Shown: positions 1 through 64,000 of the stretch, in pieces | How the letters are laid out: every line of letters begins with the position of its first letter | Position numbering within the stretch: position 1 is the first letter of the stretch | NCBI GenBank assembly: GCA_963805945.1 | Contig: CAWDVP010000002.1 | Span: 192,001-256,000 of the forward strand | DNA from: Vulcanimicrobiota bacterium | GTDB lineage: Bacteria > Vulcanimicrobiota > Vulcanimicrobiia > Eremiobacterales > Eremiobacteraceae | DNA: 64,000 nt | Direction: 5' to 3' | The notes under the pieces: model-generated | Database searches by the model: none | What the model saw: the letters and a program-made list of their open reading frames with translations, nothing else | Told to the model about the DNA's origin: nothing | Position numbers and translations under genes: made by a program

Positions 1-164
1 CCCAATCCGATCGCGCCGAGCGCTTGACCGAGCAGCACGAGCCGGTCCGGCTGCGCCCCCAGACCCATGCGCCGCAGCACGCGGCCGAACACGATCACGT
101 TGTGGCCCAGCCGCGAGAACCGTGCGACCTCGTCGGCGGCGAAGATCGGCGGACGCCCGCTCAC
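1..164 (-). CDS. CoxE-like VWA-domain protein, N-terminal part (runs off window)
   Basis: Manual translation VSGRPPIFAADEVARFSRLGHNVIVFGRVLRRMGLG. The GTG overlaps the stop of the upstream MoxR gene (GTGA), matching the usual MoxR-VWA pairing. Confidence 0.6.
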   Translation of the reverse strand, partial: MSGRPPIFAADEVARFSRLGHNVIVFGRVLRRMGLGAQPDRLVLLGQALGAIGL

Positions 165-1072
165 GCGCCTGCCGCCGCCTTGCGCGCGCGGTCGACGCGC
201 GCGTTCAACGCCGTCTCGCGCGCCTTGCCGACGTCTTCTTGATACTTGAGCAGGCAGCCGATGGTGTCGGAGACCACTTGCTCGTCGAGCGCCGTGCGCC
301 CGAGCGCGACCAGCGCAGCCGCCCAATCGATCGTCTCCGCGACGCCGGGATGCTTGTAGAACGATTCCGCACGCAGACCGGCGACGAGCGCGCACGCCTC
401 GAGGGCGAGCCGATGCCCGAGCCCCGGCACCTTCGACTCGACGATCTGCGCCTCGCGCGCGACGTCGGGGTAGTCGATCCAGTGATACAGGCAGCGGCGC
501 TTGAGCGCGTCGTGGACTTCGCGCGTCCGATTCGAGGTGAGCACGACGATCGGCGGCGTCCGCGCCGCGAATGTGCCGATCTCCGGTATCGTGACCTGGA
601 AGTCCGACAGCAGCTCGAGCAGGAACGCCTCGAACTCCTCATCCGCGCGATCGATCTCGTCGATGAGCAGGACCGCCGGTCCGCCCTCTCGTTCATCGAT
701 CGCCTGCAGCAGCGGACGCTTGATTAGGAATTCCGGCCCGAAGATCTCGCGTTCGATCGCCGCGCGCCCGTGCTCGCCGCCGCCCGCCTCTGCCAGCCGG
801 ATGTGGAGGATCTGTTTGGCGTAGTTCCATTCGTACAACGCGTGGTTGATGTCGAGGCCCTCATAGCATTGCAGGCGGATGAGGGGGCGGCCCAATCCGG
901 CGGCCAGCACCTTCGCGACCTCGGTCTTGCCGACGCCCGCTTCGCCTTCGAGGAAGAGCGGGCGTCCCAGGGTGAGAGAAAGGAAGATGGACACCGCGAG
1001 GCTGCGGTCGGCGACATAACGATGCTCGGCCAGCATCGCCTGCACGTCGTCGATGGAAGAAAACCCGGTCAT
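161..1072 (-). CDS. MoxR-family AAA+ ATPase (CoxD-like)
   Basis: Walker A GEAGVGKT, RLQCYEG, Walker B LLIDEIDRAD, TSNRTRE. Start taken at MTGFSSIDD. Confidence 0.9.
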   Translation of the reverse strand: MTGFSSIDDVQAMLAEHRYVADRSLAVSIFLSLTLGRPLFLEGEAGVGKTEVAKVLAAGLGRPLIRLQCYEGLDINHALYEWNYAKQILHIRLAEAGGGEHGRAAIEREIFGPEFLIKRPLLQAIDEREGGPAVLLIDEIDRADEEFEAFLLELLSDFQVTIPEIGTFAARTPPIVVLTSNRTREVHDALKRRCLYHWIDYPDVAREAQIVESKVPGLGHRLALEACALVAGLRAESFYKHPGVAETIDWAAALVALGRTALDEQVVSDTIGCLLKYQEDVGKARETALNARVDRARKAAAGA

Positions 1073-1166
1073 TCGCCTCGGATTCGCGCTCGACGCGCCG
1101 TCACCCCGCGCCCGCGAAGCGCCTCCTCGGCAGGGCCGTCCCGACGCTTTATCAAACCTGACGGAC

Positions 1167-1685
1167 GTGATTCGCTGGATTGCCGGCGCAGTCGTCGCGG
1201 TCGCGCTGGTGGTCCTCATCGCGGCGTTTTTCCCAAGCGGAGTCGATCGTGGGCGCGGCCCGACGCAAGTCGTCGGGATGGCCGCGCCGGACGTCAGCGT
1301 GGACCTGGTCAACGGCGGCACGCTCGACCTCGCCTCGCTGCGCGGCCACGACGTGCTGCTCAACCTGTGGGCGACGTGGTGCGGACCGTGCCGGCGGGAG
1401 ATGCCGGCGCTCGAGCGCTTGGCGCGCGAGCAGGGGGGTACGCTCGTCGTGATCGCGGTCGATCAGGGCGAGGAGCCGGCGACGGCGCGGGATTTCGCCA
1501 AAGCCTTCGGCGTCACGTTCCCGATCGCGGCGGATCGGGAGCAGCAGCTCGGGACCCAGCTGCACCTGGCGGGTCTGCCGAGCTCGTTCTTCATCGATAA
1601 GCGCGGCGTCATCCGCGAGGCCGTCGACGGCGAGATGACGTACGACACGATGCGCGCGAAGGCGCAGCATCTAGAAGGTATGTAG
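1167..1685 (+). CDS. TlpA/ResA-family thiol:disulfide oxidoreductase
   Basis: LNLWATWCGPCRREMP motif and an N-terminal membrane anchor. GTG start inferred. Confidence 0.85.
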   Translation: MIRWIAGAVVAVALVVLIAAFFPSGVDRGRGPTQVVGMAAPDVSVDLVNGGTLDLASLRGHDVLLNLWATWCGPCRREMPALERLAREQGGTLVVIAVDQGEEPATARDFAKAFGVTFPIAADREQQLGTQLHLAGLPSSFFIDKRGVIREAVDGEMTYDTMRAKAQHLEGM

Positions 1686-1724
1686 CGGTTGTTGCACAGC
1701 GCACGGGACCTCTTCCGGTTCTCC

Positions 1725-2335
1725 ATGAAGCCAGCCCAGCGCGCTGCAGCGCTCTCGCTGCTCGCGCTGTCCGCTGCGATCGCGGTGGCGTGCTCGAACA
1801 ACAGCTCGACCACCCCGACGGTCACCCCGACGCCGACGACCAGCCCCACCGCCACCGGACCGACCCCGACGCCGACGCCGGCGCCGCAGTACTTCGTGTC
1901 CATCGAATACAACGCGTCACCGACGCCGGACCCGACCTACGGCAACATCGACGGGTATGGTCTCATGACCACCGTGCCGACCTCGTCGCCCGTTCCGACG
2001 TCCGCGCCTCAGGGCATCATCACCGTCAACGCCAACTCCACCATCGTCTTCTTGAACTTCGACCGCATCACGCGCACGGTGTCGATCCTCGGGCCCGCCA
2101 ACGGGATGAACTGGCCGAGCACCTTCACCAACACGTGCGGGTTGAGCTGCCCGAACCCGCCCGCGGGCACGGCGATCACGTCGACCGAGTTCTCGGCGAT
2201 CGTCGGCGGCGCGTCCGGCGTGCCGACCTATTCGCTCATCTATTCGACCGGCGCCGTTCCCGGCATGTACTATTTCGGCGATGCGACGAACTACTGTCGT
2301 CGCCGTCCCTGCGCACCGTCATCATCGTCCAGTAG
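1725..2335 (+). CDS. Lipoprotein with PT-rich linker and cupredoxin-like C-terminal domain (frameshift near 3' end)
   Basis: Lipobox AVAC and a TP-rich linker. ITVNANSTIVFLNFD...PGMYYFGD continues as SLRTVIIVQ in another frame. Confidence 0.55.
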
Positions 2336-2709
2336 CGGGCGCAGCAAGACCCGAGAGATAGATATACACCTGATCCCCGGCCACCTCGAGATGGACGGTG
2401 CGCGTGCGGTCGTCCGCTAACGCGTAGGTCGCTTCGCGACCGGCTTCGTTGAGCGCGGACTGGACGTCGCGCGGCAACATGCCCGCATACCAATCGCGGA
2501 CCTTGTCGAACCGTATCCCAGGTGGTGAAGATCTCGATGATATGGCCGCCGTTCTGCGCGCGGATCGCCGCGGGCACGGCGACCACGGTAGCGCCGGGGT
2601 AGACCGGCAGATGCAGAGCGGAGCGCTCCGCGTTGTCGTGGCGCGCGCAGCCGGCGAGCAGCGCGAGCAGCGTCGCGCCGAGGATGAACGCGGCGGCGAC
2701 CGGTCTCAC
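2322..2709 (-). CDS. Hypothetical lipoprotein (frameshifted)
   Basis: MRPVAAAFILGATLLALLAGC lipobox and LPVYPGA. The C-terminal part HLEVAGDQVYIYLSG is in another frame. Confidence 0.5.
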
Positions 2710-3743
2710 GGTCGAGCGGCGACGCTCGCTTCGAGAGGCGGGACCACTTTGATGAAGTTCTCGACGAGCGCGTCGTAATCCGGCGAGCGGTAGTCTTCGA
2801 TCGTGCCCGCATCGCACAGCGCGGTGAGCGCTGGGTCGATCGGCAGCTGCGCGAGCAGCGGCGCGCCGCTCTCGACGACCAGCTGCACGCCTTTGCTCTC
2901 GCCGAACAGCTCGAACCGCTTGCCGGTGTCCGGATCCGCGAAGTACGACATGTTCTCCACGAGGCCCATGACGCGCGCGTTGAGCTGCTGGACGAGCTTG
3001 ACGGCCTTGCTCACGATCATGGTCGCGAGACCCTGCGGCGTGCTCACGAGCACGACGCCTGACACGGGCAGCGATTGCAGGACGGTGAGCGGCGCGTCGG
3101 ACGTGCCCGGCGGCAGGTCCACGAGCAGGTAGTCGATCTTGCCCCATTCCAGATCGTTGTAGAACTGTTTGATCGCGGTCGCGACCATCGGTCCGCGCCA
3201 GATGACCGCTTGGCTCTCGCCATCGAGGATGAGGTTCATCGACATGAGCGAGATGCCGCTGCGGGTGACCGGCGGATGCGGCTTGCCGTCCGCTCCCTGG
3301 TGCGGCCGTGCGGTGACGCCGAACAGTTTCGCCTGGCTCGGCCCGGTGATGTCGGCGTCGAGGATGCCGACCTCGAAGCCACGCCGCCGCAGCGCGACCG
3401 CGAGCAGTGCGGTCACCGTCGATTTGCCGACGCCGCCTTTGCCCGACATGATCGCGACGACGTGTTCGATGCCGGGTTTGCGCTGCCGCTCCATCGGCGG
3501 CACGGGGGCCGGCGGCTTGCGCCGTTGCGGCGGCACGGTGCCGTCCTTGACGAAGCGCTGCAGATCCGCCATGAGGGCGTCGAGATCGAGGCGGTGCGCG
3601 CTCGCGCCGCCGGCGATGCTCTCGCGGGTCGAGACATGACAGCCGGCGCACGGCAAGCCGTGCGCGCCGAACACCGCCTCCGAGCCCTTGTAGGTCTCGA
3701 CGACGTCGCGGATCAGGGTATCGGGAGAGAGCGTGCTGGACAT
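2706..3743 (-). CDS. Mrp/NBP35/ApbC-family P-loop ATPase with N-terminal DUF1858-like domain
   Basis: SGKGGVGKST, DADITGPS, WRGP, DLPPGTSD, ENMSY. N-terminal GLPCAGCH domain. Confidence 0.9.
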   Translation of the reverse strand: MSSTLSPDTLIRDVVETYKGSEAVFGAHGLPCAGCHVSTRESIAGGASAHRLDLDALMADLQRFVKDGTVPPQRRKPPAPVPPMERQRKPGIEHVVAIMSGKGGVGKSTVTALLAVALRRRGFEVGILDADITGPSQAKLFGVTARPHQGADGKPHPPVTRSGISLMSMNLILDGESQAVIWRGPMVATAIKQFYNDLEWGKIDYLLVDLPPGTSDAPLTVLQSLPVSGVVLVSTPQGLATMIVSKAVKLVQQLNARVMGLVENMSYFADPDTGKRFELFGESKGVQLVVESGAPLLAQLPIDPALTALCDAGTIEDYRSPDYDALVENFIKVVPPLEASVAARP

Positions 3744-4529
3744 CAACGGGTGCCTTCGACGGGCGTGCGCGGCGGAACTTCTGCGGCGAGCAGCGGCGTG
3801 ACGTCCTCCATGCGATTTTCACACGGATGGCCCGGTCCGAAGTAGTAGCGCGTGCTCACCGGGTCGCGGCCGAGCAGCACGATCGCGGACGAGCGGGTGC
3901 CGTACGCGTCCGGACGGTGGACGCATAGGCCGCCGTCCATCGCCGCGTTCGCCGGGCGCGTGGTCTTTCAAGAGCTCGTGGAGGCGCGGCACGAGCGACT
4001 TCGGCCTCTTCGGCGTCGGGGTCGAAACGCCGCGGCGAGCGCGAGCGCGCGCTGCGGCCTTTCGGGTGATCGCGCGAGTCGAACTCCCAATTGGTCACCG
4101 CGTGCACGCCGTCGGCGATGGGCTGGATCTCTATCATGCCGGCGCCGCTCTGCGCGGCGATGCCGCCGCGCGCGTCGAGCGCGACGAGCACGAACGGATT
4201 GAACGCGTCGCTGTCCATGGCACGCAGCGCCGTTTCGATCTCGGCGATGCTCGCGCGACGCGCCAGTTCGGCGACGAGCGGCCGCGCGAGCGCTTGGACG
4301 GGTCGTGCCGCCCGACGCCGCGGCGGTTGGTGAGCGCGACGACGATGCCTTTTTCCGACACCGCCAGCCAGGTGCCACCGGCGGTTTCATCGCGGCCGCC
4401 GACCACGAGCGGACGGTCGTACAGCCGCTGCGGTCCGGTCGCCGGGCGCCCTTCGAACTCATCGCGGTTCGCGGCGACGATCACCGGGAAGGCCGGGTGA
4501 CGGTTCTTCCACACGAGCAGCGTGCACAC
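3743..4529 (-). CDS. NRDE/TANGO2-family protein (frameshifted)
   Basis: CTLL...VAANRDEF, GGTWL, LTN and YGTRSS motifs spread over several frames. Confidence 0.8.
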
Positions 4530-4623
4530 AGCACGCCGCTTCTCGCAAGGAGCGGGTTTTCCGCTCGCGAACCCGACACAACCCAAAGCCCCCTTCTTTA
4601 TATGTGAGGAGCGGCGTTCTACG

Positions 4624-5895
4624 ATGCACACGTCATCCATTCGTCTTCTCTCCCTCGCGCGCGCTGCGGCGTTCGCATGCTGCGTGTCGCTCGCGTCCGT
4701 CGTGGTCGCCGGCTGCTCGCAACAGAGCTCGACGCCAGGCGGCGCGCCGGCCGGCACAGTGATCAAGATCGGCATCGATCTGCCGGTCTCGGGCGCTGAT
4801 GCGTCGATCGGCGTGCCGACGCAGTACGGCGCGCAGCTGGCGGTCAAGCAGGCCAACGAGAAGAAACTCGTGCCCGGCTTCACGCTCGAAGCCGACGTGC
4901 TCGACGACGCGGTCAACGGCGTCCACGATCCTGCTCAAGGCGCGAAGAACATCCAATCGTTCGGCGCCGACCCGGCCGTGCTCGCGGTCATAGGGCCGTT
5001 CAACAGCAATGTTGCTCGCGCGGAGATCCCGCTGTCGAATAGCCTGGGTCTCGCGCTCGTGAGCCCGTCGAACACCAATCCGACGCTCACCAAAGGGCCT
5101 GAGGCCCTGGGGATGCGCAAGGACCATCCGGACCAGATCACCTACTTCCGCGTCTGCACCACCGACGACATCCAAGGTCCCGCGGGCGCGACGTACGACT
5201 ACACGAAGCTCGGCGCGCGCAAAGCATACGTCATCGACGACAACGAGACGTATGGCAAGGGCGTCGCCGACGCGTGGGCGGCCGCGTTCGCCAAGCTCGG
5301 CGGCACGATCTTGGGCCACGACCACATCACCAAAGGGCAGCAAGACTTCCACGCGCTGCTCACGCGCGTGGCCGGCACCCATCCCGACATCGTGTTCTTC
5401 GGCGGCAACTCCTCGACCGGCGGCGGGCAAATCCGCAAGCAGATGCCGGATGCCGGAATCGGCGGCGTCACGTACGCCGGCGCGGACGGCATCAAAGACG
5501 ATCAGTTCCTCATAGACGCGGGCGCCACCGCGGACAACGTCTGGGCGACGGTCGCCTCGGTGAACGCGGAGAAGCTGCCCGCCGCGAGACAGTTCCTCGC
5601 CGACTATGAAGCGGAGTACCATCAGCCGGTGGGCGCGTATTCGGCCAACGCCTATGCCGCGACCCAAGCCGTCGTCGCCGCGCTCGCAGCGGCGGTGAAG
5701 GCTAACGGCGGCACGGCGCCGACCCGCGCGCAAGTGCTCGAGCAGCTGCGCGCGACCAAGGACCTGCCGAGCGTCATCGGCACCTTCTCGTTCGACGCCG
5801 CCGGCGACACCAACAACCGCATCATCTCGTTCTACGAGGCGCTCAAAGACAAGTGGAACTTCGTCACGCAGCAGAACTTCACGGGCCTGAAGTAA
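4624..5895 (+). CDS. livK: Branched-chain amino acid ABC transporter substrate-binding lipoprotein
   Basis: Lipobox VAGC, IKIGIDLPVSG, GPFNS, FRVCTTDDIQG. First gene of the liv cluster. Confidence 0.85.
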   Translation: MHTSSIRLLSLARAAAFACCVSLASVVVAGCSQQSSTPGGAPAGTVIKIGIDLPVSGADASIGVPTQYGAQLAVKQANEKKLVPGFTLEADVLDDAVNGVHDPAQGAKNIQSFGADPAVLAVIGPFNSNVARAEIPLSNSLGLALVSPSNTNPTLTKGPEALGMRKDHPDQITYFRVCTTDDIQGPAGATYDYTKLGARKAYVIDDNETYGKGVADAWAAAFAKLGGTILGHDHITKGQQDFHALLTRVAGTHPDIVFFGGNSSTGGGQIRKQMPDAGIGGVTYAGADGIKDDQFLIDAGATADNVWATVASVNAEKLPAARQFLADYEAEYHQPVGAYSANAYAATQAVVAALAAAVKANGGTAPTRAQVLEQLRATKDLPSVIGTFSFDAAGDTNNRIISFYEALKDKWNFVTQQNFTGLK

Positions 5896-5912
5896 CGGGC
5901 TAGCCGGCCCGC

Positions 5913-6833
5913 GTGGCGATCTTCCTCCAGCAGCTCATCAACGGCATAGCCCAAGGCGGGATGTACGCCCTTATCGCCTTGGGCTATACCATGGTCTATG
6001 GCATCGTCGAGCTCATCAATTTCGCGCACGGCGACGTGTTCACGCTCGGCACCTTCTTGTGCATCGCGATCCTCGCGATCATCGGGGTGACCGAGAGCGA
6101 TCACATCATCGGCGGCTGGCAAGGCGCGGGCATCGCGCTGCTCGTCATCGTCTTGGCGGCGCTGCTGTGCGGCGTCATCGGCGTGCTGATCGAACGCTTC
6201 GCCTACCGGCCGCTGCGCAACGCGCCGCGGCTCGCGCCGCTCATCACCGCGATCGGCGTCTCGTTCCTGCTCCAAGGCGTCATGCGCAACTGGAAGGGTC
6301 CGTCCGAGATCTCGTTCCCGCAGTTCTTGCCCAATCCGACCTTCTCGCTCGGCGGCGTCCACGTGGATGCGCGCGAGCTGCTCGTGGTGCTCGTCAGCAT
6401 CGTGATGATGATCGCGCTGCAGCTGTTCATCTACAACACGAAGCTCGGCAAGGCGATGCGCGCGACCGCGCAGGACCGCGACGCGGCGCAGCTCATGGGC
6501 ATCAACGTCAACTCGACGATCGCGTGGACGTTCTTCATCGGCTCGGCGCTGGCGGGCGTCGCCGGCTTCATCTCCGGCATCTATTTCGGCACCACGATGT
6601 TCACCAACGGCTACCAAGCGGGCCTCAAGGCGTTCACCGCAGCGGTGCTCGGCGGCATCGGCAACATCGGGGGCGCGATGCTCGGCGGCTTCCTCATCGG
6701 CATCGTGGAGGCGATGACGGCCCAGTACATCTCCGACCAGTGGACCAACGTCGTCGTGTTCTCCATCCTCATCCTCATCCTGGTGTTCCGCCCGAGCGGC
6801 CTGCTCGGCGAGCAGCTGCCGGAGAAGGTATGA
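5913..6833 (+). CDS. livH: Branched-chain amino acid ABC transporter permease
   Basis: QQLINGIAQGGMYALIALGYTMVYG, INFAHG, KAFTAAVLGGIG. Confidence 0.92.
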   Translation: MAIFLQQLINGIAQGGMYALIALGYTMVYGIVELINFAHGDVFTLGTFLCIAILAIIGVTESDHIIGGWQGAGIALLVIVLAALLCGVIGVLIERFAYRPLRNAPRLAPLITAIGVSFLLQGVMRNWKGPSEISFPQFLPNPTFSLGGVHVDARELLVVLVSIVMMIALQLFIYNTKLGKAMRATAQDRDAAQLMGINVNSTIAWTFFIGSALAGVAGFISGIYFGTTMFTNGYQAGLKAFTAAVLGGIGNIGGAMLGGFLIGIVEAMTAQYISDQWTNVVVFSILILILVFRPSGLLGEQLPEKV

Positions 6834-7915
6834 TGCGTCGCAGCGTGCGGCTGCCGTTCGGCTTCGGCGACGCCACGCCGCTGCAGGCGCTCGGCCTGAT
6901 CGCGGTCATCGCGCTCTTCCTCTTCCTGCCGTTGATCGACCGCAACGCCGGCCAGGTGTCCGCCGTCGCCGACGCAGGCTATTTTCTGCTGCTGGTGTTC
7001 GGCCTCAACATCGTGGTCGGCTTTGCCGGGCTGCTCGACCTCGGTTACGCCGCGTTCTTCGCCATCGGCGCCTACACGTATGCGATGGCCGCGTCGACGC
7101 AGTTCAATATCCACGTCAACTTCTGGCCGATGATGATCATCAGCGGTTGCGTCGCGGCGCTGTTCGGCCTCATCCTGGGCGCGCCGACGCTGCGCTTGCG
7201 CGGCGATTACCTTGCGATCGTCACCTTGGGCTTCGGTGAGATCGTGCCGCAGGTGTTCCTCAACCTCGACAAGTGGACGGGCGGCCCCAACGGCATCTCG
7301 AACGTCGATCAGCCGGTCTTGTTCGGCTACCACTTCGGCTTCAATCCGGTGCCGTACTACTATCTCTATGTCGCGGTCATCCTCATCGCCATCGTGCTGC
7401 TCAACAACCTGAAGCGCTCGCGCCTCGGGCGCGCCTGGATGGCGATCCGTGAGGACGAGCTCGCGGCGACGCACATGGGCATCAATCCGGTGACCACGAA
7501 ACTGCTCGCGTTCGCGATGGGCGCGTCGTTCGCGGGCGTGGCGGGCGCGATCTACGCCGCCAAGCTGACGCTCATCAGCCCCGACGAGTTCAACTTCTCC
7601 GTCTCGGTGACGATCCTCGCGGCGATCGTGCTCGGCGGCATGGGCAGCCTGCTCGGCGCCTTCGTCGGCGGCCTGCTGCTCGCGCTGCTCAACTTCATGG
7701 TCCTGCCGCAGGTCACCAACTGGACGCACGCGCTCGGCACCGCGTTCAACAATGACGCGCTCAAGAACGCCGACCTGCACTACATCATCTATGGCGCGAT
7801 CTTGGTGCTGGTGATGATCTTCAGGCCCGAAGGCTTGATCTCGAACGCCTCGCGGCGCGCGGAGCTGCATCACGCGCAGCCCGCGGCGTCGGCGTCTGCG
7901 GCGGGGGTCGAATAG
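6830..7915 (+). CDS. livM: Branched-chain amino acid ABC transporter permease
   Basis: GLNIVVGFAGLLDLGY, LRLRGDYLAIVTLGFGEI, AIREDE. Confidence 0.92.
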   Translation: MMRRSVRLPFGFGDATPLQALGLIAVIALFLFLPLIDRNAGQVSAVADAGYFLLLVFGLNIVVGFAGLLDLGYAAFFAIGAYTYAMAASTQFNIHVNFWPMMIISGCVAALFGLILGAPTLRLRGDYLAIVTLGFGEIVPQVFLNLDKWTGGPNGISNVDQPVLFGYHFGFNPVPYYYLYVAVILIAIVLLNNLKRSRLGRAWMAIREDELAATHMGINPVTTKLLAFAMGASFAGVAGAIYAAKLTLISPDEFNFSVSVTILAAIVLGGMGSLLGAFVGGLLLALLNFMVLPQVTNWTHALGTAFNNDALKNADLHYIIYGAILVLVMIFRPEGLISNASRRAELHHAQPAASASAAGVE

Positions 7916-7916
7916 C

Positions 7917-8676
7917 ATGGCGCTGCTCGAACTGCACCGTCTCACCAAGACGTTCGGCGGTCTCACCGCGGTCAAAGATCTGAACATGGCGGTGCCGATC
8001 GGTTCGATCTCGAGTCTCATCGGCCCCAACGGTGCCGGCAAGTCGACGGTGTTCAACGTCATCACCGGCATCTACGCGCCGACGGGCGGCGACGTCATCT
8101 TCGATGACCTTCCGCTCGCCGGACTCAAGCCGAACGCGGTGGCGGCGCGCGGCGTCATGCGCACCTTCCAGAACATCCGGTTGTTCGCGTTCATGACGCG
8201 TGCTTGAGAACGTCATGGTGGGCCGGCACGCGCGCATGCATGCCAACGCGGTCGACGGCGCGCTGCGCACGCCTCGGGCGAAAGACGAAGAGGAAGCGGT
8301 CAGGGCGCGCGCGTTCGAGCTGCTCGACTTCGTCGGCCTGACGAAGTACGCGGGCGAATGGGCGCGCAATCTCCCCTATGGCATGCAGCGGCGTTTGGAG
8401 ATCGCGCGCGCGCTGGCGGCCGATCCGCGGCTGCTGCTGCTCGACGAGCCCGCGGCCGGCGCCAATCCAGCCGAGAAACGCGAGCTCATGGAGCTGGTGC
8501 GTTCCATCCGCAGACCGCGGCGTCACCATCGTGCTCATCGAGCACGACATGAAGCTCGTCATGGGCATCTCCGATCGCGTGCACGTGCTCGATTACGGCG
8601 AGATGATCTGCGAGGGCGACCCGGCGACGGTCCGGCGCGATCCGCGCGTCATCGAAGCCTACCTCGGCAAGGGCGC

Positions 8677-8680
<4 letters not shown>
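7917..8680 (+). CDS. livG: Branched-chain amino acid ABC transporter ATP-binding protein (frameshifted)
   Basis: [38 protein letters not shown] and VIEAYLG across three frames. Confidence 0.88.
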
Positions 8681-9396
<716 letters not shown>

Positions 9397-9422
9397 ACCT
9401 CTCTTGGCGTGACGAGCGACCC

Positions 9423-9908
9423 CTACAGGCAGTAGGCTGGCGCGCTCTTGGCCTGGAGTTTGCTATTGAAGGCTTCGATCACGTAGCACGTGCCGTGAGG
9501 CGAGCTGACCAAGGTTTTGGATATGCCGGCGAGCGTGAGAGGCCATACCGCGTCGCCGACATGCTGGTTCCGGCCGCCATCGACGCGGAGCACGAGGAAA
9601 GCGGTCGCTTGACACTCGGAGGCGCGGCAAGACGGGCTCCAATCCCACACCAGGACGAACGCTGACCCTCTAAGCCACCCCAGGCAGCCTGTTTTGCCGA
9701 TCGGATTATCGTGCCCGGCGCAGGGGTCTACTTCCGGGTTCACTCCCTGCCCCTGCTCCACTCTGTGCACGTTGGTCGGCGCGTTCATCTGCACCATGAC
9801 CTTTATCGGGCCGGGCGATACCGGCGCGTTGAGGAACGCCGTTTGGCCGGTGGACGCCGACGCTAGGAGTGCGAGTGCGACTGAGAAGAGCGCCGCGAGG
9901 AGCTTCAT
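9423..9908 (-). CDS. Hypothetical secreted Cys-rich protein
   Basis: Signal peptide MKLLAALFSVALALLASA, upstream GGGAG SD, six Cys. Confidence 0.6.
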   Translation of the reverse strand: MKLLAALFSVALALLASASTGQTAFLNAPVSPGPIKVMVQMNAPTNVHRVEQGQGVNPEVDPCAGHDNPIGKTGCLGWLRGSAFVLVWDWSPSCRASECQATAFLVLRVDGGRNQHVGDAVWPLTLAGISKTLVSSPHGTCYVIEAFNSKLQAKSAPAYCL

Positions 9909-9930
9909 GTTGACTCTCCCTGTTTGCGAT

Positions 9931-10254
9931 TCACGGAGTCACCGGGTCGACGCGCAATTCGAGACCGGCCGTCGGCGCGCCGGGCGCGAACAGCGGGAAG
10001 CGCGTCGTGTTCAAGAACAGCAGCTTGCCTTTGTCCGAGATCCGCGCGTTGAGCGCGTACTTGTGCTTGGGATCGATCTTCGTAGGGTCGTAGGGCAGGC
10101 TGAACGCGATCGGCACCTGGTGCGTGGCCGGGATGTCCGCTGACGAGATCGTCACCATCGGCGCGTCTTCAAGCGTCACGTCGTCGATCGACATGTGGAC
10201 GACCGCCGTCGGGGTCAGCGCGATGCGCTGCACGTACGTGACGACACCGCTCAC
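9931..10254 (-). CDS. YbaY-like (pilotin-type) domain protein
   Basis: VSGVVTYVQRIAL..., QVPIAFSLPYDP, YALNARI, GKLLF. No signal peptide of its own. Confidence 0.7.
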   Translation of the reverse strand: MSGVVTYVQRIALTPTAVVHMSIDDVTLEDAPMVTISSADIPATHQVPIAFSLPYDPTKIDPKHKYALNARISDKGKLLFLNTTRFPLFAPGAPTAGLELRVDPVTP

Positions 10255-11327
10255 GACGCTTTGCGCCGCCGGTGTCGCGGCGCGGCGGGCGGCACGGGCG
10301 GAGGAGATGGCGATGATATCGGCGGCGAGATCTTCAGCACGTAGTCGTTCTGGTCGCCGCCGTACGCGATCCACACGTTGTGCGTCTTCGGATCGACCGC
10401 AAGCGTATGCGCACCGCGCGGGATCGACACGTCGCCGATGCGCCCGAACTCGCCATTGACGTCGCCCAGCACGCTGAGCAGCCCGGTGCCGCTCGCGCAA
10501 TACAGCTTGTTCGCGACGGCGTCGTACGCGATCTGGTCGACGCGCGGCGCGATGTCGAGCGCTTGCGTCACGGCGCCGGTGGTGAGGTCGATCACCGCGA
10601 GCTTGCCATTGGTGCCGGCGCTGAAGAGCCGCTTACCTTTGCCGTCGACCGCCAATCCGCTGGGATCGGTCACCGGCGCGAGCGGCCAGGTGGCGAGGAC
10701 GCTTCTCGTATCGGGGTCGATCACCGCGACGGAGTTGGTCGACCTGATGTTCTGATAGATCTTGTTGCTCACCGGATCGTATTCGAGGACGTCCGGGTCT
10801 TTGGCGATCTGCACGGAGAACTGGAGCAGCTTGTCCGTCTTGCCCTGCACGATCCAGATCTCGTTGCCGTCCGCATGATCCGCGTACAGCCGCCCGCTCT
10901 TGGAATCGAAGGTCATCGCGTCGACCGGGCCATTCACGTAGATGCGTTCGTTCTCGACCAGCCAGTGGCGGTTGAGGGCCGAGATGTAGCCGGCCTCGGT
11001 GCCGACGAAGATCTTGCCGTCGTACTCGTCCACGGCGATGCCGTGGCCCGGGCCGACGTTGATGCGCCGCTCGACCTCGTTCGTGTCGAGGTTGATCACC
11101 AGCAGCTCGTTGCTGCTCGTGTGCACCGCCAGCAGACGCCGGTATTTGGCGTCGATGGTGAGGTAGTCGAATTTCCCGACGGCGCGCGGCACCGGGATCG
11201 GCGTGCCCACGGTCATGATCGGCCGCTCGCTGTCAGCCGACGCGGAGCGAGGATGCGTGGCGGTCGACGCGACGAGCGCGATCGCCAGCGCTGCCAAGGA
11301 GACGATGAGGATGCGGAACGGTTTCAT
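10251..11327 (-). CDS. Secreted YncE-family beta-propeller protein
   Basis: Signal peptide, GKFDYLTID, repeated blade motifs, GAHTLAVDP. Confidence 0.8.
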   Translation of the reverse strand: MKPFRILIVSLAALAIALVASTATHPRSASADSERPIMTVGTPIPVPRAVGKFDYLTIDAKYRRLLAVHTSSNELLVINLDTNEVERRINVGPGHGIAVDEYDGKIFVGTEAGYISALNRHWLVENERIYVNGPVDAMTFDSKSGRLYADHADGNEIWIVQGKTDKLLQFSVQIAKDPDVLEYDPVSNKIYQNIRSTNSVAVIDPDTRSVLATWPLAPVTDPSGLAVDGKGKRLFSAGTNGKLAVIDLTTGAVTQALDIAPRVDQIAYDAVANKLYCASGTGLLSVLGDVNGEFGRIGDVSIPRGAHTLAVDPKTHNVWIAYGGDQNDYVLKISPPISSPSPPPVPPAAPRHRRRKAS

Positions 11328-11340
11328 GGTGCGTCCTTCA

Positions 11341-11366
11341 CGGTCGAATGAATTCGACCGCTCCAT
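11341..11366. repeat. REP-like palindrome, family B
   Basis: CGGTCGAATGAATTCGACCGCTCCAT, near-identical to the copies at 17166 and 25313. Confidence 0.75.
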
Positions 11367-11370
11367 TCGA

Positions 11371-12019
11371 TCAGGAGATCTTCGCCGCCAGGCCGACGCC
11401 GTCGCCCAACGGGAGAATCGTAGCATTCAGCGCCGGGTGGTGCAGAAACTTCTCGTTGAAGGCCCGTATCGCCATGAGTTGACGCCTCGTCGCCCGCGGC
11501 GGGCTTGGCCGCCGCGCTATGGTGCCACAGCAGGTTGTCGACGACGATGAGCCCCGAACGCTTGACCGAGGGGATGACAAGGTCGAGGTAGGCCGAGTAT
11601 TCCTCTTTGATCGCGTCGATGAGCACGATATCGTAGATGTTCTTCGGCAGCCGCCGCAGCATCGACAATGCCGGCTGGTTGATGATCTCGATGCGCTCGG
11701 CCACGCCGGCGCGCGCGAAGAAGCCATGCGCGATCTTCGTGCGCCCCTCATCCGGATCGAAGGTCGTGATCTTGCCGGTCTCGGGCTGCGCACGCGCCAT
11801 CCACAGCGTCGAACAGCCGTAGGCGGTGCCGAGTTCGAGGATGTTGCTCGCGAGCATCGCGCTCGTCAGCACGGAGAGGAAGCGGCCGACTTCGCGGGCG
11901 ACGATCGGGATGCCGTCGCGGTGGCCGAGCTGTTCCAACTCGAGCATGAGCGCGTCGGGTTCGCCTTGGAGCGCGTGAAGGTAGGCGAAATCGCCTTCCA
12001 CCGGATGATCGATCGTCAT
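11371..12019 (-). CDS. Class I SAM-dependent O-methyltransferase (frameshifted)
   Basis: ILELGTAYGCS, YDIVLIDA, GLIVVDNLLW, LPLGDGV. Confidence 0.85.
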
Positions 12020-13093
12020 GCGCGCCTCCGCGGTGCGGTGAGACGGACCGCTCGCCCCGAGCGAGCGGAGCGGCGGGCGGCGTCGAGCACTTCCTGGACA
12101 CGCAGCCCGTCTTCAAACGTGGGGACGCTCGATGGCTTGCCCGCGAGATGGTCGAGCATCTCCGTGACCAGCGTGTAGAACGGGCCGGCAAGGCGATGGC
12201 CGGCCGCGAGCCTGCGCGGAAAGCGCCCGGGCGCCGTCACCGGCACCGGATCGCGGCCGGCGCGCAGCCCGAAGATCTCGCTATCGTCGCGGATGAGGAG
12301 TGCGCCCTTCGAACCGCTGATGAACATCGAGCTGAACTGCGTGTTCGCGGTCGCCGTCAGATCGACCGAGGCGAGCGCGCCGCCCGCCATGAGCAGCTGC
12401 AGCGAGAAGTTGTCGTCCGCGTCCACCGTTCCGGTCGAGCCGTCCGCCTTGCGCCGCTTGCGCACGCGCGTCTGCAGCGTCGCCTTGACCTCGCGCACGT
12501 CGCCCGCCAGCCAGCGGCAATAGTCGATGTAGTGCGAGCCGAGCGCGCCGAGCACGCCGCCGCCCTGGTCCGTGCGCGATTGCCAGCCGTGCTGCAGCGT
12601 GCTGGTCGGATGCATCCAGCCGGTGGCCTCCACGATCATGATGCGCTCGAGATCGCCGAGCCAACCGTCGTCCACCAGCGCTTTGGCGCGCAAGCGGACG
12701 GGGATATAGCGGAACTCGTGATCGAGCATGCCGGCGCGACGCGCCTTGCGCGCCGCCAGGAGCATGCGCCGCGCCTCGGCGACGTTGCGCGCGAACGGCT
12801 TCTCGCACAAGCACGTGCTTGCCGGCACGAAACGCCGCGAGCGCGATCGGGGCGTGCAGGTTCGGCGGCGTCACGATGCTCACGAGGTCGACATCGGGGC
12901 GCGCCACGCAGGCGCGGAAATCGTCGGTGAAATGCGGGATGGCGAACTGGATCGCCGCCGCCTTGGCCCGCTCGAGCGAACCTGAGCACACGGCGACGAC
13001 GGTCGTCTGCGGATGTTCGCGCAGGACCGGCAATTGGACGCGTCCGCCGAACCCCATGCCGACGACCGCGATGCGAAGCGTATCTGCAGCCAC
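12016..13093 (-). CDS. Gfo/Idh/MocA-family oxidoreductase (frameshifted)
   Basis: RIAVVGMGFGG, GKHVL then CEKP, GGGVLGALGSHYID. Confidence 0.88.
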
Positions 13094-13136
13094 GCTTGTC
13101 CGTCTCTCCTGTCGTGCCCGAGCGCAGCTCGGGCGT

Positions 13137-15257
13137 CTAGAGCATCGAGAGCTGTTCGGGCTGGCCGGCCGCGGCTCGCGCATCCGCCGGCACCAGCGCG
13201 CCGAAGCGCGCCACGAAATCGGCGATGCGGCGCACGAGGTATTCGCGATCCTCGTCGTCCGCGTAGTCTTCCGACAGGGCGAGCTCGCCGCCGATCCGCT
13301 GGTAGACCCGCACTTTGTCGCCGACGGCGAGGCCCCTCTCGGCGATCGCGCGCGCGAGGCGCTTGTTGGCGGGCGCGTTGTACGTCTTCGGCGTGATGGA
13401 CTCGCGCCGGCTGAAATCCTCGAGCCGGATGCCGCCGCGCCGCACGGTCTCCACCGCGGCCACGACCTGGGACACGATCTCGTGCTCGCGGCCCTCCAGC
13501 AGCGCGCGCGCGATGCCGGCGAGCAGCGCGCGCCCGAACGGCTCGTCGCGCGCGGAGCGCAGCGCGGAGCCGCGCAGGATGAGCTCGCCGCCGATGCCCC
13601 GCAGCGCGTAGTTCTTCGGCGCAAGCGAGAGCATCGCCGCGTAGCGCTCCTCGAGGACGAGCCGCAGCCCGTCGCCGAGCTCGGCGCCGATCTGCGCCAC
13701 CAACGCGTCGGCGTCGGTGCCGGGCGGCATCTGGAAGAACGCGCCATCGGTGTCGACTTCGATGACGCGGCAGCCGCGCTGGCTCAAGCGGTCGATCATG
13801 CGCTGCATGACCTCGCGGCCGGCTTCGGTGACGCGCCCGGCCGCTGCCGGATCGTTGAAATGCAGCCCGTTCGTGCCCAGGAAGCCGAAGAACGAGTTGA
13901 TGAGGATCTTCAACGCATGCTGCATGCCGTCGGCGGCGAGGTGTCGCCGGTCCTCGCCCGCGGCCTGCGCGGCTTCGGACTCGCGCTTGGCGCGCATGCG
14001 CAGCCCGCGCAACGCATCGAGCATCGGCAAGAACGCATGGAGGTCGTCGTCCTGCGGTTCGATCGCGCGGGCGAGCATGAGCGACGGGTACAGGCTCTCC
14101 ACGTCGCACTTGACGACGTCCGGGAACACGCCGACCTCCAGCACCGCCGCATACGCCCCCTCGATCGGCGCGGTCGCGCGCGGCCGCGGGATGGAATGCC
14201 GGCGCGCCAGGTAGGCGCGCACCATGAGCCGCTCGATGCGGCTGCCGATGCCGACGAACGCGAGCCCCTGCAGCGACTCCGGCACCATCTGGGCCTGGTA
14301 GAACTCGGTCGGCGTCACCAGCCGCGACAATCGATCCGTGTCGCGCGCGTCGTCGAGGCAATACGCCTTCAGTTTGGCGCGCTCGGCGGGGTCGGCCCAC
14401 AGCGCGCGCATGTTCGAGGCGTCCACCAGCGCGCGCTGATCGTCGCCGATGCCGAGATGTCGCACGACGTGCTTCAGTTTGTAGTTGGGCAAGCGGCGCG
14501 CGACGTCCCAGCGCATCACGCCGAAGAACGTGTCGATGATCTGGCGGCCCGGGATGCGGTAGTATTTCGCGACCATGCCGTTGGGCACGCTGCGGCGGAT
14601 GCTGTCGTCGAGGGTCATGTGCCCGCCGTCTCGGCCCAGCACGAGCGGCACGCCGGCGCGCCGCGCGCGTTCCGTCAGATACCAGAGATCGAAATTGAAG
14701 ACGTTGTGGCCTTCGATGACGTCGGGGTCGCGTTCGACGACGACGCGGACGAATTCCGCGATGAGCGCGGCCTCGCTGACGAAGTCGTCGAGCGCGAGCA
14801 CCCGCTCGAAGCCGCTCGAGTCGTGCACGGCGATCAGGCAGATGGCGCCATCAGGCCGGTCGGGATAGATGTCGAGCGTCTCGAGATCGAACTGCAGCCG
14901 GCGCAGCTGTTCGAACGGCAGGTTGCGATAGAACGTGTCGCCGCTGCTCACCAGGTGCGATGCCACGGGGTCTAGGTAGACGAGGCGCTGGTCGCTGGCC
15001 AGCGAGCGCGCGAACTCCACCGCCCGTCCGCCGCGCGTGAGCAGCAGGTGGCGCAGCGGATGCCGGCCCGCCAGCTCGATGCTGTCGTCCATGGTCTTGC
15101 GCGCCAGCACCCACGACTGCAGAGGGACGCTGTGGCGCTCGAGCTGCGCACCGACGCGCCGGTAGAGGGTCGCGTTGCCCGCGACGCTATCGGTCTCCAG
15201 GGCGACGATGCCCTCGATACGGCCCGCGCCGTATATCAGATCGTTGTTGCCGTCCAC
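13137..15257 (-). CDS. Family B DNA polymerase with 3'-5' exonuclease domain
   Basis: ExoI FDLET, ExoII HNVFNFD, ExoIII YCLDD. Polymerase motifs DVESLYPS, KILINSFFG, DTDG. Confidence 0.9.
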   Translation of the reverse strand: MDGNNDLIYGAGRIEGIVALETDSVAGNATLYRRVGAQLERHSVPLQSWVLARKTMDDSIELAGRHPLRHLLLTRGGRAVEFARSLASDQRLVYLDPVASHLVSSGDTFYRNLPFEQLRRLQFDLETLDIYPDRPDGAICLIAVHDSSGFERVLALDDFVSEAALIAEFVRVVVERDPDVIEGHNVFNFDLWYLTERARRAGVPLVLGRDGGHMTLDDSIRRSVPNGMVAKYYRIPGRQIIDTFFGVMRWDVARRLPNYKLKHVVRHLGIGDDQRALVDASNMRALWADPAERAKLKAYCLDDARDTDRLSRLVTPTEFYQAQMVPESLQGLAFVGIGSRIERLMVRAYLARRHSIPRPRATAPIEGAYAAVLEVGVFPDVVKCDVESLYPSLMLARAIEPQDDDLHAFLPMLDALRGLRMRAKRESEAAQAAGEDRRHLAADGMQHALKILINSFFGFLGTNGLHFNDPAAAGRVTEAGREVMQRMIDRLSQRGCRVIEVDTDGAFFQMPPGTDADALVAQIGAELGDGLRLVLEERYAAMLSLAPKNYALRGIGGELILRGSALRSARDEPFGRALLAGIARALLEGREHEIVSQVVAAVETVRRGGIRLEDFSRRESITPKTYNAPANKRLARAIAERGLAVGDKVRVYQRIGGELALSEDYADDEDREYLVRRIADFVARFGALVPADARAAAGQPEQLSML

Positions 15258-15350
15258 TGCTTCGAGCGTTCTGCCAGGCTTAGGCCCGTTCTTCTATCGC
15301 AGGCGACGGCAAAACGCGAGCGGAACGCTCCTCCTCGATTGGAGAACGGC

Positions 15351-16463
15351 ATGAGACGTACGATCATCGCATGTATGTTGTCGGCGTTCGTCGCGCTTGC
15401 GACGTCGTCGGCCCAGCCCGCGCGGGCAGATGACCTGAGCACGTCCGGCGTCTTGCGAAGGCTCGTGACCTCGTATGGCGTGAGCGGCTACGAGGGTCCC
15501 GTGCGCCACGACATCGAGAGCATGCTGCCCGCCTGGGCACATCCGAAGACCGACGCGATGGGCAACCTCATCCTCGAGGTCGGCCACGGCAAGCCGTCGA
15601 TGCTGTTCATCGCCCACATGGACGAGATCGGCTGGGACGTCACCGGCATCACGCCCGACGGCTACCTGCGGGTGACGCCGGTCGGCGGCTTCTTCGCCGA
15701 CACGTTCTACGGCCGCTACGTGCTCGTCCACACGGAGCACGGCGACGTGCCGGGTGTCGTCGCGACGAAATCCATCCATCTAACCGGGCGCGGCGAGGCG
15801 CCGCCACCGCTCGGCCCGAGCACGATGTACATCGACGTCGGCGCGTCGTCGCGCGCGCAGGTCGAGAGCCTCGGCATCCGGCTGCTCGACTCGGTCACCA
15901 TCAAGAAGGAGCTCTACCAGCTCGCGTACGGGCGCTGGGCGGCGCGTTCGATGGACGATCGATTCGGCTGCACGTCGCTGCTGCTCGCGGTGCGCAAGCT
16001 CGACCCGGCCCACGTGCAGGGTACCGTCACTTTCGTCTGGTCGGTGCAGGAAGAAGTCGGCACGCGCGGCGCGCGCGCGGTGTCGGTCTCGCGCCACCCG
16101 GACTTCGTCTTCCCCGTGGATATGTTCACCACGTCGGACTCGCCGCTTGAGTCACCGCGGACGGCATATGCGCCGCTCGGCAAAGGCGCGGTCATGCGCG
16201 CGCTCGACGAGAGCAATATCAGCCCGGCGGAATGGAACCGCAAGATCCTCGCCTGGGCGCAATCGCGCGGCCTGCCGCTCCAGATCGGCGCGACCGGCGG
16301 CGGCAACGATGGCGAGAACTTCTGGAGCGAGACGACGTACGTGATCCCGTTCGGCATCCCCATCCGCTATTCGCATTCGATGGAGGTCATCGAGCTGTCC
16401 GATCTCGACGACATGGCCAAGATCGTCGAGGGCCTCGCGACGGACGCCGCTTGGCGTAACTAG
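15351..16463 (+). CDS. M42-family metallo-aminopeptidase with N-terminal signal peptide
   Basis: VSGYE, AHMDEIG, DDRFG, VQEEVG, RYSHS. Confidence 0.85.
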   Translation: MRRTIIACMLSAFVALATSSAQPARADDLSTSGVLRRLVTSYGVSGYEGPVRHDIESMLPAWAHPKTDAMGNLILEVGHGKPSMLFIAHMDEIGWDVTGITPDGYLRVTPVGGFFADTFYGRYVLVHTEHGDVPGVVATKSIHLTGRGEAPPPLGPSTMYIDVGASSRAQVESLGIRLLDSVTIKKELYQLAYGRWAARSMDDRFGCTSLLLAVRKLDPAHVQGTVTFVWSVQEEVGTRGARAVSVSRHPDFVFPVDMFTTSDSPLESPRTAYAPLGKGAVMRALDESNISPAEWNRKILAWAQSRGLPLQIGATGGGNDGENFWSETTYVIPFGIPIRYSHSMEVIELSDLDDMAKIVEGLATDAAWRN

Positions 16464-16474
16464 TGTGCCGGACC

Positions 16475-16551
16475 ATGTAGGGGCCGATCTTTAGATCGGC
16501 CCTCCTGTTCGCGGCGTAGGCAAGGGCCGATCTAAAGGTCGGCCCCTACAT
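16475..16551. repeat. Inverted doublet of family A GTAG-type REP palindromes (REPIN-like)
   Basis: ATGTAGGGGCCGATCTTTAGATCGGCCCT (16475-16503) and its inverted partner AGGGCCGATCTAAAGGTCGGCCCCTACAT (16523-16551), between convergent genes. Confidence 0.8.
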
Positions 16552-16561
16552 ATCTCGCGCG

Positions 16562-17140
16562 TTATTTCGTGCAGTCGAGTTTGACGCGGAAGCTCGGGTG
16601 CTTGGTCGTGTAGCCGGGCTGCCCTTCCGCCACGTGCTGCGCCTGCATCTTCGGATCGATGATCCACAAGAACTTCGTCGGCTTGCTCACCTCTGATTGC
16701 TTCGTACCGCTCGGGTACCAGAAGGTCAGCTCGTGCTTGAACGCCGCCGCCTGGGGAAAGGTGTGATAGGTGATCTTCTGCGCGTCCAAGGTGCCGGTCG
16801 TCGTCGCGTCGACATCGAGCGTCGTGTCGTCGGCGAAGCCGAGCGAGAAGCTCTGCGAGCCGGTGTACGAAGGCGTATAGTCACTGCGAGTCGTGCCGTT
16901 GCGCACCTCGACCAGCACGCCCCAGCCGAACATCCCCGGCATGCCCGGGTCGCTGAGCGACTCCACGGAATCGACCTTGAGCCGCCAGATGCCGTCGAAG
17001 AGCCACTCATTCATGCAGCCCTCGACCGCATCGGTCTGCTTCGCGCCGCCGGGCGGCGGCGTGGAGGATGCCGCATGCACCTGCGGACTCACGGCCACGC
17101 ATGCGAGAAAGACGAAAGCGATGATGGCGATCCGACGCAT
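16562..17140 (-). CDS. Hypothetical secreted protein
   Basis: Signal peptide ending VHA, SD AAGGAG, clean 192-aa ORF. Confidence 0.75.
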   Translation of the reverse strand: MRRIAIIAFVFLACVAVSPQVHAASSTPPPGGAKQTDAVEGCMNEWLFDGIWRLKVDSVESLSDPGMPGMFGWGVLVEVRNGTTRSDYTPSYTGSQSFSLGFADDTTLDVDATTTGTLDAQKITYHTFPQAAAFKHELTFWYPSGTKQSEVSKPTKFLWIIDPKMQAQHVAEGQPGYTTKHPSFRVKLDCTK

Positions 17141-17165
17141 TGGAAGTCTCCTTAGTCACAAGCGG

Positions 17166-17192
17166 GCGGTCGAATAAATTCGACCGCTCCAT
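17166..17192. repeat. REP-like palindrome, family B
   Basis: GCGGTCGAATAAATTCGACCGCTCCAT. Confidence 0.75.
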
Positions 17193-17206
17193 AGAAGTTG
17201 GTCAAA

Positions 17207-17229
17207 CCCGAGCTTCGCTCGGGCACTAC
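17207..17229. repeat. REP-like palindrome, family C
   Basis: CCCGAGCTTCGCTCGGGCACTAC, with copies at 33710 and 52995. Confidence 0.7.
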
Positions 17230-17239
17230 GAATACTTTC

Positions 17240-18300
17240 TTAGTGGCGGGGCGTCAGCATCGGCATCGGCGTCGGCGGCGGGGCGGGCGGAGAAGCGAGC
17301 GCTGCGCCGCTCGCCGCGGGCAGCGGCACCGGCGGCAGGCTGACCTCTGGCACCGGCGTCGGCGTCACGAGCGGCGTGATCGGGCTGCTGAAGACGTTGT
17401 CCGTCGGCCCCGGATGCGCTAACGGATATGGCGCACCCGAACTGAACACGTTCGTGTCGGGCGCCCCGGGGTGGAACACATCGGGCGGTGCGACGTTCGG
17501 CGCGGGTGCGACGCCCGCGATGTAGCGCGCAAGCCGCAACGTGTAGCTCGCGCTGAGCGTGTAGGAGCCGGGCGCGCCATGTTCTCCCAGCGCATTGCCG
17601 CGCCCGGTCACGGTGAACGTGGATCCCAGCAGCAAGCGCTGCGACAGATCGATGAACGAAACGCCGTTCGCCGTGCCGGCGCCGCGCAGCGCGACGCGGC
17701 CGAATCCCGGCACGGTCACGCGTCCGCTCGCGTCCATCGCGCCGATCGGACGCCACCTGCAACACCGTCGGATCGAAGTTCCAGTTCGTCGCGGTGTGCG
17801 CGAGCTGCAGCGTCACGGCGCCGGACGGCAGGTCGAGCTCGCCCTGCGTGCTCCACCTGCTGCCTTCCGCAAGATCCTGCGGCGGCGCGCCGTTGATCAC
17901 CAACACGGCGGCGGTGAGATCGCCTGCGCCGCCCGCCATCGTGAGCGTGCCGTCGGCCGCCACGCTCGGACTCGGCGGCGCCGCTTCGTCCGCCGCGTTG
18001 CTCGGCTGTGCGCCGGGGCGCCGTGCGCTCGTCGCGACCGCGAGCACCGTGACGCCGTTGTCGCCGTAGCCCTCCACCGTGAGCGCCGTGCTGCTGCCGT
18101 CGGTCCGCTTCAGCGTGCGCGTGACCACTGCGCCGTCGCTGCCGCGTAGGCTGATCGTCAGCGTCTCGCTGCGATCGACACGATACACCTGTTGCTCGCC
18201 GAGCCCGAAGATGCGGTTCGGAAGAAAGACGGTCGCGTTCGTCGAGGCGCCGAGACACGCGACGGCGCTCGCGCCGACGAGCGCGCACGCGACGAGGCAT
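17240..18300 (-). CDS. Hypothetical secreted protein with Pro-rich C-terminus (frameshifted, start uncertain)
   Basis: ORFs 17226-18356 and 17240-17737 join into a beta-rich protein with a Pro-rich tail. Confidence 0.55.
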
Positions 18301-18315
18301 CCGGAAAGCTGTTTG

Positions 18316-19188
18316 CTAGAGACTCGGAGTGACGGTCGGGTACGGCGAAGCCTCATACTGGGTTGGTACTGCCGCGGGCACCGGTACTCCCGTGTCCTCA
18401 GCCGCCGGCGGCGGGCTCGGCGAGGCTTCGACCGGCGCAGGAGCGCCGCGCGTGAACGTGCGCAGCACGACCGTCACCAGCGCGGTCGCATCGGTGCTGT
18501 TCTTCGAGGCCTTCTCCGAGATGACGCTGTCGCTGCGGACCGCTTGCCCGACGATGATGCCGTCGCGCTGATCGTAGTAGTACGTCCCCGCCAAGCTGAC
18601 GCTCGCCTCGATGGGCGCGCTGTCGTCCGCATACGCGCCGCCGCCTGTCGTCTGCACCACGAACGTCGGCAGGCCCTGGTAGACCTGCTGGCCGCGCGTC
18701 TGGCGGTTCAACGCGATCGTCATCGGATAGCTGTCCGCCGCGATCGACCAGCGCCAGGTCGGATTCGCCTGCAGATCCCGACCGGCGAGATCGCGCACGC
18801 TTGAATTCGCCAGCGCGATGTTCTGATCGAGCAGCGGGTCGATGCTCGCCGCCGGCTTGATCTCACCGGCGGGCGTGACGGTCACCGCCACGGTCTTGCG
18901 CAAGAAGACCGGCGCGCCGCGCGCGTAACCCAACATGTCCACGCTCAAGTTGCCGTGCGCGGTGCCGTCGGCATCGACCGCGACGACGTCGAGCGTCTCC
19001 GTGCCCATGCCGGTGCTGGTGTCGGTTTGGCCGCCACCGCGCGCAGCCGCCGCGTGCTCTTCCACTTGGACCGTCACGTCATAGGTAAGCCGGTCGCCCG
19101 CCCGCAAGTGCTGGCTGTCGGCGAGCGAGGGAATCGCAAAGGCGGCGATGGCGCAGCAGGCCGTGAGCGCCGCGGCACGATGGCTCAA
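18316..19188 (-). CDS. Hypothetical secreted protein
   Basis: Signal peptide, SD GGAGGG, beta-strand-rich body, Pro-rich tail. Confidence 0.7.
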   Translation of the reverse strand: MSHRAAALTACCAIAAFAIPSLADSQHLRAGDRLTYDVTVQVEEHAAAARGGGQTDTSTGMGTETLDVVAVDADGTAHGNLSVDMLGYARGAPVFLRKTVAVTVTPAGEIKPAASIDPLLDQNIALANSSVRDLAGRDLQANPTWRWSIAADSYPMTIALNRQTRGQQVYQGLPTFVVQTTGGGAYADDSAPIEASVSLAGTYYYDQRDGIIVGQAVRSDSVISEKASKNSTDATALVTVVLRTFTRGAPAPVEASPSPPPAAEDTGVPVPAAVPTQYEASPYPTVTPSL

Positions 19189-19232
19189 GAGTCCCCTCCC
19201 CGATGTGTGTGCGGAGCGAGTATACTACTCTT

Positions 19233-19871
19233 ATGGTCAATCGGACGTTTGCCGCTCGATACTTCGCGGCGGCCTTGTACGGCGCTGTGACTTCGCTCAC
19301 TCTGGCATTGCTGTCATCGGCCTCGCCAGCAGGCGCGGCACAGGCGGATGACGGCTACGCGACCCCGTTCGCGCAGGCGGTTCGCACCGCCACAGCCCCG
19401 TATCGCCTGGCGCTATGGGCGCGCTCCGACAAATACATCCAATCCACCGACTATCTACCCGCGCTGGGCGCGATGTACACGAACCACGATCGCTTCAACC
19501 CGGCGGACCTCGGCCATCCGAGCATGCTCGTCTATGACGAGGCTGGCCGGCTCGTCGCCTGCGGCTATCAATTCACGCCCGGTGCGACGGTGCCGGCCGA
19601 GTTCGCCTCGGTGCCCGCAACCGCGTGGTACGAGATCCCCAAGCACGTGCATTACATCGTCAAGCAGGCGGGCGTGATGCATTACGGTCAGGCGCCGTGG
19701 GAGACGGACGAGAAACCGACCGCAGCGGCGCTGCGCGCGCACGGCTTGCTGCCGCCCGACGCGACATTAGAAGAAGCGTTCATCCATCCGGCGACGCGCG
19801 CCATCCTCGTGTGGGCATGGCTGCCCAACGCCGACGGTCTCTTCGCAGGCGAGAACGCGCTACTGCCTTAG
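19233..19871 (+). CDS. Hypothetical secreted protein
   Basis: Signal-like N-terminus and PSMLVYDEAGRLVACGY motif. Confidence 0.65.
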   Translation: MVNRTFAARYFAAALYGAVTSLTLALLSSASPAGAAQADDGYATPFAQAVRTATAPYRLALWARSDKYIQSTDYLPALGAMYTNHDRFNPADLGHPSMLVYDEAGRLVACGYQFTPGATVPAEFASVPATAWYEIPKHVHYIVKQAGVMHYGQAPWETDEKPTAAALRAHGLLPPDATLEEAFIHPATRAILVWAWLPNADGLFAGENALLP

Positions 19872-20983
19872 GTGACTTTTTCGAGGCGCGGATTGGGGCG
19901 GTACGGCCGCCCGACCTTGTGGCACTCCACCATCGCGCCCTTCTTCTCGACGAGCGCTATGTCGGCGGTGAAATCGAAGATGCCGCGGAACAGCGCGGAG
20001 CCGACCGCGTAGGCGTCGACCGGGATCTTGCGCTCTTCGAACTGCGTGATCTTGGCGACGTCGAAACCGCCCGATGCGATGATTTTGACCCAATGGAAGC
20101 CCGCATCGTCCAAGCCGCGGCGCACGTTGAGCACGAGCTCCGGATTGACGCCCGTCGGCCGGAACGTGCCCATCGAATGCCACAGGCTCTTGTCCACCAG
20201 CGTCTCGGACGTGTCGAGGCGCACGCCCCACAGCCGAGTGCCGAGTTTCGCTGCGACCGCTTTCGACGTCTCGACGCAGTCGTTGTCGAAATCCACCAGC
20301 GAGATGACGTTGATCGACGGATCGATGTAGTCGGCGAACTTCTGCGTCGCGAGCACGGTGTCGCCGCCGTATGCTGCGATGAGCCCGTGCGGCACGGTGC
20401 CGACGCCTTTGCTGCCCCACCATTCCGCCTGCGCGTCGGTGCTCACGCCGAGCGCGCCGCTCACGTATGCGGCGTAGCCGTCGCCGGTCTGCACGAGATG
20501 GTGATCGAAACGCGCTGGGAAGAACAGCACGTTCTTGCCGTTGGCCGCGGCGACGACCGCGCTCGTGTTGGTCGCGACCTTGGTGCGCCGCGTCAGCACG
20601 CCGAGATAGTCGGTCTCGAGATGCGCGAAGAGCGAATAATCGCCGCTGATGGTGAGCGCCACTTCGTACGGCGAGATCCGGTCGCCGTCGTAGAGCGCGC
20701 GCACGTCGAGCTGCGACCAGCCGTCCTCCCACGAGCCGTCGGCCCGGCGCCGGCCGCTGCACAGCTTGAGGATCGCGATCGCCTCGTCGATGCCGCACAG
20801 CACGGCGTCCTGCTTGCCGAACACCTGCATGAGCACGCGCGGGTGGTGGTGGTCGCTCTCGAGGATCTGCACGACGCGATTGAAGTAGGTGTCCGAATAG
20901 TAGCCGTCGCGCATCTTATCGACGGGCAGATGCAGGATCGCCGGGTCGAGCCGCTTGCCTTTCGGCGGTGCTTGCGTTGCCAT
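19868..20983 (-). CDS. pncB: Nicotinate phosphoribosyltransferase (type II PRTase)
   Basis: YSDTYF, GTVPHGLI, GVRLDTS, IIASGGFD, AVGS. Confidence 0.75.
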   Translation of the reverse strand: MATQAPPKGKRLDPAILHLPVDKMRDGYYSDTYFNRVVQILESDHHHPRVLMQVFGKQDAVLCGIDEAIAILKLCSGRRRADGSWEDGWSQLDVRALYDGDRISPYEVALTISGDYSLFAHLETDYLGVLTRRTKVATNTSAVVAAANGKNVLFFPARFDHHLVQTGDGYAAYVSGALGVSTDAQAEWWGSKGVGTVPHGLIAAYGGDTVLATQKFADYIDPSINVISLVDFDNDCVETSKAVAAKLGTRLWGVRLDTSETLVDKSLWHSMGTFRPTGVNPELVLNVRRGLDDAGFHWVKIIASGGFDVAKITQFEERKIPVDAYAVGSALFRGIFDFTADIALVEKKGAMVECHKVGRPYRPNPRLEKVT

Positions 20984-21061
20984 AGTGCGGCCGCCTCATT
21001 TCGGGCGGGGCGACGGCTTCGCCTCCGGCGAATGCTTGCGCGGCATCTGACCCCCGCGTGA

Positions 21062-21089
21062 ATGTAGGGGCCGACCTTTAGGTCGGCCC
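21062..21089. repeat. REP-like palindrome, family A
   Basis: ATGTAGGGGCCGACCTTTAGGTCGGCCC. Confidence 0.8.
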
Positions 21090-21107
21090 GTCTAGGGAGA
21101 CCATTGC

Positions 21108-22851
21108 TTGACCAACTCGGACATCGCGGCTCGCCTCAACGAGATCGCCGCGCTCATGGAGTTCGACGACGAACCCTTCTTCAAGACGAAGGCGTACGAA
21201 CGTGCGGCGCGCAGCCTCGAGGATAGCGAGACGACCGCTGCGGCGATGATCGCCGCAGGCACACTCGAGGAACTGCCCGGCGTCGGCAAGGCCATCGCGC
21301 AGAAGATCGTCGACATCGAGCAGACCGGCACGTGCAAGTATCTCGAGGAGCTGCGCGCCAAGTTCCCGCCGACCGTGCTCGAGCTGCGTAGCGTGCCCGG
21401 CGTCGGCACGAAGACCGCGATCTCGATGTATCGCGAACTGGGCATCACCGGGCTGGCCGATCTGCGCCGCGCGGTCGAGGACGGCTCGATCGCGACGCTG
21501 CCGCGCCTCGGCGCCAAGGGCGTCGAGAATCTCAAGAGCGCGCTTGCCCGTCTGGTGGAGCGTTCGCATCGCATGCGCCTCGGCGACGCGTGGGAGATCA
21601 GCCACGGCATCGTCGCCGCGCTCGCCGATCCCGCCGCGCACGCCAAGAACGTCGTCGCCGCGGGCAGCCTGCGCCGCATGGAGCCCACGGTCGGCGACAT
21701 CGACATCATCTGCACGAGCGCGTCGCCCGAGAAGGCGCTCGACTTCTTCTGCGCGCTGGCCGGCGTCGAGAGCATCACCGCCAAGGGCGACACCAAGGCG
21801 ACGGTGTGGCTGCGCGCAGGGCATCTCCGCGGATCTGCGCGTCGTGCCGCATCGCTGCCTCGGCAACCTGCTGCAGCATTTCACCGGCAATAAGGACCAC
21901 AACGTCAAGCTGCGCGAGTTCGCCATCCGCAAAGGGCTCAAGGTGAGCGAGTGGGGCATCGAGACGGTGGAGACGGGCGTGGTGCGCACCACGACCACCG
22001 AAGAGGGCGTCTACAAGACGCTCGGCGCTCGATTACATCCCGCCGGAATTGCGCCAGGGCCTCGATGAGATCGATCTGGCGCGACGGCACGAACTGCCCG
22101 TGCTCGATCGAGATCGAAGACATCCGCGGCGACCTGCACGACCACACCACCTGGAGCGACGGCACGCGCAGCATCGAGCAGATGGCGCGCGCCGCGGCGG
22201 AGCGCGGGCTCACCTATCTCTCGATCTCGGACCACTCGCGCGGGCGCTCGGTCGGCAACGGGCTGTCGGTCGAGCGGCTGCGCGAGCAGATCGCCGAGGT
22301 GCGCTCGGTCGCGACGAAGTACGGCATCCGCCTGCTGTGCTCGTCGGAGGTGGACATCCGCGCCGACGGCTCGCTCGATTTCCCCGACGACGTGCTCGCC
22401 GACCTCGACATCGTCGTCGCCTCGATCCACTCGGGCTTCGCCGGCGATCGCGCCAAGCAGACGCAGCGCCTGCTGCGCGCGATCGAGAATCCATACGTGA
22501 ACATCATCGGGCATCCGACCGGCGCGCTCATCGAAGAGCGCGCGGGCTACGAGTTCGACGCGGAAGCGGTGTTCCGTGCCGCGGCCGCGAGCGGCACGGC
22601 GATGGAGATCAACGCGAACCCGGCGCGGCTGGACCTCTCAGCTACTGCGGCGGCGCGCGCCAAAGCGCTCGGGTGCACGCTCTCCATCGACACCGACGCG
22701 CACTCGTTTGAGGATCTCGACAACTTGCGTTTCGGGGTCGGCACCGCGCGGCGCGCCGGGCTGCGCGCGAGCGACGTGCTCAACGCGCGGCCGCTCGAAG
22801 GCGTGCTCGAGTTCGTGGCCGCCAAGCGCGCCACGAAGAGCGCGCGCCTAG
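21108..22851 (+). CDS. polX: DNA polymerase X with C-terminal PHP domain (frameshifted, end approximate)
   Basis: HhH motifs LPGVGKAIA, AGSLRR, GDIDI, HFTGNKDHN. PHP motifs GDLHDHTTWSDG, DHS, HPTG, TDAH. Confidence 0.9.
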
Positions 22852-23664
22852 CCCGCGTTCCTGATCGGACGAAGCCGCTCGAGCAATTCCGGCGGCGCTT
22901 CGAAGTTCGGATTGACGTAGGGTCCTTGGAACCAGCCGTGCCAATCGCTGCCGCACGAGTAGAGTTTGCCGCGGCGCAGCGCGAGGCCGCACAGCTCCGA
23001 GCGCCGATCGGGCTCGTAGCGCAGATACATCGCTTCCAAGCCATCGAGCTCCTCGAGCCAGCGCTGCGCGACGCCTTCGTCCACGAGTTCGGCCGGGTGC
23101 GCGAGGAAGGCGAGCCCGCCCGCGGCGCGCACGATCGCGGCCGCTTGGACGGGCGACGGCAGCGGCGCGTACGCCTCGGGCGGCAACGTCGCGAAGAACG
23201 CGCGGAACGCGGCGTGCACGCGCTGCGGATCGGCGTCAGCATAGCCGCGCTGGCACAGTCGCTCGACGAGCACGGGCAGCCGCACGGGATGATCGGCGAA
23301 ATCGCGCTGCCCAGTCGATGTCCACCCGTTGCGCGTGCAACGCCTCGACCCAGCGCCGCTGATTCGCATCCCAGACGTCGCGCGCGGTCCGGTTCGCGAA
23401 CGCGAGGTCTTCGTCGGCCCCGTCGACGTTGAGCCCGAGCACGTGGACGACGCGGCCGGCGTCGTAGGTCGTCATCTCGATGCCGCCGATGAAGCGGACG
23501 CCGCGCTCTCCCGCTCGCCGGCGCGCTTCCTCGTGCCCCGCGACGGTGTCGTGATCGGTGAGCGCGGCGAAGGCGACACCCGCGTCCGCGACCAGATCGA
23601 TGAGCGCGCTCGGGCTGCGTTCGCCGTCGCTGTGGTGGCTGTGGAGATGAAGGTCGCATAACAT
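22848..23664 (-). CDS. PHP-domain phosphoesterase (TrpH/YciV-like, frameshifted)
   Basis: DLHLHSHHSDG, LTDHDT, GIEM, HVLG, LAHP, GSDWHG. Confidence 0.85.
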
Positions 23665-23713
23665 AAGGCGGCGGGGATGCTTCGCGCCGGCGCGAGGCGA
23701 ATCTTCCGCCACT

Positions 23714-24829
23714 ATGAGCACATTTGTGAAGGCGGCCGTGTCGTCCGATGCGCGGACCTTGCCGCGGCAGTTCTACACCTCGCCGGAGATCTTCGCGCTC
23801 GAGCGCGAGCGCATCTTCGCCGACAACTGGATCTGCGTCGGGCGCGAGGAGCAGCTCGCCGCTCCCGGCAGCTTCTTCCTCGCCGATGTCGCGGGCGAGA
23901 GCCTCATCATCGTGCGCGATGCCGCCGGCGCGGTGCACGCGCACTTCAACGTCTGCCGCCATCGCGGCACGCGCATGTGCGAGACGCCCGCCGGACAGTT
24001 CAAGAGCTCGATCATGTGCCCGTACCACGCATGGACGTACGGCCTCGACGGGCAGCTCACCGCGGCGCGCAACATGCGCGAAGTGCCGGATTTCCAAGAG
24101 TCCGACTATCCCCTCAAGAGCGCGGCCGTCGCGCTGTGGCAAGGCTTCATCTTCATCGATCTCGCGCAAAACCCGAAACTGTTCGCCAAGGCGATGCCTT
24201 CTTTGGATAGCCGGTTCGACAAGTGGCGCATCGGCGCGCTGCGCGAGGCGCAGCATATCGACTACCTGCTCGCTTGCAACTGGAAGCTCGCGTTCCAGAA
24301 CTACTCCGAGTGCTATCATTGCCCGCTCGTCCACCCACAGCTCGACCGCGTGTCGCCATGGGATAGCGGCCGCAACGATCTCAACGAAGGCACCGTGCTC
24401 GGCGGCTTCATGTCGCTGCGTCATCCGGGCGGCAGCATGACGCTCTCTGGCGCGACCACGCGCAAACCGCTGCCCGGCCTGCCCGCGACGGAGCACGACC
24501 ACGTCTACTACTACACGGTGTTCCCGTCGATGCTGCTGAGCCTGCATCCGGATTACGTGATGGTGCACTACATGACGCCGCTCGGCGTCGATCGCACCGC
24601 GGTGCGCTGCGCGTGGCTCTTCGACCAAGATGAGATGAAGCGCCCCGGCTTCGATCCGAGCGACGCGGTCGAGTTCTGGGATATCACCAACCGCCAGGAC
24701 TGGCACGTGTGCGAACTCTCGCAATTGGGCGTCAGCTCGCGCGCGTACACGCCCGGTCCGTACGCGCAGGCCGAAGGCGTGCTGCACGCGTTTGACCGGT
24801 ACTATCTCGGACAGATCGGGCCGGTTTGA
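23714..24829 (+). CDS. Rieske non-heme iron oxygenase alpha subunit (glycine betaine/choline monooxygenase-like)
   Basis: CRHRG...CPYHAW Rieske motif and NWK...ECYHC...HP iron site. Confidence 0.88.
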   Translation: MSTFVKAAVSSDARTLPRQFYTSPEIFALERERIFADNWICVGREEQLAAPGSFFLADVAGESLIIVRDAAGAVHAHFNVCRHRGTRMCETPAGQFKSSIMCPYHAWTYGLDGQLTAARNMREVPDFQESDYPLKSAAVALWQGFIFIDLAQNPKLFAKAMPSLDSRFDKWRIGALREAQHIDYLLACNWKLAFQNYSECYHCPLVHPQLDRVSPWDSGRNDLNEGTVLGGFMSLRHPGGSMTLSGATTRKPLPGLPATEHDHVYYYTVFPSMLLSLHPDYVMVHYMTPLGVDRTAVRCAWLFDQDEMKRPGFDPSDAVEFWDITNRQDWHVCELSQLGVSSRAYTPGPYAQAEGVLHAFDRYYLGQIGPV

Positions 24830-25302
24830 TGATGCCGCTGCTCGGCGTGCTGCTGCTGCTCGCGGCGGGTGCGCCGGCCGACTTCAGCTCCATGCAGTTC
24901 GAGGTCGGCACGTGGAACTGCACCGGCAAGACGGTCAATGGCGATGCGTTCGGCGCGGCCAAGATCGTCGAGATGTCCGCGGATGGCAACCATATGCTCA
25001 TCCGCGCCGCCGACAAGAAAGCCGGCGGCACGATCGACATGTCATACGACGCGACGCGCGGCGTGTGGGTAGAGAAGGCATCAGGCGCTAACGACTCGCA
25101 CTCCGAGGGCACCTCACCAGGCTGGGTCGCCGACAAACTTGTGTTCGTCGGGCAGACCATCTACCCGAGCCTCGCGCCGATCGACTACCGCATCACGACG
25201 ATCAAGTTGAGCGACACCGCCACCACGGAGATCGAAGAGCTCAAGAAGAGCGCGGGCGGGTGGCTCGAGGTAGCGCGCGCGCATTGCGACAAGGCTCCCT
25301 GA
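24829..25302 (+). CDS. Hypothetical secreted protein
   Basis: Signal peptide and GTWNCTG. Coupled to the oxygenase stop. Confidence 0.65.
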   Translation: MMPLLGVLLLLAAGAPADFSSMQFEVGTWNCTGKTVNGDAFGAAKIVEMSADGNHMLIRAADKKAGGTIDMSYDATRGVWVEKASGANDSHSEGTSPGWVADKLVFVGQTIYPSLAPIDYRITTIKLSDTATTEIEELKKSAGGWLEVARAHCDKAP

Positions 25303-25312
25303 CGCGCGGCTC

Positions 25313-25339
25313 ATGGAGCGGTCGAATTTATTCGACCGC
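25313..25339. repeat. REP-like palindrome, family B
   Basis: ATGGAGCGGTCGAATTTATTCGACCGC. Confidence 0.75.
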
Positions 25340-25395
25340 CGGCGATCTCCGCGCGCACTTGACTCGACGCAACGGCATCTCTTAAGATGGTGGAT

Positions 25396-26121
25396 ATGAT
25401 GAGACGTATGGCCACCACATTTGTGTTAGTCTTGGCATGCGCATCATGCACATCGGCACCGCGCTTTCAAGCGCCGGGTCCGGCAGTGACCACAACCCTC
25501 GCCATCCCGGTTCCAGCTGCGGCGGTCAACGGTGCGATGGACTCGCTCCGACGATTGGCGGCAGAAAACCGGGCTAAGTATCCCGACATTCGAACGAACA
25601 TCTCCGTCTATCCCGAGTTCGGTCCCCAAGGCTCAACGGTTGTTGCCGGGCCCGATCGGTACGCGGCGGCGCTGGATGACGCGCACAAGAAGGCGGAGGG
25701 GATCACTCGCAGGCTCGGTGTCTCATTGGGGCCCGTCCAATCAGTCGAAGAGATTCTGTATGGAGCGGCGCCACGGTACTCGCCGCTTAAGGGTGCCGCG
25801 CCGGCTCCCGCGTATCCAAGCGTGAACGTGGCCGCGAATCAGCCGGTCATCCTCTACGTCGTCTACAACCTGGCTAGCTCCCCCGCCGCAACGGGAGTGC
25901 CCCATCTGATCGCCGTGTACGGGATGACCCCGCTCGGCAGCGAGGCGCGACAGAGTCAAGTGCAAGTGATCAACGTGAACCTGAACGCCGGCGGAAGGAC
26001 ACTCGATGAAGCGAGTAAGGCGGAGCAGGCATATGAAGATTTGATCAGGGAGAGGATGCGGCCGATGTTGGCACCGGGCTCTGATATCACGACGACGAAC
26101 GTCTCGTCGTTCGGGGGGTAA
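25396..26121 (+). CDS. Putative lipoprotein, SIMPL/DUF541-like
   Basis: Hydrophobic N-terminus with Cys. ALDDAHKKAEGITRRLGVSLGPVQSVEE resembles the SIMPL motif. Confidence 0.5.
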   Translation: MMRRMATTFVLVLACASCTSAPRFQAPGPAVTTTLAIPVPAAAVNGAMDSLRRLAAENRAKYPDIRTNISVYPEFGPQGSTVVAGPDRYAAALDDAHKKAEGITRRLGVSLGPVQSVEEILYGAAPRYSPLKGAAPAPAYPSVNVAANQPVILYVVYNLASSPAATGVPHLIAVYGMTPLGSEARQSQVQVINVNLNAGGRTLDEASKAEQAYEDLIRERMRPMLAPGSDITTTNVSSFGG

Positions 26122-26127
26122 GCGAGC

Positions 26128-27598
26128 GTGCGGCGCGTTCTCGTCGCCGCGCTTGCTGCAGCCGCCTTCTCCGCGCCGGTCGCCGTACCGGCCGCAACGC
26201 TTCAAGCCACGGTTGATTCGATCGCCGCGCAGGCACCGATGAGCCACGCGAATCTCGGCGTCTTCGCGATCGAGGCTTCCTCTGGCAAGGTGCTCGCATC
26301 GCACAGCGCGGATCGCGACTTCATCCCAGCGTCGACGTTCAAAGTTCTGCTGTCCGCCACCGCGTTGCATGTCTTAGGCCCGCAGTTCCGGTTCAAGACG
26401 ATGCTGTTCGCGCGCGGCACGATCGACGGTAGCGTGCTCGACGGCGACCTCATCCTCGTCGGCGGCGGCGATCCAGTGCTGACGACGCAAGATCTTAGCG
26501 CGGCCGCGGCTGCGGTGACGAGCGCCGGCATCCGCGAGGTGCGCGGTTCGCTGCTCGCCGACGCGTCGCTGTTCGACCAGCGCCGTTGGGGGCCGGATTG
26601 GGCGTGGGATGGCACGCCGTTCTACTACGAGGCACCGATCCAAGCGCTCGCCGCTGACGAAGGCACCATCGGCGTCATCATTAGACCCGGCGCGCGCACG
26701 GGTGACCTTGTCGGCGCAAGTCTGCTCCCGCCGAGCGCGGACTACACGATCGCGTCGCGAGCCGTCATGGGCACCGGGCCGTACGAGGACCCCGCGCGTT
26801 GTTCGCGCCGCATCGGCACCACGCAGATCCTCATCGTCGGGCGCATGCCCGTGGGCGCGTCACAAGAGACGCTGCATTGCGCGGTCGAGGACACGGCGGA
26901 GCACGCGGTCGGGATCCTGCGCAGCGAGCTCGGCAGCGCCGGCGTCCGCGTCGGCACAAAGCCCGCCGGCCCGCTGCCGCCGAACACGCCGCTCGATGTC
27001 ATCGACGACAGCCCGTTGCCGAAGGCGCCTTCTTCTTATGGCCGGCCGCTGTGGGTCCATGAATCGCCGCCGCTCATCGACCAGCTGCGCACGATGCTGC
27101 CGAAGAGCGACAACTTCATCGCTGAGCACCTGCTCAAGATGCTCGCGGTGAAACACTTCGAGCAGCGCGGCAATTTCATCGGTGGCGCCACCGTCGAGCA
27201 GCGCTTCGCGGTGCAGCAGCTCGGCATCGATACGGATTCGCTCGACGTCGAGGATGGCTCCGGGCTTTCAGCTGCCGACCGCATCACGCCGCACGATCTC
27301 GTCACGATTTTGCGCTGGACGGCAGCCGCAGCCGTTCGGCAGCGATTTCATCAATGCGCTGCCGCGCGCCGGCATGGAGGGGACGCTTGCGAACCGGCTC
27401 ACCGGCACCGATGCGGTGGGCCGCGTGCACGCCAAGTCCGGCTACATGCAGCATAGCATCGCGCTCGCGGGCTACGCCGACACGCTGCATCACGGCCGGG
27501 TGATCTTCGCGGTCATGGTCAACGACGCGACCGGACCCGACGGACCGTTCTTCGATCTCGAAGACGAGATCGTCGCGCGGCTGGTGGACCTGCCCTAG
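26128..27598 (+). CDS. dacB: D-alanyl-D-alanine carboxypeptidase/endopeptidase PBP4 (frameshifted)
   Basis: PASTFK, GGGDP, SDN, DGSGLS, AKSG. Confidence 0.9.
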
Positions 27599-28334
27599 CT
27601 CCCGAACCGCCTCTGGCGTTGCTGGAACTCCGCGATCGCCGCGATGAACTCATCGCGCGAGAACTCGGGCCAGCAGACGTCGGTGACGTAGAGCTCGGTG
27701 TACGCGCACTGGTAGAGCAAGAAGTTCGAGAGCCGGTGCTCGCCGCCGGGCCTGATGAGCAGATCCGGATCGGGCAGCCCCTTGGTGTAGAGATACTGGC
27801 CGATGGTGTCTTCATCGATCGATTCGAGGTCCGAACGCCCGTCCGCACATCCTCCGCGATGGCCGCGACGGCATCGCGCAATTCGGTGCGCGCGCTGTAG
27901 TTGACGGCGAGATTGAGGACGGTGCCGGTGTTGCCGGCGGTCTTCGCGACCAGATGCTCGAGCGCGCGGCGGGGCTTCTCGGGCAGCACTTCGTATTTGC
28001 CGATGACGCGCACGCGCACGTTGTCGCGGTTCAGCCCGTCGAGCTCCTGATATGCGAACGCGCTGCACAGCTCGAACAGGATCGAGATCTCCGCCCACGG
28101 GCGCGACCAGTTCTCTTCGGAAAAGCCGTACACTGTGAGCAGCGGGATCTTCAGGTCGCGCGCCATACGCACCGCTTCACGCAGGCTGGCGATGCCGCGG
28201 CGGTAGCCTTCCGCCACCGGCAGGTTGTGCTCGCGCGCCCAACGGCGGTTGCCGTCCATGATGATGGCGACGTGCGTCGGGATCGGCGCCGGTTCGAGCG
28301 CGATGAGGCGCGGCGTTGCTTTGCTCGAGATCAT
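27595..28334 (-). CDS. uppS: cis-prenyltransferase (frameshifted)
   Basis: HVAIIMDGNRRWA, FSEENWSR, PDPDLLIR, RLSNFLLYQ, RRFG. Confidence 0.88.
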
Positions 28335-28732
28335 GTGGTCGCCAGCCTTGCCGAGCGGCGCGCGTCCGCGTTGGACTTCTGGTGGACATCGCGTACGACC
28401 GATTCGAGCTCGTCGATGTAGGAGAGGAAGCGCGTGCGGCCGGTGTGCGTGATGCGGCAGATGGTCGTCGGCCGGCCGTGGCCCGTCTCCTTGGTGATGG
28501 TGACGACGTCCATCTCGGCAAGCGCGGCGAGATGCCGGCTGAGGTTGCCGTCGGTCAAGCCGCACGCGTCTTGCAGATCCGTGAAGCTCAAGCCCTCGGG
28601 ATGCGCGACGAGGCAGGTGCAGACCGCCAGCCTGCCGCGCTCGTGGAAGATGCGTTGCAGGCCGTTATAGGCGTACGGCGCTTCGGTGCCGTTGAGGCGC
28701 GGCGCTTTCTTGGCCGCTTTGCGAGTGTTCAT
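28331..28732 (-). CDS. Winged-helix transcriptional regulator (ArsR/MarR-like)
   Basis: IFHERGRL, LSFTDL, LTDGNLSRHL, GRPTT. Confidence 0.85.
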   Translation of the reverse strand: MNTRKAAKKAPRLNGTEAPYAYNGLQRIFHERGRLAVCTCLVAHPEGLSFTDLQDACGLTDGNLSRHLAALAEMDVVTITKETGHGRPTTICRITHTGRTRFLSYIDELESVVRDVHQKSNADARRSARLATT

Positions 28733-29349
28733 GATATCTCCGATGGCGTGAGGGTTTCGCCGGCGATGAGCCAGCCGATCCAGAATTGTCCGAGCGCGAA
28801 GCCGGATGCCATGACCCACCACGCGAGCGCGGGCCATTGGTTCGGCAAGAGCAGCAGCAAGGCGCCCACCAGACCGAACATGGCGGCGACGTACATGACG
28901 CCCTTCGGTATGAGCGTGCGCGATGCGAACAGACCGAGACCGTAGCAGGCGTACCAGATACCGGGCAGCATGGCTGGGATGTGCTGGAGGTAGACCGCCA
29001 GACTGAGGACGGCGCCCAGGCCGATCGCGGGCAGGATGCTCAGGCTGACGGTGCGCGATTGATAGCGCGCGTGCCGGCCTTGGTGGCGTGCGAACCAGAT
29101 GAGCAGGTTGCCGTAGTAGACCGCCAGCGCGGCGGCCAGGCACGATAACCAGATGGCGAGATAGGAATGGACATCGGCGTCCGTGCGCGGGTGGGGCACG
29201 ATAACCAGCTGCGCCAGGCCGCCGACCAGGGCGATGCCACCGCTGATGACGGCGACCCCGCTCGAGTAGCCGCGGAAGCGCTGGACGCTGGCCAGCCGGT
29301 CGCGGACCTCGCCGAGATCAGCGAGCGCCCGTTCGACTTCGACGTTCAT
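28729..29349 (-). CDS. Hypothetical membrane protein
   Basis: About six hydrophobic segments. Overlaps the regulator start (ATGA). Confidence 0.75.
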   Translation of the reverse strand: MNVEVERALADLGEVRDRLASVQRFRGYSSGVAVISGGIALVGGLAQLVIVPHPRTDADVHSYLAIWLSCLAAALAVYYGNLLIWFARHQGRHARYQSRTVSLSILPAIGLGAVLSLAVYLQHIPAMLPGIWYACYGLGLFASRTLIPKGVMYVAAMFGLVGALLLLLPNQWPALAWWVMASGFALGQFWIGWLIAGETLTPSEIS

Positions 29350-29356
29350 GTCCTAT

Positions 29357-29373
29357 ACTTTGTACCACAAAGT
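29357..29373. promoter_or_regulatory. Palindromic operator ACTTTGT-N3-ACAAAGT
   Basis: Perfect 7-3-7 inverted repeat immediately upstream of the membrane protein-regulator-uppS operon. Confidence 0.6.
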
Positions 29374-29404
29374 CATGCGGAATGCAACCAATTTGGTCTG
29401 AGAT

Positions 29405-30559
29405 TCAGTGGTGGGCGTGCGCGTGCTCTGATCCCGTCCGGTTCGCCCACCAGATGAGCGCCAGCACCCCCGCCACGAAGATGATATTGAGCACGGCGGT
29501 GTAGTCGAATTTGAGCTGCTCGACCTGCATGAGCAGGTCGCCCGTCGCCACCGGGATGTTGCCCGTCCAGGCGAAGGCCAACTCGACCACGAGGCCCGCG
29601 ATCACCATCGAGAGATAGAATACGCCGGTCATCGACAGCGCGAGTTTCCAGCCGTAGTACTTGCGGTATATGTCGATGAGCGGCAGCACGATGAGATCGG
29701 CGTATAGGAACGCGACGACGCCGCCGAAGCTCGCGCCGCCGTGCCACAGGACCGCAGCCAGCGGCACGTTGCCGATCGAGCACACGAAGCTCAAGATGGC
29801 GATGATCGGTCCGACGAGCGCGTTTTCGATGGTGCGCCAGAGCGGCGGCGCGTTGGTCACGAACAGATGGCCCCACCATGCGTCCGGGATCGCCACCGCG
29901 AGAAAGCCCGCTATGATGAAACCTAGGATGAGGTCGTTGCGCAACATCGACCAGTCCATCTGGAAGTAGTGCGCGACGTAGCGCCAGCCTTCGGGCGAGC
30001 GCAGCTTCTCCCCGAATGTGTTGCCGGGCGTGAGCATGTCGCCGTGATCGTGCTCGTGCTCGCCGTCCGCCTCTTCCACATGCGCCCGGCCTTCTTCGAT
30101 GACGCGCTTCGAGAGCAGCAGCCGCGCGAGCAGCACGAAGACCGCGATGAGGACAAAACCGCCGATCCACTCGGCCGCGACGAACGGCCAGCCCATGAGG
30201 CGCCACAGCACCAATCCCAGCTCGATGACGAGATTGGTCGAGGCGAACATGAAGACCATCGCGGTCGTGAATGCGGCGCCGCGCTTGAAGATCGATTTAG
30301 CCGTCGCGGCAGCCGCATAGCTGCACGAGGAGCTCGCCGCGCCCAGTCCCGTGGCGATCGCGATCTCGCGCAGACCCACTCGGCCCAGCAAGCGCGACAG
30401 GCCGTCCTTAGGGACGTATGCCTGGACCATCGCCGACGCGAGGAAGCCCAGCAGCAGCGACCACAGCACCACCCAGAACATCGCCGCGGACGCAAGCAGC
30501 CAGTGCCAGACGAACAGCACCGGGCCGGAAAGCGCGCCGAGCGCGGCGGTGGTCGACAT
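29405..30559 (-). CDS. Predicted permease (DUF318/ArsP-like)
   Basis: SSSCSY, FASTNLVIE, FVCSIGNVP, His-rich loop. Confidence 0.8.
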   Translation of the reverse strand: MSTTAALGALSGPVLFVWHWLLASAAMFWVVLWSLLLGFLASAMVQAYVPKDGLSRLLGRVGLREIAIATGLGAASSSCSYAAAATAKSIFKRGAAFTTAMVFMFASTNLVIELGLVLWRLMGWPFVAAEWIGGFVLIAVFVLLARLLLSKRVIEEGRAHVEEADGEHEHDHGDMLTPGNTFGEKLRSPEGWRYVAHYFQMDWSMLRNDLILGFIIAGFLAVAIPDAWWGHLFVTNAPPLWRTIENALVGPIIAILSFVCSIGNVPLAAVLWHGGASFGGVVAFLYADLIVLPLIDIYRKYYGWKLALSMTGVFYLSMVIAGLVVELAFAWTGNIPVATGDLLMQVEQLKFDYTAVLNIIFVAGVLALIWWANRTGSEHAHAHH

Positions 30560-30759
30560 TTGGCTAGTCCCTCTCCTTGGGGCGCGGCAAAACGCTGGAC
30601 AAGTGCACGGATTAGCCGGCCGTGCCGCAAGCGTATAGTAGGAGCAGACCGCGTTTTCTTGCTGCCGCGCGCTTCACCCGCCGAGAGGGCCTGCGAGGGC
30701 TGTACCGGCAGCGCGCGGAAAGCGTGGAAAAGTCGACATCGAGAGGAGACGCTGCGCAC

Positions 30760-31731
30760 ATGGACCTCGAGAAGCTCATCATCTACCGGGGCGGCAGTTT
30801 CGTGCCGTACGGGCAAGCCAAGGTCGGCGTTCTCACGCACGGCCTTAATTATGGCACCGGCTGTTTTGAGGGCATACGAGGCTACTGGAACGCGACGGCG
30901 GGCCAGCTCTACTTCTTCCGCCTGCTCGAGCACTACGAGCGGCTCGCGGCGTCTGCCAAGTTTCTGCTCATCGATCTCCCCGAGTCGGCGGAGAAGCTGT
31001 GCGCGCGCACGGCCGAACTGGCGCGGCGCAACGACTTGCATCAGGATCTGTACGTCCGGCCGCTCGCGTATAAGAGCGCCGAAGAGATCGGCGTGCGCCT
31101 GCACAAGGTCGATGACGAGTTCACCATCACCGCGGTGCCGCACAAGGCCTACTTCGACGCTTCCCAGGGCCTGCGCACGTGCGTCTCCTCGTGGCGGCGC
31201 ATCGACGACAACGTCGCGCCGGCACGCGCCAAGCTGACCGGCATCTACATCAATTCAGCGCTCGCCAAGACCGAAGCGGTGAGCAACGGCTTCGACGAAG
31301 CGATTATGCTCAACGGCGAAGGTCATGTGGCCGAAGGTAGCGCGCAGAACATCTTCATCGTGCGCGGCGGTGTTGCGATCACCCCGCCTGTGAGCGACGG
31401 CATCCTCGAAGGTATCACCCGGCGGACGATCATGGACTTGTGCAAGAGCGAGCTCGGCATCGAAGTCGTCGAACGTTCGGTCGACCGCAGCGAACTTTAT
31501 GTGGCAGACGAGATATTCTTGGCCGGCACGGCCGTCGAAGTGGCGCCTGTCGTCGAGGTGGACCACCGCCCGGTCGGCGGCGGCAAGGTCGGGCCTAAGT
31601 CAGCGGCGCTAAGGGATTTGTACCGAAAAGCCACGCTCGGCGAGCTCAAAGGCTACCGCCATTGGCTCACCCCGACCTACGATGTGGCGTCAACGCCTCG
31701 AATCCACCAGGCGGAAAAGGCAGCTTCTTAG
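30760..31731 (+). CDS. ilvE: Branched-chain amino acid aminotransferase
   Basis: HGLNYGTGCFEGIR, AKLTG, EGSAQNIF, ILEGITR, GTAVEV. Confidence 0.92.
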   Translation: MDLEKLIIYRGGSFVPYGQAKVGVLTHGLNYGTGCFEGIRGYWNATAGQLYFFRLLEHYERLAASAKFLLIDLPESAEKLCARTAELARRNDLHQDLYVRPLAYKSAEEIGVRLHKVDDEFTITAVPHKAYFDASQGLRTCVSSWRRIDDNVAPARAKLTGIYINSALAKTEAVSNGFDEAIMLNGEGHVAEGSAQNIFIVRGGVAITPPVSDGILEGITRRTIMDLCKSELGIEVVERSVDRSELYVADEIFLAGTAVEVAPVVEVDHRPVGGGKVGPKSAALRDLYRKATLGELKGYRHWLTPTYDVASTPRIHQAEKAAS

Positions 31732-31750
31732 GGAATTCGCGACTTCTGCA

Positions 31751-31799
31751 TTGCGGGAGCGGGCAAGCACGCCGTATAATTGGTGTGACCGGCGTCACA
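31751..31799 (+). promoter_or_regulatory. Sigma70-like promoter followed by a perfect CRP-type box
   Basis: TTGCGG-N18-TATAAT (31751-31780), then TGTGA-CCGGCG-TCACA (31784-31799). Confidence 0.65.
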
Positions 31800-31944
31800 T
31801 TGTGGCGTCGAAACCAATTGAATGCCCATTGTTGGCCCGGATCTTGAGCTGAAATGTTTGGTAGAACATAGCCAAGAGACGGTTCGCAGTGGTATCGTCA
31901 ACAGCACTTGGGGGGCTGATTCCACATCTTCAGCCTTAGTTAGC

Positions 31945-31986
31945 AAACAAAATGCGACCGCACCGCCTGGCAGTGGCGGTGCGATC
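31945..31986 (-). terminator. Putative intrinsic terminator on the minus strand
   Basis: Minus-strand RNA GAUCGCACCGCC-ACUGCCA-GGCGGUGCGGUC (12-bp stem including one G-U pair), then GCA-UUUUGUUU. Confidence 0.5.
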
Positions 31987-32036
31987 TAAGGCGTTGTGGC
32001 ATCCTCTCCGAGTTCTACGATTGCTGGAGGCATATC

Positions 32037-32198
32037 ATGGAGCTTGGTGGACACATTCACGCCTTTGCGTTATATGCTGGCGTGTTCTTCGGCCAGCTTG
32101 CACATACGCTCGAGACGCTGATCACGGGCGGGGCACACCCGGCCGAGACACTCATCACGGGCGGCGTGCATACCGCGGAAACCCTCATTACCGGATAG
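32037..32198 (+). CDS. 53-aa precursor peptide with three ETLITG cores
   Basis: GGAGG SD 6 nt upstream. MELGGHIHAFALYAGVFFGQLA-HTLETLITGGA-HPAETLITGGV-HTAETLITG. Core codons differ only synonymously. Confidence 0.85.
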   Translation: MELGGHIHAFALYAGVFFGQLAHTLETLITGGAHPAETLITGGVHTAETLITG

Positions 32199-32217
32199 GG
32201 CGATCATCGTCAGGTCC

Positions 32218-33549
32218 TCATGCGATCTCTCGGCACAGTAAGTCGACGAGCTGAGGATCGTATTGGGTGCCGGCCCGCTCTGAAAGTACGCGCAGCGCTT
32301 CCTGCTTGTTCAGTTGCGTGGTCGCATTGTGACCTGTAAGTAGGCACAAATAATCGCGGGTGATCGCGATAATGCGCGAAGCCACAGGGATGCGCGTCAA
32401 GCGCATGCCGTGTGGATAGCCAGTGCCGTCGAATGCTTCGCACTGATGTTCAACCGCATAAGCCACCTCTTCCGGAATGATGCGGGGTGCCTTGCGGAGC
32501 ACTTTTCCACCCAGTGTAGGATAGCGAAGGGCCTCTTGCTGCTGAGCGGGCGTCAAGTTAATGCCAGCTCGCAGTTCCGGAGTGAGCTTGCACTTCCCGA
32601 TCTCGTGGAATTCCGCCGCCCACGCAAGGTTCTCTAAGTCCGCCTTAACCATGCCAAGCTTGCGGCCCATCTGAACCGCAAGGTAGCGGACGTCGCCGGC
32701 GAACTGTGCATCATCAGGACTTAACAGGCCAATGAACTCTCGCATCATCTCGTGGAATTGGTTGACGACGAAATCGCGTTCATCGCGGGCCTCAACTGCT
32801 TGGATTATGCGCTCGAACATACGCGTGTGCGCGACGACGTAGTAGAAAACAATAGCCCCTAGAATTCCGCCGAAGCCGTACATCCCAGCCAAAAGGTAGG
32901 CCCAAAGAGCCGCGACAAAGCCAGCGCGCCAGTAGCGTACGAACGATGCCGGCTGGCCGAGAATTGCGAATCCTAGGATTACTAGTGCATTGTTTACAGT
33001 CTGCCAGATGATCCCAATCCCCACGACGCCGACGAGAACAAGGGGCGCGTAGAGAAAGTGCGATATTCGCGGCGCGAGGCCGAGAATAACTGCATAGGAC
33101 TGGACCATCAAGAAAACCGCTATAACAGATATCCCCAGTTGACCCGCCAATGCTGGTATCGCTTGGGCGGCTGGGCGACCGGCGGCAATCAGGCGCAAGT
33201 GAACGGCGGAAAGACCGACAACCGCAAGCGGTAGCGCCCACCAACCGACCATCGCCGTGGCTGCCGCTAGTATTGCCGCGACCGGCGCATGCACCGCGCG
33301 GAAACCTTCCTGGGGTCGCTCGTTCAGCGCGAGGAAAGCACCTACCAGCACGACGCTGATTATGGTTGCATACGAAGTGTCAAAATGCGGTGGAACGAGC
33401 ACCAAGAGTGCGGCACCCGCAATCAACAGTGCCCAATAGTAAGCGACTTTGAGTCCCTGTCGCCATGCAACAACATCTTGTTGCAGACCAGTTGCTGGAG
33501 CGCTGATCCGCTCGAGTTGCGCCTGCCCTGCCACGGCCATGACGCTCAC
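32218..33549 (-). CDS. Multi-pass membrane protein with degenerate HD-GYP domain
   Basis: Roughly 7-8 hydrophobic segments. C-terminal FHEIGK, DGTGYPHG, IPVASRIIAI, GTQYDP. Confidence 0.85.
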   Translation of the reverse strand: MSVMAVAGQAQLERISAPATGLQQDVVAWRQGLKVAYYWALLIAGAALLVLVPPHFDTSYATIISVVLVGAFLALNERPQEGFRAVHAPVAAILAAATAMVGWWALPLAVVGLSAVHLRLIAAGRPAAQAIPALAGQLGISVIAVFLMVQSYAVILGLAPRISHFLYAPLVLVGVVGIGIIWQTVNNALVILGFAILGQPASFVRYWRAGFVAALWAYLLAGMYGFGGILGAIVFYYVVAHTRMFERIIQAVEARDERDFVVNQFHEMMREFIGLLSPDDAQFAGDVRYLAVQMGRKLGMVKADLENLAWAAEFHEIGKCKLTPELRAGINLTPAQQQEALRYPTLGGKVLRKAPRIIPEEVAYAVEHQCEAFDGTGYPHGMRLTRIPVASRIIAITRDYLCLLTGHNATTQLNKQEALRVLSERAGTQYDPQLVDLLCREIA

Positions 33550-33636
33550 CAGTGCCTTTCGTCAGGTCCGCGCCCGGGATAACGTCATATTAGCGAGACG
33601 TATGGGGTCGCGACCCTGTGGATAGTATATCGAACA

Positions 33637-33694
33637 TGTGACGCAAATCCCCACGAATTTGTGACAGCCCGCACAGGGTATGACGCTCATCACG
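33637..33694. promoter_or_regulatory. Tandem CRP-like boxes upstream of the HD-GYP gene
   Basis: TGTGA-N6-TCCCC (33637), TGTGA-N6-GCACA (33660), TATGA-N6-TCACG (33679). Minus-strand TATACT at 33624-33629. Confidence 0.5.
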
Positions 33695-33709
33695 CACACG
33701 TGTTCGAAC

Positions 33710-33732
33710 CCCGAGCTTCGCTCGGGCGCTAC
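33710..33732. repeat. REP-like palindrome, family C
   Basis: CCCGAGCTTCGCTCGGGCGCTAC, overlapping the serine hydrolase stop codon. Confidence 0.7.
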
Positions 33733-34694
33733 AGGCCGGTGGGAGAGGCCTCGGGCAGCGGGGCCTCGGTTGGCGTGGCCACCGGCAGCACCGGGGGGAC
33801 TTCCGCAGCGAGGAAGGCGTCGTAGGTCGCCCTGGAGGCCCTGCGGATAAGCCGGGCGCCGTCATCGAGATCGTCCAGGTGCGTCGTCAGCACGCAGATC
33901 ACGTACGGCGAGCCGGGCAACGCGACGATGCCGACGTCGTTGAGCGTGTCGTGCAGCGTGCCCGTCTTGTGCGCCACCACAACCCCGTGCGGCAAAGGCT
34001 CGGGCAGCAACTGGTTGTGCCGCTGCGCCGTGAGAAACGCGAGCATGACGTCGCTGGCCTGCTCGTTGATGAGCCGGCGCGTGGCGATCATGACGAGCAG
34101 GCGCATCATGTCATTGGTGCTCGTGCGCAGCTGGCGGATCGAGGGATCGCTCGCGTGAATGCTGGCGCCCAAGCGCGTCTGGGTCAGCCCCAGCCCGATC
34201 ATGGTCTGATTGATGTTCTCACGCCCGACCAGCCGGATGAGCATGTTCGTGGCCGTGTTGTCGCTGTTCGCGATCATGATCCGCGTGAGGTTGCGGACCG
34301 AGAACGTCATGCCCGCCGCGAAGTCGCACACGTCGCCGTAGCCGCAATCGCGGTCTTCCGGCAGCAGTTCCACTTGGCGATCGAGCGAGAAGCGGCCGAG
34401 CGATTCTTGCCGCAGCACTTCGACCATGACCGCGAGTTTGATCACGCTCGCCGCTGGCAGGTTCTCGTCGCCGTTGATGCTGATCGGCATGCGCCCTTGC
34501 GCGTCCGCGATCGTGATCGCGACCAAACCCGGCGTGTTATTGGCCAGGCGCCGCAGCTCGGGTTCGAGCGCGGCCATGCGAGCATCGCGCGCCACAGGCA
34601 CGTCAGGGGCCGGGAGCACGAGACCGGCGGACATGCCGCCGCCGGCCGCGATGAGCGCAGCAGCGAGCAGCATGGTGAAAAAGGCCCAACGCAT
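33729..34694 (-). CDS. Class A beta-lactamase-related serine hydrolase
   Basis: ASVIK, SDN and HKTG motifs, plus a signal or anchor sequence. Confidence 0.85.
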   Translation of the reverse strand: MRWAFFTMLLAAALIAAGGGMSAGLVLPAPDVPVARDARMAALEPELRRLANNTPGLVAITIADAQGRMPISINGDENLPAASVIKLAVMVEVLRQESLGRFSLDRQVELLPEDRDCGYGDVCDFAAGMTFSVRNLTRIMIANSDNTATNMLIRLVGRENINQTMIGLGLTQTRLGASIHASDPSIRQLRTSTNDMMRLLVMIATRRLINEQASDVMLAFLTAQRHNQLLPEPLPHGVVVAHKTGTLHDTLNDVGIVALPGSPYVICVLTTHLDDLDDGARLIRRASRATYDAFLAAEVPPVLPVATPTEAPLPEASPTGL

Positions 34695-34777
34695 ACAACG
34701 ACCACTCTTCTTGGCGGCGGCACGGGACCGCCTGCCTTTCGGCATGAATCGCGCGCTGCGTCACGAACCGACAGCCG

Positions 34778-35677
34778 ATGCGCGACCTTGATATTATCGG
34801 CGTTCCTATCGACTATGGCGCAAGCAAGCATGGCGCGCGCCTGGGACCCGACGCAGTGCGCGAGGCCGGCCTGACCGAAAGCCTCGCGAAACTAGGCCTG
34901 CAGGTCCACGATCAGGGCAACGTCGCGGTGCCGGAGTCCAAGGACGGCGTGGCCGGTGGCCCGGGCCGCCCCCGGCATATCGAGGCCGTACGCCAGGCCA
35001 ACCTCAACCTCGCGGACGCCGTCGAGCGCTCCGCCCGCGCCGGCCGCTTCACCCTGGTCATCGGCGGTGACCACTCCATCGCCATCGGCATCCTGGCCGG
35101 GCTGGCGCGCGCGCAAGGCCCGCAGGGCCTCATCTGGATCGACGCCCATGCCGACCTCAACACCCCTGCCACCAGCCCCACCGGCAACATCCATGGCATG
35201 GCGCTGGCGATCGCGCTCGGCGAGGCCCGCGACATCTTCCCCGCCGCGAAGTTCCCCGCGCCATCGGTGGACGCCAAGCGCTGCGTCTTCATCGGCCTGC
35301 GCGATCTCGACCCCGCCGAGCGTCGCTCGCTGCGTGAGCGCGGGTTCACCTGCTTCACCATGTCCGACATCGACAAGCTCGGCATGAACACCGTCATGCA
35401 ACAAGCGCTGAAGGCCGCCTGTGACGGGCCCGGTAGCGTGCACGTCAGCCTCGACATCGACTCGGTGGATCCGAGCCTCGCCCCCGGCACGGGCACGCCG
35501 GTGGCGGGCGGCCTCACCTATCGCGAAGCGCATCTTGCCATGGAGATGATCGCCGAGAGCGGCTGCGCCGGCTCCATGGAAGTCACCGAAGTGAATCCGG
35601 TGCTCGACGAGCACAGCCGCACGGCGACGATCGCCGTCGAGCTCATATGCTCGGCGCTCGGCAAGAGCATTCTCTAA
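34778..35677 (+). CDS. rocF: Arginase
   Basis: GGDHS, DAHADLN, GNIHGM, SLDIDSVDP, EVNP. Confidence 0.92.
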   Translation: MRDLDIIGVPIDYGASKHGARLGPDAVREAGLTESLAKLGLQVHDQGNVAVPESKDGVAGGPGRPRHIEAVRQANLNLADAVERSARAGRFTLVIGGDHSIAIGILAGLARAQGPQGLIWIDAHADLNTPATSPTGNIHGMALAIALGEARDIFPAAKFPAPSVDAKRCVFIGLRDLDPAERRSLRERGFTCFTMSDIDKLGMNTVMQQALKAACDGPGSVHVSLDIDSVDPSLAPGTGTPVAGGLTYREAHLAMEMIAESGCAGSMEVTEVNPVLDEHSRTATIAVELICSALGKSIL

Positions 35678-35710
35678 AGGAGGGCGGCGACGCACGACGG
35701 GCTGGTCATC

Positions 35711-36673
35711 GTGATCGTGGTGTGCGCACTCGCCTTCAACGTCGTCGCCGGCTTCAACGACGGCGGCAATCTGCTCGCCGCGGCGGCGTCCAGCCGCACC
35801 ATCGCGCCAGGCGTCGCGTATTTCCTGATCGTCGGTTTCGCGTTTGTCGGCCCCTTCGTCTTCGGGACCGCGGTGGCCACCACGTTGGGGGCAGGCATCG
35901 CCGATTACACGACGTTGGGAGCGCCTTTGCTGCTCGCCGCCGTCCTCGCCGCTGTGGTCGCCGTGCTCGTCGCGTACGCCGCACGTGTCCCCACCATGAT
36001 GTCGCTCGCGCTCCTGTGCGCCATGGTGGGCTCGCTGCTCGTCGGCCCCGGGGCAGGCGTCATCCATTGGCCAGGCGTCGTCAAGGTCGCGTTGAGCACG
36101 TCAGGCTCGGCGCTGGTGGGCCTGCTCGCGGGCATGGCCGCCTATGCGGTGCTGCGCTTCCTCTTGCGGCCGGTATCGCGTGCGGCCGGCGACCGCCTCA
36201 TGCACCTGCAGTACGGCACCGTCGCGCTCCAAGCGCTTGGCTACGGCGCGAACGACGCCGAGAAGATGATGGGCATGATGGCGGCCGCAGGCGCTTTGCA
36301 GGCTGGTTCGCACGTCTTCGCGGTGCCGTTGTGGGCGATCGCCGGCGCGATAGCCGCCTTTGCGATGGGCATGGCGGTCGGCGGACTGCGAGTCGCCAAG
36401 ACCGTCGGCGGCAAGCTCTTCACCATCCGCCCGCAGCACGCGCTCGCGTTTCAGGGTGCGGCCGGTTCCACGGTGATCGCCGCCGCGCTGCTCGGCGCGC
36501 CGCTTTCCACAACCGAGACGACGGCGAGCGCCATCGTCGGCGTCGGGGCGATAGCACAGCCGCGACGCGTCCATTGGGATGTCGTCGCGCAAATCGCGCG
36601 CGCGTGGCTGCTGACCGTGCCCATAGCGCTCGCGGCCGGCGCGCTCGCTGGATTGATCGTGCGATGGCTCTGA
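35711..36673 (+). CDS. Inorganic phosphate transporter, PiT family
   Basis: GFNDGGN and GANDAEK signatures. Followed by DUF47. Confidence 0.85.
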   Translation: MIVVCALAFNVVAGFNDGGNLLAAAASSRTIAPGVAYFLIVGFAFVGPFVFGTAVATTLGAGIADYTTLGAPLLLAAVLAAVVAVLVAYAARVPTMMSLALLCAMVGSLLVGPGAGVIHWPGVVKVALSTSGSALVGLLAGMAAYAVLRFLLRPVSRAAGDRLMHLQYGTVALQALGYGANDAEKMMGMMAAAGALQAGSHVFAVPLWAIAGAIAAFAMGMAVGGLRVAKTVGGKLFTIRPQHALAFQGAAGSTVIAAALLGAPLSTTETTASAIVGVGAIAQPRRVHWDVVAQIARAWLLTVPIALAAGALAGLIVRWL

Positions 36674-36696
36674 TAACTCGAGGGAGGTAGCACCCC

Positions 36697-37314
36697 ATGT
36701 GGCTGTCCGATTTGTTCACCGCCCGCAAGCAGCGGGTGTTCCACGAGCTGCTCATGGCGCAGTGCGGCACGCTGCTCGAGGCCGCGCACCTGCTCGAACG
36801 TTTCTTCGCGCGTGAGTCGACGACCGCGGTCGAGCAGGCCGACGCACTCGATAAGCGCTCCGAAGAGATCCTCGAGCAGATCGTCGCCGCGCTCACCGAC
36901 ACCTTCGTGACGCCCTTCGACCGCCAGGACATCTACAATCTCAGCGAAGCGCTCGACGACATGATTGATTATCTCGACAACGCCGCGCGCGAGGTGGTCC
37001 TCTTCGAGGTCGCGGCGACGCCGGCGATGATCGAGATCGCGCACATCCTCAGCGGTGCCGCGAACGACATCAACATCGCCGTGCGCACCATCGCGAGCGA
37101 TCCGAAGACGGCGGCCGCGGCGGCGACCGCGGCCTCGCTTGCCGAGGAGAAGGTCGAGGACGTCTACCGGCGCACCGTCGCGCATCTTTTCGACAGCGCC
37201 GACTTCCACCATATCTTCAAGGTGCGCGAGATCTATCGCCACCTGAGCAACAGCGCCGACCGCGCCGACGATATCGGCAAGCTGATCGGCAAGGTCGTGG
37301 TGAAGGTCGCCTAG
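36697..37314 (+). CDS. DUF47 phosphate transport regulator
   Basis: TFVTPFDRQDIYNLSEALDD. Confidence 0.85.
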   Translation: MWLSDLFTARKQRVFHELLMAQCGTLLEAAHLLERFFARESTTAVEQADALDKRSEEILEQIVAALTDTFVTPFDRQDIYNLSEALDDMIDYLDNAAREVVLFEVAATPAMIEIAHILSGAANDINIAVRTIASDPKTAAAAATAASLAEEKVEDVYRRTVAHLFDSADFHHIFKVREIYRHLSNSADRADDIGKLIGKVVVKVA

Positions 37315-37328
37315 GAAGCGTCAGGGAC

Positions 37329-38066
37329 CTAGACCAGCGCGACCCGCTTCAGCTCGCCCGCCAGCGTCTCGCCCGGCTTGAGGTCGATGATCTGCAGGCC
37401 TGCGATATCCTTGGTGAGCTCGCGCAGACGTGCGGGCGTGCCCGTGAGCGCGGGGAAGGTCGCATAGTGCATCGGCACCACCACCTTCGTGCCGAGCAGC
37501 CGGATGGCGTACGCGCACTGCAGCGGATCCATCGTGTAGTGGTCGCCGATCGGCAGCAGCGCGATATCCGGCTTATAGAGTTCGCCGATGATCTTCATGT
37601 CGCTGTGCACGCACGTATCGCCCGCGTGGTACACGTTGATCCCGTTCTCGAAGGTCAGCACGTAGCCCGCTGCCTCACCGCCGTAGACGATCTGATCGCC
37701 GTCGGAGATGCCGCAGCTGTGCTCGGCGTGCGTCATGGTGAACTTGACGCCCTCGACTTCAACCGTGCCGCCTTTGTTGAAGCTCGTGGTCTTGGCGACG
37801 CCCTTCTTATCGAGCCACGCCATCGTCTCGTAGATGCCGACGCACATCGCGCCGTGCTTCTTGGCAAGGCCCACCACATCGCCGATGTGGTCGAAGTGGC
37901 CGTGCGTCACCGCGAGCACGTCGAGCTTGGCGGGGTTCTTGAGCCGCGGCGGACAGGCCGGATTCTGCTCGAGCCACGGATCGACCATGATGTGCTTGCC
38001 GGACGGCGTCTTGAAGCCGAACGTCGCGTGGCCACAATAGGTGATTTCGAGATCGCCGAGATTCAT
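37329..38066 (-). CDS. Metallo-beta-lactamase-fold hydrolase (UPF0173)
   Basis: THGHFDH, YHAGDT, LPIGD, PMHY. Confidence 0.88.
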   Translation of the reverse strand: MNLGDLEITYCGHATFGFKTPSGKHIMVDPWLEQNPACPPRLKNPAKLDVLAVTHGHFDHIGDVVGLAKKHGAMCVGIYETMAWLDKKGVAKTTSFNKGGTVEVEGVKFTMTHAEHSCGISDGDQIVYGGEAAGYVLTFENGINVYHAGDTCVHSDMKIIGELYKPDIALLPIGDHYTMDPLQCAYAIRLLGTKVVVPMHYATFPALTGTPARLRELTKDIAGLQIIDLKPGETLAGELKRVALV

Positions 38067-38096
38067 CGGAATGCTCCCCAGGTGAGGGTGGTGAGG

Positions 38097-39275
38097 TTAG
38101 GCGGCCATTCTTGCCAGCGCGAGCGCCGCCTCTTCGCGCACCCACGCATCGGCCTCGGCGACGAGCAGGCGTTCGAGCGCCGCGCGCGCTGTGTTTGAAG
38201 ACGCGGGTTCGGTAGACGCCGCACAGAGCTGGCCGATAGCCCACGCGGCATGGCCGCGCACAAGCGGCTTGCGGTCCTCCAGCGCTTCGATGAGCGGCGG
38301 CAGCGCCGCAGGGTCGCGCGAGTTGCCCAGCGCCACGGCCGCATTGCGCTGCAGCACCGCCTTGCCGCGCCAGGCCATGGACGTGGGTCCGAACCACGCG
38401 CGGAACTGCGATTTCGTCATGCGCAGCACGGCGGGCAGGTCCACCGTGGTGCCGAGATGCGCCATCGGCTCGAACTCGTGCCGCGAACGGGCTCGCGCCG
38501 CCAACGCCTTGCGCTCGTTGACCGGGCAGACCGTCTGGCAGGCGTCGCAGCCCCACAGCCGGTTGCCGACGGCCGCGCGCAGCTCGCGCGGGATCGGCGT
38601 GCGCAGCTGCGTGAGATCGGAGATGCAGCGGCGCGCGTCGACGCTGCCGTCTGGCCCGATCGCTCCAGTCGGACAGCGGTCGATGCACTCGACGCATTCG
38701 CCGCATGACTTCTTGAGCGGCTCGTCGGACTCGAGCTCGAGCGTCGTGATGAGTTCACCGAGCAGCACCCACGAGCCGAACTCGCGCGTGAGCACGTTGC
38801 CGTTCTTGCCGAACCAGCCGATGCCGGCGCGCACCGCCGCGGCGCGATCGACGAGCGGCCCCGTGTCGACGCACGGCAGGCAGCGCTCGCCCGGGAATTC
38901 TGCACAGATATACTCCGCCAGCTGGCGCAGCTTCGCGCCGAGCGTGCGGTGATAGTCGCGCCCCCAGGCGTGGCTTGAGATAAAGCCGCGCAATCCGGGC
39001 GCATAGGAATCATACGGTTCGAATGCGGTCAGATATGACGTGGCGGTGCAGATGATCGAGCGCGCACCAGGCAGCGTCTGCTCCGGCCGGCAGTTCCGTT
39101 CCACGAGCTCGTCCGGATAGCGCCACTGCGCGAGCATGCCTGCGCGCGCGCGTTGCTTGAAGACGCGCTCGGTCGGCGCGAACGGCGCCGCCGAGGTCAC
39201 GCGCACGAGGTCGAATCCGATGTCCTTGGCTCGAGCGACGATGCGCTCTTTAGGCGATGCCTCGAGCGCGATCAC
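38097..39275 (-). CDS. queG: tRNA epoxyqueuosine reductase
   Basis: GRDYH, VDTGP, GWFGKN, CGECVECIDRCPT, GCDACQTVCP, C-terminal HEAT repeats. Confidence 0.92.
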   Translation of the reverse strand: MIALEASPKERIVARAKDIGFDLVRVTSAAPFAPTERVFKQRARAGMLAQWRYPDELVERNCRPEQTLPGARSIICTATSYLTAFEPYDSYAPGLRGFISSHAWGRDYHRTLGAKLRQLAEYICAEFPGERCLPCVDTGPLVDRAAAVRAGIGWFGKNGNVLTREFGSWVLLGELITTLELESDEPLKKSCGECVECIDRCPTGAIGPDGSVDARRCISDLTQLRTPIPRELRAAVGNRLWGCDACQTVCPVNERKALAARARSRHEFEPMAHLGTTVDLPAVLRMTKSQFRAWFGPTSMAWRGKAVLQRNAAVALGNSRDPAALPPLIEALEDRKPLVRGHAAWAIGQLCAASTEPASSNTARAALERLLVAEADAWVREEAALALARMAA

Positions 39276-40048
39276 GTCGTGCCGGCTGCCGATGACGGGA
39301 AGTCGATGATGCAGGTCCCGTGCACGGGCAGACCGTTGAGCGTCGCGGGCGCGTAGGTCGAGTGGCGCGCGGCGTCGACCGCCGCGGCATCGAGCGCGCT
39401 GTCGCCGGACGATGCCAGGATTCGCACGCTCAAGACGTCGCCGTCGGGGCTGATCTCCACCTCGAGGCGCACATGGCGATTGGTGTCGCCCGTCGACAAG
39501 GCGGCGACTTGCAGCACGTGCGGCGGATTATCGTCGCCCCACTGCACCGCGCCGCCGACGCGGCTGGTGTTCGCGCCGCTGTCGACCTGCGCGCTGCGAC
39601 CGGCGGGCGGCACCTTTGTGGTCAAGTCGTTCGTGGCCGCGCCGGAGTCGGGGCCTGGCGCAGGGCTTGGCACACCGCGGTCGTGCACCGAGAGCATCGC
39701 GGTGCGTCGTGCCGGCGTGTGCACCTCGTGGTGCTTCGTGTTCGCCGCGATCTCCAAGTACTTGAGCGGCGACAGATTGGCGATGGTGCGCTTTTCGATC
39801 ATCGGCGGCGGATGCGTCGGCTCGACCACGACCAGCTTGGCGCGCGAGAGCGTCACCACCGTCAAGGCTTGATCGGGAACTTCGGGCGTACGGAACAGGG
39901 GGGCCAGCGTGGTCAGGGTCGGTCCCATGACGAGATGCAACGCGAACGAGAGCGCGAGGAACAATCCGACGACGAGCAGAGCACGGCGCTTGAAGCCCGT
40001 TCTCGAGCCTGGCGTGATCGGCGTATAACCTAAAACGGATCGCAGCAT
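39272..40048 (-). CDS. TonB C-terminal domain protein
   Basis: N-terminal TM containing SxxxH. C-terminal SSGDSALDAAAVDAA...YAPATLNG. Confidence 0.75.
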   Translation of the reverse strand: MLRSVLGYTPITPGSRTGFKRRALLVVGLFLALSFALHLVMGPTLTTLAPLFRTPEVPDQALTVVTLSRAKLVVVEPTHPPPMIEKRTIANLSPLKYLEIAANTKHHEVHTPARRTAMLSVHDRGVPSPAPGPDSGAATNDLTTKVPPAGRSAQVDSGANTSRVGGAVQWGDDNPPHVLQVAALSTGDTNRHVRLEVEISPDGDVLSVRILASSGDSALDAAAVDAARHSTYAPATLNGLPVHGTCIIDFPSSAAGTT

Positions 40049-40094
40049 TTGTTTGTCCGCCTGCGCCCCTGGGGGTGGAGTATTTCCCGGGAGG

Positions 40095-40886
40095 CTAGGG
40101 CGCCGCCTTTGAGCGGTCGGCGGTCTGCATGTCGAGAAGTTCCTGGTATTTCTTGGGCATACCGGGCTCGTAGGTCAGGAACGAGGGGATCGGGTAGCGG
40201 ATACCACCCTTTTGCGTCCCCTCCAGGCCCTCGACCAGCTCGTCAGCCCGGTGCCAGGGCAAGGTGAACGCCATCTCGTCGTCCTGGGCGCCGGCGAAGA
40301 TGCGGTCGCCGTTGCACGGCAGGATGACCTGGTAGTCGTCGGTGCGCATGGGCACGACGAGGTGGTCCGAGCAGTCCATGCGTGCGGCGAAGGACGAGGC
40401 GATGCGCCCGCCCTTCTTCCATAGGGCGGCAGCCACGAGGCGCATGACCTGGGCAGCGTTGCCATAGATGATGAGGACGTGCGGCTCGAATTCCGCCCTT
40501 TGGAGGGCGCCGAAGACGATGGCGTCGATCTCGCCCGGCCTGAACTTCACCACCGACGCCTCGCTGCGCGCGCCGGCGGCTTCATCTTTGGTGTACATGC
40601 CCGAGCAGAGGTTGCCTTCGTCGTAGTAATCGTTGGGCGCCGCGAAGCCGGCGACGAGCGCCCCGAGCGGGCACTTCATGTCCTCGGCGCGCAGCACGGT
40701 CGTCCAGCCGTACTTGCGTGCGATGCCCCAGCCTTGGCAGACCGTCACGTGTTTGTGCAGGTCTTCGAGCGGGCGCTTGGCCTTCTCTGGAGCCGCCTCG
40801 CCCTTGCGCAAGAAACGCACCGCCACCGGGAACGTGGTCGGCCGGATGAACTCGTCGAGCTTCTCGGCGACGCCTTTCGGGTCCAC
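40095..40886 (-). CDS. DUF169-domain protein
   Basis: FPVAVRF, VCQ, CPLG, CSD, PCNGDR. Confidence 0.8.
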   Translation of the reverse strand: MDPKGVAEKLDEFIRPTTFPVAVRFLRKGEAAPEKAKRPLEDLHKHVTVCQGWGIARKYGWTTVLRAEDMKCPLGALVAGFAAPNDYYDEGNLCSGMYTKDEAAGARSEASVVKFRPGEIDAIVFGALQRAEFEPHVLIIYGNAAQVMRLVAAALWKKGGRIASSFAARMDCSDHLVVPMRTDDYQVILPCNGDRIFAGAQDDEMAFTLPWHRADELVEGLEGTQKGGIRYPIPSFLTYEPGMPKKYQELLDMQTADRSKAAP

Positions 40887-42205
40887 TACGCGTAGATGCC
40901 CCGCGTCTGGTAACAGTCCACCACGCGACGGATCGCGACCATGTAAGCGGCCTGGCGCAGCGGCGCCTTGTAGCGCTGCGCGGTGTTCCAGACCTCGTCG
41001 AAGTTCTCGCGCATGACGTCCTTGAGCCGGTCGTTGACCTCGCTCTCGCGCCAGTAGTACCCCATGCGGTCTTGCACCCACTCGAAATACGACACGGTGA
41101 CGCCGCCGGCGTTGGCGAGGATGTCCGGGATGATCGTCACGCCCGCTTCGGACATGAGCTTGTGCGCCTCGGGCGTCGTCGGACCGTTCGCGCCTTCAGC
41201 GATGAGGAATGCCTTGATCTTGCGCGCGTTGCGGTCGGTGATCTGGTTCTCGATCGCGGCGGGGACGAGGATGTCGCAGTCGAGCTCGAGCAGCTCGGTG
41301 TTGCTGATCTGCGTGCCGCCGGGGAACCCCTCGAGGCTGTGCTTGACGTTCTTCGCCTCGCCGATGTACTCGATCGCCGCGATCGGATCAAGCCCATCTT
41401 TGTTCTGCATGCCGCAGAACTGGTCGCTGATGCCGACGATGATCGCGCCGTGCTCGTGCAGCAGCTTGGCCGTGATCGAACCGACGTTGCCGAAGCCCTG
41501 CACCGCGACGCGCTGGCCCTTGAGCTGTTTGCCCATCTTCTCTAGCGCGGCCTGGATGCAGATCATGACGCCGCGCCCGGTCGCCTCCACGCGCCCGCGA
41601 GAGCCGCCGACGCAGATCGGCTTGCCGGTGACCACGCCGGGCGTGTGCGCGCGCATGTGCATCGAGACGGTGTCCATGATCCACGCCATCGTCTGCGCGT
41701 TGGTGCCGACGTCCGGCGCGGGCACGTCTTTGTCCGGACCGATGATCTCGATGATCTCGGCCGCGTAGCGGCGCGTGAGCCGCTCGAGCTCGCCCTGCGA
41801 CAGCTTCGACGGGTCGCACGTGACGCCGCCCTTGCCGCCGCCGAACGGCAGGTCGACGACCGCGCATTTCCAGGTCATCCAAAACGCGAGCGCGGTGACT
41901 TCGTCGAGCGTGACGCCGGGGTGATACCGGATACCGCCCTTGGCCGGCCCGCGCGCGAAGTTGTACTGCACGCGGTAGCCTGTGAACACCTCGAAGTCGC
42001 CGTTGTCGCGCTGGAAGGGGATCGAGATGACGACCTGACGCGACGGGTGGGTGAGGATGCGGCGGATGGTCTTGTCCAGAGCGAGCCGGTCGGCCGCCTC
42101 ATTGAAGTAGGCGATCGCCTCGCCGAACACGGACGCTTCGTGTTTGTAACGCTCTTGCGTCTGCAAGCCCGCGGGCTGATCGTTGCCGACTTTGGTTGCC
42201 ATCAT
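40886..42205 (-). CDS. gdhA: Glu/Leu/Phe/Val dehydrogenase (glutamate dehydrogenase)
   Basis: GPAKGGIRY, FGGGKGG, VPAPD, QGFGNVG, EGANGP, NAGGVTVSYFEW. Confidence 0.92.
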   Translation of the reverse strand: MMATKVGNDQPAGLQTQERYKHEASVFGEAIAYFNEAADRLALDKTIRRILTHPSRQVVISIPFQRDNGDFEVFTGYRVQYNFARGPAKGGIRYHPGVTLDEVTALAFWMTWKCAVVDLPFGGGKGGVTCDPSKLSQGELERLTRRYAAEIIEIIGPDKDVPAPDVGTNAQTMAWIMDTVSMHMRAHTPGVVTGKPICVGGSRGRVEATGRGVMICIQAALEKMGKQLKGQRVAVQGFGNVGSITAKLLHEHGAIIVGISDQFCGMQNKDGLDPIAAIEYIGEAKNVKHSLEGFPGGTQISNTELLELDCDILVPAAIENQITDRNARKIKAFLIAEGANGPTTPEAHKLMSEAGVTIIPDILANAGGVTVSYFEWVQDRMGYYWRESEVNDRLKDVMRENFDEVWNTAQRYKAPLRQAAYMVAIRRVVDCYQTRGIYA

Positions 42206-42216
42206 CGTTCTCCAAT

Positions 42217-42244
42217 GGGCCGACCTAAAGGTCGGCCCCTACAT
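42217..42244. repeat. REP-like palindrome, family A
   Basis: GGGCCGACCTAAAGGTCGGCCCCTACAT. Confidence 0.8.
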
Positions 42245-43336
42245 CTACACGTTGAAGCGGAAGTTTACCACGTCGCCCTCTTGCATCACGTACTCGCGGC
42301 CCTCGGAGCGCAGCAGACCTGCCTCGCGCACCGCGGCGAGACTGCGCAGCCGCGCCAGATCATCATATGACTCGATCTCAGCGCGGATGAAACCGCGCTC
42401 GATGTCGCTGTGGATCTTGCCCGCGGCCTGCGGCGCCTTCGTGCCGCGCTCGATGGTCCAGGCGCGCGTCTCTTTTTCGCCTGCGGTGAGAAATGTCATC
42501 AGATTGAGGAGCCGATATGCGCCCACGATCAGACGATCGAGGCCGCTTTGCTCCACTCCCAGCTCTTTGGCATAGGCCGAAGCTTCGTCCGGCGGCAATG
42601 CCGCCAGTTCTGCCTCCAGCTTGGCGCAGATGACGATGGATTCGGCCTTCTCGGATTGCGCTCGCGCTCGCACCGCGGCGACGGCCGGCGATTGCCCGTC
42701 AAGGCTTGCTTCATCGACGTTCGCGACGTACATCATCGGCTTGGCGGTGAGCAAAGTCAGTTCCTTTGAGAGGGACACTTCAAGCTCGCTGCGCGCGATG
42801 GATCGTGCCGGCTTGCCTTCATTAAGACCCTCGCGCAGATTCTCGAGCGCCACGACCTCCGGCGCGAGCTTCGGCTCCGCCTTGGCGCGCGCGCGCGCTT
42901 TGTCGAGCCGCTTCTCGACCGTCGCGAGATCGGCGAGCGCCAACTCCACGATGACGATCTCGATGTCGCGTAGCGCGTCCGGCTTCTCCTCTACGTGCAC
43001 GACGTTGCCGTCTTCGAAGCAGCGCACGACCATGGCGATCGCGTCGACTTCCCGAATGTGCGAGAGGAACGCGTTGCCGAGCCCTTCGCCTTTGGACGCG
43101 CCGCGCACGAGTCCGGCGATGTCGACGAAGGTGGTCGTCGACGGCACGATCTGCTTGCTCGAGAAGATGTCGCTGAGCACTTGCAGACGCGGATCGGGCA
43201 CCGGCACGATGCCGACGTTCGGGTCGATGGTGCAGAACGGATAGTTGGACGCGGCCACGCTCGCGCGCGTGATCGCGTTGAACAGCGTCGACTTGCCGAC
43301 GTTGGGCAGTCCCACGATCCCACAGGCGAGCGACAT
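42245..43336 (-). CDS. ychF: Redox-regulated ATPase YchF
   Basis: GIVGLPNVGKST, NYPFCTIDPN, DIAGLV, C-terminal FRFNV. Confidence 0.95.
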   Translation of the reverse strand: MSLACGIVGLPNVGKSTLFNAITRASVAASNYPFCTIDPNVGIVPVPDPRLQVLSDIFSSKQIVPSTTTFVDIAGLVRGASKGEGLGNAFLSHIREVDAIAMVVRCFEDGNVVHVEEKPDALRDIEIVIVELALADLATVEKRLDKARARAKAEPKLAPEVVALENLREGLNEGKPARSIARSELEVSLSKELTLLTAKPMMYVANVDEASLDGQSPAVAAVRARAQSEKAESIVICAKLEAELAALPPDEASAYAKELGVEQSGLDRLIVGAYRLLNLMTFLTAGEKETRAWTIERGTKAPQAAGKIHSDIERGFIRAEIESYDDLARLRSLAAVREAGLLRSEGREYVMQEGDVVNFRFNV

Positions 43337-44157
43337 CAGTTCGTGTGCCCCCCGGGCAGCCAGCCCTTGGCTTGCAGTGCTTGCGCGATGCGCGTGCGCA
43401 GCGCGTCTTCTGCCGCGCTCACGCCGCTCTCCGGCGCGCGCATCGACACGCTATAGGTCGCCTGCTGCGCATCGAAATCTTCGAGCCTGATGACGACCTC
43501 TTCCGACTTGACCGATATCGCGGTCGCCGCATCGGCGACGATCCCGCGGAGGCCGTCCTGCATCTCGTTCGCGCCGGCGCACCACGGCAGGACGAGTTTG
43601 ATGTCGATGCGTCGCCGCGCTTTGCTGCCGTTGGTGACCGCGTAGATGTTGCCGTTGGGGATGAACAGCGTCCGCCCGCCCTTATCGATGAGCCGCGTGG
43701 TCCGGATGCCGACCCCCACGACGATGCCGCTCACCACAATGCCGCCGACCCCGAGCGTGAGCTCGACATAGTCGCCGATCTCGAACTGGTCCTGGGTGAA
43801 GATCGCGTAGCCCGCGAGCCAGTCGCGCACGAGCGCCTGCGCGCCAAAGGCGAGCGCAGCGGTGACCGCTCCGGCGCCCCACACCGCCGAGGTGACGTCG
43901 ACCTGCCAGATGTCGAGCAGCACGAGCACGAGCACCACGACGACGACGAATGAGATGACCGACTTGAGCGGATCGACATAGGTCGACGCGCGTGACTTCT
44001 GCCCCTCGGTGTGCGGTGCGAAGAGGCGGTCGATCAATGCGAGCACCAGCCGCCACGCCACGAACGCGACCGCCAAGGCGATGAGCGTTTCGACCGCGTG
44101 GACGTAGATGTCGTGTCGCGTCAGCGATGGCACAGTTTCGTTCGGCGTCGTCTGCAA
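43336..44157 (-). CDS. Mechanosensitive channel, MscS family
   Basis: LAFGAQALVRDWLAG, DQFEIGD, IPNG. Confidence 0.85.
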   Translation of the reverse strand: MQTTPNETVPSLTRHDIYVHAVETLIALAVAFVAWRLVLALIDRLFAPHTEGQKSRASTYVDPLKSVISFVVVVVLVLVLLDIWQVDVTSAVWGAGAVTAALAFGAQALVRDWLAGYAIFTQDQFEIGDYVELTLGVGGIVVSGIVVGVGIRTTRLIDKGGRTLFIPNGNIYAVTNGSKARRRIDIKLVLPWCAGANEMQDGLRGIVADAATAISVKSEEVVIRLEDFDAQQATYSVSMRAPESGVSAAEDALRTRIAQALQAKGWLPGGHTN

Positions 44158-44255
44158 GGCCCGCGCCCTTCCAGAGCGGTTTCAGCCGGTCCTGCGCTTG
44201 GCCGCTGTGACGTAGGAACCGACATTTTTTCCCGCGAAAGGCGGGTCGATTTCTC

Positions 44256-44735
44256 ATGCGCCAGATGAAAGTGGACAAACTCGGCATCGACCTGCTCACC
44301 CACGATCCGGTGGTGATCCTCAAAGACGTGGAGGGACGCCGCTACTTGCCCATTTTGATCGGCGCTTTCGAGGCGACCGCGATCCAGCTCGCGCTCGAAG
44401 GACAGCCGGTGCCGCGGCCGCTGTCGCACGATCTCATGAAAGCGATGCTCGACAGCCTCAGCGCCAAGCTCACGAAGGTCGTCATCCACGATATCCGCGA
44501 CAGCACGTTCTTCGCCAAGCTCGTGCTCGAGTGCAACGGCGAGGATCAGGAGATCGACGCGCGCCCGAGCGATTGCATCGCGCTCGCACTGCGCGCCAAC
44601 GCGCCCATCTACGTGAGCGATAAGATCGTGCTCGAAGAATCGGTTTACGACAAGAAGGCTGAGGAAGAAGAGATGCAGCGCTTCAAGAAGTACATCGAAA
44701 GCCTCAAGCCGAGCGATTTCAAAGCAGAATCCTAA
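44256..44735 (+). CDS. Bifunctional nuclease (DUF151)
   Basis: LPILIGAFEA, RPLSHDL, DARPSD. Confidence 0.9.
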   Translation: MRQMKVDKLGIDLLTHDPVVILKDVEGRRYLPILIGAFEATAIQLALEGQPVPRPLSHDLMKAMLDSLSAKLTKVVIHDIRDSTFFAKLVLECNGEDQEIDARPSDCIALALRANAPIYVSDKIVLEESVYDKKAEEEEMQRFKKYIESLKPSDFKAES

Positions 44736-44749
44736 AGGGGTAGCACGTT

Positions 44750-45553
44750 GTGAAGCACACCGCCGAGATCGGGGTCTTCGGAGGCTCGGGGTTCTATTCG
44801 TTGATCGACGGCATGACCGAGATCAAGGTGGAGACGCCCTATGGCGCTCCGTCGGATGTCGTCGCGCTCGGCGAGATCGAGGGCCGGCGCGTCGCGTTCT
44901 TGCCGCGGCACGGCAAGACGCACTCGCTGCCGCCGCACATGATCAACTATCGCGCCAACCTGTGGGCGATGAAAGAGCTCGGCGTTACGCGCATCATCGC
45001 CCCGACTGCCGCCGGCTCGCTGCAAGGCTGGGTGAAGCCGGGGGACTTCGTGGTCTCCGATCAGCTCGTCGACCGCACCACAGCGCGCAAGGACACGTAC
45101 TTCGACGGCCCGATCACGACGCACGTCTCGTTCGCGCAGCCGTATTGCCCGCAAGTGCGCGACTTGGCGATTTCGGTCATCGGCAAGCAGGGCATCCCGG
45201 TGCACGAGCGCGGCACGGTGGTGTGCATCCAGGGACCGCGCTTCTCGTCCGTCGCGGAGAGCCGCTGGTTCGCCGCTGCGGGCTGGGAAGTCATCAACAT
45301 GACGCAGTATCCCGAGGCATATCTCGCGCGCGAGCTGGAGATGTGCTACGCGAACATCTCGCTCATCACCGACTACGACGTCGGGCTTGAGGGCGAAGAG
45401 GGCATCGAGCCGGTGACGCACGAGGGCGTGATGAAGGTGTTCACCGAGAACAACCAGCGCGTCAAGAACGTCATCCACGCGATGGTCGATCTCATGCCGA
45501 AGCAGCGTACGTGCAAATGCGGCAGCGCGCTCGAGGGCGCGCGCCTAGGCTAG
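44750..45553 (+). CDS. mtnP: S-methyl-5'-thioadenosine phosphorylase
   Basis: GGSGFY, PRHG, INYRAN, GPRFS, NMT, TDYD. Confidence 0.9.
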   Translation: MKHTAEIGVFGGSGFYSLIDGMTEIKVETPYGAPSDVVALGEIEGRRVAFLPRHGKTHSLPPHMINYRANLWAMKELGVTRIIAPTAAGSLQGWVKPGDFVVSDQLVDRTTARKDTYFDGPITTHVSFAQPYCPQVRDLAISVIGKQGIPVHERGTVVCIQGPRFSSVAESRWFAAAGWEVINMTQYPEAYLARELEMCYANISLITDYDVGLEGEEGIEPVTHEGVMKVFTENNQRVKNVIHAMVDLMPKQRTCKCGSALEGARLG

Positions 45554-47145
45554 ACCGTAACGCGCCAGTTCGCCGGCGATGCGCTTGCCCTGATAGCGCG
45601 CCAGCGTCATCACCGAGATCATCGGGTTCGCTCCGCACGAAGTCGGGAACACCGACGAGTCGCAGACGATAAGGTTGCGCGCCACGCGTGATTCGCCGCG
45701 CGAGTTGACGACGCTGCGCTTGGCGTCTTCACCCATCTTCACCGAAGCCTGCGCGTGCGACGAGACGAGCAGCGTCTCACACGGGGTGAACTGCAGGTTG
45801 TCGCATAGCGCGGCGTCGCGCGCCTTGGTGAAGCGTGCCGGCTGACCGCCGAGCAGCTCCTCTGAAGTGATGACCGCTTCCTTCGCGCCAGCGGCGAGCA
45901 TGATCTCCACGCCGGTCCGTGCGCCGAAACGCAGCCGGCTCTTGTCGCTTTCGCTCACCCGGTAGGTGATGGTCGCCGCGCCGCGCGTGTCGTCCCACAC
46001 GACTTGGTTGTGCGGATCCGGCGTGTCGACGAGCATGATGCCGAAGCCCGCCAGCTTCGCGTACTGCGACATCACTTGGAAATGGTCGAGGCCGATGCCG
46101 GGCAGCGCAGTCGCCGCGCTCATCGGGTGGTCGAAGAGACATTCGAGATAGAAGCCGTGGCTGCCGTAGTAGTGGTCGCTGTAGTAGGCGCCAGTGATGC
46201 CGCGGTAGTTGGTCAGCGTCTGTCCGAAGACGCCGGCGATCGGCAGGCTGGGATGCAGCACGAGTCCTTTGCCGACGAGTTTCTGCGGATCCGGATACCT
46301 CGAGCGCTGCAGCAAAGCGGGCGAGCCGATCGCGCCGGCGCTGACGATGACGAGCGGAGCGTTGATGCTGATCGCGCCGGCGGCGACGCTGTTGGGCTCC
46401 GAGCCAGGCGCCGTCGGCCGCACCACGCCTCGTACACCAGCGACGCCGTGCTCCGCCGTGGTACCCGGACGAAGCTCGAGAACGCCCCTGGAGAACTCGA
46501 TCGCCTCGATGTCGCAATGGTGCACGATCTGCACGCCGCGCCGCCGCGCGTCCGCGACGTAGGTGACCATCGTGCTCAGCTTGCGGTCGTAGGCGCAGCC
46601 CTGGCCGCAGTAGCCGCAGCCGATGCAGTCGATCATGTTCAGCTCGAAGCGCTTGGTGGGGATATGCATGGCCTTGCAGCCGGCGGCGAACAGCTTGTTG
46701 TTGTCGTTGATCTCGCTATCCTCGGCGGATGGACGTTGATGCGCTTGCGCACGTCGGCGAGCGCGGCCGCCATGTTGAGCCCGCCGATGCCGAAGTCGTT
46801 GGACGCACGGTCGAACGAGAACGGGCCTACGCCGAACTCCCGCCTCCAATACCTCCACACGTCCTGTCGCGGATCGAATGAGAGCGCGTAGTTGATGGTG
46901 GTGCCGCCGCCGACGCACTCGCCCCCCTGCACGGGGATGGCGCCGTCTTGGGTGGTGCGTGCTCCGCGATCGGCATAGAGCACGTTCATGTCGAGCTCGC
47001 GCTGATCGAACCAATCCTTGGTGTAGTAGCCGCCCTTTTCGATGAGCACGATCTTCTTGTTCGTGAATTCTGCGAGCGTCGCCGCGAGCACGCCGCCGGC
47101 GGCGCCGGACCCGACGATCGCGATGTCAGCGTTGAGCGTCGTCAT
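45545..47145 (-). CDS. GMC-family oxidoreductase (frameshifted)
   Basis: GSGAAGG, GGGTTIN, CIGCGYCGQGC, CDSSVFPT, ANP. Confidence 0.85.
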
Positions 47146-47792
47146 GTGTGACGCACGTGCAGGATCGGCCCGGCGTAGCCGATGATCGGCCAGACGGGGT
47201 CTGAGGAATACGTCGCGGCCATGATGAGCGTCTTCATCGAGACGTAGAAGCGGCGCCGCGTGCCGAGCGCGCTATGCGCCCAGAGCATGATGTACGAGCG
47301 TTGGTCCGACAGCCGCAAGTCGGCGAATGACTGCTGCGACGAGATTGGCGCGTGCCACGCTGCGTACGCTTTTTCGTCGCGGCTCTGGCGCGCTGCCAGC
47401 GCCGAAGCGTCGCTCTTCTCGGGCGGAATCGCCGGATACGTCTCCATCTCGGTCGCGAGCAACGCCGGCGGCGGCGCGGCGAAGAGGCGCAGTGCGTCGA
47501 ACAGGGCGAGATTCTGGCGGATCTGCGGGTCGTTGCTCACGCCGAACAGCGCGTTGAGTCGCGCTTCGATCGCCGCCGGCTTGATGGCGGCGAAACGCGG
47601 ATCGTCGAACGGCAGCACCGCGCGGATGAGCGCCGCTAGCGCAGCATCCGCGGTCGCGTCGGCCGTGGCGGCGATGGTATCCGCCGCGGCGGCGCTGGAA
47701 CTGCTCCCCATGAGGCCGCCAGCCTGCAGCCAGCGCAGCGACGAGAGCGCCGCCGCGGCCGAGCCGGCCAGCACGAAATCGCGGCGATCCAT
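47142..47792 (-). CDS. Tat-signal protein, gluconate dehydrogenase gamma-subunit-like partner
   Basis: MDRRDFV twin-arginine motif and C-terminal WPIIGYAGP. Coupled to the GMC gene. Confidence 0.65.
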   Translation of the reverse strand: MDRRDFVLAGSAAAALSSLRWLQAGGLMGSSSSAAAADTIAATADATADAALAALIRAVLPFDDPRFAAIKPAAIEARLNALFGVSNDPQIRQNLALFDALRLFAAPPPALLATEMETYPAIPPEKSDASALAARQSRDEKAYAAWHAPISSQQSFADLRLSDQRSYIMLWAHSALGTRRRFYVSMKTLIMAATYSSDPVWPIIGYAGPILHVRHT

Positions 47793-48886
47793 CAGAGGCT
47801 TCTCAGTTGCACTTGCAGCCAACCGAGCGTCGCCGCCGGCGCCACGTTCGTGTTCGCGATGCGCGAGGCTTCGTTGATCGCGTCGATGGCATCGGCCGCA
47901 CGCGCAGCGGTGGCGTCGCCAAGCGCCGCGAGTGTCTGCTCGTACGACTTTGGCGTTCTCCGGGTCGAAGATCGCCTTCTTGCCTGCGAGCGCGATGACC
48001 ATGAGATCGCGGGCGGTGAGGCGCGCTTGGCGCAGCACGTCATCGAGCTGACCCACGTGCGGTCTCGCGGTCGTCTTTGTCGAGCACGGGCATCGGCGGC
48101 AGTTTACCCGGCGCTCGCAGACAGGCAAGCAGCCACTCCCGCGCCGTTTGTCGTAAGGCCGACGCGTCTTCGTCCAGCTCTGCGATCGCGTCGCCGAGGC
48201 TGCCCTGCGCGCGGCGTGCCAGCGCCTGCGCGTGGTCTTTGGGCTGGCCGTATTCGGCGACGAGCTGATCGGCGATCTCTTTCTCCGATAGCGAGTCGAA
48301 GCGCACGAGCATGGCGCGCGAGCGGATGGTCTCGAGGATGCCCTTCGAGCCGCTCGGTGGTGATGAGGAAGAGCTTGCCCGGATCAGGTTCTTCGAGCTC
48401 TTTGAGCAATGCGTTATAGGTGGCGTCGCTGGTGACGTTCTCGAAGTCGGGCAGAATAGTCACAAGCCGGCCGCCCTCGTAGCTCTTCATACCCATGAGT
48501 TGGATGATGCGCCGGCTCGCCTCGACGCCGATGTCCGTGGTCTTACGTTCTGCTTTGCCTGCGAGCGCATCGGCCGCGCGGACGAAGTCGTCGTCGACGA
48601 TGATGGTATCGCCTGACGTGCCGGCGATGCCGCGTAGGCACGGCCCGCACGTGCCGCAATAGCCCGTGGGAAAGGAAGTCGGACGCTCGCAGTGCAGCGT
48701 GAGCGCGAGCGCGCGCGCAAAGGTCTTCTTGCCCACGCCGCGCGGGCCGTGCAACAGGTAGGCATGCGCGAGCTTCTCCGGACCAAGGCGTCGGAAATAT
48801 TCGATGACCTGCGGTTGACCGACGAACGGTTTGGGCGCGTCCGGTCTAGGGGGCGGCGCGACCGGCGCGGGCATTCTCTTGGGCAC
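47792..48886 (-). CDS. holB: DNA polymerase III delta' subunit (frameshifted)
   Basis: HAYLLHGPRGVGK, C...CGTCGPC, NALLKELEEP. Located downstream of tmk. Confidence 0.8.
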
Positions 48887-48890
48887 GCGT

Positions 48891-49220
48891 TCAGGTTCGG
48901 CGGTATGGACGGCCGCGCCTCGCCCATGGTTTTACAAGTCTCTTGGTGGTGGGAAACCTTCCGGCACCTCGGCCATTATTCAAGTCGTCAAAGTGCTCAT
49001 CACGCCACTCATCTACCCGGCGGCCCCCCTTCCACGCAACTCGCGCTTGATTTAGGGTCATCGGTTGGTTGTCGCCCTCGTCGCTGTCGGGATGGTCAAA
49101 CTGCCCGGGGTCATCATACCATCCGCAACGCGGGCATTGATCCCAAGACCGTGGGTCGGTGAAAGCAGGCTCTAGATTGCATACCGGACAGGCGAGCGAA
49201 TCCTCCTGATCAGAAGCCAT
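48891..49220 (-). CDS. CPCC-family cysteine-rich protein
   Basis: CPVC, CPRCGWYDD, NxMTLNQAR. Confidence 0.7.
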   Translation of the reverse strand: MASDQEDSLACPVCNLEPAFTDPRSWDQCPRCGWYDDPGQFDHPDSDEGDNQPMTLNQARVAWKGGRRVDEWRDEHFDDLNNGRGAGRFPTTKRLVKPWARRGRPYRRT

Positions 49221-49223
49221 AGG

Positions 49224-49850
49224 CTAGCCTTTGTGCCGCGTGAGGATGATCTCGCGGATCTGCGCCGCTAACTCTTCCTGCGGCCGCGTGCCGTCGAGCA
49301 TGATGATGCGCTCCGGATCGGCCGCTGCTAAGCGCCGATAGCCCTCGGCGACCCGCTCGTGGAACTCGCGTTTCTCCCGCTCCATGCGATCCGCCAAGCG
49401 TTTGCGTCCGTGCAATCGCTCCACCGATTTCTCGATCGAGATGTCGAGGAGGAAGGTGATGTCCGGCGCGAGTTTGCGCGATGCGAACATCGTGATCTGC
49501 ATGAGCGTCTCGAGCGGCAGGCCGCGCCCGTAGCCCTGATACGCGAGCGTCGCATCCCAGAAGCGGTCGCATACCACGATGCGGCCCTCTTTGAGCGCCG
49601 GCTCGATGACCTTGTCGACGAGTTCGGCGCGCGCGGCGGAGAGCAGCAGCGCTTCCGCTTCCGGCGACATCTGGCCGAGCGGGTCGATGAGCAACTCGCG
49701 CAGGCGCTCGCCCAGCGCCGTGCCACCGGGCTCGCGGGCGAAGATGAACGGGATCGTCGTCTCGGAGAGGTACTCGTGCAGCAGGTGGATCTGCGTGGTC
49801 TTGCCCGCGCCCTCGACGCCCTCAAAGGTGACGAACAGCCCGTCGGCTAT
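49224..49850 (-). CDS. tmk: Thymidylate kinase
   Basis: [32 protein letters not shown]. Apparent ATA start. Confidence 0.92.
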
Positions 49851-51443
49851 TGATATGCCTCCTGGAAGACGCGCACGCGACGGTTGGGCTCCGCGCCCGT
49901 GGAGCGGGATTGCAATTGGTGCTTCTCGGCGAGCTGGTGCTGCAGCCGGCGCACGTACGAGGATTGCGGCGACAGCTCCACCGGCTTGTGGTGCAGCATC
50001 ACCTGATAGACCGCTTCCTCGGCCTCGCGCAGCGCGAGCTCTTCGTCGTCCATGCGTGGGCAGTTCGAACAGGTCGCGCATGCAGGCCTGGATCTGCGAC
50101 GTCGTGTTCGTCTTGAGCGCGTAGATGGGCATGTTCTGGGCCGCCATCGCTTTGAGCTTGCCGTGGTCGCGCCGCTCGAGCGCCTTGAGCGTGAGCACGA
50201 CGTCGGCGTCATCCCATTGGCGCACGACCTGGGCGGGCACGCGCAGATTGGCGATGGCGCGCTCGATCTTCGTGCGGCTCACGCCGTACGGGAAGATCTT
50301 GGCGATGTCGCTGCCGGATTCGTCGTCGTCTTCGGGCTCGTCGTACGCCGCGATCGGCGCTTTGCCGGCGGGGCGATGCCGTCCGTTGGTCTCGTAGCGC
50401 GTCTGCACGGTCTGCGCTTCGGCTTGTTGCACGACCTCGACGCCGCCACGCTCGTTGCGCACGCGGATCTCCGGTTTGGGTTGATAGCCGCGCAGGATCG
50501 CGTCGACCACCTCGTCCACCGGCGCGTGGATCGCGAGCTTGTGGCGTTCTTGGATCTCGATGATGACGTCGAAGGTGGGCGGCGCCTTGCGCTCGAGCAC
50601 CGTCTTGCGCGTGCCGCGGCGTTTGGCTTCTTCATCGGAGAGCGTGACCGCGCCGATGCCGCCGACGAGGTCGGACAGGGTCGGGTTGGTCATCAGGTTC
50701 TCGAGGTCGGTGCCGTGCGCGGTGCCGATGAGCTGCACGCCGCGTTCGGCGATCGTCCGCGCCGCGAGCGCCTCGGCTTCCGTGCCGATCTCGTCGATGA
50801 CGATGACCTCGGGCATGTGGTTCTCGACCGCTTCGATCATGACCGCGTGCTGATTGGCCGGCACGTCCACCTGCATGCGCCGCGCGTGGCCGATGCCGGC
50901 GTGCGGCACGTCGCCGTCGCCCGCGATCTCGTTGCTCGTGTCGACGATGACGACGCGCTTGCGCAGGTCGCCCGACGAGAGCACGCGCGCCACTTCGCGC
51001 AGCATGGTCGTCTTGCCGACGCCCGGCCGCCCGAGCAGCAGTATTGATTTGCCGGAGCGCACCACGTCCGCGATGATGTCGATGGTGCCGTAGACGGCGC
51101 GGCCCACGCGGCACGTGAGGCCGACGATCTTGCCCGTCCGGTTGCGAAGGCACGAGATGCGGTGCAGCGTCTGCTCGATGCCCGCGCGGTTGTCTTTGCC
51201 GAACGCCCCGATGCGCCCGACCACGTACGCGATGTCGTCGGCGTCCACCGGGACCTGCGAGAGGTAGCAGAAGTCGCGCGGGAAGCGCGCCTCCGGCAGC
51301 CGCCCGAGGTCGAGGATGACTTCGATCAGATCGTGGACGTTTGTGAGTCGGGTGAGCGCCTGGCGTATGGCCGGCGGGAAGATGTCGAGGAGCGCGTAGA
51401 GTTCCCAGTCACCGCTTTCGTGCGCGGCAAGGTCCTCTTTCAA
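49847..51443 (-). CDS. SpoIIIAA/Ycf45-like AAA ATPase with C-terminal R3H domain (frameshifted)
   Basis: [29 protein letters not shown]3H motif VRRLQHQL is in another frame. Confidence 0.88.
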
Positions 51444-51470
51444 GTATATGTCACCTCGCAGGTGCTTGCG

Positions 51471-52963
51471 CTAAGGGAGCACGCGGATGGTTCGCAGTTT
51501 CGGGTCCACGGGGCCCTGGATGTGGACGCCGGCTTTGAGCTCCAGCCGCAGATATGCGATGATCTCCTCGGTGAGTCGCTCGCCCGGGCAGACGATCGGG
51601 ATCCCGGGTGGGTATGGCGTGATCACCTCCGCGCAAATCCGTCCTGCACTTTGCTTGAAAGGAACTTCGACGTGGTCGCTGAGGAAGGCCTCCCTCGGCG
51701 TCACAACTCCCTCGGGAATCGGCGGCAGATTGTAGGTCTTTTTCTTAAGGCGGCTTTCGAGCACGCCGGTCGGCGCGTAGATGTCGATCGGACGGTCCTC
51801 GCGCCCCAACTCGCTCACCGCCAAGACGAGCTGGTCGATGTGATCTTGCGTCGTGCCGATGCTCACCAGCGCGACGACGTTGAAAAGGTCGGCCAATTCG
51901 ACTTGAACGTTGTAACGGTTGCGCAGGATCTGCTCGGCTTCGTAGCCGGTGTAGCCGAGGTCCTTGACCGTGACGACGATGCGCGTCTCGTCGTAGCCGG
52001 CGACGCCCGGACGGCCGACCTGGTCGAGGCCCATGCAGTAGACGCCTGGGATGTCGTTGAGACGGCGGCGGGCCTCGCGGGCGAGCGCTAGGGTCCGGGT
52101 GAGCAGCAGCTCGCCTTCGGTCGCCATCTGCATGCGCGCGACGTCGAGCGAGGCGATGAGCACGAGGTTGGGGCTGGTGCTCTGGAAGATCCGCAGCGTG
52201 CTGCGCAGCCGGCCGATGTCGACGCGTTTGCCGCGCGTGTGGATCATCGAGGCCTGGCTCATGGCCGAGAGCAGTTTGTGGGTCGAGTTGACGCACACAT
52301 CCGCGCCGATCGAGGTCGCCGACGGCGGCAGTTCCGGATGGAAGTGCAGGTGCGGTCCCCAGGCCTCGTCGACGAGCAGCAGCTTGTCGTGCGCGTGGAC
52401 GATCTTCTCTATCGCGTGGAGATCGGCGGTGGCGCCGTAATACGTCGGGCTCGTGATGAAGACGGCTTTCGCTTCGGGATGCTCTTCGAGGGTCTTTTCC
52501 ACCGTCTGCGGCGTGACGCAGTGGTCGAGGTGCAGTTCTTGATCCACCTCGGGCTGCATGAACACCGGCCTGCGCCGCGCTCATGATGAGCGCGCTCGTC
52601 GTCGACTTGTGGCTGTTGCGCGGCAAGATGACCGTGTCGCCGGGGCGCAGCGTCGTCATGAGCATCGCCTGGTTGCCCGCGGTGGAGCCGTTGACGAGGA
52701 AGTGCGTCGTGTCGGCGCCCCAGGCGTGCGCGGCGAGCGTCTGCGCTTCGAGGATCGGCCCGGTCGGCGCGTTCAGATCGTCGAGGTTGCCGACCTGGGT
52801 GAGGTCGATCGCGAGCACGTTGTCGCCGACGAAGTCGCGCATGCGCTTGTGCATGCCGATGCCCTGCTTGTGGCCGGGCGTGTGGAACGGGATGGTGCCG
52901 CTGGTGACGTAGTCCTGCAGCACATCGAAATAGGGCGTGCGAGTGTTGGTCGAGTCGGGGCAC
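51471..52963 (-). CDS. PLP-dependent Orn/Lys/Arg decarboxylase (frameshifted)
   Basis: FHTPGHK, LVNGST, RNSHKS, DEAWG, NSTHK, STSP, PYPPGIP. Confidence 0.9.
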
Positions 52964-52994
52964 TGGACTTGTGGCTCCTGTCTTGACTACCGTA

Positions 52995-53016
52995 GTAGTG
53001 CCCGAGCGAAGCTCGG
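52995..53016. repeat. REP-like palindrome, family C
   Basis: GTAGTGCCCGAGCGAAGCTCGG, inside the decarboxylase leader. Confidence 0.65.
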
Positions 53017-53032
53017 TCGAAAGGAGCCGGTT

Positions 53033-53110
53033 CTACCAGAATTCCCAGAAGTGCCGGCATGCGGGAAGCAGCCGGTGGCGTCGCTCGAGGCGGGAGATGT
53101 GCCGAGCCAT
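53033..53110 (-). CDS. Putative 25-aa leader peptide upstream of the decarboxylase
   Basis: MARHISRLERRHRLLPACRHFWEFW-stop, with anti-SD GGCTCCT 4 nt after the stop. Confidence 0.55.
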   Translation of the reverse strand: MARHISRLERRHRLLPACRHFWEFW

Positions 53111-53187
53111 GTCGTTCTTGATTCCGTCGTCGTCGCTATGCGCCCTTCGCAAGGTCGGGCGCGGCTAGCCACGCGAAGGCGGCGGAC

Positions 53188-54168
53188 ATGAAGGTTTTGT
53201 TAATAGCGCAGCCGGGCGGACCCGAGGTGCTCGCGATCGGCGACCGGCCGACGCCCGTGCCGAAATCCGGCGAACTGCTCGTGCGCGTGCGCGCGGCGGG
53301 GCTCAATCGCGCGGATACGCTGCAGCGGCGTGGCCACTATCCGCCGCCAGCCGGCGTGCCCACGGACATCCCGGGGCTCGAGTACGCCGGCGAGGTGGCG
53401 GCGGTCGGCGAGGGCGTGCGTCATTTCCGCGTCGGCCAGCGCGTCTTCGGCCTGGCGGGCGGCGCCGCGCAGGCCGAATTCATCGCCGTGCCCGAGACGC
53501 TCGCGCTACCCGTGCCGGATAATCTTAGCGATATCGAAGCCGGCGCGATCCCCGAGGCCTACATCACGGCGGACGACGCGCTTTTCGCCAACGGCATGCT
53601 GGCGCCGGGCGAGACGGTGCTCGTCCACGCGGTGGGTTCGGGCGTCGGTCTCGCCGCGCTGCAGATCGCCAAATCGATCGGCTGTAAAGTGCTCGGCACC
53701 GCGCGCGGCAAAGCGAAGCTTTTGCGCGCGATCGAGCTCGGGCTCGACGTCGGGATTCTGCCGAAGCTGGAACCGTTCGACGAGGCGGTGTTGCGCGCGA
53801 CTTCTGGCCGCGGCGTCGACGTCGTCATCGATTTCATCGGGGCGGAATACTTCGAGCGCAACCTCTCCGCGCTCGCGCCGCGCGGCCGGCTCGTCTTCGT
53901 CTCGACGTTAAGCGGTCCGACCGCGGAGTTGTCGATCGCGACGCTCATGCGCAAACGTCTGCGCCTCGCCGGCACGATGCTGCGCAATCGTTCGCTCGAG
54001 GACAAGATCGCCGCGACGCAGGCGTTCGCCGTGCGCGTGTTGCCGCTGTTCGCGAACGGCGCGATCAAGGTGCCGATCGACTCTGTGTATCCGCTCGAAG
54101 AGGCCGCCGCAGCCCACCGTCATATGGAAGAGAACAAGAACTTCGGCAAGATCGTCTTCACGATTTAA
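53188..54168 (+). CDS. NAD(P)H-quinone oxidoreductase, PIG3/MDR family
   Basis: GLNRADTLQRRGHYPPP, PGLE, VHAVGSGVG, GKIV. Confidence 0.88.
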   Translation: MKVLLIAQPGGPEVLAIGDRPTPVPKSGELLVRVRAAGLNRADTLQRRGHYPPPAGVPTDIPGLEYAGEVAAVGEGVRHFRVGQRVFGLAGGAAQAEFIAVPETLALPVPDNLSDIEAGAIPEAYITADDALFANGMLAPGETVLVHAVGSGVGLAALQIAKSIGCKVLGTARGKAKLLRAIELGLDVGILPKLEPFDEAVLRATSGRGVDVVIDFIGAEYFERNLSALAPRGRLVFVSTLSGPTAELSIATLMRKRLRLAGTMLRNRSLEDKIAATQAFAVRVLPLFANGAIKVPIDSVYPLEEAAAAHRHMEENKNFGKIVFTI

Positions 54169-54212
54169 GGGGTTGACGCCGGAGCAGTCAGAGGTGATAT
54201 ACTTTGAGTGAG

Positions 54213-54751
54213 ATGCTTGAGATCACAGTACCCGAGGCCAAGCCTGCGTTCGAGTGGGTCAACGGACGCGCGCTTCAAAAGCCGTACGGCGAAACCAAGC
54301 ATGCGCTCGCGCAGGCGCACTTGCGGGGCCGCTTTGGGCGAATGGGCGCGACGAGTATGGCGCCGGCATGGCCGGCATCGAATGGCGATTCGCGGTGCAG
54401 CCGCCCGTGAAGAGCGTCGCCCGCTCGTGCCCGACGTCGCGTATCCTCTCGTACGCCCGCCTTATCGCATGAGGAGCAATTGAAGACCGACATCCCCTGA
54501 CTCCCGCCCGACGCGGTCGTCGAGGTCCTGTCACCGGACGATCGGCGTCCAGACGTCGATGAAAAGGTGCGCGTGTATCTCGCTGCCGGTACGACGGTAC
54601 TCTTCCTGGTCGACCCGAAATCCCGCAGCGTCGAGGTCTACGACCGGAACGGGCAGACGCACGTCAGCGAGGATGCGGTCTTGGTCCACGATGCGCTGCC
54701 TGGCTTTCGCCTTGCGGTGCATGAGCTTTTCTCGCTACCACGCCGAAATAG
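54213..54751 (+). CDS. Uma2-family (DUF820) nuclease-like protein (multiple frameshifts)
   Basis: KPAFEWVNG, PDVAY, PDAVVEVLSP, YLAAG, LVDP, LPGF. Confidence 0.7.
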
Positions 54752-54771
54752 CCCGCGAAGTCCCTCGCCGC

Positions 54772-55233
54772 TCACGAGTTCCGCTCGATCCGGCACGCGT
54801 AGCAGCCGGCCAGCGCGAAACGTGCGTGGAGATAGGCGATGTCTGGGTCCTCAAGCATCGCCGCGGCGCGCGCTTCGACATCACCGTCCACGAGCGCCGC
54901 TTCCCTGATCTCGTTGCGCTCGCCATAGCCTCGTAGCACGAGTTTCGAGGTCTTGAAGTCATCGGAAATGGTGCGCCGTCGAGGCGCGTCGCACTCATCC
55001 GCGTGGACGAAGATCGGCCCTACTTCTTTGTAGGGGCTCGGCGCGGAAAACGGGCTGTGCGAGAACAGCAGCACGGCTTCGCGGGGCTTGGAACGCCTCA
55101 GGCAGTGCCTGCACGGCGCTCCGCCCTCGTCAGGCGCGCTGCGTTCGATGGGATTGCCGAAAGCGTCGTGGGTGTTGTGGCGGGCACCGTGCGCGACGTC
55201 GGTCGCGAGCGCCACGATCTTCAATGTGCTCAT
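54772..55233 (-). CDS. DUF1203-domain protein
   Basis: PCRHCL, PYKEVGPIFVHA, YLHAR...GCY. Confidence 0.8.
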   Translation of the reverse strand: MSTLKIVALATDVAHGARHNTHDAFGNPIERSAPDEGGAPCRHCLRRSKPREAVLLFSHSPFSAPSPYKEVGPIFVHADECDAPRRRTISDDFKTSKLVLRGYGERNEIREAALVDGDVEARAAAMLEDPDIAYLHARFALAGCYACRIERNS

Positions 55234-55287
55234 GCTCGGATGATAACCCGAGCGCGAGAATCGTTCTATCCGATTATTGCGGCGGCA

Positions 55288-55974
55288 TCAGAGCGGCTGC
55301 CAGAGGTCGCCTTCGCGCACCGTGCCGCCTGTGGCGACGCGGCAATACACGCCGAAGTTGCCCTCGTGTTGCTGCACCATGAACCGCAAGAATCCGGGAT
55401 CCTCTTCGTACGTCTGCGGGTCGATCGTCGTCAGCACGCAGCGCTCGTTCATCTTCACCGCTTCGAGCTCGAGGTCGCCGATCTTGAAGCGTTTGCCCGG
55501 CCATGCGAGCTCCGAGTACGGCTGCGCATCGGGGCCGTCGAGCATGATGCTCGGACGAAAACGCATCGGGTCGCGCTCCGAGCCGTATTCTTCGGTAAGC
55601 GCGCGGACCGACGCGAGATTGATGACGAGCACGTCGGAGTCGTCGTGATTGGCGCCGCTCGTGTCTTCGTGCAGGCTTGCCGGCCGCCCGACGAGCTGTG
55701 CGAGCGCTTCGCTGAAGCTGGGATCGTCAGAGCGCAGCGTCGCGCCGGCGGCGGTCTTCACCGCGACCGTGCCGCGCTCGTCCACCGATGCCGCATGCGA
55801 GAGCATGCTATGCACCTGGCGCGCGGTGATGGGGTGGCCGTGCCGCAATTCGCTCTCGTCGACGAGCATGAAGCGGCGATCCTGCTCGGGACCGCCCGGG
55901 CCGAAGCGCAGCGCCTTTAGGCGTTCGCCGCGGAACGACTTGATCGGGTAGCGCCAGAGTTGTGCGACGTTCAG
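55288..55974 (-). CDS. MOSC-domain protein
   Basis: LWRYPIKS, DRRF, RFRP, RCVLTT, FGVY. Apparent CTG start. Confidence 0.85.
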   Translation of the reverse strand: MNVAQLWRYPIKSFRGERLKALRFGPGGPEQDRRFMLVDESELRHGHPITARQVHSMLSHAASVDERGTVAVKTAAGATLRSDDPSFSEALAQLVGRPASLHEDTSGANHDDSDVLVINLASVRALTEEYGSERDPMRFRPSIMLDGPDAQPYSELAWPGKRFKIGDLELEAVKMNERCVLTTIDPQTYEEDPGFLRFMVQQHEGNFGVYCRVATGGTVREGDLWQPL

Positions 55975-56501
55975 GCTTCTACGCGCTCTTCGATCGAGAC
56001 ATCATACAAGAATAGGAACTTGTACCACTCGCCCGGCACGGTGTGGCGCTTCACCTGGATCCACGGGATGTACTTCGGCCGGCGCGGCTTGCGCAGCAGC
56101 TTCAGGTTTGCGTCTTGCGGCGTGCGGTTGTTCTTGCGATTATTGCAATCCAGACATGCGCAACAGAGGTTCTCCCACGTCGAGGGCCCGCCGGCGCTCT
56201 TAGGCACGATGTGGTCGACGGTCATCGGACCGTTGGCCTTGTTGCCGCAGTACTGGCAGCGGTAGTCGTCGCGCAACAGCACGTTCTTCTTCGTGAGCGC
56301 CACCTGCTGACGCGGACGCCGGATGTAGTAGAGCATGCGGATGATGGACGGCATGCGCATCTGGAAGGTGGCCGCGCGGAGCAGCCGCTCGTGCTGGTGG
56401 AGCACCTCGGCCTTGCCCGCGAAGACGAGCTTCACCGCGCGCTGCAACGACGTGACGTTGAGCGCCTCGTAGGTGGCGTTGAGGACGAGGACGTCGGTCA
56501 C
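55971..56501 (-). CDS. HNH endonuclease
   Basis: VLVLNATY, RDDYRCQYCG, TVDHIVP, CLDCNNRK. Confidence 0.88.
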   Translation of the reverse strand: MTDVLVLNATYEALNVTSLQRAVKLVFAGKAEVLHQHERLLRAATFQMRMPSIIRMLYYIRRPRQQVALTKKNVLLRDDYRCQYCGNKANGPMTVDHIVPKSAGGPSTWENLCCACLDCNNRKNNRTPQDANLKLLRKPRRPKYIPWIQVKRHTVPGEWYKFLFLYDVSIEERVEA

Positions 56502-56579
56502 GACGCCGTAATCCCCCAAGGGGCTACCATAGCACCTACTGTCTTGGGCACGCGGGGGGAGGTCGCCCTGCTTCCGCGC

Positions 56580-57171
56580 TTAGCGGGCGGCGGCGCTTCG
56601 CGCGTGTGTGACCAGGTCTATGAACAGCTTGTGGATGCGGGGGTCATCGGTCAATTCGGGGTGGAACGAGGTGCCCAAGAGGTTGCCTTGGCGCACCATG
56701 ACGCCTTTGCCATCCAATGTGGCGATGATCTTCGCGTCGTCGTGCGCGGATTCGATCCATGGCGCGCGGATGAACACGCCAGGGAACGGCGCGTCCAAAC
56801 CTTTGACGCGCAGCGGCACTTCCGCGCTCTCGATCTGGCGGCCAAAGGCGTTGCGCTTGACCTCGATGTGCAGCAGACCCGAGCGTCGGCTGCTGCGATC
56901 CGGCGACCTTGTCCGCCATGACGATCATGCCCATGCACGTGCCCCACATCGGCATGCCGTGCTTGACACGCTCGAGCAGCGGCTTGGCGAGCCCGAAGTG
57001 TTCGAGCATGACGCCGACCGTCGTGGACTCGCCGCCTGGGATGATGAGGCCGTCGACCGCTTCGAGTTCGGCTGGCGTCTTGACGCGCACCGCCGTGACG
57101 TCGCAGCGCTCGAGCATCGCGATGTGCTCTTCGACATCGCCTTGCAGCCCAAGGACGCCGATGGTCGTCAC
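56580..57171 (-). CDS. pdxT: PLP synthase glutaminase subunit (frameshifted)
   Basis: GVLGLQG, PGGEST, GTCMG, FIRAP, FHPE. Confidence 0.9.
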
Positions 57172-58125
57172 CAGCCGCGTGCCGGCCAGCAGCTGTTCTT
57201 TCGGGATCTGGCTGATCTCGAGACCGGCCATCGGCGCGCCGAGCTCCTTGCTCACCTCGAGCACGACCTTCGGATCGTCGAAGTAGTGCGTCGCTTCGAC
57301 GATCGCCTTGGCGGTCTTCGCGGGGTTCGCGCTCTTGAAGATGCCCGAGCCGACGAACACGCCTTCGGAACCGAGCTGCATGCACAGCGCCGCGTCTGCG
57401 GGCGTGGCGATGCCGCCGGCGACGAACGTGACCACCGGCAGCCGGCCGAGCTCTGCGACTTCGCGCACGAGCTCGACCGGTGCGCCGAGATCTTTGGCGG
57501 TCGCCACGAATTCTTCTTCGGGCAGCGTGCTGAGCCGGCGGATCTCGCTCGTGACCTCGCGCAGATGGCGGATGGCCTCGACGATGTTGCCGGAGCCGGC
57601 CTCGCCCTTGGTGCGGATCATCGCGGCGCCTTCGGCGATCCGGCGCAGCGCTTCGCCGAGGTTGCGCGCGCCGCACACGAACGGCACGGTGAACGGGCGC
57701 TTGTCGATATGGTACCGCTCGTCGGCGGGCGTGAGCACTTCGCTCTCATCGATGAAGTCGATGCCGAGCGCCTCGAGCACTTGCGCCTCGACGAAATGGC
57801 CGATGCGCGCCTTGGCCATCACCGGGATGGTGACCGCGTCCATGATGCGCTGCACGACTTCGATCGCCGCCATGCGCGCGACGCCGCCTTCTTTGCGGAT
57901 GTCGGCCGGCACGCGTTCGAGCGCCATGACCGCGACCGCGCCCGCTTCTTGCGCGATGGTCGCCTGCTCGGGCGTGGTGACGTCCATGATGACGCCGCCT
58001 TTGAGCATCTGCGCCAGACCGCGCTTGACTTTTTCCGTGCCCTTGTGCTTTTGCGGCTTCTCCGCGGCCTTTTCGGCCTTCTCGGCCTTTTCGGTCTTGT
58101 CGTGCTTGCCGTTCTTGTCAGCCAT
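57168..58125 (-). CDS. pdxS: PLP synthase lyase subunit (frameshift at extreme 3' end)
   Basis: [39 protein letters not shown]. Confidence 0.92.
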
Positions 58126-58141
58126 GATCATCCCTCAAGAA

Positions 58142-58169
58142 AGGCCGATCTAAAGATCGGCCTCTACAT
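58142..58169. repeat. REP-like palindrome, family A
   Basis: AGGCCGATCTAAAGATCGGCCTCTACAT. Confidence 0.75.
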
Positions 58170-58219
58170 TCTAGGTCGCGCGACAGCGATCCGTAACCCC
58201 ATTGGGGACAACCAGGACG

Positions 58220-59351
58220 CTAGAACGTCGCTTGGCCCTGCAGTTCCGCGCCGCTCGTGATGTGGCCCTCGATGGCCAGCCGGAACTCGGTCGGCTTGTC
58301 CGCCTTCGAGAAGGCCTCTTTCTCCGTGACCAAACCGCTCTGGTACAGGTCGAGCAGCGATTGCGTGAAGGTCTGCATGCCTTCCATGCGGCCGGTCGTC
58401 ATGTAGCCGTACATCTCGGAGAACTTGGCCTCCATGATGAGGCTCTTGATGGTCGGCGTCGCGATGAGCACTTCGATCGCAGGCACGCGGCCCGAGCCGT
58501 CGATGCGCTGGAGCAGGCGCTGCGAGACGATGCCGCGCAGCGAGGTCGCCAGCTGCACCATGAACATCTTGCGGTTCGCTTCCGGCAGCGCGTCCATGAT
58601 ACGTTCGAGCGCCTGCGTCGTGTTCTGCGTGTGCAGGGTCGAGAGCACCAAGTGGCCGGTCTCGGCCGCGGTGAGCGCGGTGATGATCGACTCCGGATCG
58701 CGCATCTCACCGATGAGGATGACGTCGGGGTCTTGGCGCAGCGCTTGCTTGAGCGCGATGGTGTACGATTCGGTGTCGATGCCGACCTCGCGCTGCGAGA
58801 TGATCGAGAGCTTGTCGACGTGGATGTACTCGATCGGGTCTTCGATCGTGACGATGTGGCGGCGCGACGTCGAGTTGATGTAGTCGATCATCGCGGCGAG
58901 CGTCGTGGACTTGCCGGTGCCGGTGGCGCCGGTGAGCAGCACGATGCCGTCGGGGAATTCGCACAGGTCGCGCAAGCGACGCGGGCACGCGCAGCTCTTC
59001 GAACGACGGGATGTCGAGCCGCACGGTACGATAGGCGGCGCTGATGGTGCCGCGCTGGAAGTATGCGTTGACGCGGAAGCGGCCGTGGCCATGCAGGCCG
59101 TAGGCGTAGTCGACTTCCTTCGTCTCGAGGAACTCTTGCTGCTGCGCGCGCGTCATGGACGAGAAGATGAGGTTCTCGCATTCGGGCAGCGAGAGCGGCC
59201 GTTCGGACAGCGGCGTCAGCACGCCGTGCACGCGCGCGATCGGCGGCGCCGCGGCTTTGAGGTGGAGGTCGGACGCCCCCATCGCCAGCATCTGCCGCAG
59301 CAGGCTGTCGAGGTCGAGGGTGGTCGAAGTGCGGCCGTTGGAACTGTCCAC
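58220..59351 (-). CDS. pilT: Type IV pilus ATPase, PilT/PilU family (frameshifted)
   Basis: GASDLHL, RFRVN, GATGTGKST, TIEDPIE, LRQDPD, TGHLV, TLHT, GMQT. Confidence 0.88.
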
Positions 59352-59521
59352 GAGATGTCTCCCGGGCGCGAATTGCGCAGCCAGCCCGCCCCTGGGGACG
59401 AGCGTGTCTTCCTATTATATCGGCAATTCCGGCTTTTGTCCTCGCGCCGCCCGGGGAACGTGGGACAGGACGGCCTTTTCGAGCGTCCGAAGCCTGGGAC
59501 CGTGATACGGGAGGCCGCACC

Positions 59522-60387
59522 GTGAAGCGCTTGGCACGAGCCAAGCTCAATCTGCGCTTGGACGTCCTGGGCCTCGAGCCTAGCGGCCTGCACGCGATCC
59601 GCTCGCTTATCGCGGAGTTGGACCTGGCAGACGACGTCGAAATCACCGAAAGCGACGGGCCGTTCAGCGTGACCTGTGAAGGCGCGGATATCCCCGAGCG
59701 CGAGAATCTCGCCTGGCTGGCCGGCACGCGGCTGGGGGTCGACCTCACCGGCCTGCAAGGTCCATATCCGCAAGAACATCCCGATGCAAGCGGGCCTGGG
59801 CGGCGGTAGTGCCGATGCGGCCGCGGTGCTGCGCGCTTTGACACGACCTGCTAAAACAGCGCGGCGTGACGATCTCCGACGAACAGCTGCGCAGCGCCGC
59901 GCGCGTCGGTTCCGACGTGCCCGCGTGCCTGGTGCCCGGCTTCAAGATCGTGGAAGGCACGGGCGACGTCGTGCGCCCGGTTCCTTTGGAGGCCCCGCCT
60001 GGGGTGTGCTCCTGCTGCGGCCGCCCGCCGGGGTGCCGACCGCAGAAGCCTATCGCTTGCTCGACGCCGGCCGCACCAAAGGCGCCCCGCCTTCGACGAC
60101 GACCGAATCTGCTGGAACTGTGCAAGGCGATCGAGGCATTCGACTTCCAGCGGACGTGCGCGCTGCTCTACAACGATTTCCAGCCGGTGCTCGAGTTCGT
60201 GTTCCCCAACGTCGCCGAAGCGCGGCGGCGGCTCCGAGCGGCGGGCGCTGCGGCGACGCTGCTGTGCGGCAGCGGTTCGTGCGTCGCGGGCTTCTTCCAG
60301 ACGCGCGCCGCCGCGAAGGCCGCCTTCGGCTCGCTCGCGATCGCCGACGGCGAATGGGCGACGGCGACCGGCTTTAGCGTTGCCTGA
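59522..60387 (+). CDS. ispE: 4-diphosphocytidyl-2-C-methyl-D-erythritol kinase (frameshifted)
   Basis: AKLNLRLDV, KNIPMQAGLGGGSADAAA, GSDVP, GSGS. Confidence 0.85.
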
Positions 60388-61173
60388 CGACGCGTTCACC
60401 GTCGTCGCGCTCGCCGGCGGCACGCTCGAGCGCGACTTCCGCGATGCCGGGTATCCGCGCGGCGAACAAAGCCTATCTGCCGATCGGGCGGCACGCTCAT
60501 GCTCGAGCGCGTGCTGCGCGCGTTCCGCGGTTCGCGCGCGGTGGGCAAGATCCGCGTCGTCACCGATGCGGAGCGCCTTCCGAGAGGCGTTCGGCACGGA
60601 TACGAATGCGCTGTGCGACGAGCTCATCGCCCCCGGCGATGGGCTCATCAACAGCATGCTCGCGGGGTTTCGCCGAAATGGATTCGCGCGAGCGCGTCAT
60701 CGTCACCGCGACCGACGTGCCGTTGCTCACGCCGGCGATCGTGGATGCGTTCGCCGACAAGGCCCGCGCATCTCGGCAGCTACGACATCGGCTATGGTTT
60801 CGTCGCTCGCGACCGCTCCGAGTCGAAGTATCCGCAAGTCCGCCACACCTGGGTGCGCCTGCGCGAGGGCGTCTTCTGCGGCGGCGGCGTGAGCGTGCTG
60901 CGCGCCGGCGCCGCGGCGCAGACCGCGGATCTGCTGCGCCGCGTCACCTCGCTGCGCAAATCGCCGGCTCGCTTGGCGATGATGTTCTCGCCGGCGCTGC
61001 TCGCGCGCCTGGTCTTCGGCGGCGTGAGCATCGCCGACATCGAGGCGCGCGCGGACCAGATCAGCGGACTGCGCTGCCGCGGCCTGTTGTGCGACGCGCC
61101 GGAGCTCGCGGTGAACGTCGACCGTCTCACCGATCTGCACATCGTCGAAAACATCGTGAAAGGAGCCGCATGA
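60380..61173 (+). CDS. Nucleotidyltransferase-like (MobA-like NTP transferase) protein (frameshifted)
   Basis: VALAGG, NKAYLPIG, TDVPLL, VNVD. Confidence 0.7.
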
Positions 61174-61544
61174 CCAAGAAGAACGATTTCGCCGAGGTCG
61201 CTGCCGCTCTCGGGGCGATCGTGAAGCGTGCGGGGCCGCGGCTCAAGTGCGCGGACACCTCCGGTGGTCGCTGGTGGTACCCCCCGGCCGTGGTGCATAA
61301 GGGCAAGCCGCTCTATGCGGCGGGCGTGCGGATCAACAAGAACTACGTGAGCTTCCATTTCGTGCCGCTGTACATGTACCCGGATCTGGGAGCGCGCATG
61401 TCGCCGGCGCTCAAGCGACACCGCCAGGGCAAAGCGTGTTTCAATTTCAAGGAAGTCGACGGATGCGCTCTTCACCGAGCTGAGCGCGCTCACCAAAGCG
61501 GGACTCGAGCGGTTCAAGACGTTCAAGACAAAGGATTGATCTAA
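61170..61544 (+). CDS. Hypothetical protein (DUF1801-like)
   Basis: KNYVSFHFVPLY and QGKACFNFK. Confidence 0.55.
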   Translation: MTKKNDFAEVAAALGAIVKRAGPRLKCADTSGGRWWYPPAVVHKGKPLYAAGVRINKNYVSFHFVPLYMYPDLGARMSPALKRHRQGKACFNFKEVDGCALHRAERAHQSGTRAVQDVQDKGLI

Positions 61545-61550
61545 AGAAAA

Positions 61551-61579
61551 AGGGCCGACCTGAAGGTCGGCCCCTACAT
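61551..61579. repeat. REP-like palindrome, family A
   Basis: AGGGCCGACCTGAAGGTCGGCCCCTACAT. Confidence 0.8.
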
Positions 61580-61593
61580 AGGATTGACTGCGC

Positions 61594-62124
61594 TCAGTCG
61601 ACGATGCCGATGCCCTCGGCGCGATAGTCCTTCGTCAAGCGGATGTACGCATCCGATGACACGTCGAGCCACTTCTCCGCGCCGCCTTCGAGTTTCTTCT
61701 TGACTTTGGCCGGCACGCCCGCGGCGAGGCACTCGGACGGGATCTCCTGATCCTCGAGCACCACCGCACCCGCGGCGATGACGCTGCGCTCGCCGACCTT
61801 GGCGCGGTCGAGCACGACCGCGTTCATGCCGATGAGCGCGTAGCTGCCGATGTGGCACGCTTCGAGGATCGCGCCGTGGCCGATCGTGACGTGATCTTCG
61901 ATCACCGTGTCGTGGCCTTCGTACACGTGGATGACGACGTTATCTTGGACGGAAGTATGCGCGCCGATGCGGATCGCGGCTTCGTCGCCGCGCAGCACCG
62001 CGCCGAACCATACGCTCGCGCCCTCGCCGATCTCGACATCGCCGATGATCGAGGCGGTGGGCGCGACGAACGCGCCCTTTCCTATCTTCGGCGTCTTGCC
62101 CTTGAACGGCAGGATGCACGCCAT
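61594..62124 (-). CDS. Gamma carbonic anhydrase-family protein
   Basis: IGDVEIG, WFGAVLRGD, VQDNVVIH, TIGH, hexapeptide repeats. Confidence 0.9.
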   Translation of the reverse strand: MACILPFKGKTPKIGKGAFVAPTASIIGDVEIGEGASVWFGAVLRGDEAAIRIGAHTSVQDNVVIHVYEGHDTVIEDHVTIGHGAILEACHIGSYALIGMNAVVLDRAKVGERSVIAAGAVVLEDQEIPSECLAAGVPAKVKKKLEGGAEKWLDVSSDAYIRLTKDYRAEGIGIVD

Positions 62125-62128
62125 CCCG

Positions 62129-64000
62129 CTATTCCTCGTGATCGTCGAGACCTTGATGGAACGTCGGGTTGGGGCCGGTTTCGAGCGGCTGCTCGTCGAG
62201 CCGCCGCGCTTCCGCGCGCTCGCGCGCCCGGCGACGGCGTTCCTCGAGCTCGTGTTCGCTCGAGACGAACAGCGAGTCGTCCTTGCCGTTGCCGTCGATC
62301 TCCACCGCTTCGAACTCGAAGACCTCGGGGGCGCTCTCGATGACCGGCGCCTCGTCGGACTCCGCGAACGGCGACGGGGGATAGAGCTGACGCACTTTGC
62401 CCTTTATCGGCGGCGCCGAAGCCGCGCCGAAGATCGCGCCGTGCGAGGGACGTCGCTTGCCGAACGGTGCCGGCTTCTTGCCCGGGTCCGCGTTCTCGTC
62501 GATCGGCTCCGGCTCCATGTCCGCCGGCGGATAGACCTGTTTCACGGCCGGTCCGCTGCGCGCCGGCGCGCCGCCTCGGCCTCCTCGACCACCACCGCGT
62601 CCGCCGCGGTCACGTCCGCCACGGTCGTCTCGACCGCGAGGCGGGCGATCTTCGCGCGGCGCACGATCCTCGCGCGGCGCACGATCCTCGCGCGGCGCAC
62701 GGTCCTCGCGCGGCGCACGGTCCTCGCGCGGCGCGCGATCCTCACGTGGCGCGCGCACGTCGCGAAGCGCATGCTCGTCTCGCGGCGCACGACCGCGCGG
62801 AGCGCGGCCTTCGCGATCGCCGGGGCTGCGGATCGGCCGCTCGTCGTCGCCGTCCACATCGTGTTCGAAGCTGCGTGGACGAATGGACCCCGGTGGCAAG
62901 AACTCGATGTCGACGGCCGCCGGGCGGCCCGGCGCGACCACTGCGTCGAGCTCGTCGTCGAACTCTTCCTCGCGGCGCGGCGTCGCTTCGCGCGGCGCCA
63001 CATCGCGTGGAGCCGCACCGCGCGGCGCACTGCTGCGCGGCGTGACGCCACGCGGCGACGTGCCGCGTGACGATGGACCGCGCGAGCCACGCGTCGGCTC
63101 GCGGCGGCTCTCGCGCACCGGTTCGTTGAATGCCTCATCGCCCTCGGCGCTCTTGCGCCGGCCCCCGCGCACTTCCGCGTCCGGGTTGATCTCCACCGGG
63201 GCTCCGTAGAGCTGCCGGATCGGCCCCGAGAAGCGGCGTGGACGGCGCTCTTCGCCCCGATCCTCGCGGCCGTTCGGCCGGATCTCGGCCTCGTCTGCGA
63301 CGGTCTCGCGGACGACGAGCTCTTCATCGCCTTCGGCGAGCGGCGCGCTCGTGCGTTCGTCCAGACTTGCTCAGGCCGCGCCCGCCTCGCCCACGTCGGC
63401 GGCGGCGGCGACCGGCGGTCGTCGTCTCGGTGTCGTCACCGCGGACCGGCGTGATGCCTCCCGCGATCGGCTTCGTCTTATCGGGCACGACGGTGACCGA
63501 CGACTCATCCGAGTCATCGTAGTCGATGTCGGCCTCGCCGCCGACGACCAGCGGTTTGAAGCCACGCGCGTCGGCCAAGTCGCCGCGACCACCGCGACGG
63601 CCTCTGCCTCTACTGCCGCCCGATGCGGCAGGACGGCCTTCGCCGCGGCCCCGCGGCGCGGGCCGCGTCGTCGTCGAAGCGCTCACACCGCGCGTCCGGC
63701 CGACAGGCCTGCCGCGCATGGTGTAGTCTTCTTCCTCTTCTTCCAAGCCGAAGATGTTGCTGGGCACCGCGATGCGGTCGATGCGCGTCGGCTGCGGCGG
63801 CGGGGTCGGCTTCGCCGGCTCCTCCGTCTCGCCCGCGACCTTGCCGCGGCGGCGGCGGCGGCGCTTCGCAGCAGGCAGCGGTTCGGCGAGCTCTGCGCGC
63901 GCCATGTTGCCGTCGACGGCGACGATCCGCAGTTTCACGGTCTGGCCGACACCGTTGGCGGCGTCTCTGACCTCGACGAGCTGCCCGTCGACGACGGCGA
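62129..64000 (-). CDS. C-terminal part of a probable RNase E/G-family protein (TRAM-like domain plus long disordered tail, frameshifted)
   Basis: VDGQLVEV...GQTVKLRI TRAM-like segment, RRRRRRG tracts, RGG and REDRAP repeats. The catalytic domain would lie outside the window. Confidence 0.55.
62646..62756 (-). repeat. 18-bp coding tandem repeat (REDRAP, about six copies)
   Basis: Seen directly in the DNA and in the translation. Confidence 0.85.

Follow-up and report, generated by a model that had tools for sequence, protein, structure and literature searches.

A candidate peptide ligand and a membrane receptor with a degenerate HD-GYP domain encoded by convergent genes in the Eremiobacteraceae

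Peptide signalling is known, to our knowledge, mainly through kinases and RRNPP proteins. In the Rap-Phr systems, as the excerpted text of PMC5199041 describes them, a small precursor is encoded beside its receptor, multi-core precursors with several identical or near-identical penta- or hexapeptide cores per gene occur, and there are specificity types; the locus analysed here (positions 31751-33694 of a 64-kb stretch of DNA, the window) is alike in these respects. In the excerpted descriptions, Phr carries a secretion signal, Rap is a soluble TPR protein and the two genes share one orientation, whereas here the precursor has an amphipathic leader, the receptor is a membrane protein that looks like a pseudo-enzyme, and the genes converge. 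Among the features by which RRNPP systems are recognised, the short and sometimes duplicated C-terminal core was found, while a soluble TPR receptor and a Sec-type signal were not. The staphylococcal agr systems are similar in that a hypervariable block, made up of the peptide and the sensing part of a membrane receptor, lies between conserved flanks (excerpts of PMC3673130), and an amphipathic leader of the agr peptide precursor is named in the title of a paper cited there. Unlike in agr, no AgrB match was found in the 82% complete genome, the peptides lack both a conserved Cys or ring residue and an acidic tail behind the core, and the receptor is not a histidine kinase. The cassette works like the Phr or agr type, yet it belongs to neither.

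For the receptor, the closest described proteins are the MASE9-HD-GYP proteins HdgA and HdgB of Streptomyces venezuelae, in which an eight-segment membrane domain is fused to HD-GYP (excerpts of 10.1101/2021.11.05.467447); HdgB shares with our receptor a degenerate active site (excerpts of PMC6205966). Our receptor differs in falling below the Pfam MASE9 profile, in having no active tandem partner and in being paired with a peptide. The excerpted text of 10.1101/2021.11.05.467447 describes no ligand for MASE9. It does describe HnoD of Shewanella oneidensis, likewise a degenerate HD-GYP protein (HD to SE, HHE to QLE), which acts by inhibiting another c-di-GMP enzyme and is a model for output, but which is a soluble response regulator with neither a membrane domain nor a peptide. 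A third likeness is to the ECF S-components (NikM/CbiM, RibU, PanT, BioY, ThiT, FolT), with their six-helix fold and loops L1, L3 and L5 on one side (excerpts of PMC4525288), to which our receptor would add two extra helices and a fused signalling domain. In FolT, an Arg at the end of helix 1 and one in helix 6 bind the acid group of the ligand, and conserved Arg residues of our receptor lie in the same elements; the L1/L3/L5 loops and the pocket are periplasmic in FolT (same excerpts) but apparently cytoplasmic here.

No peptide/receptor system of this kind was found in the literature searched, which lay outside most subscription journals. At the locus a small peptide gene is coding, its pairing with the receptor gene is fixed, the two vary and are exchanged jointly, and the catalytic residues of the receptor are lost.

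The small gene and its place beside the receptor gene

The two genes converge between ilvE and a serine hydrolase gene, identified in a domain search by Aminotran_4 and Beta-lactamase2 matches. Their features are as follows.

32026..32030, plus strand: GGAGG Shine-Dalgarno, read from sequence and kept in 9/9 loci of the genus
32037..32198, plus strand: peptide gene, 53 aa, an amphipathic leader rich in His (residues 1 to about 25) followed by three cores
32112..32195, plus strand: three ETLITG cores, codons 26-31, 37-42 and 48-53
32218..33549, minus strand: receptor gene, a 443-codon ORF convergent with the peptide ORF
33540, minus strand: likely receptor start ATG, placed here because orthologues begin there

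The original prediction, made from the sequence alone, had drawn attention to this arrangement, and its description holds for the 53-aa ORF with its Shine-Dalgarno, the three ETLITG units spaced by 11 codons and each preceded by H-x-[LA], the 19 nt between the peptide stop and the stop of the convergent HD-GYP ORF, and both neighbouring genes. The low GC content that it had also remarked on is real (0.572, with 99.6% of 4585 genome windows higher) but is no sign of a special insert, because the locus occurs family-wide and its GC is below that of the ilvE side in 21/26 loci. A recent AT-rich island was ruled out by the constant slot between ilvE and the serine hydrolase; the cassette is an old family locus.

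On sequence evidence the 53-codon gene is a genuine coding gene. Across 10 pairs of relatives, pN/pS in the peptide frame was 0.33 with zero in-frame stops, and changes over codon positions 1/2/3 numbered 80/39/140; the other five frames hold 12-37 stops. The three ETLITG copies differ at third codon positions only, and the peptide gene is the only ORF with a 5-mer present three times among 1236 small ORF starts led by a Shine-Dalgarno in the genome. Two metatranscriptome contigs of relatives (one run, a small share of words) span 31826-32110 only, the leader and the peptide start; they show neither strand nor level and were not counted as evidence.

The small ORF proved to be a constant neighbour of receptor homologues, as expected of a signalling pair in the original prediction. 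Thirty-two loci with the receptor 3' end were examined, 26 from genomes and 6 from metagenomes; three are duplicates, so 29 are distinct. L021-L030, ten distant HD-GYP loci, were excluded as non-orthologous. A convergent small ORF was found at 26/32 loci by a strict rule and at the other 6 by a relaxed rule, and at 29/29 distinct orthologous loci an ORF of 35-64 aa faces the receptor. In genus g5 the overlap between the two ORFs is 63-96 nt. No similar peptide was evident by eye next to 8 distant HD-GYP loci. Searches for a peptide family gave no Pfam match for the window peptide, no NCBIfam match for the 29 peptides and none in Atlas.

Receptor orthologues, full-length or partial, are present in 25/32 family genomes, and the peptide profile matches the same 25 plus one weak extra site, a co-occurrence that is partly circular since the profile was built from these same loci. 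One negative genome is informative: G041 (97% complete) has neither peptide nor receptor, and its ilvE and serine hydrolase genes still lie about 2 kb apart. In the remaining six negatives ilvE is either absent or located at the end of a contig, and the receptor 5' part is present in two. A profile search for the receptor membrane domain found it in 0/372 phylum genomes outside the family (the unpublished genome G308 included), and the same search of 1.84 billion representatives returned 20 matches, all strong or fragments. Two further unpublished genomes, G128 (L007) and G233 (L018), are included in the 25/32 genomes, the 29 loci, the 35 proteins and the AU-test outgroup, and in the pairs L007/L009 and L018/L038; the four exchange pairs below are independent of unpublished genomes.

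In every peptide a leader of about 25 residues, rich in His and Gly, precedes the motif H-x-x-[DE], which opens a short C-terminal core; there are 2-7 His per peptide (29 peptides). The leader had been described as hydrophobic; it is indeed there, as an amphipathic segment (p<0.05 against shuffles in 18/29 peptides) with no basic n-region, Lys or Arg within the first 8 residues, by which a Sec signal was assessed, occurring in 0/29. By these sequence measures the leader is an amphipathic helix rather than a Sec signal, and Asp, Lys or Arg on its polar face in several lineages argues against a plain transmembrane helix. Three or four cores were found in 9/9 peptides of the window's genus and a single core in 19/20 loci of other genera, the remaining one, L019, having a duplicated core. 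The triple core, a hallmark of the system as first conceived, is thereby ruled out as a defining trait, three or four cores being confined to the window's genus. The cores are near-identical within one gene and different between genomes: the nine genus peptides have ETLIT (three), ETIIA, ESLVN, DQMIN, DSLIN (two) and DTLIN, and the consensus is five residues starting with Asp or Glu, with the sixth residue free. Streptococcal SHP peptides also begin with an acidic residue.

Double-glycine leader processing was ruled out, as orthologues do not retain the GG that follows the cores and the genome gave no C39 match. In the genome (82% complete) no match was found for a C39 transporter, AgrB or DUF5317, while 15 Opp/Dpp-type binding-protein matches and M50 proteases were found. 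Opp and M50 are near-universal, so both are non-discriminating.

The receptor: a degenerate HD-GYP domain and an S-component-like membrane domain

The receptor has two parts.

32221..32787, minus strand: linker helix and degenerate HD-GYP domain (HE for HD, Tyr343, HQ for HH, Arg398)
32800..33468, minus strand: membrane domain, residues 28-250, eight segments, MASE9-like; predicted ECF S-component fold at residues 58-230

That the protein is a multi-TM HD-GYP protein was borne out by HD_5 at residues 287-434 (E 1.4e-25) and a hydrophobic N-terminal half; the HD-GYP motifs themselves are degenerate. The HD-GYP fold is kept, with Foldseek and VIA matches to 4mcw, 9rbz and 4r8z. Judged against the solved HD-GYP 4mcw across 35 orthologues, the HD Asp is replaced by Glu in 32 (giving HE), Tyr or Phe takes the place of the metal-ligand His of the KKH stretch in all 35, and the late Asp is Arg in 34, with the GYP loop Tyr retained in 30. 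The RPYK stretch of 4mcw, which we take to have a role in substrate binding, is aligned with HNAT. The His-His of the HHE motif, conserved in HD-GYP domains (excerpts of 10.1101/2021.11.05.467447), is absent in all 31 orthologue rows listed. HdgA/HdgB-like tandem pairs from elsewhere in the phylum show this pattern too, in their degenerate member. The domain thus looks, from its residues, like a catalytically dead pseudo-enzyme without metal ligands family-wide. Replacement of the metal ligands argues that the output is not c-di-GMP hydrolysis.

The membrane domain was modelled with pLDDT 82.6 and pTM 0.80. According to the model helices and the alignment it has eight segments with a short hairpin, N-terminal to HD-GYP, which fits the excerpted description of MASE9. 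Pfam MASE9 (PF20972) exceeded its curated cut-off in 0/35 members and had no match in the genome, and an hhalign comparison with 8 HdgA/B-like domains from the phylum found nothing (probability 0.1); by language-model features (Atlas), the best 10 named matches all share the MASE9 family, with scores of 0.90-0.91. Foldseek gave no match for the membrane domain. When the model was compared with 48161 chains, the top 14 fold matches were all S-components, the best (a transition-metal transporter) having Z 12.6, rmsd 3.6 and 180 aligned residues, a Z within the range that the tool calls ambiguous for helical bundles. The six S-component helices map to receptor residues 58-230. As modelled, the domain is S-component-like in fold.

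Lys+Arg averages 1.5, 3.1 and 2.3 in the loops equivalent to L1, L3 and L5, 2.5 in the N-terminal stretch and 2.2 in the HD-GYP linker, against 0-0.7 in the alternate loops. From this charge bias and the alignment ranges, the pocket side of the fold appears to face the cytoplasm. Arg78, Gln137, Gln183, Asn187 and Arg208 are invariant or nearly so, lie within the pocket-forming elements of the fold and would suit an acidic peptide. In pairs with different cores the inner segments change more than the outer (ratio 2.8 vs 1.95; 7 and 7 non-independent pairs), an excess that is due in part to saturation.

Joint variation and exchange of the pair

Within the genus, receptor similarity tracks the core and not the flanking genes. 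L005 and L006 are sisters by their flanks, with 93% identity in ilvE, 95% in the hydrolase and 90% in leader DNA, yet they have different cores and share 56% identity in the membrane domain. The L006 receptor, read as two pieces around a frameshift, is 77-80% identical to the two other ETLIT receptors. L003 and L004 are likewise 92% identical in ilvE, 90% in the hydrolase and 89% in leader DNA, with 59% in the membrane domain. L034 matches L006 at 96% in the leader and 72% in the HD domain, the L034 HD domain being 85-89% identical to those of DSLIN/DTLIN receptors.

These conflicts were assessed by AU tests on 6 genus and 6 outgroup rows, for groups picked after the identity comparison. Receptor data rejected the flank clades L005+L006 (p-AU 1.5e-75) and L003+L004 (4.8e-5), with values of 3.9e-4 and 1.3e-3 for the membrane domain by itself; flank data in turn rejected the receptor clades (p-AU 8.6e-69 and 6.4e-43), whose own support is not strong (77/96 and 89/92). 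Sliding identity places the conflict in a sharply bounded block.

32070..33530, no strand: exchanged or hypervariable block between sister species, from sliding identity and AU tests; ends approximate, carried into the window by homology from orthologous sister pairs

In L005/L006, L003/L004 and L011/L016, DNA identity is 90-98% until about peptide codon 10, where it drops to 46-90%; at the receptor start it is back to 95-100%. A fourth, partial sister pair has the same left block end, and in none of the four pairs does an exchange end fall between the peptide and receptor genes. Pairs with the same core, L012/L013 and L014/L015, show no drop. The membrane/HD divergence ratio was 1.4-1.9 in 5 different-core pairs and an overlapping 0.9-1.6 in 5 same-core pairs, two of which include frameshifted rows. 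These comparisons involve kin that are not independent, and they concern exchange irrespective of its direction.

From the sequences, peptide and receptor move as one block against the flanking-gene tree, and related species appear to have swapped it. Cores that vary between species and travel with the receptor rather than with the flanks lend support to the original prediction. Tight linkage alone can move two neighbouring genes together.

Regulation, mechanism and competing readings

Both genes have CRP-type boxes upstream, as was first noticed from the letters: one perfect box before the peptide gene and three weaker ones before the receptor gene.

31751..31780, plus strand: predicted peptide-gene promoter, TTGCGG, 18 nt, TATAAT (31775-31780), its function presumed from the sequence
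31784..31799, no strand: CRP-type box TGTGA-N6-TCACA over the predicted transcription start, a putative repressor position
31800..32036, plus strand: conserved leader of about 250 nt with two hairpins with UGGYAG loops (31854-31869, 31959-31983)
33637..33694, no strand: three tandem CRP-type boxes (33637-33652, 33660-33675, 33679-33694) upstream of the receptor

In 24/28 loci a TATAAT with no more than 1 mismatch is found 3-7 nt ahead of the box, which places the box over the likely start. An upstream box with at most 2 mismatches is present in 28/28 loci with full upstream DNA; perfect TGTGA-N6-TCACA occurs twice in the genome, once here, and the three receptor-side boxes recur with the same spacing in 6/6 genus genomes. 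TGTGA-N6-TCACW had 315 matches in the 32 family genomes versus 40 for the reversed control, which shows that a CRP-type regulon exists. Of the 6 such sites in the genome, 3 are in pilin clusters (one inside a pilC-like gene) and one is the peptide promoter; boxes with one mismatch are found upstream of a PilZ gene and of a PAS-GGDEF-EAL gene. A CRP gene (C6:40830-41528), present in 31/32 family genomes, is located between pilD and pilM. The whole genome has 27 near-perfect boxes against about 25 predicted from composition by our own arithmetic; being no commoner than that, they make the pilus link a lead that rests on few sites.

In the RNA leader, a stem of at least 5 bp encloses the UGGYAG loop in 17/29 leaders versus 16/832 genome sites. 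The leader fold has z = -5.2, and one compensatory pair change was seen in a hairpin, in 3/9. In this genus the larger, second hairpin doubles, by terminator scan, as a minus-strand terminator-like site (31986-31956); a receptor mRNA that ended there would be antisense to the peptide gene over its full length. In Rfam the window had no match at E<=1, and 16 loci gave just 6 matches, below threshold and unrelated; with no riboswitch family in either, a riboswitch in the leader was ruled out. A sigma-54 reading of TGGCAG was dropped by eye, because the -12 element is not conserved and the flanking bases form stems.

The peptide-signalling reading has gained a coding gene, a constant receptor neighbour and co-varying cores, and has lost the catalytic HD-GYP relay, the triple core as a definition and low GC as the mark of an insert. 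A specific contact between peptide and receptor is quite probable. Our preferred reading, to which we give a probability of about 0.55, is that processed cores are species-specific ligands of the pseudo-enzyme receptor under CRP-type control, peptide and receptor forming a cognate pair in species-specific types. We infer the following course. The amphipathic leader would carry the precursor to the inner membrane, where a protease may free the C-terminal core or cores, five or six residues starting with Asp or Glu; repeats in the window's genus would raise the yield. The core would bind the S-component-type pocket of the MASE9-like domain. With the pocket side apparently cytoplasmic, the likeliest route would be that of Phr peptides, export and trimming followed by re-import through a transporter of the Opp type; sensing directly at the outer face would be a minority route. 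The dead HD-GYP domain may then signal by protein contact, probably to a c-di-GMP enzyme, and a CRP-family regulator would bind both promoters. Candidate partners in the genome are another membrane HD-GYP protein (C3:168556-169899), a GAF-GGDEF-HD-GYP protein (C3:102343-105039) and a PAS-GGDEF-EAL protein (C1:329911-331968). The likeliest target process would be type IV pilus behaviour (motility or DNA uptake).

The same amphipathic leaders, without a basic n-region, could instead belong to an uncleaved small protein whose helix lies on the inner membrane face and whose tail sits in the inward pocket of the receptor, a within-cell regulator like MgrB and SafA in which repeats add avidity. The cytoplasmic charge bias of the pocket side, the greater change of inner segments between different-core pairs (saturation included) and the failure to find a dedicated exporter in the AgrB, C39 and DUF5317 searches of the genome all suit such a regulator. 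It is nevertheless unlikely: an internal pair gives no clear reason for several types swapped across species, and three or four spaced cores, the last at the C-terminus, suit release better.

Quite improbable is a His-rich, amphipathic, membrane-active toxin that is held in check by the membrane protein or by the antisense 3' end, for kin discrimination or as a type I-like toxin. Its long structured RNA leader, the box at a repressor position, the antisense arrangement implied by the minus-strand terminator-like site and the ORF overlap in genus g5 would fit, and toxin-immunity pairs likewise swap as blocks; against it, variation and repetition are concentrated in a short acidic tail, the partner has a ligand-binding fold and a signalling domain, and the NCBIfam and Pfam searches of the peptides gave no match. 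Very unlikely, too, are two linked, co-regulated genes whose products never meet, the receptor sensing a small molecule or metal and the peptide, for example, binding metal. S-component folds do bind vitamins and metals, as the top fold match and the His content of the peptides recall, but in none of the four exchange pairs does the block end between the two genes, both genes are lost together in G041, and the core tracks the receptor tree. The original prediction in full, in which exported cores are sensed outside and switch c-di-GMP hydrolysis, is highly improbable, for although fold and GYP loop Tyr are retained, the metal ligands are replaced in nearly all 35 orthologues and the His-His pair is found in none of the 31 rows listed.

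Under the preferred reading, the pattern is that of a private peptide language, with a receptor of a type not yet known to sense peptides. More tentatively, the locus may represent a new class of peptide communication, in which an inverted ECF S-component fold serves as an inward-facing peptide receptor with dead HD-GYP output, and species-specific peptide types gate type IV pilus behaviour under CRP control. With a candidate ligand encoded beside its sensor in many natural types, cognate and non-cognate pairs are testable without culturing the host. If true, the cores would be the first ligand class for MASE9-like sensors, and the locus would bring peptide types to a little-studied, mostly uncultured phylum together with a new use of the S-component fold.

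Leader hairpins

Within the conserved leader upstream of the peptide ORF, two hairpins with a UGGYAG loop were located in the window:

31854-31869, UGGYAG-loop hairpin
31959-31983, UGGYAG-loop hairpin

Hairpins with this loop and variable stems were found in most leaders of the family, and were absent from those of genus g5, another genus of the family. The leader hairpins had no match in Rfam. They are possibly a protein-binding RNA element.

Variant forms of the cassette in relatives

In genus g5 (loci L014, L015, L019, L039 and L040), the peptide and receptor ORFs overlap in antisense by 63-96 nt. One of these, L040 (G228:C32), is a second copy of the cassette locus on a contig of 2.9 kb. 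Its ilvE, receptor and peptide all cluster with genus g5, and the contig is probably mis-binned. In the family genome G041, locus L043 (G041:C3:24500-30500) has, in place of the cassette, a pair of paralogous ORFs (~126-144 aa) together with a third ORF of 316 aa, and a box-like sequence is still present after ilvE. Frameshifted receptor genes were seen at L006, L020 and L042, in assemblies with few contigs; these frameshifts may be sequencing errors or may reflect true loss of the gene's function. A homologue, P0006, with 69% identity in the membrane region, carries the source name Candidatus Binatus, which belongs to another phylum; mis-binning or transfer may account for this.

Other genes of the window and other loci of the genome

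Three other genes were noted in the window, the first two of them named by eye:

26128-27598, DacB-like gene, apparently split across two frames
27519-28565, undecaprenyl-diphosphate-synthase-like gene, apparently split across two frames
33729-34745, Beta-lactamase2-family protein with SxxK, SDN and KTG motifs

The Beta-lactamase2-family gene is a constant neighbour of the cassette, yet lies beyond the exchanged block; its product may act in peptide trimming.

Elsewhere in the same genome (G000), a type IV pilus cluster (L045, C6:33380-46778) has a sigma-70 family gene directly after pilC, a CRP-family gene flanked by pilD and pilM, and two pilin genes with CRP-type boxes upstream. The genome also encodes a second membrane HD-GYP protein (L057, C3:168556-169899), in which HD is retained and HH is replaced by QH. 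No small SD-led peptide was evident beside its gene, and the protein is a candidate partner of the cassette receptor.

Follow-up and report, generated by a model that had tools for sequence, protein, structure and literature searches.

A small protein with a repeated motif encoded opposite a degenerate membrane HD-GYP protein in Vulcanimicrobiota

Layout and conservation of the locus

The window analysed here, a stretch of 64,000 nucleotides of DNA from a Vulcanimicrobiota bacterium, contains a small open reading frame (ORF) convergent with the gene for a membrane protein with a C-terminal domain of HD-GYP fold (Table 1), the proposed receptor of what follows. The layout described in an earlier note on this DNA was confirmed: the ORF of 53 codons has a Shine-Dalgarno (SD) sequence, 19 nt separate its end (32198) from the start of the HD-GYP stop codon (32218), and Pfam identifies the flanking genes as ilvE-like and as the expected serine hydrolase. 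The cassette is also AT-richer than its surroundings, with a GC content of 0.55-0.60 over positions 31600-33600 against 0.64-0.70 in the flanks. Since low GC3 in the receptor gene is common to six of eight orthologues, this composition is an old property of that gene.

Table 1. Features of the locus, in window coordinates
Feature	Position	Strand	Basis or detail
Aminotran_4 gene, ilvE-like	30622-31731	+	Pfam
Sigma-70-like promoter of small gene	31751-31780	+	TTGCGG 31751-31756, 18-nt spacer, TATAAT 31775-31780; predicted
Perfect CRP-type palindrome TGTGACCGGCGTCACA	31784-31799	.	Upstream of small ORF, 3 nt past -10 hexamer
Long conserved leader, ~240 nt	31800-32036	+	Contains ATGTTTGGTAGAACAT (31854-31869), G6 run (31910-31915), hairpin, SD
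Terminator-like hairpin on HD-GYP strand	31956-31986	-	12 pairs, 9 G-C, tail GCATTTTGTT
SD of small ORF, GGAGG	32026-32030	+	ATG 6 nt downstream
Small protein gene	32037-32198	+	53 aa, MELGG...ETLITG; intact with SD in 13/13 loci; 60-member family
Gly/His-rich N-terminal helix, residues 3-24	32043-32108	+	Alignment A6; common to whole family
Three 11-aa units, core ETLIT each	32100-32132, 32133-32165, 32166-32195	+	Translation
Membrane protein, 443 aa, with HD-GYP-fold C-terminal domain	32218-33549	-	Pfam, ORF list
Degenerate HD-GYP-like domain, residues ~279-443	32221-32715	-	Pfam HD_5, Foldseek, residue mapping
Multi-helix membrane domain, residues ~19-242	32824-33495	-	Hydropathy, AF2; MASE9-like by language-model features only
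HD-GYP promoter region	33624-33694	-	Three tandem CRP-like boxes, then TATACT 33624-33629 (+ strand ruler)
CRP-like boxes before HD-GYP gene	33679-33694 (2 mismatches), 33660-33675 (1), 33637-33652 (2)	-	Motif scan
Beta-lactamase2 gene	33729-34745	-	Pfam

The protein collection yielded 27 near relatives of the membrane protein, and 12 orthologous loci were available for comparison. The expected small ORF is found beside the HD-GYP homologue in all 12 of those fetched, 5-21 nt past the HD-GYP stop, so that the arrangement goes beyond chance. It is intact, with SD and ATG, in 13 of 13 syntenic loci (window included), and dN/dS is below 1 in each of 17 pairs. This conservation shows the ORF of 53 codons to be a genuine protein-coding gene, as the earlier note supposed. 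The opposite-strand frames across the region are open too, and a conserved hairpin and an operator are close by (see below), so that one might suppose the ORF to be untranslated and the region to be a DNA or RNA element only, be it antisense, terminator region or tandem DNA repeat; this is barely credible, being contradicted by the universal SD and ATG, by the dN/dS values, by the strong synonymous excess between repeats described below and by the lack of a tandem repeat at the DNA level.

The constancy of the pairing is less informative than it may seem. The block consisting of ilvE, the small gene, the HD-GYP gene, the beta-lactamase-like gene and arginase is syntenic in every one of the 12 orthologous loci compared, the conserved neighbours considered being those for the ilvE-like, Beta-lactamase2, arginase, PHO4, PhoU-like and ArsP permease proteins and an unnamed ORF (28729-29349). 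The Beta-lactamase2 gene, which encodes a periplasmic protein of serine-hydrolase fold, lies directly upstream of the receptor gene in 10 of the 12, and the small gene adjoins ilvE as constantly as it adjoins the receptor gene. Because the whole block is syntenic, the pairing of small gene and receptor gene is not independent evidence of a link, and the adjacency that the earlier note took as a sign of one is weak evidence for it. At two loci (L004 and L015) frameshifts or a stop break the receptor gene beside an intact small ORF; unless long-read errors account for these breaks, the small protein can be maintained in the absence of the receptor.

A family of small proteins with a repeated motif

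The three 11-residue units reported previously are indeed present, as AHTLETLITGG, AHPAETLITGG and VHTAETLITG. Synonymous divergence has left the units identical at only 19-26 of 33 nt, which explains why Tandem Repeats Finder detects no DNA-level tandem repeat at the small ORF; the ETLIT cores themselves differ at 2, 5 and 4 of their 5 codons, in all cases synonymously. By sequence the protein is a member of an unnamed family, known so far only from Eremiobacterota/Vulcanimicrobiota-type MAGs, which comprises 60 distinct proteins of 35-68 residues, each consisting of a Gly/His-rich helix and one to four copies of the motif [DE]-[ST]-[LI]-[IV]-x, five residues of acidic, hydroxyl and aliphatic character. 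Searches of the family against Pfam and NCBIfam gave no match, to toxin families or to others.

Twenty of the 60 members contain multiple copies of the motif and, in 19 of these, all copies agree at the first four residues, although nine different four-residue cores are found across the family. Copies are thus identical within one protein and different between lineages, where ETLIT, ETIIA, ESLVN, DSLIN, DTGVF, DYLIH and other versions are seen. In 75 comparisons between copies within the same protein there are 45 synonymous codon differences and only two non-synonymous, so that the identity of the copies does not result from recent gene conversion. Furthermore, the L002 locus, which encodes three copies of ETIIA, nests within the ETLIT clade on the receptor tree, implying that all three copies changed together. 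Cores are spaced 7-13 residues apart by linkers as different as GG, AGP, AN, SGPMF, PQ and SP, among others, and the motif has expanded independently in another clade (P0094, P0100 and P0113). By these patterns of substitution and copy number the repeated cores are a selected functional unit of the small protein, which bears out the earlier suggestion in that respect. The triple core is, on the other hand, not a fixed property: distant orthologues have one copy only (alignment A6) and a single motif, or a variant motif, lies at the very C-terminus of 40 of the 60 members.

Conservation across the family is highest in the N-terminal helix, which AF2 extends, for the peptide alone, over residues 3-31 with pLDDT values of 72-79. 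The hydrophobic leader described in the earlier note therefore exists as a helix but, in the clade of the window (group A), it is only moderately hydrophobic, its Kyte-Doolittle 19-residue maximum of 0.66-1.21 lying below the usual 1.6. The helices of group-B-type proteins resemble transmembrane segments (median 1.92). Asp or Glu occurs within the first 20 residues of all 15 group-A-type peptides. Export signals were judged by Lys and Arg among the first 20 residues; both are missing there from all 53 family peptides, leaving them without a Sec/Tat-type n-region. At the other end of the protein, Lys or Arg is present within the last six residues of 27 of 38 group-B-type peptides; by the positive-inside rule, which is the whole of the topology argument, this points to a cytoplasmic tail. 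The linkers share no conserved cleavage site, GG being confined to the window. Neither the block genes of the 12 loci nor the Pfam annotation of the window includes a dedicated protease, exporter or modifying enzyme, and the conserved block contains no C39 peptidase or AgrB-like gene. The sole hydrolase candidate for processing at the locus is the Beta-lactamase2 protein, putatively.

These results bear on the mechanism originally put forward, in which a precursor is cut into one to four identical peptides that are exported and then recognized by the neighbouring receptor through its membrane domain, the different cores acting as pherotypes. Varying numbers of identical cores on Gly/Pro/Ala/His linkers have the textbook look of a precursor to be cut up, and the selection for likeness within proteins and unlikeness between lineages, the variable length and sequence of the linkers and the independent expansions of the repeat would all fit, as would a sensor in the form of a membrane-embedded MASE-type bundle (see below); the periplasmic Beta-lactamase2 protein could, in principle, carry out the processing. 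Export nevertheless finds no support in the n-regions, the linkers or the gene content of the block, the strong conservation of the helix is unexpected in a disposable leader, two-thirds of the family have the single or variant C-terminal motif and the positive charges near the C-terminus suggest a tail in the cytoplasm. We consider this mechanism unlikely. Highly improbable, in our view, is a RiPP precursor (for a peptide made on the ribosome and modified after its translation) of, for example, graspetide-like kind, its Thr/Ser and Asp/Glu side chains cross-linked or modified by enzymes encoded elsewhere. The conserved N-terminal 'leader' followed by cores rich in Asp/Glu and Thr/Ser would suit it, and multi-core graspetide precursors exist, but many members of the family have just one short, variable motif and no ATP-grasp, radical-SAM, YcaO, lanthionine or peptidase gene appears in the block or the Pfam annotation of the window.

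The HD-GYP neighbour and the shared operator

Hydropathy analysis of the membrane domain reveals around eight hydrophobic segments in residues 32-240, and AF2 predicts helices at 19-51, 60-76, 88-122, 127-161, 164-197 and 203-242 (pLDDT 60-92). An Atlas language-model match to MASE9 clusters (0.93, with 202 shared features) can be taken as a lead only: the 26 family members searched with the Pfam MASE9 entry (PF20972) gave no match at E<=10 and a PDB fold search with the membrane domain found no match.

The C-terminal domain is more readily placed. Pfam HD_5 matches residues 287-434 with an E-value of 1.4e-25 and Foldseek matches the domain to PDB entries 4mcw, 9rbz and 4r8z, with E-values of ~5e-5 to 3e-4 and target-normalised TM-scores of at most 0.74. 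The signature motifs are unevenly preserved, HEIGK replacing HDIGK and EHQCE replacing xHHE, with FDGTGYP retained; in 26 sequences F373, D374, G375, G377 and P379 never vary, and Y378 is present in at least 90%. Comparison was made with the eight metal ligands of PmGH, E185, H189, H221, D222, H250, H276, H277 and D305 (PMC4159591). Two are kept, H221 as H315 and H276 as H368. E185 corresponds to D279, in a variable column, and D222 to E316, at a position occupied by Glu, Asp or Gln across the family. The remaining four are replaced by non-ligands: H189 by F283, an invariant Phe, H250 by P344, H277 by Q369 and D305 by R398. The c-di-GMP contact motifs KPG and RxY[KR], as defined in 10.1101/2021.11.05.467447, are absent by alignment, KPG being matched by G329-I330-N331 and R314-K317 by H407-N408-A409-T410. 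Alanine at H250 or H277 abolishes the activity of PmGH, yet RpfG, which has Phe where PmGH has H189, is active (PMC4159591), so degeneracy among HD-GYP domains is a matter of degree. With these ligands and motifs lost, the domain looks inactive as an enzyme, and relay of a signal by HD-GYP catalysis, as originally envisaged, is not borne out.

CRP-type boxes had been reported upstream of both genes and both sets are present, the best in each being the perfect palindrome before the small gene and the box with one mismatch at 33660-33675. The promoter of the small gene was read from the sequence and was not listed by the promoter consensus scan. Its TATAAT, 3-7 nt ahead of the box, is perfect in 10 of 13 loci, with one mismatch in one locus and two in two, and a TTGC-type -35 element is conserved (alignments A2 and A3). 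The box itself is found with at most one mismatch 222-276 nt before the ATG of the small gene in all 13 loci. Its half-sites are invariant and its central 4-6 nt variable, which suggests a protein-binding site rather than an RNA stem, and it comes so soon after the -10 hexamer that it covers the predicted start of transcription, a position of repressor type. Boxes are conserved in all 11 of the receptor upstream regions: the promoter block, with three imperfect boxes, is nearly invariant in five of five group A loci and a CGTGAC-N4-GTCACG-type box is kept in six of six from group B. Across the 64 kb, TGTGA-N6-TCACA with up to one mismatch occurs three times against 0.96 expected, a count reached in 6 of 100 shuffles, and two of the three sites are those in the two promoters. 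The window contains no CRP-family gene. The shared operator points to a single regulon.

Between the small-gene promoter and its SD, the leader has a mean column identity of 76% over five loci and contains indels of lengths not divisible by three. It has no Rfam match at E<=1, and RNAalifold gives a structure with little covariation. The terminator-like hairpin is found at the same site in L002 and is missing, in this form, from group B loci. One compensatory change, C-G to U-A, is seen in two of five loci, and an invariant U-G pair on the minus strand would become an A-C mismatch if read on the plus strand. No terminator lies in the 5-21 nt between the two stops; the hairpin being beyond the small ORF, the small gene would be covered along its full length by antisense HD-GYP transcript.

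A possible partnership and its known counterparts

We tentatively favour the idea that the small protein is retained by the cell as a multivalent partner for an HD-GYP receptor of non-catalytic, MASE9-like type, although our confidence in this falls short of even. The protein would stay with the producing cell, associated with the membrane by its helix and with its motif-bearing C-terminus in the cytoplasm, and would be a ligand for, or partner of, the adjoining receptor. Every copy of the motif would bind one and the same site; a change in the receptor would then require all copies to change with it, and avidity may be tuned by how many there are. The HD-GYP-like domain would serve not as a phosphodiesterase but as a non-catalytic switch that works, like DvhD (see below), by binding a nucleotide or contacting another protein. 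A single CRP-family regulator could bind both promoters; from position, the site over the start of the small gene would be repressing and that ~70-130 nt upstream of the receptor gene activating. With this shared regulator, and with receptor mRNA reading antisense through the small gene, the two products are proposed to be reciprocally expressed. Set against such a partnership, the pairing is seen within just one inherited context, the helix in the clade of the window is too polar for a classical transmembrane segment, and the small ORF is intact where the receptor frames of L004 and L015 are broken.

Those same two loci suit a different account, possible if doubtful, by which the small protein is an independent membrane or stress peptide, perhaps type-I-toxin-like, whose tie to the HD-GYP gene is regulatory only, through antisense 3' UTR interference. 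A short helical peptide with a conserved structured leader of ~240 nt, and convergent genes with the hairpin of the opposite transcript beyond the ORF, would be in keeping with this, and adjacency is explained by synteny. It would, however, leave unexplained the identical, concertedly changing motif copies under purifying selection, and it sits poorly with the lack of toxin-family matches, the weakly hydrophobic group A helices and the operator pointing to one regulon. MASE9 has been suggested to bind its ligand inside the membrane (10.1101/2021.11.05.467447), and a full pheromone system can be imagined for this diderm, largely uncultured phylum, with one to four H-x-x-E-T-L-I-T-type peptides, intramembrane sensing, co-evolving pherotypes and a non-catalytic HD-GYP-fold switch; we judge it quite improbable.

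Should the partnership of small protein and receptor prove true, it would supply the first concrete candidate ligand or partner, linked, co-regulated and with a motif under selection, for a MASE-type HD-GYP sensor; we know of no ligands for the MASE9-12 sensor domains fused to HD-GYP. Repeats that are identical as protein, drift synonymously and switch together between lineages are a clear mark of a specific recognition event, and searching small ORFs without annotation for this signature could uncover further motif-receptor pairs.

Several known systems share some of these features. Multi-core precursors include yeast alpha-factor and those of cyanobactins and graspetides, and fungal Kex2-processed repeat proteins (PMC7329392) reportedly belong with them. 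They resemble the family in their tandem identical short cores, variable linkers and varying copy number, but the family lacks a signal peptide, a conserved processing site and a nearby processing or export gene, and many of its members have single C-terminal motifs. In Rap/Phr and AgrD/AgrB/AgrC, as here, a small peptide gene adjoins the gene of the receptor, or proposed receptor, and AgrD starts with an amphipathic, membrane-associating helix. Their genes are, however, co-oriented or in operons, export and processing steps are known, cores are single and the receptors are kinases or phosphatases. To our knowledge no Rap/Phr or Agr system has an HD-GYP-fold output, and none comes from this phylum.

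MgrB, which modulates PhoQ, exemplifies the small membrane protein that modulates a membrane sensor. DbfQ-DbfRS (PMC12714742) and the small proteins of Clostridioides difficile under c-di-GMP riboswitches (PMC13724677) are reported to be small-protein modulators of the same kind. The product encoded in the window is similarly shorter than 70 residues, non-enzymatic and with one helix, and its gene lies beside, or within the regulon of, that for a membrane signalling protein. There is no sequence relationship, by Pfam and NCBIfam, and the differences are clear: one to four selected copies of a linear motif are present, the genes are convergent and overlapping rather than in one operon, and the output of the sensor is a degenerate HD-GYP domain, not a kinase.

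On the receptor side, MASE9-HD-GYP proteins such as TM1467 and HdgA have a membrane bundle of about eight segments fused directly to HD-GYP (10.1101/2021.11.05.467447), as the window protein appears to. The family account has ~8 transmembrane segments, two of them forming an intramembrane hairpin, to be compared here with ~8 segments by hydropathy and six long AF2 helices. The described proteins have catalytic-type HD-GYP domains, whereas that in the window is degenerate, and a partner small protein is not reported in the available part of that account. A close parallel for the latter domain is DvhD of Desulfovibrio vulgaris (PDB 9rbz), a ligand-deficient membrane HD-GYP protein that binds c-di-GMP without hydrolysing it and signals by movement of its stalk helices (PMC13090378). 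It is among the best fold matches of the domain, with target-normalised TM-scores of 0.71-0.74, and both lack key metal ligands. DvhD has a periplasmic dCache domain, a PAS domain and protease and adhesin partners (PMC13090378), and the window protein differs in its multi-helix membrane bundle, in keeping the His of the HD motif and in lacking RxYK-type contacts. If our reading is correct, the locus would represent a second likely case, after DvhD, of the HD-GYP fold being reused as a non-catalytic switch.

The small gene and its repeated cores

The 53-residue ORF facing the receptor gene is a gene. Its product is MELGGHIHAFALYAGVFFGQLAHTLETLITGGAHPAETLITGGVHTAETLITG, GGAGG stands 6 nt 5' of the ATG, and its stop codon is separated by 19 nt from that of the convergent 443-residue protein, which has a hydrophobic N-terminal half and matches Pfam HD_5 at residues 287–434 (E = 1.4e-25). 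The pair is flanked by an Aminotran_4 (ilvE-like) gene on one side and a Beta-lactamase2 gene on the other, and GC content is 0.55–0.60 across 31600–33600 against 0.64–0.70 outside. The ORF, Shine-Dalgarno (SD) site, convergent gap, flanks and GC dip described in the earlier note are all present in the sequence; its observation is confirmed and extended, and its interpretation is partly supported. A leader-peptide attenuator of ilvE was rejected, since ilvE precedes the small ORF and nothing comes after the latter on its strand. The ilvE-like ORF is listed from a GTG, and relatives in most loci align only from about its residue 47 (MDLEKL...); translation probably begins near 30760.

We gathered 27 near relatives of the receptor (alignment A1), and a genome scan yielded 80 loci. 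Orthology extends beyond the HD-GYP domain in 12 of these (L001–L011 and L015, two of them cut by contig ends), the remaining 68 matching that domain alone. Short ORFs beside the receptor orthologues, as the earlier note had envisaged, are indeed found: all 12 orthologous loci have an opposite-strand ORF with an SD site 5–21 nt past the HD-GYP stop. A strict scan of the 80 loci for ETLIT-type repeats matched only in L001 and L004. Nei-Gojobori dN/dS is below 1 in each of 17 within-group pairs from 13 translations of the small ORF.

The concerted cores are the strongest new result of the analysis. The three ETLIT cores in the window differ at 2, 5 and 4 of 5 codons, every change being synonymous, and because of this Tandem Repeats Finder reports no DNA-level repeat at the small ORF, the repeat being visible in the protein only. 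Among 75 between-copy codon comparisons (five loci with DNA) there are 45 synonymous and 2 non-synonymous differences, and the only units identical in DNA are 2 and 3 of L002. Core identity is therefore held by selection on the peptide, not by recent gene conversion. The receptor tree, from which L015 (stop in frame) was omitted and in which L004 is represented by its first 296 residues, has the three-copy clade as monophyletic (100/100 support). L002, with three copies of ETIIA, sits within the loci bearing three of ETLIT, so its three copies changed together. This suggests that every motif copy must suit one and the same recognition partner. With such an excess of synonymous differences between copies, and the dN/dS values, it is scarcely credible that the small ORF is untranslated.

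A search of 1.84 billion representatives and a profile search, with obvious low-complexity hits removed, gave 60 distinct family members of 35–68 residues, labelled hypothetical in the sources that name them. P0074, P0078, P0080, P0081, P0082 and P0084, which are low-complexity repeat proteins, were dropped by eye as false relatives. Pfam and NCBIfam gave no match for the family peptides, nor did the ESM Atlas give a usable one for the window peptide. All members have an N-terminal Gly/His-rich helix, with the pattern ..GG.LHAF.LH.G.. in group A, the clade that includes the window, and ..LGGVL....H..GGVL....H..H in group B. After the helix comes a short motif, [DE]-[STAY]-[LIG]-[IV]-x, often with H-x-x ahead (peptide alignment A6). 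In distant orthologues (receptor identity 30–38%) the peptides have 36–40 residues and align to the helix and first repeat only. The triple core therefore arose within one clade, by expansion from a lone C-terminal motif. By a simple pattern, 26 members have no copy (these carry variant single motifs), 14 have one, two have two, 12 have three and six have four. Independent expansion is seen on the group B scaffold, with three copies in P0094 and two each in P0100 and P0113. In full-text literature searches, for which journal coverage is incomplete, neither the peptide family nor any small protein acting with a MASE9/HD-GYP protein was found described.

Shared block, operators and antisense layout

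Every locus shares a block of permease, unnamed ORF, ilvE, small gene, receptor, beta-lactamase-like, arginase, PHO4 and PhoU-like genes; ilvE was found in 12/12 loci, the beta-lactamase-like gene in 10/12 and arginase in 8/12, some misses falling at contig ends. Since the whole block is shared, the pairing was inherited once and is no independent sign of a functional link. Low GC3 in the receptor gene recurs in six of eight orthologues at the same syntenic place, and is therefore an old property of the gene rather than a mark of recent insertion; on the same grounds recent horizontal transfer was rejected as the source of the AT-rich cassette. L002 and L007 carry the full block and are nested among loci labelled Eremiobacterota or Vulcanimicrobiota. 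The PHO4-family phosphate transporter gene and the PhoU_div (DUF47) gene after it, a pair kept in 8/12 loci, look like ordinary phosphate-uptake context. Two loci have a broken receptor orthologue and an intact small ORF: L004:6001-7328 is in out-of-frame pieces (three tblastn segments), and L015:6001-7190 has an in-frame stop and overlapping segments. Either sequencing indels or true decay of the receptor gene would account for this, the assemblies being ones in which indel errors are plausible.

Positions of features in the window
Feature	Position	Strand	Remark
ORF	18316-19188	-	no Pfam match
ORF	19203-19871	+	no Pfam match
TGTGA-N6-TCACA site, third	19286-19301		1 mismatch
ilvE-like ORF	30622-31731		listed start GTG at 30622
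TGTGA-N6-TCACA site, small gene	31784-31799		
Inverted repeat ATGTTTGGTAGAACAT	31854-31869		ATGTT-N6-AACAT, small-gene leader
Leader block ACTTGGGGGGCTGATTCCACA	31906-31930		
Terminator-like hairpin	31986-31956	-	12 bp, T-rich tail
Small ORF	32037-32198	+	53 aa
Receptor gene	32218-33549	-	443 aa
TCGAACA...TGTTCGA pair	33630-33715		
TGTGA-N6-TCACA site, receptor gene	33660-33675		
Beta-lactamase2 gene	33729-34745	-	class-A beta-lactamase fold
PHO4, then PhoU_div (DUF47)	35711-37314		

The CRP-type boxes that the earlier note placed upstream of both genes prove to be two of only three TGTGA-N6-TCACA matches (at most one mismatch) in 64 kb, where 0.96 are expected; three are reached in 6 of 100 shuffles. 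The shorter GTGAC-N4-GTCAC, at the same tolerance, is unenriched in the window (2 found, 2.54 expected), and the informative operator form is the full one. The third site falls where two ORFs diverge, in the short spacer that separates them; these ORFs may belong to the same regulon as the cassette.

In 13/13 loci a box with zero or one mismatch is found 222–276 nt 5' of the small-gene ATG. Its half-sites are invariant and its centre variable, a pattern that points to a site bound by protein more than to an RNA stem. A perfect TATAAT stands 3–7 nt 5' of the box in 10/13 loci, with a TTGC-type -35 some 17–18 nt farther upstream, so that the box would cover the transcription start, a repressor-type position. 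The receptor gene in group A has three tandem imperfect boxes 87–137 nt upstream of its start codon, then TATACT, and in group B a single CGTGAC-N4-GTCACG-type box; these appear to be at activation-type distances. In the window we found neither a CRP-family gene nor one for a cyclase or a GGDEF protein.

Past the small ORF, the receptor strand carries a terminator-like hairpin, also present in L002; group B loci do not have the same hairpin. RNAalifold, run on both strands of the leader, finds covariation in this hairpin only, at one compensatory pair; the hairpin also has an invariant U-G pair, in place of which the opposite strand would have A and C mismatched. As only 5–21 nt separate the stops and no terminator lies there, the receptor transcript would read antisense over the small gene. 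From the positions of these elements we infer that the two genes would be expressed reciprocally. Antisense regulation might be the only tie, the product then being a small membrane peptide independent of the receptor; we consider this rather unlikely.

The small-gene leader is about 240 nt long, non-coding and 76% identical across group A. Rfam has no match in 30500–35000 at E<=1, so the leader is no known riboswitch, c-di-GMP classes included, and with covariation limited to one hairpin pair we make no claim for a riboswitch-like reading. The leader's inverted repeat hardly varies among all five loci of group A and might be a second place where a protein binds, and a related inverted pair brackets the three receptor-gene boxes. 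Across group A the leader block shows little or no change. RNAalifold has its G-run paired, without covariation, with a C/U-rich stretch just 5' of the SD site, a predicted pairing that could be a translational switch.

Export or retention of the peptide

The earlier note took the peptide to be exported, and here the evidence turns against it. No Lys or Arg occurs in the first 20 residues of any of 53 peptides, the linkers between cores have no common cleavage motif, and the syntenic block contains no exporter or dedicated peptidase. An exported multi-core signal is improbable, and a RiPP precursor very unlikely. An acidic residue lies within the first 20 in 15/15 group-A-type peptides, and Lys or Arg within the last six in 27 of 38 of group B type. 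The helices of group-B-type peptides are TM-like (median Kyte-Doolittle 1.92), which does not hold for the window's clade (0.66–1.21). These points, though indirect, favour a protein that stays with the cell and has its tail in the cytoplasm over a classical secreted precursor.

The Beta-lactamase2 gene lies directly 5' of the receptor gene, and its product carries a basic and hydrophobic stretch at the N-terminus. This periplasmic-type protein, kept in the block, is the sole hydrolase nearby, and the only candidate for an enzyme that may act on the peptide.

The receptor and its HD-GYP domain

The AF2 model built from A1 (mean pLDDT 76) contains six long helices within residues 19–242, a stalk at 244–276 and a helical C-terminal domain. 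In Foldseek the C-terminal domain alone finds matches, all of them HD-GYP structures (4mcw, 9rbz and 4r8z), with a target-normalised TM-score of 0.71–0.74 to 9rbz (DvhD). The membrane half has no Pfam match, MASE9 matching 0/26 members at E<=10; by language-model features, MASE9 clusters lie nearest to it (score 0.93, 202 shared features), to be taken as a lead only.

Receptor residues at PmGH ligand positions, from HMMER alignments to 4mcw and 5z7c and the ligands listed in PMC4159591
PmGH	Receptor	Remark
E185	D279	variable column
H189	F283	Phe invariant
H221	H315	kept
D222	E316	E/D/Q across family
H250	P344	non-ligand
H276	H368	kept
H277	Q369	non-ligand
D305	R398	non-ligand

According to PMC4159591, H250A and H277A each abolish PmGH activity, and Phe is tolerated at the H189 position in RpfG. 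The KPG and RxYK motifs, reported as c-di-GMP contacts of HD-GYP domains (10.1101/2021.11.05.467447), align with GIN and HNAT in the receptor; the FDGxGYP loop is invariant in A1. We conclude that the C-terminal domain probably lacks metal-dependent phosphodiesterase activity. The HD-GYP output proposed in the earlier note survives as a fold (Pfam HD_5 and Foldseek) and probably not as an enzyme, four of the eight ligands having given way to non-ligands and both motifs being replaced.

Our tentative preference is for a small protein that stays with the cell as multivalent partner of the receptor, itself MASE9-like and with a non-catalytic HD-GYP domain, the two being tied by shared operator and antisense overlap. 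A close parallel for the receptor domain is DvhD, which it resembles in HD-GYP fold and ligand-poor site; DvhD shows that an HD-GYP domain of this type can work as a switch that binds a nucleotide (PMC13090378).

Follow-up and report, generated by a model that had tools for sequence, protein, structure and literature searches.

A repeat-bearing small gene of Eremiobacterota, convergent to a membrane HD-GYP gene, as a possible multi-copy peptide precursor

A short open reading frame in the window (the whole 64,000-nucleotide stretch that was analysed) encodes the same peptide three times in different codons, which raises the question of whether it is a gene at all and, if so, what a product made of repeated modules might do. 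The frame, 53 codons plus stop, is located on the plus strand at 32037..32198, exactly where the first-pass annotation had placed it, and was followed by genus alignment and profile search. A ribosome-binding site, GGAGG (32026..32030, plus strand), stands 6 nt ahead of the ATG; the context TGGAGGC-N5-ATG is identical in 6/6 genus genomes, and other genera carry AAGGAG at equal distance from the start. Five of the six other genomes of the genus carry the ORF uninterrupted and with this ribosome-binding site, and the plus frame of the ORF is the only one open in all six genus genomes. Over 43 ungapped codons in these six genomes, changes by codon position number 50/21/62. Stops and frameshifts in orthologues, named in the annotation as grounds for refutation, were absent, and its claim of protein-level purifying selection on a tiny gene is borne out by the silent-biased copy differences described below, the codon-position pattern and the conserved frame. 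Judged by its sequence, 32037..32198 is a genuine gene of Eremiobacterota, uncultured soil bacteria.

Pfam and NCBIfam assigned 0 families to the window's small protein, Pfam gave no match at E ≤ 0.1 for 16 members of its family, and a search of the ESM Atlas with the small protein returned no usable match. No names for family members occurred in any source checked, and no description of the family was found in the literature searched. Sequencing runs with the gene were soil and aquatic DNA runs only, with small shares; no RNA run was listed.

The three core copies, delimited by codon comparison, occupy residues 26–30 (32112..32126), 37–41 (32145..32159) and 48–52 (32178..32192, then one Gly codon and the stop), all on the plus strand. 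The codons reported earlier (GAG ACG CTG ATC ACG GGC, GAG ACA CTC ATC ACG GGC and GAA ACC CTC ATT ACC GGA) were letter-perfect, and the statement that they differ only silently was reproduced: a minimum of 6 changes separates the three five-codon copies, 6/6 of them silent, and the sixth (Gly) codon adds one further silent change. Random single-base changes in the five core codons are silent in 28% of cases, giving P ~4.8e-4 for 6/6. Pooled over the 7 genomes with DNA in hand, core copies differ by 33 silent vs 4 replacing changes, with nominal binomials of 1e-14 (7 genomes) and 3e-12 (the 5 genomes with different cores); both values exaggerate, since some differences are common to related genomes. 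At the DNA level, units 1 and 2 are 79% identical over 33 nt and the third copy is below the tool threshold; Tandem Repeats Finder reported nothing at the small gene because the DNA copies are too diverged. The spacers between the cores (HTL/HPA/HTA and GA/GV) do vary as claimed. ETLITG, put forward as the unit, stands as a repeated core, but relatives do not retain Gly, its sixth residue, and the conserved unit is five residues long: an acidic residue, then a Thr/Ser/Gln-type residue, two aliphatic residues and one small or polar residue. An acidic residue starts every core in 19 aligned multi-copy forms, and no other residue type is conserved across cores. A mature C-terminus ending in ...ITG at the stop, also proposed, did not generalise; most members add 1–2 variable residues after the last core, two end at the core and one carries four extra residues.

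Within a gene, the 3–4 core copies agree in amino acids and differ at silent sites; between species, all copies of a gene change together, including by replacement, and 20 family members show 12 or more distinct core sequences. Such identity could arise incidentally through DNA turnover (slippage, unequal crossing-over, gene conversion), the repeats then having no function of their own and the ORF or its RNA perhaps mattering in another way. Three genomes in which two copies are identical even at silent sites would fit this (copies 2+3 in G003, 1+2 in G006 and 2+3 in a metagenome member), as would the variable copy number and the two abutting copies of G001, which have a 7-residue period and look like a fresh local duplication. 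Diverged copies differ almost purely silently, however, which turnover alone does not give, and frame and ribosome-binding site are conserved, so that as a full account turnover is very improbable. We think that DNA turnover and selection both act on the core copies.

The spacers vary in length as well as sequence (unit period 7–14 residues) and contain Pro/Gly; together with a copy number of 1–4, this fits independent units and not one folded repeat domain. A His stands three residues before the acid in most repeats, though not in all, and this His-x-x could mark a processing site or, equally well, be a metal-binding or contact motif. Ahead of the cores lies the leader part, residues 1–25 (32037..32111, plus strand), which in the alignments is His-rich, moderately hydrophobic and free of Lys and Arg. 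Its highest Kyte–Doolittle 19-residue mean, 1.21, is below transmembrane hydrophobicity. AlphaFold2 models the small protein as two helices, not as disordered repeats, with block means of 71–83 pLDDT for the leader helix and low confidence in the repeats.

A profile search over 1.84 billion representatives returned 16 small proteins of 50–68 residues with the same architecture (the window's own, one already found and 14 further), and a metagenome contig added one more member. Three long proteins in the same search were set aside as repeat noise on inspection of two of them, P0018 and P0019. Scanning of genome contigs gave 3 loci, duplicates of G003, G005 and G001, and scanning of metagenome contigs yielded 2 genuine loci besides a false one, L032. 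Single-copy homologues occupy the same place in other genera of the family; these are proteins of 35–40 residues with 2–6 His and a stretch of transmembrane-grade hydrophobicity (Kyte–Doolittle 19-residue means 1.8–2.2), and the acidic first residue is invariant in 15/15 of them. Profile–profile comparison aligned single- and multi-copy forms leader to leader and acid to acid (E 1.4e-4, probability 52%); Pfam on the 15 single-copy forms gave two noise hits only (E 0.3 and 0.72). Most other genera have a single core copy and G017 has 2; in most of the window's genus the number is 3, and four members carry 4. The multi-copy profile matches only the window's genus, the single-copy profile 19/29 genomes of the family and 0/371 genomes of other families in the phylum, and both the small gene and its HD-GYP partner, described next, are confined to the one family. 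Within the window's genome, no second frame with three His-x-x-acid-x-aliphatic-aliphatic units was found among 33,714 frames of 25–150 residues; 14 further frames contain a tripled 5-mer and seem to be low-complexity sequence read off-frame. A second small-gene/HD-GYP pair of G001, on a 2.9-kb contig, was considered as a paralogue and is rather, probably, bin contamination, because it repeats the ilvE synteny with a peptide of the type found in another genus.

The neighbour is a membrane protein of 443 residues with a C-terminal HD-GYP-type domain, encoded convergently on the minus strand at 32218..33549, its stop codon 19 nt from that of the small gene. The domain was assigned by Pfam (HD_5, 1.4e-25, residues 287–434) and NCBIfam, which matched a NosR-type c-di-GMP phosphodiesterase region. 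The Gly-Tyr-Pro motif is present. The canonical HD-GYP metal-binding dyad is His-Asp; here it reads His-Glu, the His invariant and the Glu in at least 90% of 20 orthologues, and phosphodiesterase activity of the neighbour is thus not assured. In 24/24 family loci holding the HD-GYP gene, the small gene is convergent to it, and it always lies between this gene and ilvE, a branched-chain amino-acid aminotransferase gene that forms the conserved upstream flank (30622..31731, plus strand; NCBIfam 5e-106). Stop-to-stop distances range from -96 to +19 nt (16 loci). Directly upstream of the HD-GYP gene and co-directional with it, a class-A beta-lactamase-fold serine hydrolase gene (33729..34745, minus strand) forms the other conserved flank. 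Adjacency alone is weak evidence of a link because the whole ilvE–QueG block is syntenic. One genus (G011, 97% complete) keeps the ilvE and beta-lactamase-fold flanks, and both the small gene and the HD-GYP gene are replaced there by other DNA; this joint absence is a single event. Nothing can be read from the co-absence in G004, G022, G010 and G019, where ilvE likewise went undetected. Core type tracks species relatedness across six genomes, so specific core–sensor co-variation is not separable from kinship in these six. The fixed tail-to-tail pairing suggests an undescribed peptide-plus-sensor pair.

The N-terminal sensor domain of the neighbour, residues ~30–231 (32857..33462, minus strand), comprises six to seven long membrane helices in the AlphaFold2 model (mean pLDDT 84.4). 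Structure comparison with VIA-align placed ECF-transporter S-components in all of the top 15 chains (Z 7.7–11.8; 143–180 residues aligned, rmsd 3.2–4.0), with NikM, CbiM, EcfS, PanT, BioY, RibU, BtuM, FolT and ThiT among the targets; the highest scores went to NikM (Z 11.8) and CbiM (Z 10.9), both of them metal-binding. Coverage extended over model residues ~30/55–231 and nearly the whole targets, and the next unrelated row had Z 7.1. By the modelled fold, the sensor domain thus resembles S-components, at Z values that lie under 13, the line below which the tool warns of chance arrangements for helical bundles; Foldseek matches were weak (E ≥ 0.15). S-components bind small ligands and are not known to bind peptides. 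Within the genus, this domain is the most variable part of the HD-GYP neighbour, and it has no invariant His. Complex prediction of sensor residues 1–262 with the small protein scored 0.01 and 0.00, which was given weight neither way. In the literature searched, neither a peptide ligand nor a dedicated small-protein partner was reported for an HD-GYP enzyme.

The explanation that we favour, tentatively, is that the small gene is a multi-copy precursor of an acid-starting short peptide, the ligand of the neighbouring sensor. Modules would be cut from the precursor, probably at the His-x-x/acidic junction, and the freed peptide would be the cognate ligand of the S-component-like domain, whose fusion to the HD-GYP domain would convert peptide level into a c-di-GMP response. 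Other genera would make the same product from a single-copy gene, and multiplication of the module three- to four-fold in the window's genus would give more yield per transcript. We infer cleavage, export, binding and enzymatic output of this precursor–sensor pair. The S-component-like fold and the variability of the domain were counted for the ligand–sensor reading, and the AlphaFold2 helices, with their low confidence in the repeats, against the precursor, as were the His-Glu dyad, the modest Z values and weak Foldseek matches, the lack of peptide binders among known S-components, the block-wide synteny and the agreement of core type with kinship.

The main rival, which we consider possible, if less probable than a precursor, is a small protein that stays intact at the membrane and serves the neighbouring sensor as accessory subunit or modulator, its repeats acting as multivalent contact or metal sites. 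The predicted helices would suit such a subunit, as would the transmembrane-grade hydrophobicity and 2–6 His of the short single-copy homologues, the metal-binding nature of NikM and CbiM, the His three residues ahead of the acid in most repeats, and the fixed pairing with its one joint absence. One interface is badly suited by unit lengths of 7–14, Pro/Gly spacers and a copy number of 1–4; moreover, the genus leader is under transmembrane hydrophobicity and the sensor domain lacks an invariant His.

Upstream of the small gene, a putative promoter was read from the sequence at 31751..31780 (plus strand): TTGnnn at 31751–31756, an 18-nt spacer and a perfect TATAAT at 31775–31780. A consensus scan missed it because the -35 box matches at only 3/6 positions; genomes of the genus and of other genera in the family retain the TATAAT at the same position. 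Three nt after the -10 box lies a perfect 16-nt palindrome, TGTGA-N6-TCACA (31784..31799), which accompanies the TATAAT in 5/6 genus genomes, the site of G002 differing by one base, and in most other genera. The 2.3-Mb genome holds 2 perfect sites vs 0.64 expected, the second inside a pilC-like coding region and discarded, and 2 HTH_Crp_2 matches above cut-off. The central 6 nt of the palindrome co-vary with a downstream complement, and the element may serve a CRP/FNR-type regulator as operator, form the 5' stem of a leader RNA, or do both.

This 5' leader RNA, ~250 nt long (31784..32036, plus strand) and predicted to form several stems, is more conserved than the coding part in the genus alignment. 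RNAalifold on 6 leader sequences gave 66 pairs, 6 with compensatory change; the analogous leader of other genera gave 40 pairs, 10 compensatory, and a predicted hairpin there sequesters the ribosome-binding site. A covariance model of the leader had one hit per genome, at the small-gene locus only. Rfam gave no match at E ≤ 1 for window positions 31000–33000, and for 8 related loci its sole match was an irrelevant miRNA model (E 0.43). An 11-nt leader stretch resembles the 5' end of tmRNA; a tmRNA reading was rejected as coincidence, with ARAGORN blank here and the real tmRNA on another contig. Likewise dropped was a branched-chain amino-acid attenuator, an idea that arose from the upstream ilvE and the Thr, Leu and Ile of the core: no gene follows downstream on the strand, and other members' cores are without those residues.

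On the minus strand, a terminator scan detected a 12-bp GC-rich hairpin with a T-run (31946..31986), the likely intrinsic terminator of the HD-GYP transcript. Its stem is conserved, with a compensatory C-G to U-A change in 2/6 genomes, and the A-run on the plus side is present in 6/6 genus genomes. Since this terminator lies beyond the small-gene start, the HD-GYP transcript would run antisense across the whole small gene, and the small gene of two other genera has terminator-like sites within the coding end of the HD-GYP gene. This arrangement would be expected of a type-I-toxin-like or antisense-controlled hydrophobic peptide that acts on the membrane, with RNA-level mutual exclusion between its gene and the HD-GYP operon as the main logic of the locus. 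In line with it are the convergent gene ends, which overlap by as much as 96 nt or leave a gap of at most 19 nt, and the hydrophobic single-copy forms. Such a peptide is nonetheless unlikely here: identical multi-copy cores and their concerted change are left unexplained, the locus sits on the chromosome in one copy and keeps its synteny throughout the family instead of being patchy, and the genus form is not strongly hydrophobic. Under the favoured precursor explanation, expression of the small gene would be gated by a promoter of its own with the CRP-type palindrome, by the structured leader and by transcription that converges and overlaps with that of the sensor gene.

The leader has no basic n-region, as the first-pass annotation had noted (K+R = 0), and with a top 19-residue hydropathy of 1.21 the small protein lacks Sec/Tat signal features. 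The host genome encodes 8–9 Plug-domain receptors; such TonB-dependent outer-membrane receptors imply that an exported peptide would cross two membranes. A neighbourhood scan revealed no protease, transporter or modifying enzyme linked to the small gene, and the generic M50-family frames (4) and SBP_bac_5 matches (15) of the genome have no link to the locus. The missing signal peptide and n-region, the two membranes and the lack of a linked protease or transporter count against the precursor reading.

A multi-core RiPP precursor with modifying enzymes encoded elsewhere in the genome would share the layout of a conserved leader and repeated variable cores in one ORF, which is classical for such precursors. 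It had been noted that no RiPP-modifying enzyme is adjacent, and this proved right for 22–42 kb of the window (18 neighbouring proteins scanned), that is, within ~10 kb on either side. Among the classes searched genome-wide, the only PqqD/SPASM pair in the genus belongs to the pqqBCDE operon, and YcaO (0/7 genomes), MNIO (0/7) and C39 peptidase (0/1) were absent. Only the acid is conserved across cores, and we regard a RiPP as improbable. Least probable of all is a TonB-box mimic that might titrate TonB. Proteobacterial TonB boxes have an acid-Thr-aliphatic-aliphatic pattern, which the core resembles, and in addition to the Plug-domain receptors a TonB_C protein is encoded 7 kb away; against this, the N-terminal regions of the genome's own receptors show no acid-initiated box, many family cores depart from the pattern and there is no export signal.

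A wider form of the precursor explanation, which we hold to be doubtful, is cell-to-cell or autocrine peptide signalling through an extracytoplasmic S-component-like domain to HD-GYP. A ribosomal precursor would then release 1–4 copies of a 5–7-residue acid-starting peptide that is sensed outside the cytoplasm by a domain co-opted from vitamin or metal transporters and fused to an HD-GYP enzyme, so that peptide concentration would be read directly as c-di-GMP level; concerted copy change would create species-specific 'dialects', and the CRP-type operator and leader RNA would provide feedback. If true, a transporter S-component fold would have been re-used as a signalling input domain, and a small synthesisable peptide and a sensor with an enzymatic read-out would be a directly testable pair. 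The locus also exposes an annotation gap, in which conserved genes of 35–68 codons go unnamed, and copies that stay protein-identical while their DNA drifts are a usable signature for finding such genes. The concerted copy change, the single-copy homologues, the HD-GYP pairing and the promoter with its leader RNA are additions to what the first reading of the sequence had offered.

Among known systems, streptococcal SHP pheromones are described in PMC13361665 as hydrophobic peptides of C-terminal origin whose N-terminal Asp or Glu is conserved, and the shp genes of group III as overlapping the 3' end of the receptor gene convergently. The small gene resembles Rgg/SHP in being tiny and usually unannotated, in encoding a hydrophobic precursor without a classical signal peptide, in the acid-started C-terminal hydrophobic part that its family displays and, for group III, in its convergent, end-overlapping partner gene (PMC13361665). 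This precedent, an acid-starting hydrophobic peptide with convergent receptor overlap, was counted for the precursor reading. The partner differs, being a polytopic membrane protein with HD-GYP output and not a cytoplasmic Rgg regulator; no Rgg-type (HTH + TPR-like) regulator was found among 18 neighbouring proteins, and HD_5/HD were the sole matches of the adjacent gene. Further differences are the diderm host, from another phylum, the 3–4 copies of the module in the window's genus and the His-rich leader; where SHPs rely on Eep maturation, PptAB export and Opp import, only generic M50 proteases and SBP_bac_5 proteins are found here. Ribosomal peptide signals are textbook knowledge in Gram-positive bacteria and, to our knowledge, almost unknown in bacteria with two membranes.

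Multi-copy peptide precursors are also familiar, the yeast alpha-factor as Kex2-processed repeats and Bacillus Phr as pentapeptides. Like them, the small gene encodes several identical short peptides between variable spacers, with a copy number that varies between genes and selection on the peptide, not the spacer. It is set apart by being bacterial and chromosomally paired with a c-di-GMP enzyme, without a Sec signal or a dibasic or other known processing site, its junction being His-x-x/acid. Like the small gene, multi-core RiPP precursors, which include microviridins/graspetides and cyanobactins, combine a conserved leader with repeated cores that differ from strain to strain. Microviridins are a known example of multi-core precursors (PMC5934393). 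The small gene differs from these in its five-residue cores with only the acid in common, and no modifying enzyme of the classes searched was linked or found. Finally, small modulators of sensors and S-components are known in MgrB with PhoQ and in CbiN/NikN with CbiM/NikM; CbiN/NikN are larger, with two transmembrane helices. The small protein bears no sequence relation to them, and its repeats and concerted change are without counterpart there, but like them it is a small hydrophobic peptide encoded beside a polytopic sensor, one whose modelled fold resembles NikM/CbiM.

The small gene (32037..32198, + strand, 53 codons) carries a GGAGG six bases 5' of its ATG, and the C-terminal 31 residues of its product divide into three units (11, 11 and 9 residues long), all of which close with an identical five-residue core followed by Gly. 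The core codons listed in the first-pass annotation were exact, and its claim that the cores differ only silently was borne out: at least 6 base changes separate the three cores, 6/6 of them silent (random expectation 28%, P ~ 4.8 × 10−4). At the DNA level units 1 and 2 are just 79% identical and unit 3 is less similar, which is why Tandem Repeats Finder reported nothing at the small gene. The genome from which the window derives measures 2.3 Mb and is 82% complete; a six-frame search of the six other genomes of the genus recovered the ORF in five, the sixth being 72% complete. The frame was free of stops and frameshifts in all five (53–58 codons), with identical ribosome-binding site, spacing and genomic place. 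It alone is open in 6/6 genomes, and changes fall 50/21/62 on the three codon positions (43 ungapped codons), in agreement with the protein-level selection that had been proposed. The small gene is thus a genuine gene with relatives.

A profile of six genus proteins was searched against 1.84 billion representative proteins and gave 19 matches at E ≤ 0.001. Small proteins of 50–68 residues with a similar leader and three to four C-terminal repeats account for 16 of these, including the window's own protein and one relative already known from an earlier search; the other three are long proteins, and the two inspected were unrelated low-complexity repeats. A further member with four repeats is located on a metagenome contig, and two members from the database search are unnamed in their sources. 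Neither Pfam nor NCBIfam matched the window's small protein, and no description of the family was found in the literature searched. A genome-wide frame scan found the tripled motif in no other frame of the window's genome, and among 401 sampled genomes of the phylum the multi-copy profile matched six, all from the window's genus (1 of 116 genera).

The product of the convergent neighbour (32218..33549, − strand) is a membrane protein of 443 residues that carries an HD_5 domain (HD-GYP type); its full-length homologues (33–40% identity) occur in 8 of the 10 genera of the family. A small convergent ORF was present at the equivalent spot in 24/24 loci holding the HD-GYP gene, and in 16 loci the distance between the two stop codons ranged from a 19-nt gap to a 96-nt overlap. 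In other genera this ORF encodes 35–51 residues, His-rich and more hydrophobic than the window's form, with a single short C-terminal tail whose first residue is an invariant Asp (two tails in one genome, G017); for the 15 single-copy forms Pfam gave nothing but noise matches. Profile–profile comparison aligned the multi- and single-copy sets leader to leader and acid to acid (E = 1.4 × 10−4, probability 52%), and because position, orientation, ribosome-binding site and promoter are also identical, both were taken as one family. The single-copy profile matched 19 of the family's 29 genomes and none of 371 genomes that belong to other families.

In genome G011 (97% complete), a slot of similar size is bracketed by ilvE and the beta-lactamase-fold gene, and the small gene and the HD-GYP gene are both missing from it; with 24 loci holding both, the pair is jointly present or jointly absent, a pattern that depends on one informative absence, and the uppS-to-QueG block is syntenic as a whole. 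The G011 slot (contig C3, locus L088, genus g6, 6061–7899) is occupied by a ~440-nt element, present twice in tandem, and by a transferase-like ORF of 316 residues. Two genomes are flagged unpublished: G013, which belongs to genus g8 (two genomes in all), and G016, a member of genus g2; presence in g8 is also supported by G020 and in g2 by G007, G031 and G029. Both are rows of alignments A5, A7 and A10, and G016 is also part of A8, A9 and model R1. In G005 the HD-GYP gene (L037/L043, C2:644754–646078) is broken into three frames, with a 299-residue database protein, and the small gene is the sole one in which a core shows a multi-base replacement and a spacer lacks His; the locus reflects either a long-read indel artefact or beginning decay of the pair. 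A 2.9-kb contig in the G001 bin (C32, L081), on which ilvE, the small gene and the HD-GYP gene form a block of the type seen in another genus, is probably bin contamination.

Residues 1–262 of the neighbour are predicted to fold into six to seven long helices (mean pLDDT 84). The rows that Foldseek returned for this model were weak (E ≥ 0.15) and included several ECF S-components, and with an all-against-representatives structure aligner 15 S-components ranked top (Z scores: NikM 11.8, EcfS 11.3, CbiM 10.9; PanT, BioY, RibU, BtuM, FolT and ThiT down to 7.7), aligned over nearly the whole domain, followed by unrelated chains at Z 7.1 and lower. As the aligner cautions that helical bundles may attain such Z by chance, an ECF S-component-like fold is considered likely, not certain. 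The modelled arrangement resembles an S-component fused to a signalling enzyme. Conservation within the genus is lowest in the sensor domain (0–50% invariant per 20-residue window, vs 50–85% in the C-terminal half of the protein), and a word-based search with this domain found 21 proteins, close relatives only. In the catalytic domain Gly-Tyr-Pro is kept and the dyad reads His-Glu in nearly all 20 orthologues, the canonical dyad of the HD-GYP family being His-Asp.

Conservation is higher in the intergenic DNA 5' of the small gene than in the gene. A putative promoter on the + strand within 31735–32036 consists of TTGnnn separated by 18 nt from a perfect TATAAT; three bases 3' of the latter lies a perfect TGTGA-N6-TCACA palindrome, retained in most genera of the family. 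Perfect sites of this type number two in the genome, vs 0.64 expected, the other one being intragenic. A structured leader RNA (+ strand, 208–298 nt across loci, ~250 nt in the window) ends at 32036. For the genus RNAalifold predicted 66 pairs, of which 6 show compensatory change, and for three other genera 40 pairs, 10 of them compensatory, with a hairpin over the ribosome-binding site. No Rfam family matched the leader RNA, and its covariance model matched 9 of 32 family genomes, once in each and always at the small-gene locus. The leader occurs family-wide and may itself be a cis-regulatory RNA of an undescribed kind. The strongest hairpin of the region (31956–31986) forms part of a predicted strong intrinsic terminator on the − strand (31946–31986), rated good by terminator scan. 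Since it lies past the small gene, the HD-GYP mRNA would end beyond it, and judging from sequence its 3' UTR probably runs antisense across the whole small gene, ribosome-binding site included.

Inside any one member the cores are identical or unlike at one position, whereas across members at least a dozen different core sequences occur, which have in common an acidic first residue and, in the middle, two positions that are mostly aliphatic, and nothing else. Pooled over 7 genomes with DNA, core copies differ by 33 silent vs 4 replacing changes, so the peptide has been maintained by selection since the copies separated. Some pairs are identical at silent sites too, and in G001 two copies abut (period 7 residues); duplication or conversion is therefore still ongoing, a process by which new core variants probably spread. 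The acidic-residue codon of copy 3 is synonymous with, but unlike, that of copies 1 and 2 in four genomes, which between them represent two core types; for this single codon, the pattern hints that old copies underwent replacement in parallel. The spacers, which contain Pro and Gly, are variable both in sequence and in length (unit period 7–14 residues), and copy number ranges from 1 to 4 across the family; this variability argues for independent short units over one folded repeat domain. The AlphaFold2 model of the small protein has two helices, with block means of just 55–63 pLDDT in the repeats.

The first-pass annotation noted no adjacent RiPP-modifying enzyme, and no peptide-modifying enzyme is encoded within 10 kb of the small gene. 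YcaO and MNIO were not found in 7 genomes, nor C39 in the window's genome, and the genus's only PqqD/SPASM pair belongs to pqqBCDE. The pqqB-C-D-E operon (e.g. L104, G002 C1:1528414–1531390) occurs in 6/6 other genus genomes; the search did not find it in the genome of the window, which is 82% complete. The lack of a basic n-region also held, the small protein having no Lys or Arg; with a highest hydropathy of 1.21, it has no classical signal peptide. Likeness of the core to a TonB box was discarded, as the genome's own TonB-dependent receptors carry no such box. Elsewhere in the 2.3-Mb genome, 15 matches to SBP_bac_5, an oligopeptide-type binding protein family, on C1, C2, C3, C5 and C6 suggest heavy investment in peptide uptake.

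We tentatively read the small gene as a possible precursor from which 1–4 copies of a short peptide with an acidic first residue would be released, with the S-component-like domain of the HD-GYP protein as its sensor. The main rival, which we hold to be only somewhat less probable, is an intact small membrane partner of the neighbouring sensor, possibly metal-related given the His content of the small protein and the NikM/CbiM-like fold of the sensor. Two genes upstream, and kept in the synteny block, an ArsP_1-family permease (29405–30559, − strand) has a His/Asp/Glu-rich loop, a His-rich C-terminal tail and weak similarity to Cu/Zn efflux transporters; a metal link between it and the His-rich small protein is conceivable.

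For the peptide-precursor reading, the closest working analogue that could be documented is the streptococcal SHP system (PMC13361665). There, tiny hydrophobic precursors yield a C-terminal active peptide, the N-terminal residue of which is a conserved Asp or Glu, and in one SHP group the peptide gene overlaps the 3' end of the receptor gene in convergent orientation (PMC13361665). Unlike in that system, the neighbour in the window is not an Rgg regulator, and the locus is therefore not a member of it, although by analogy it may work in the same way.
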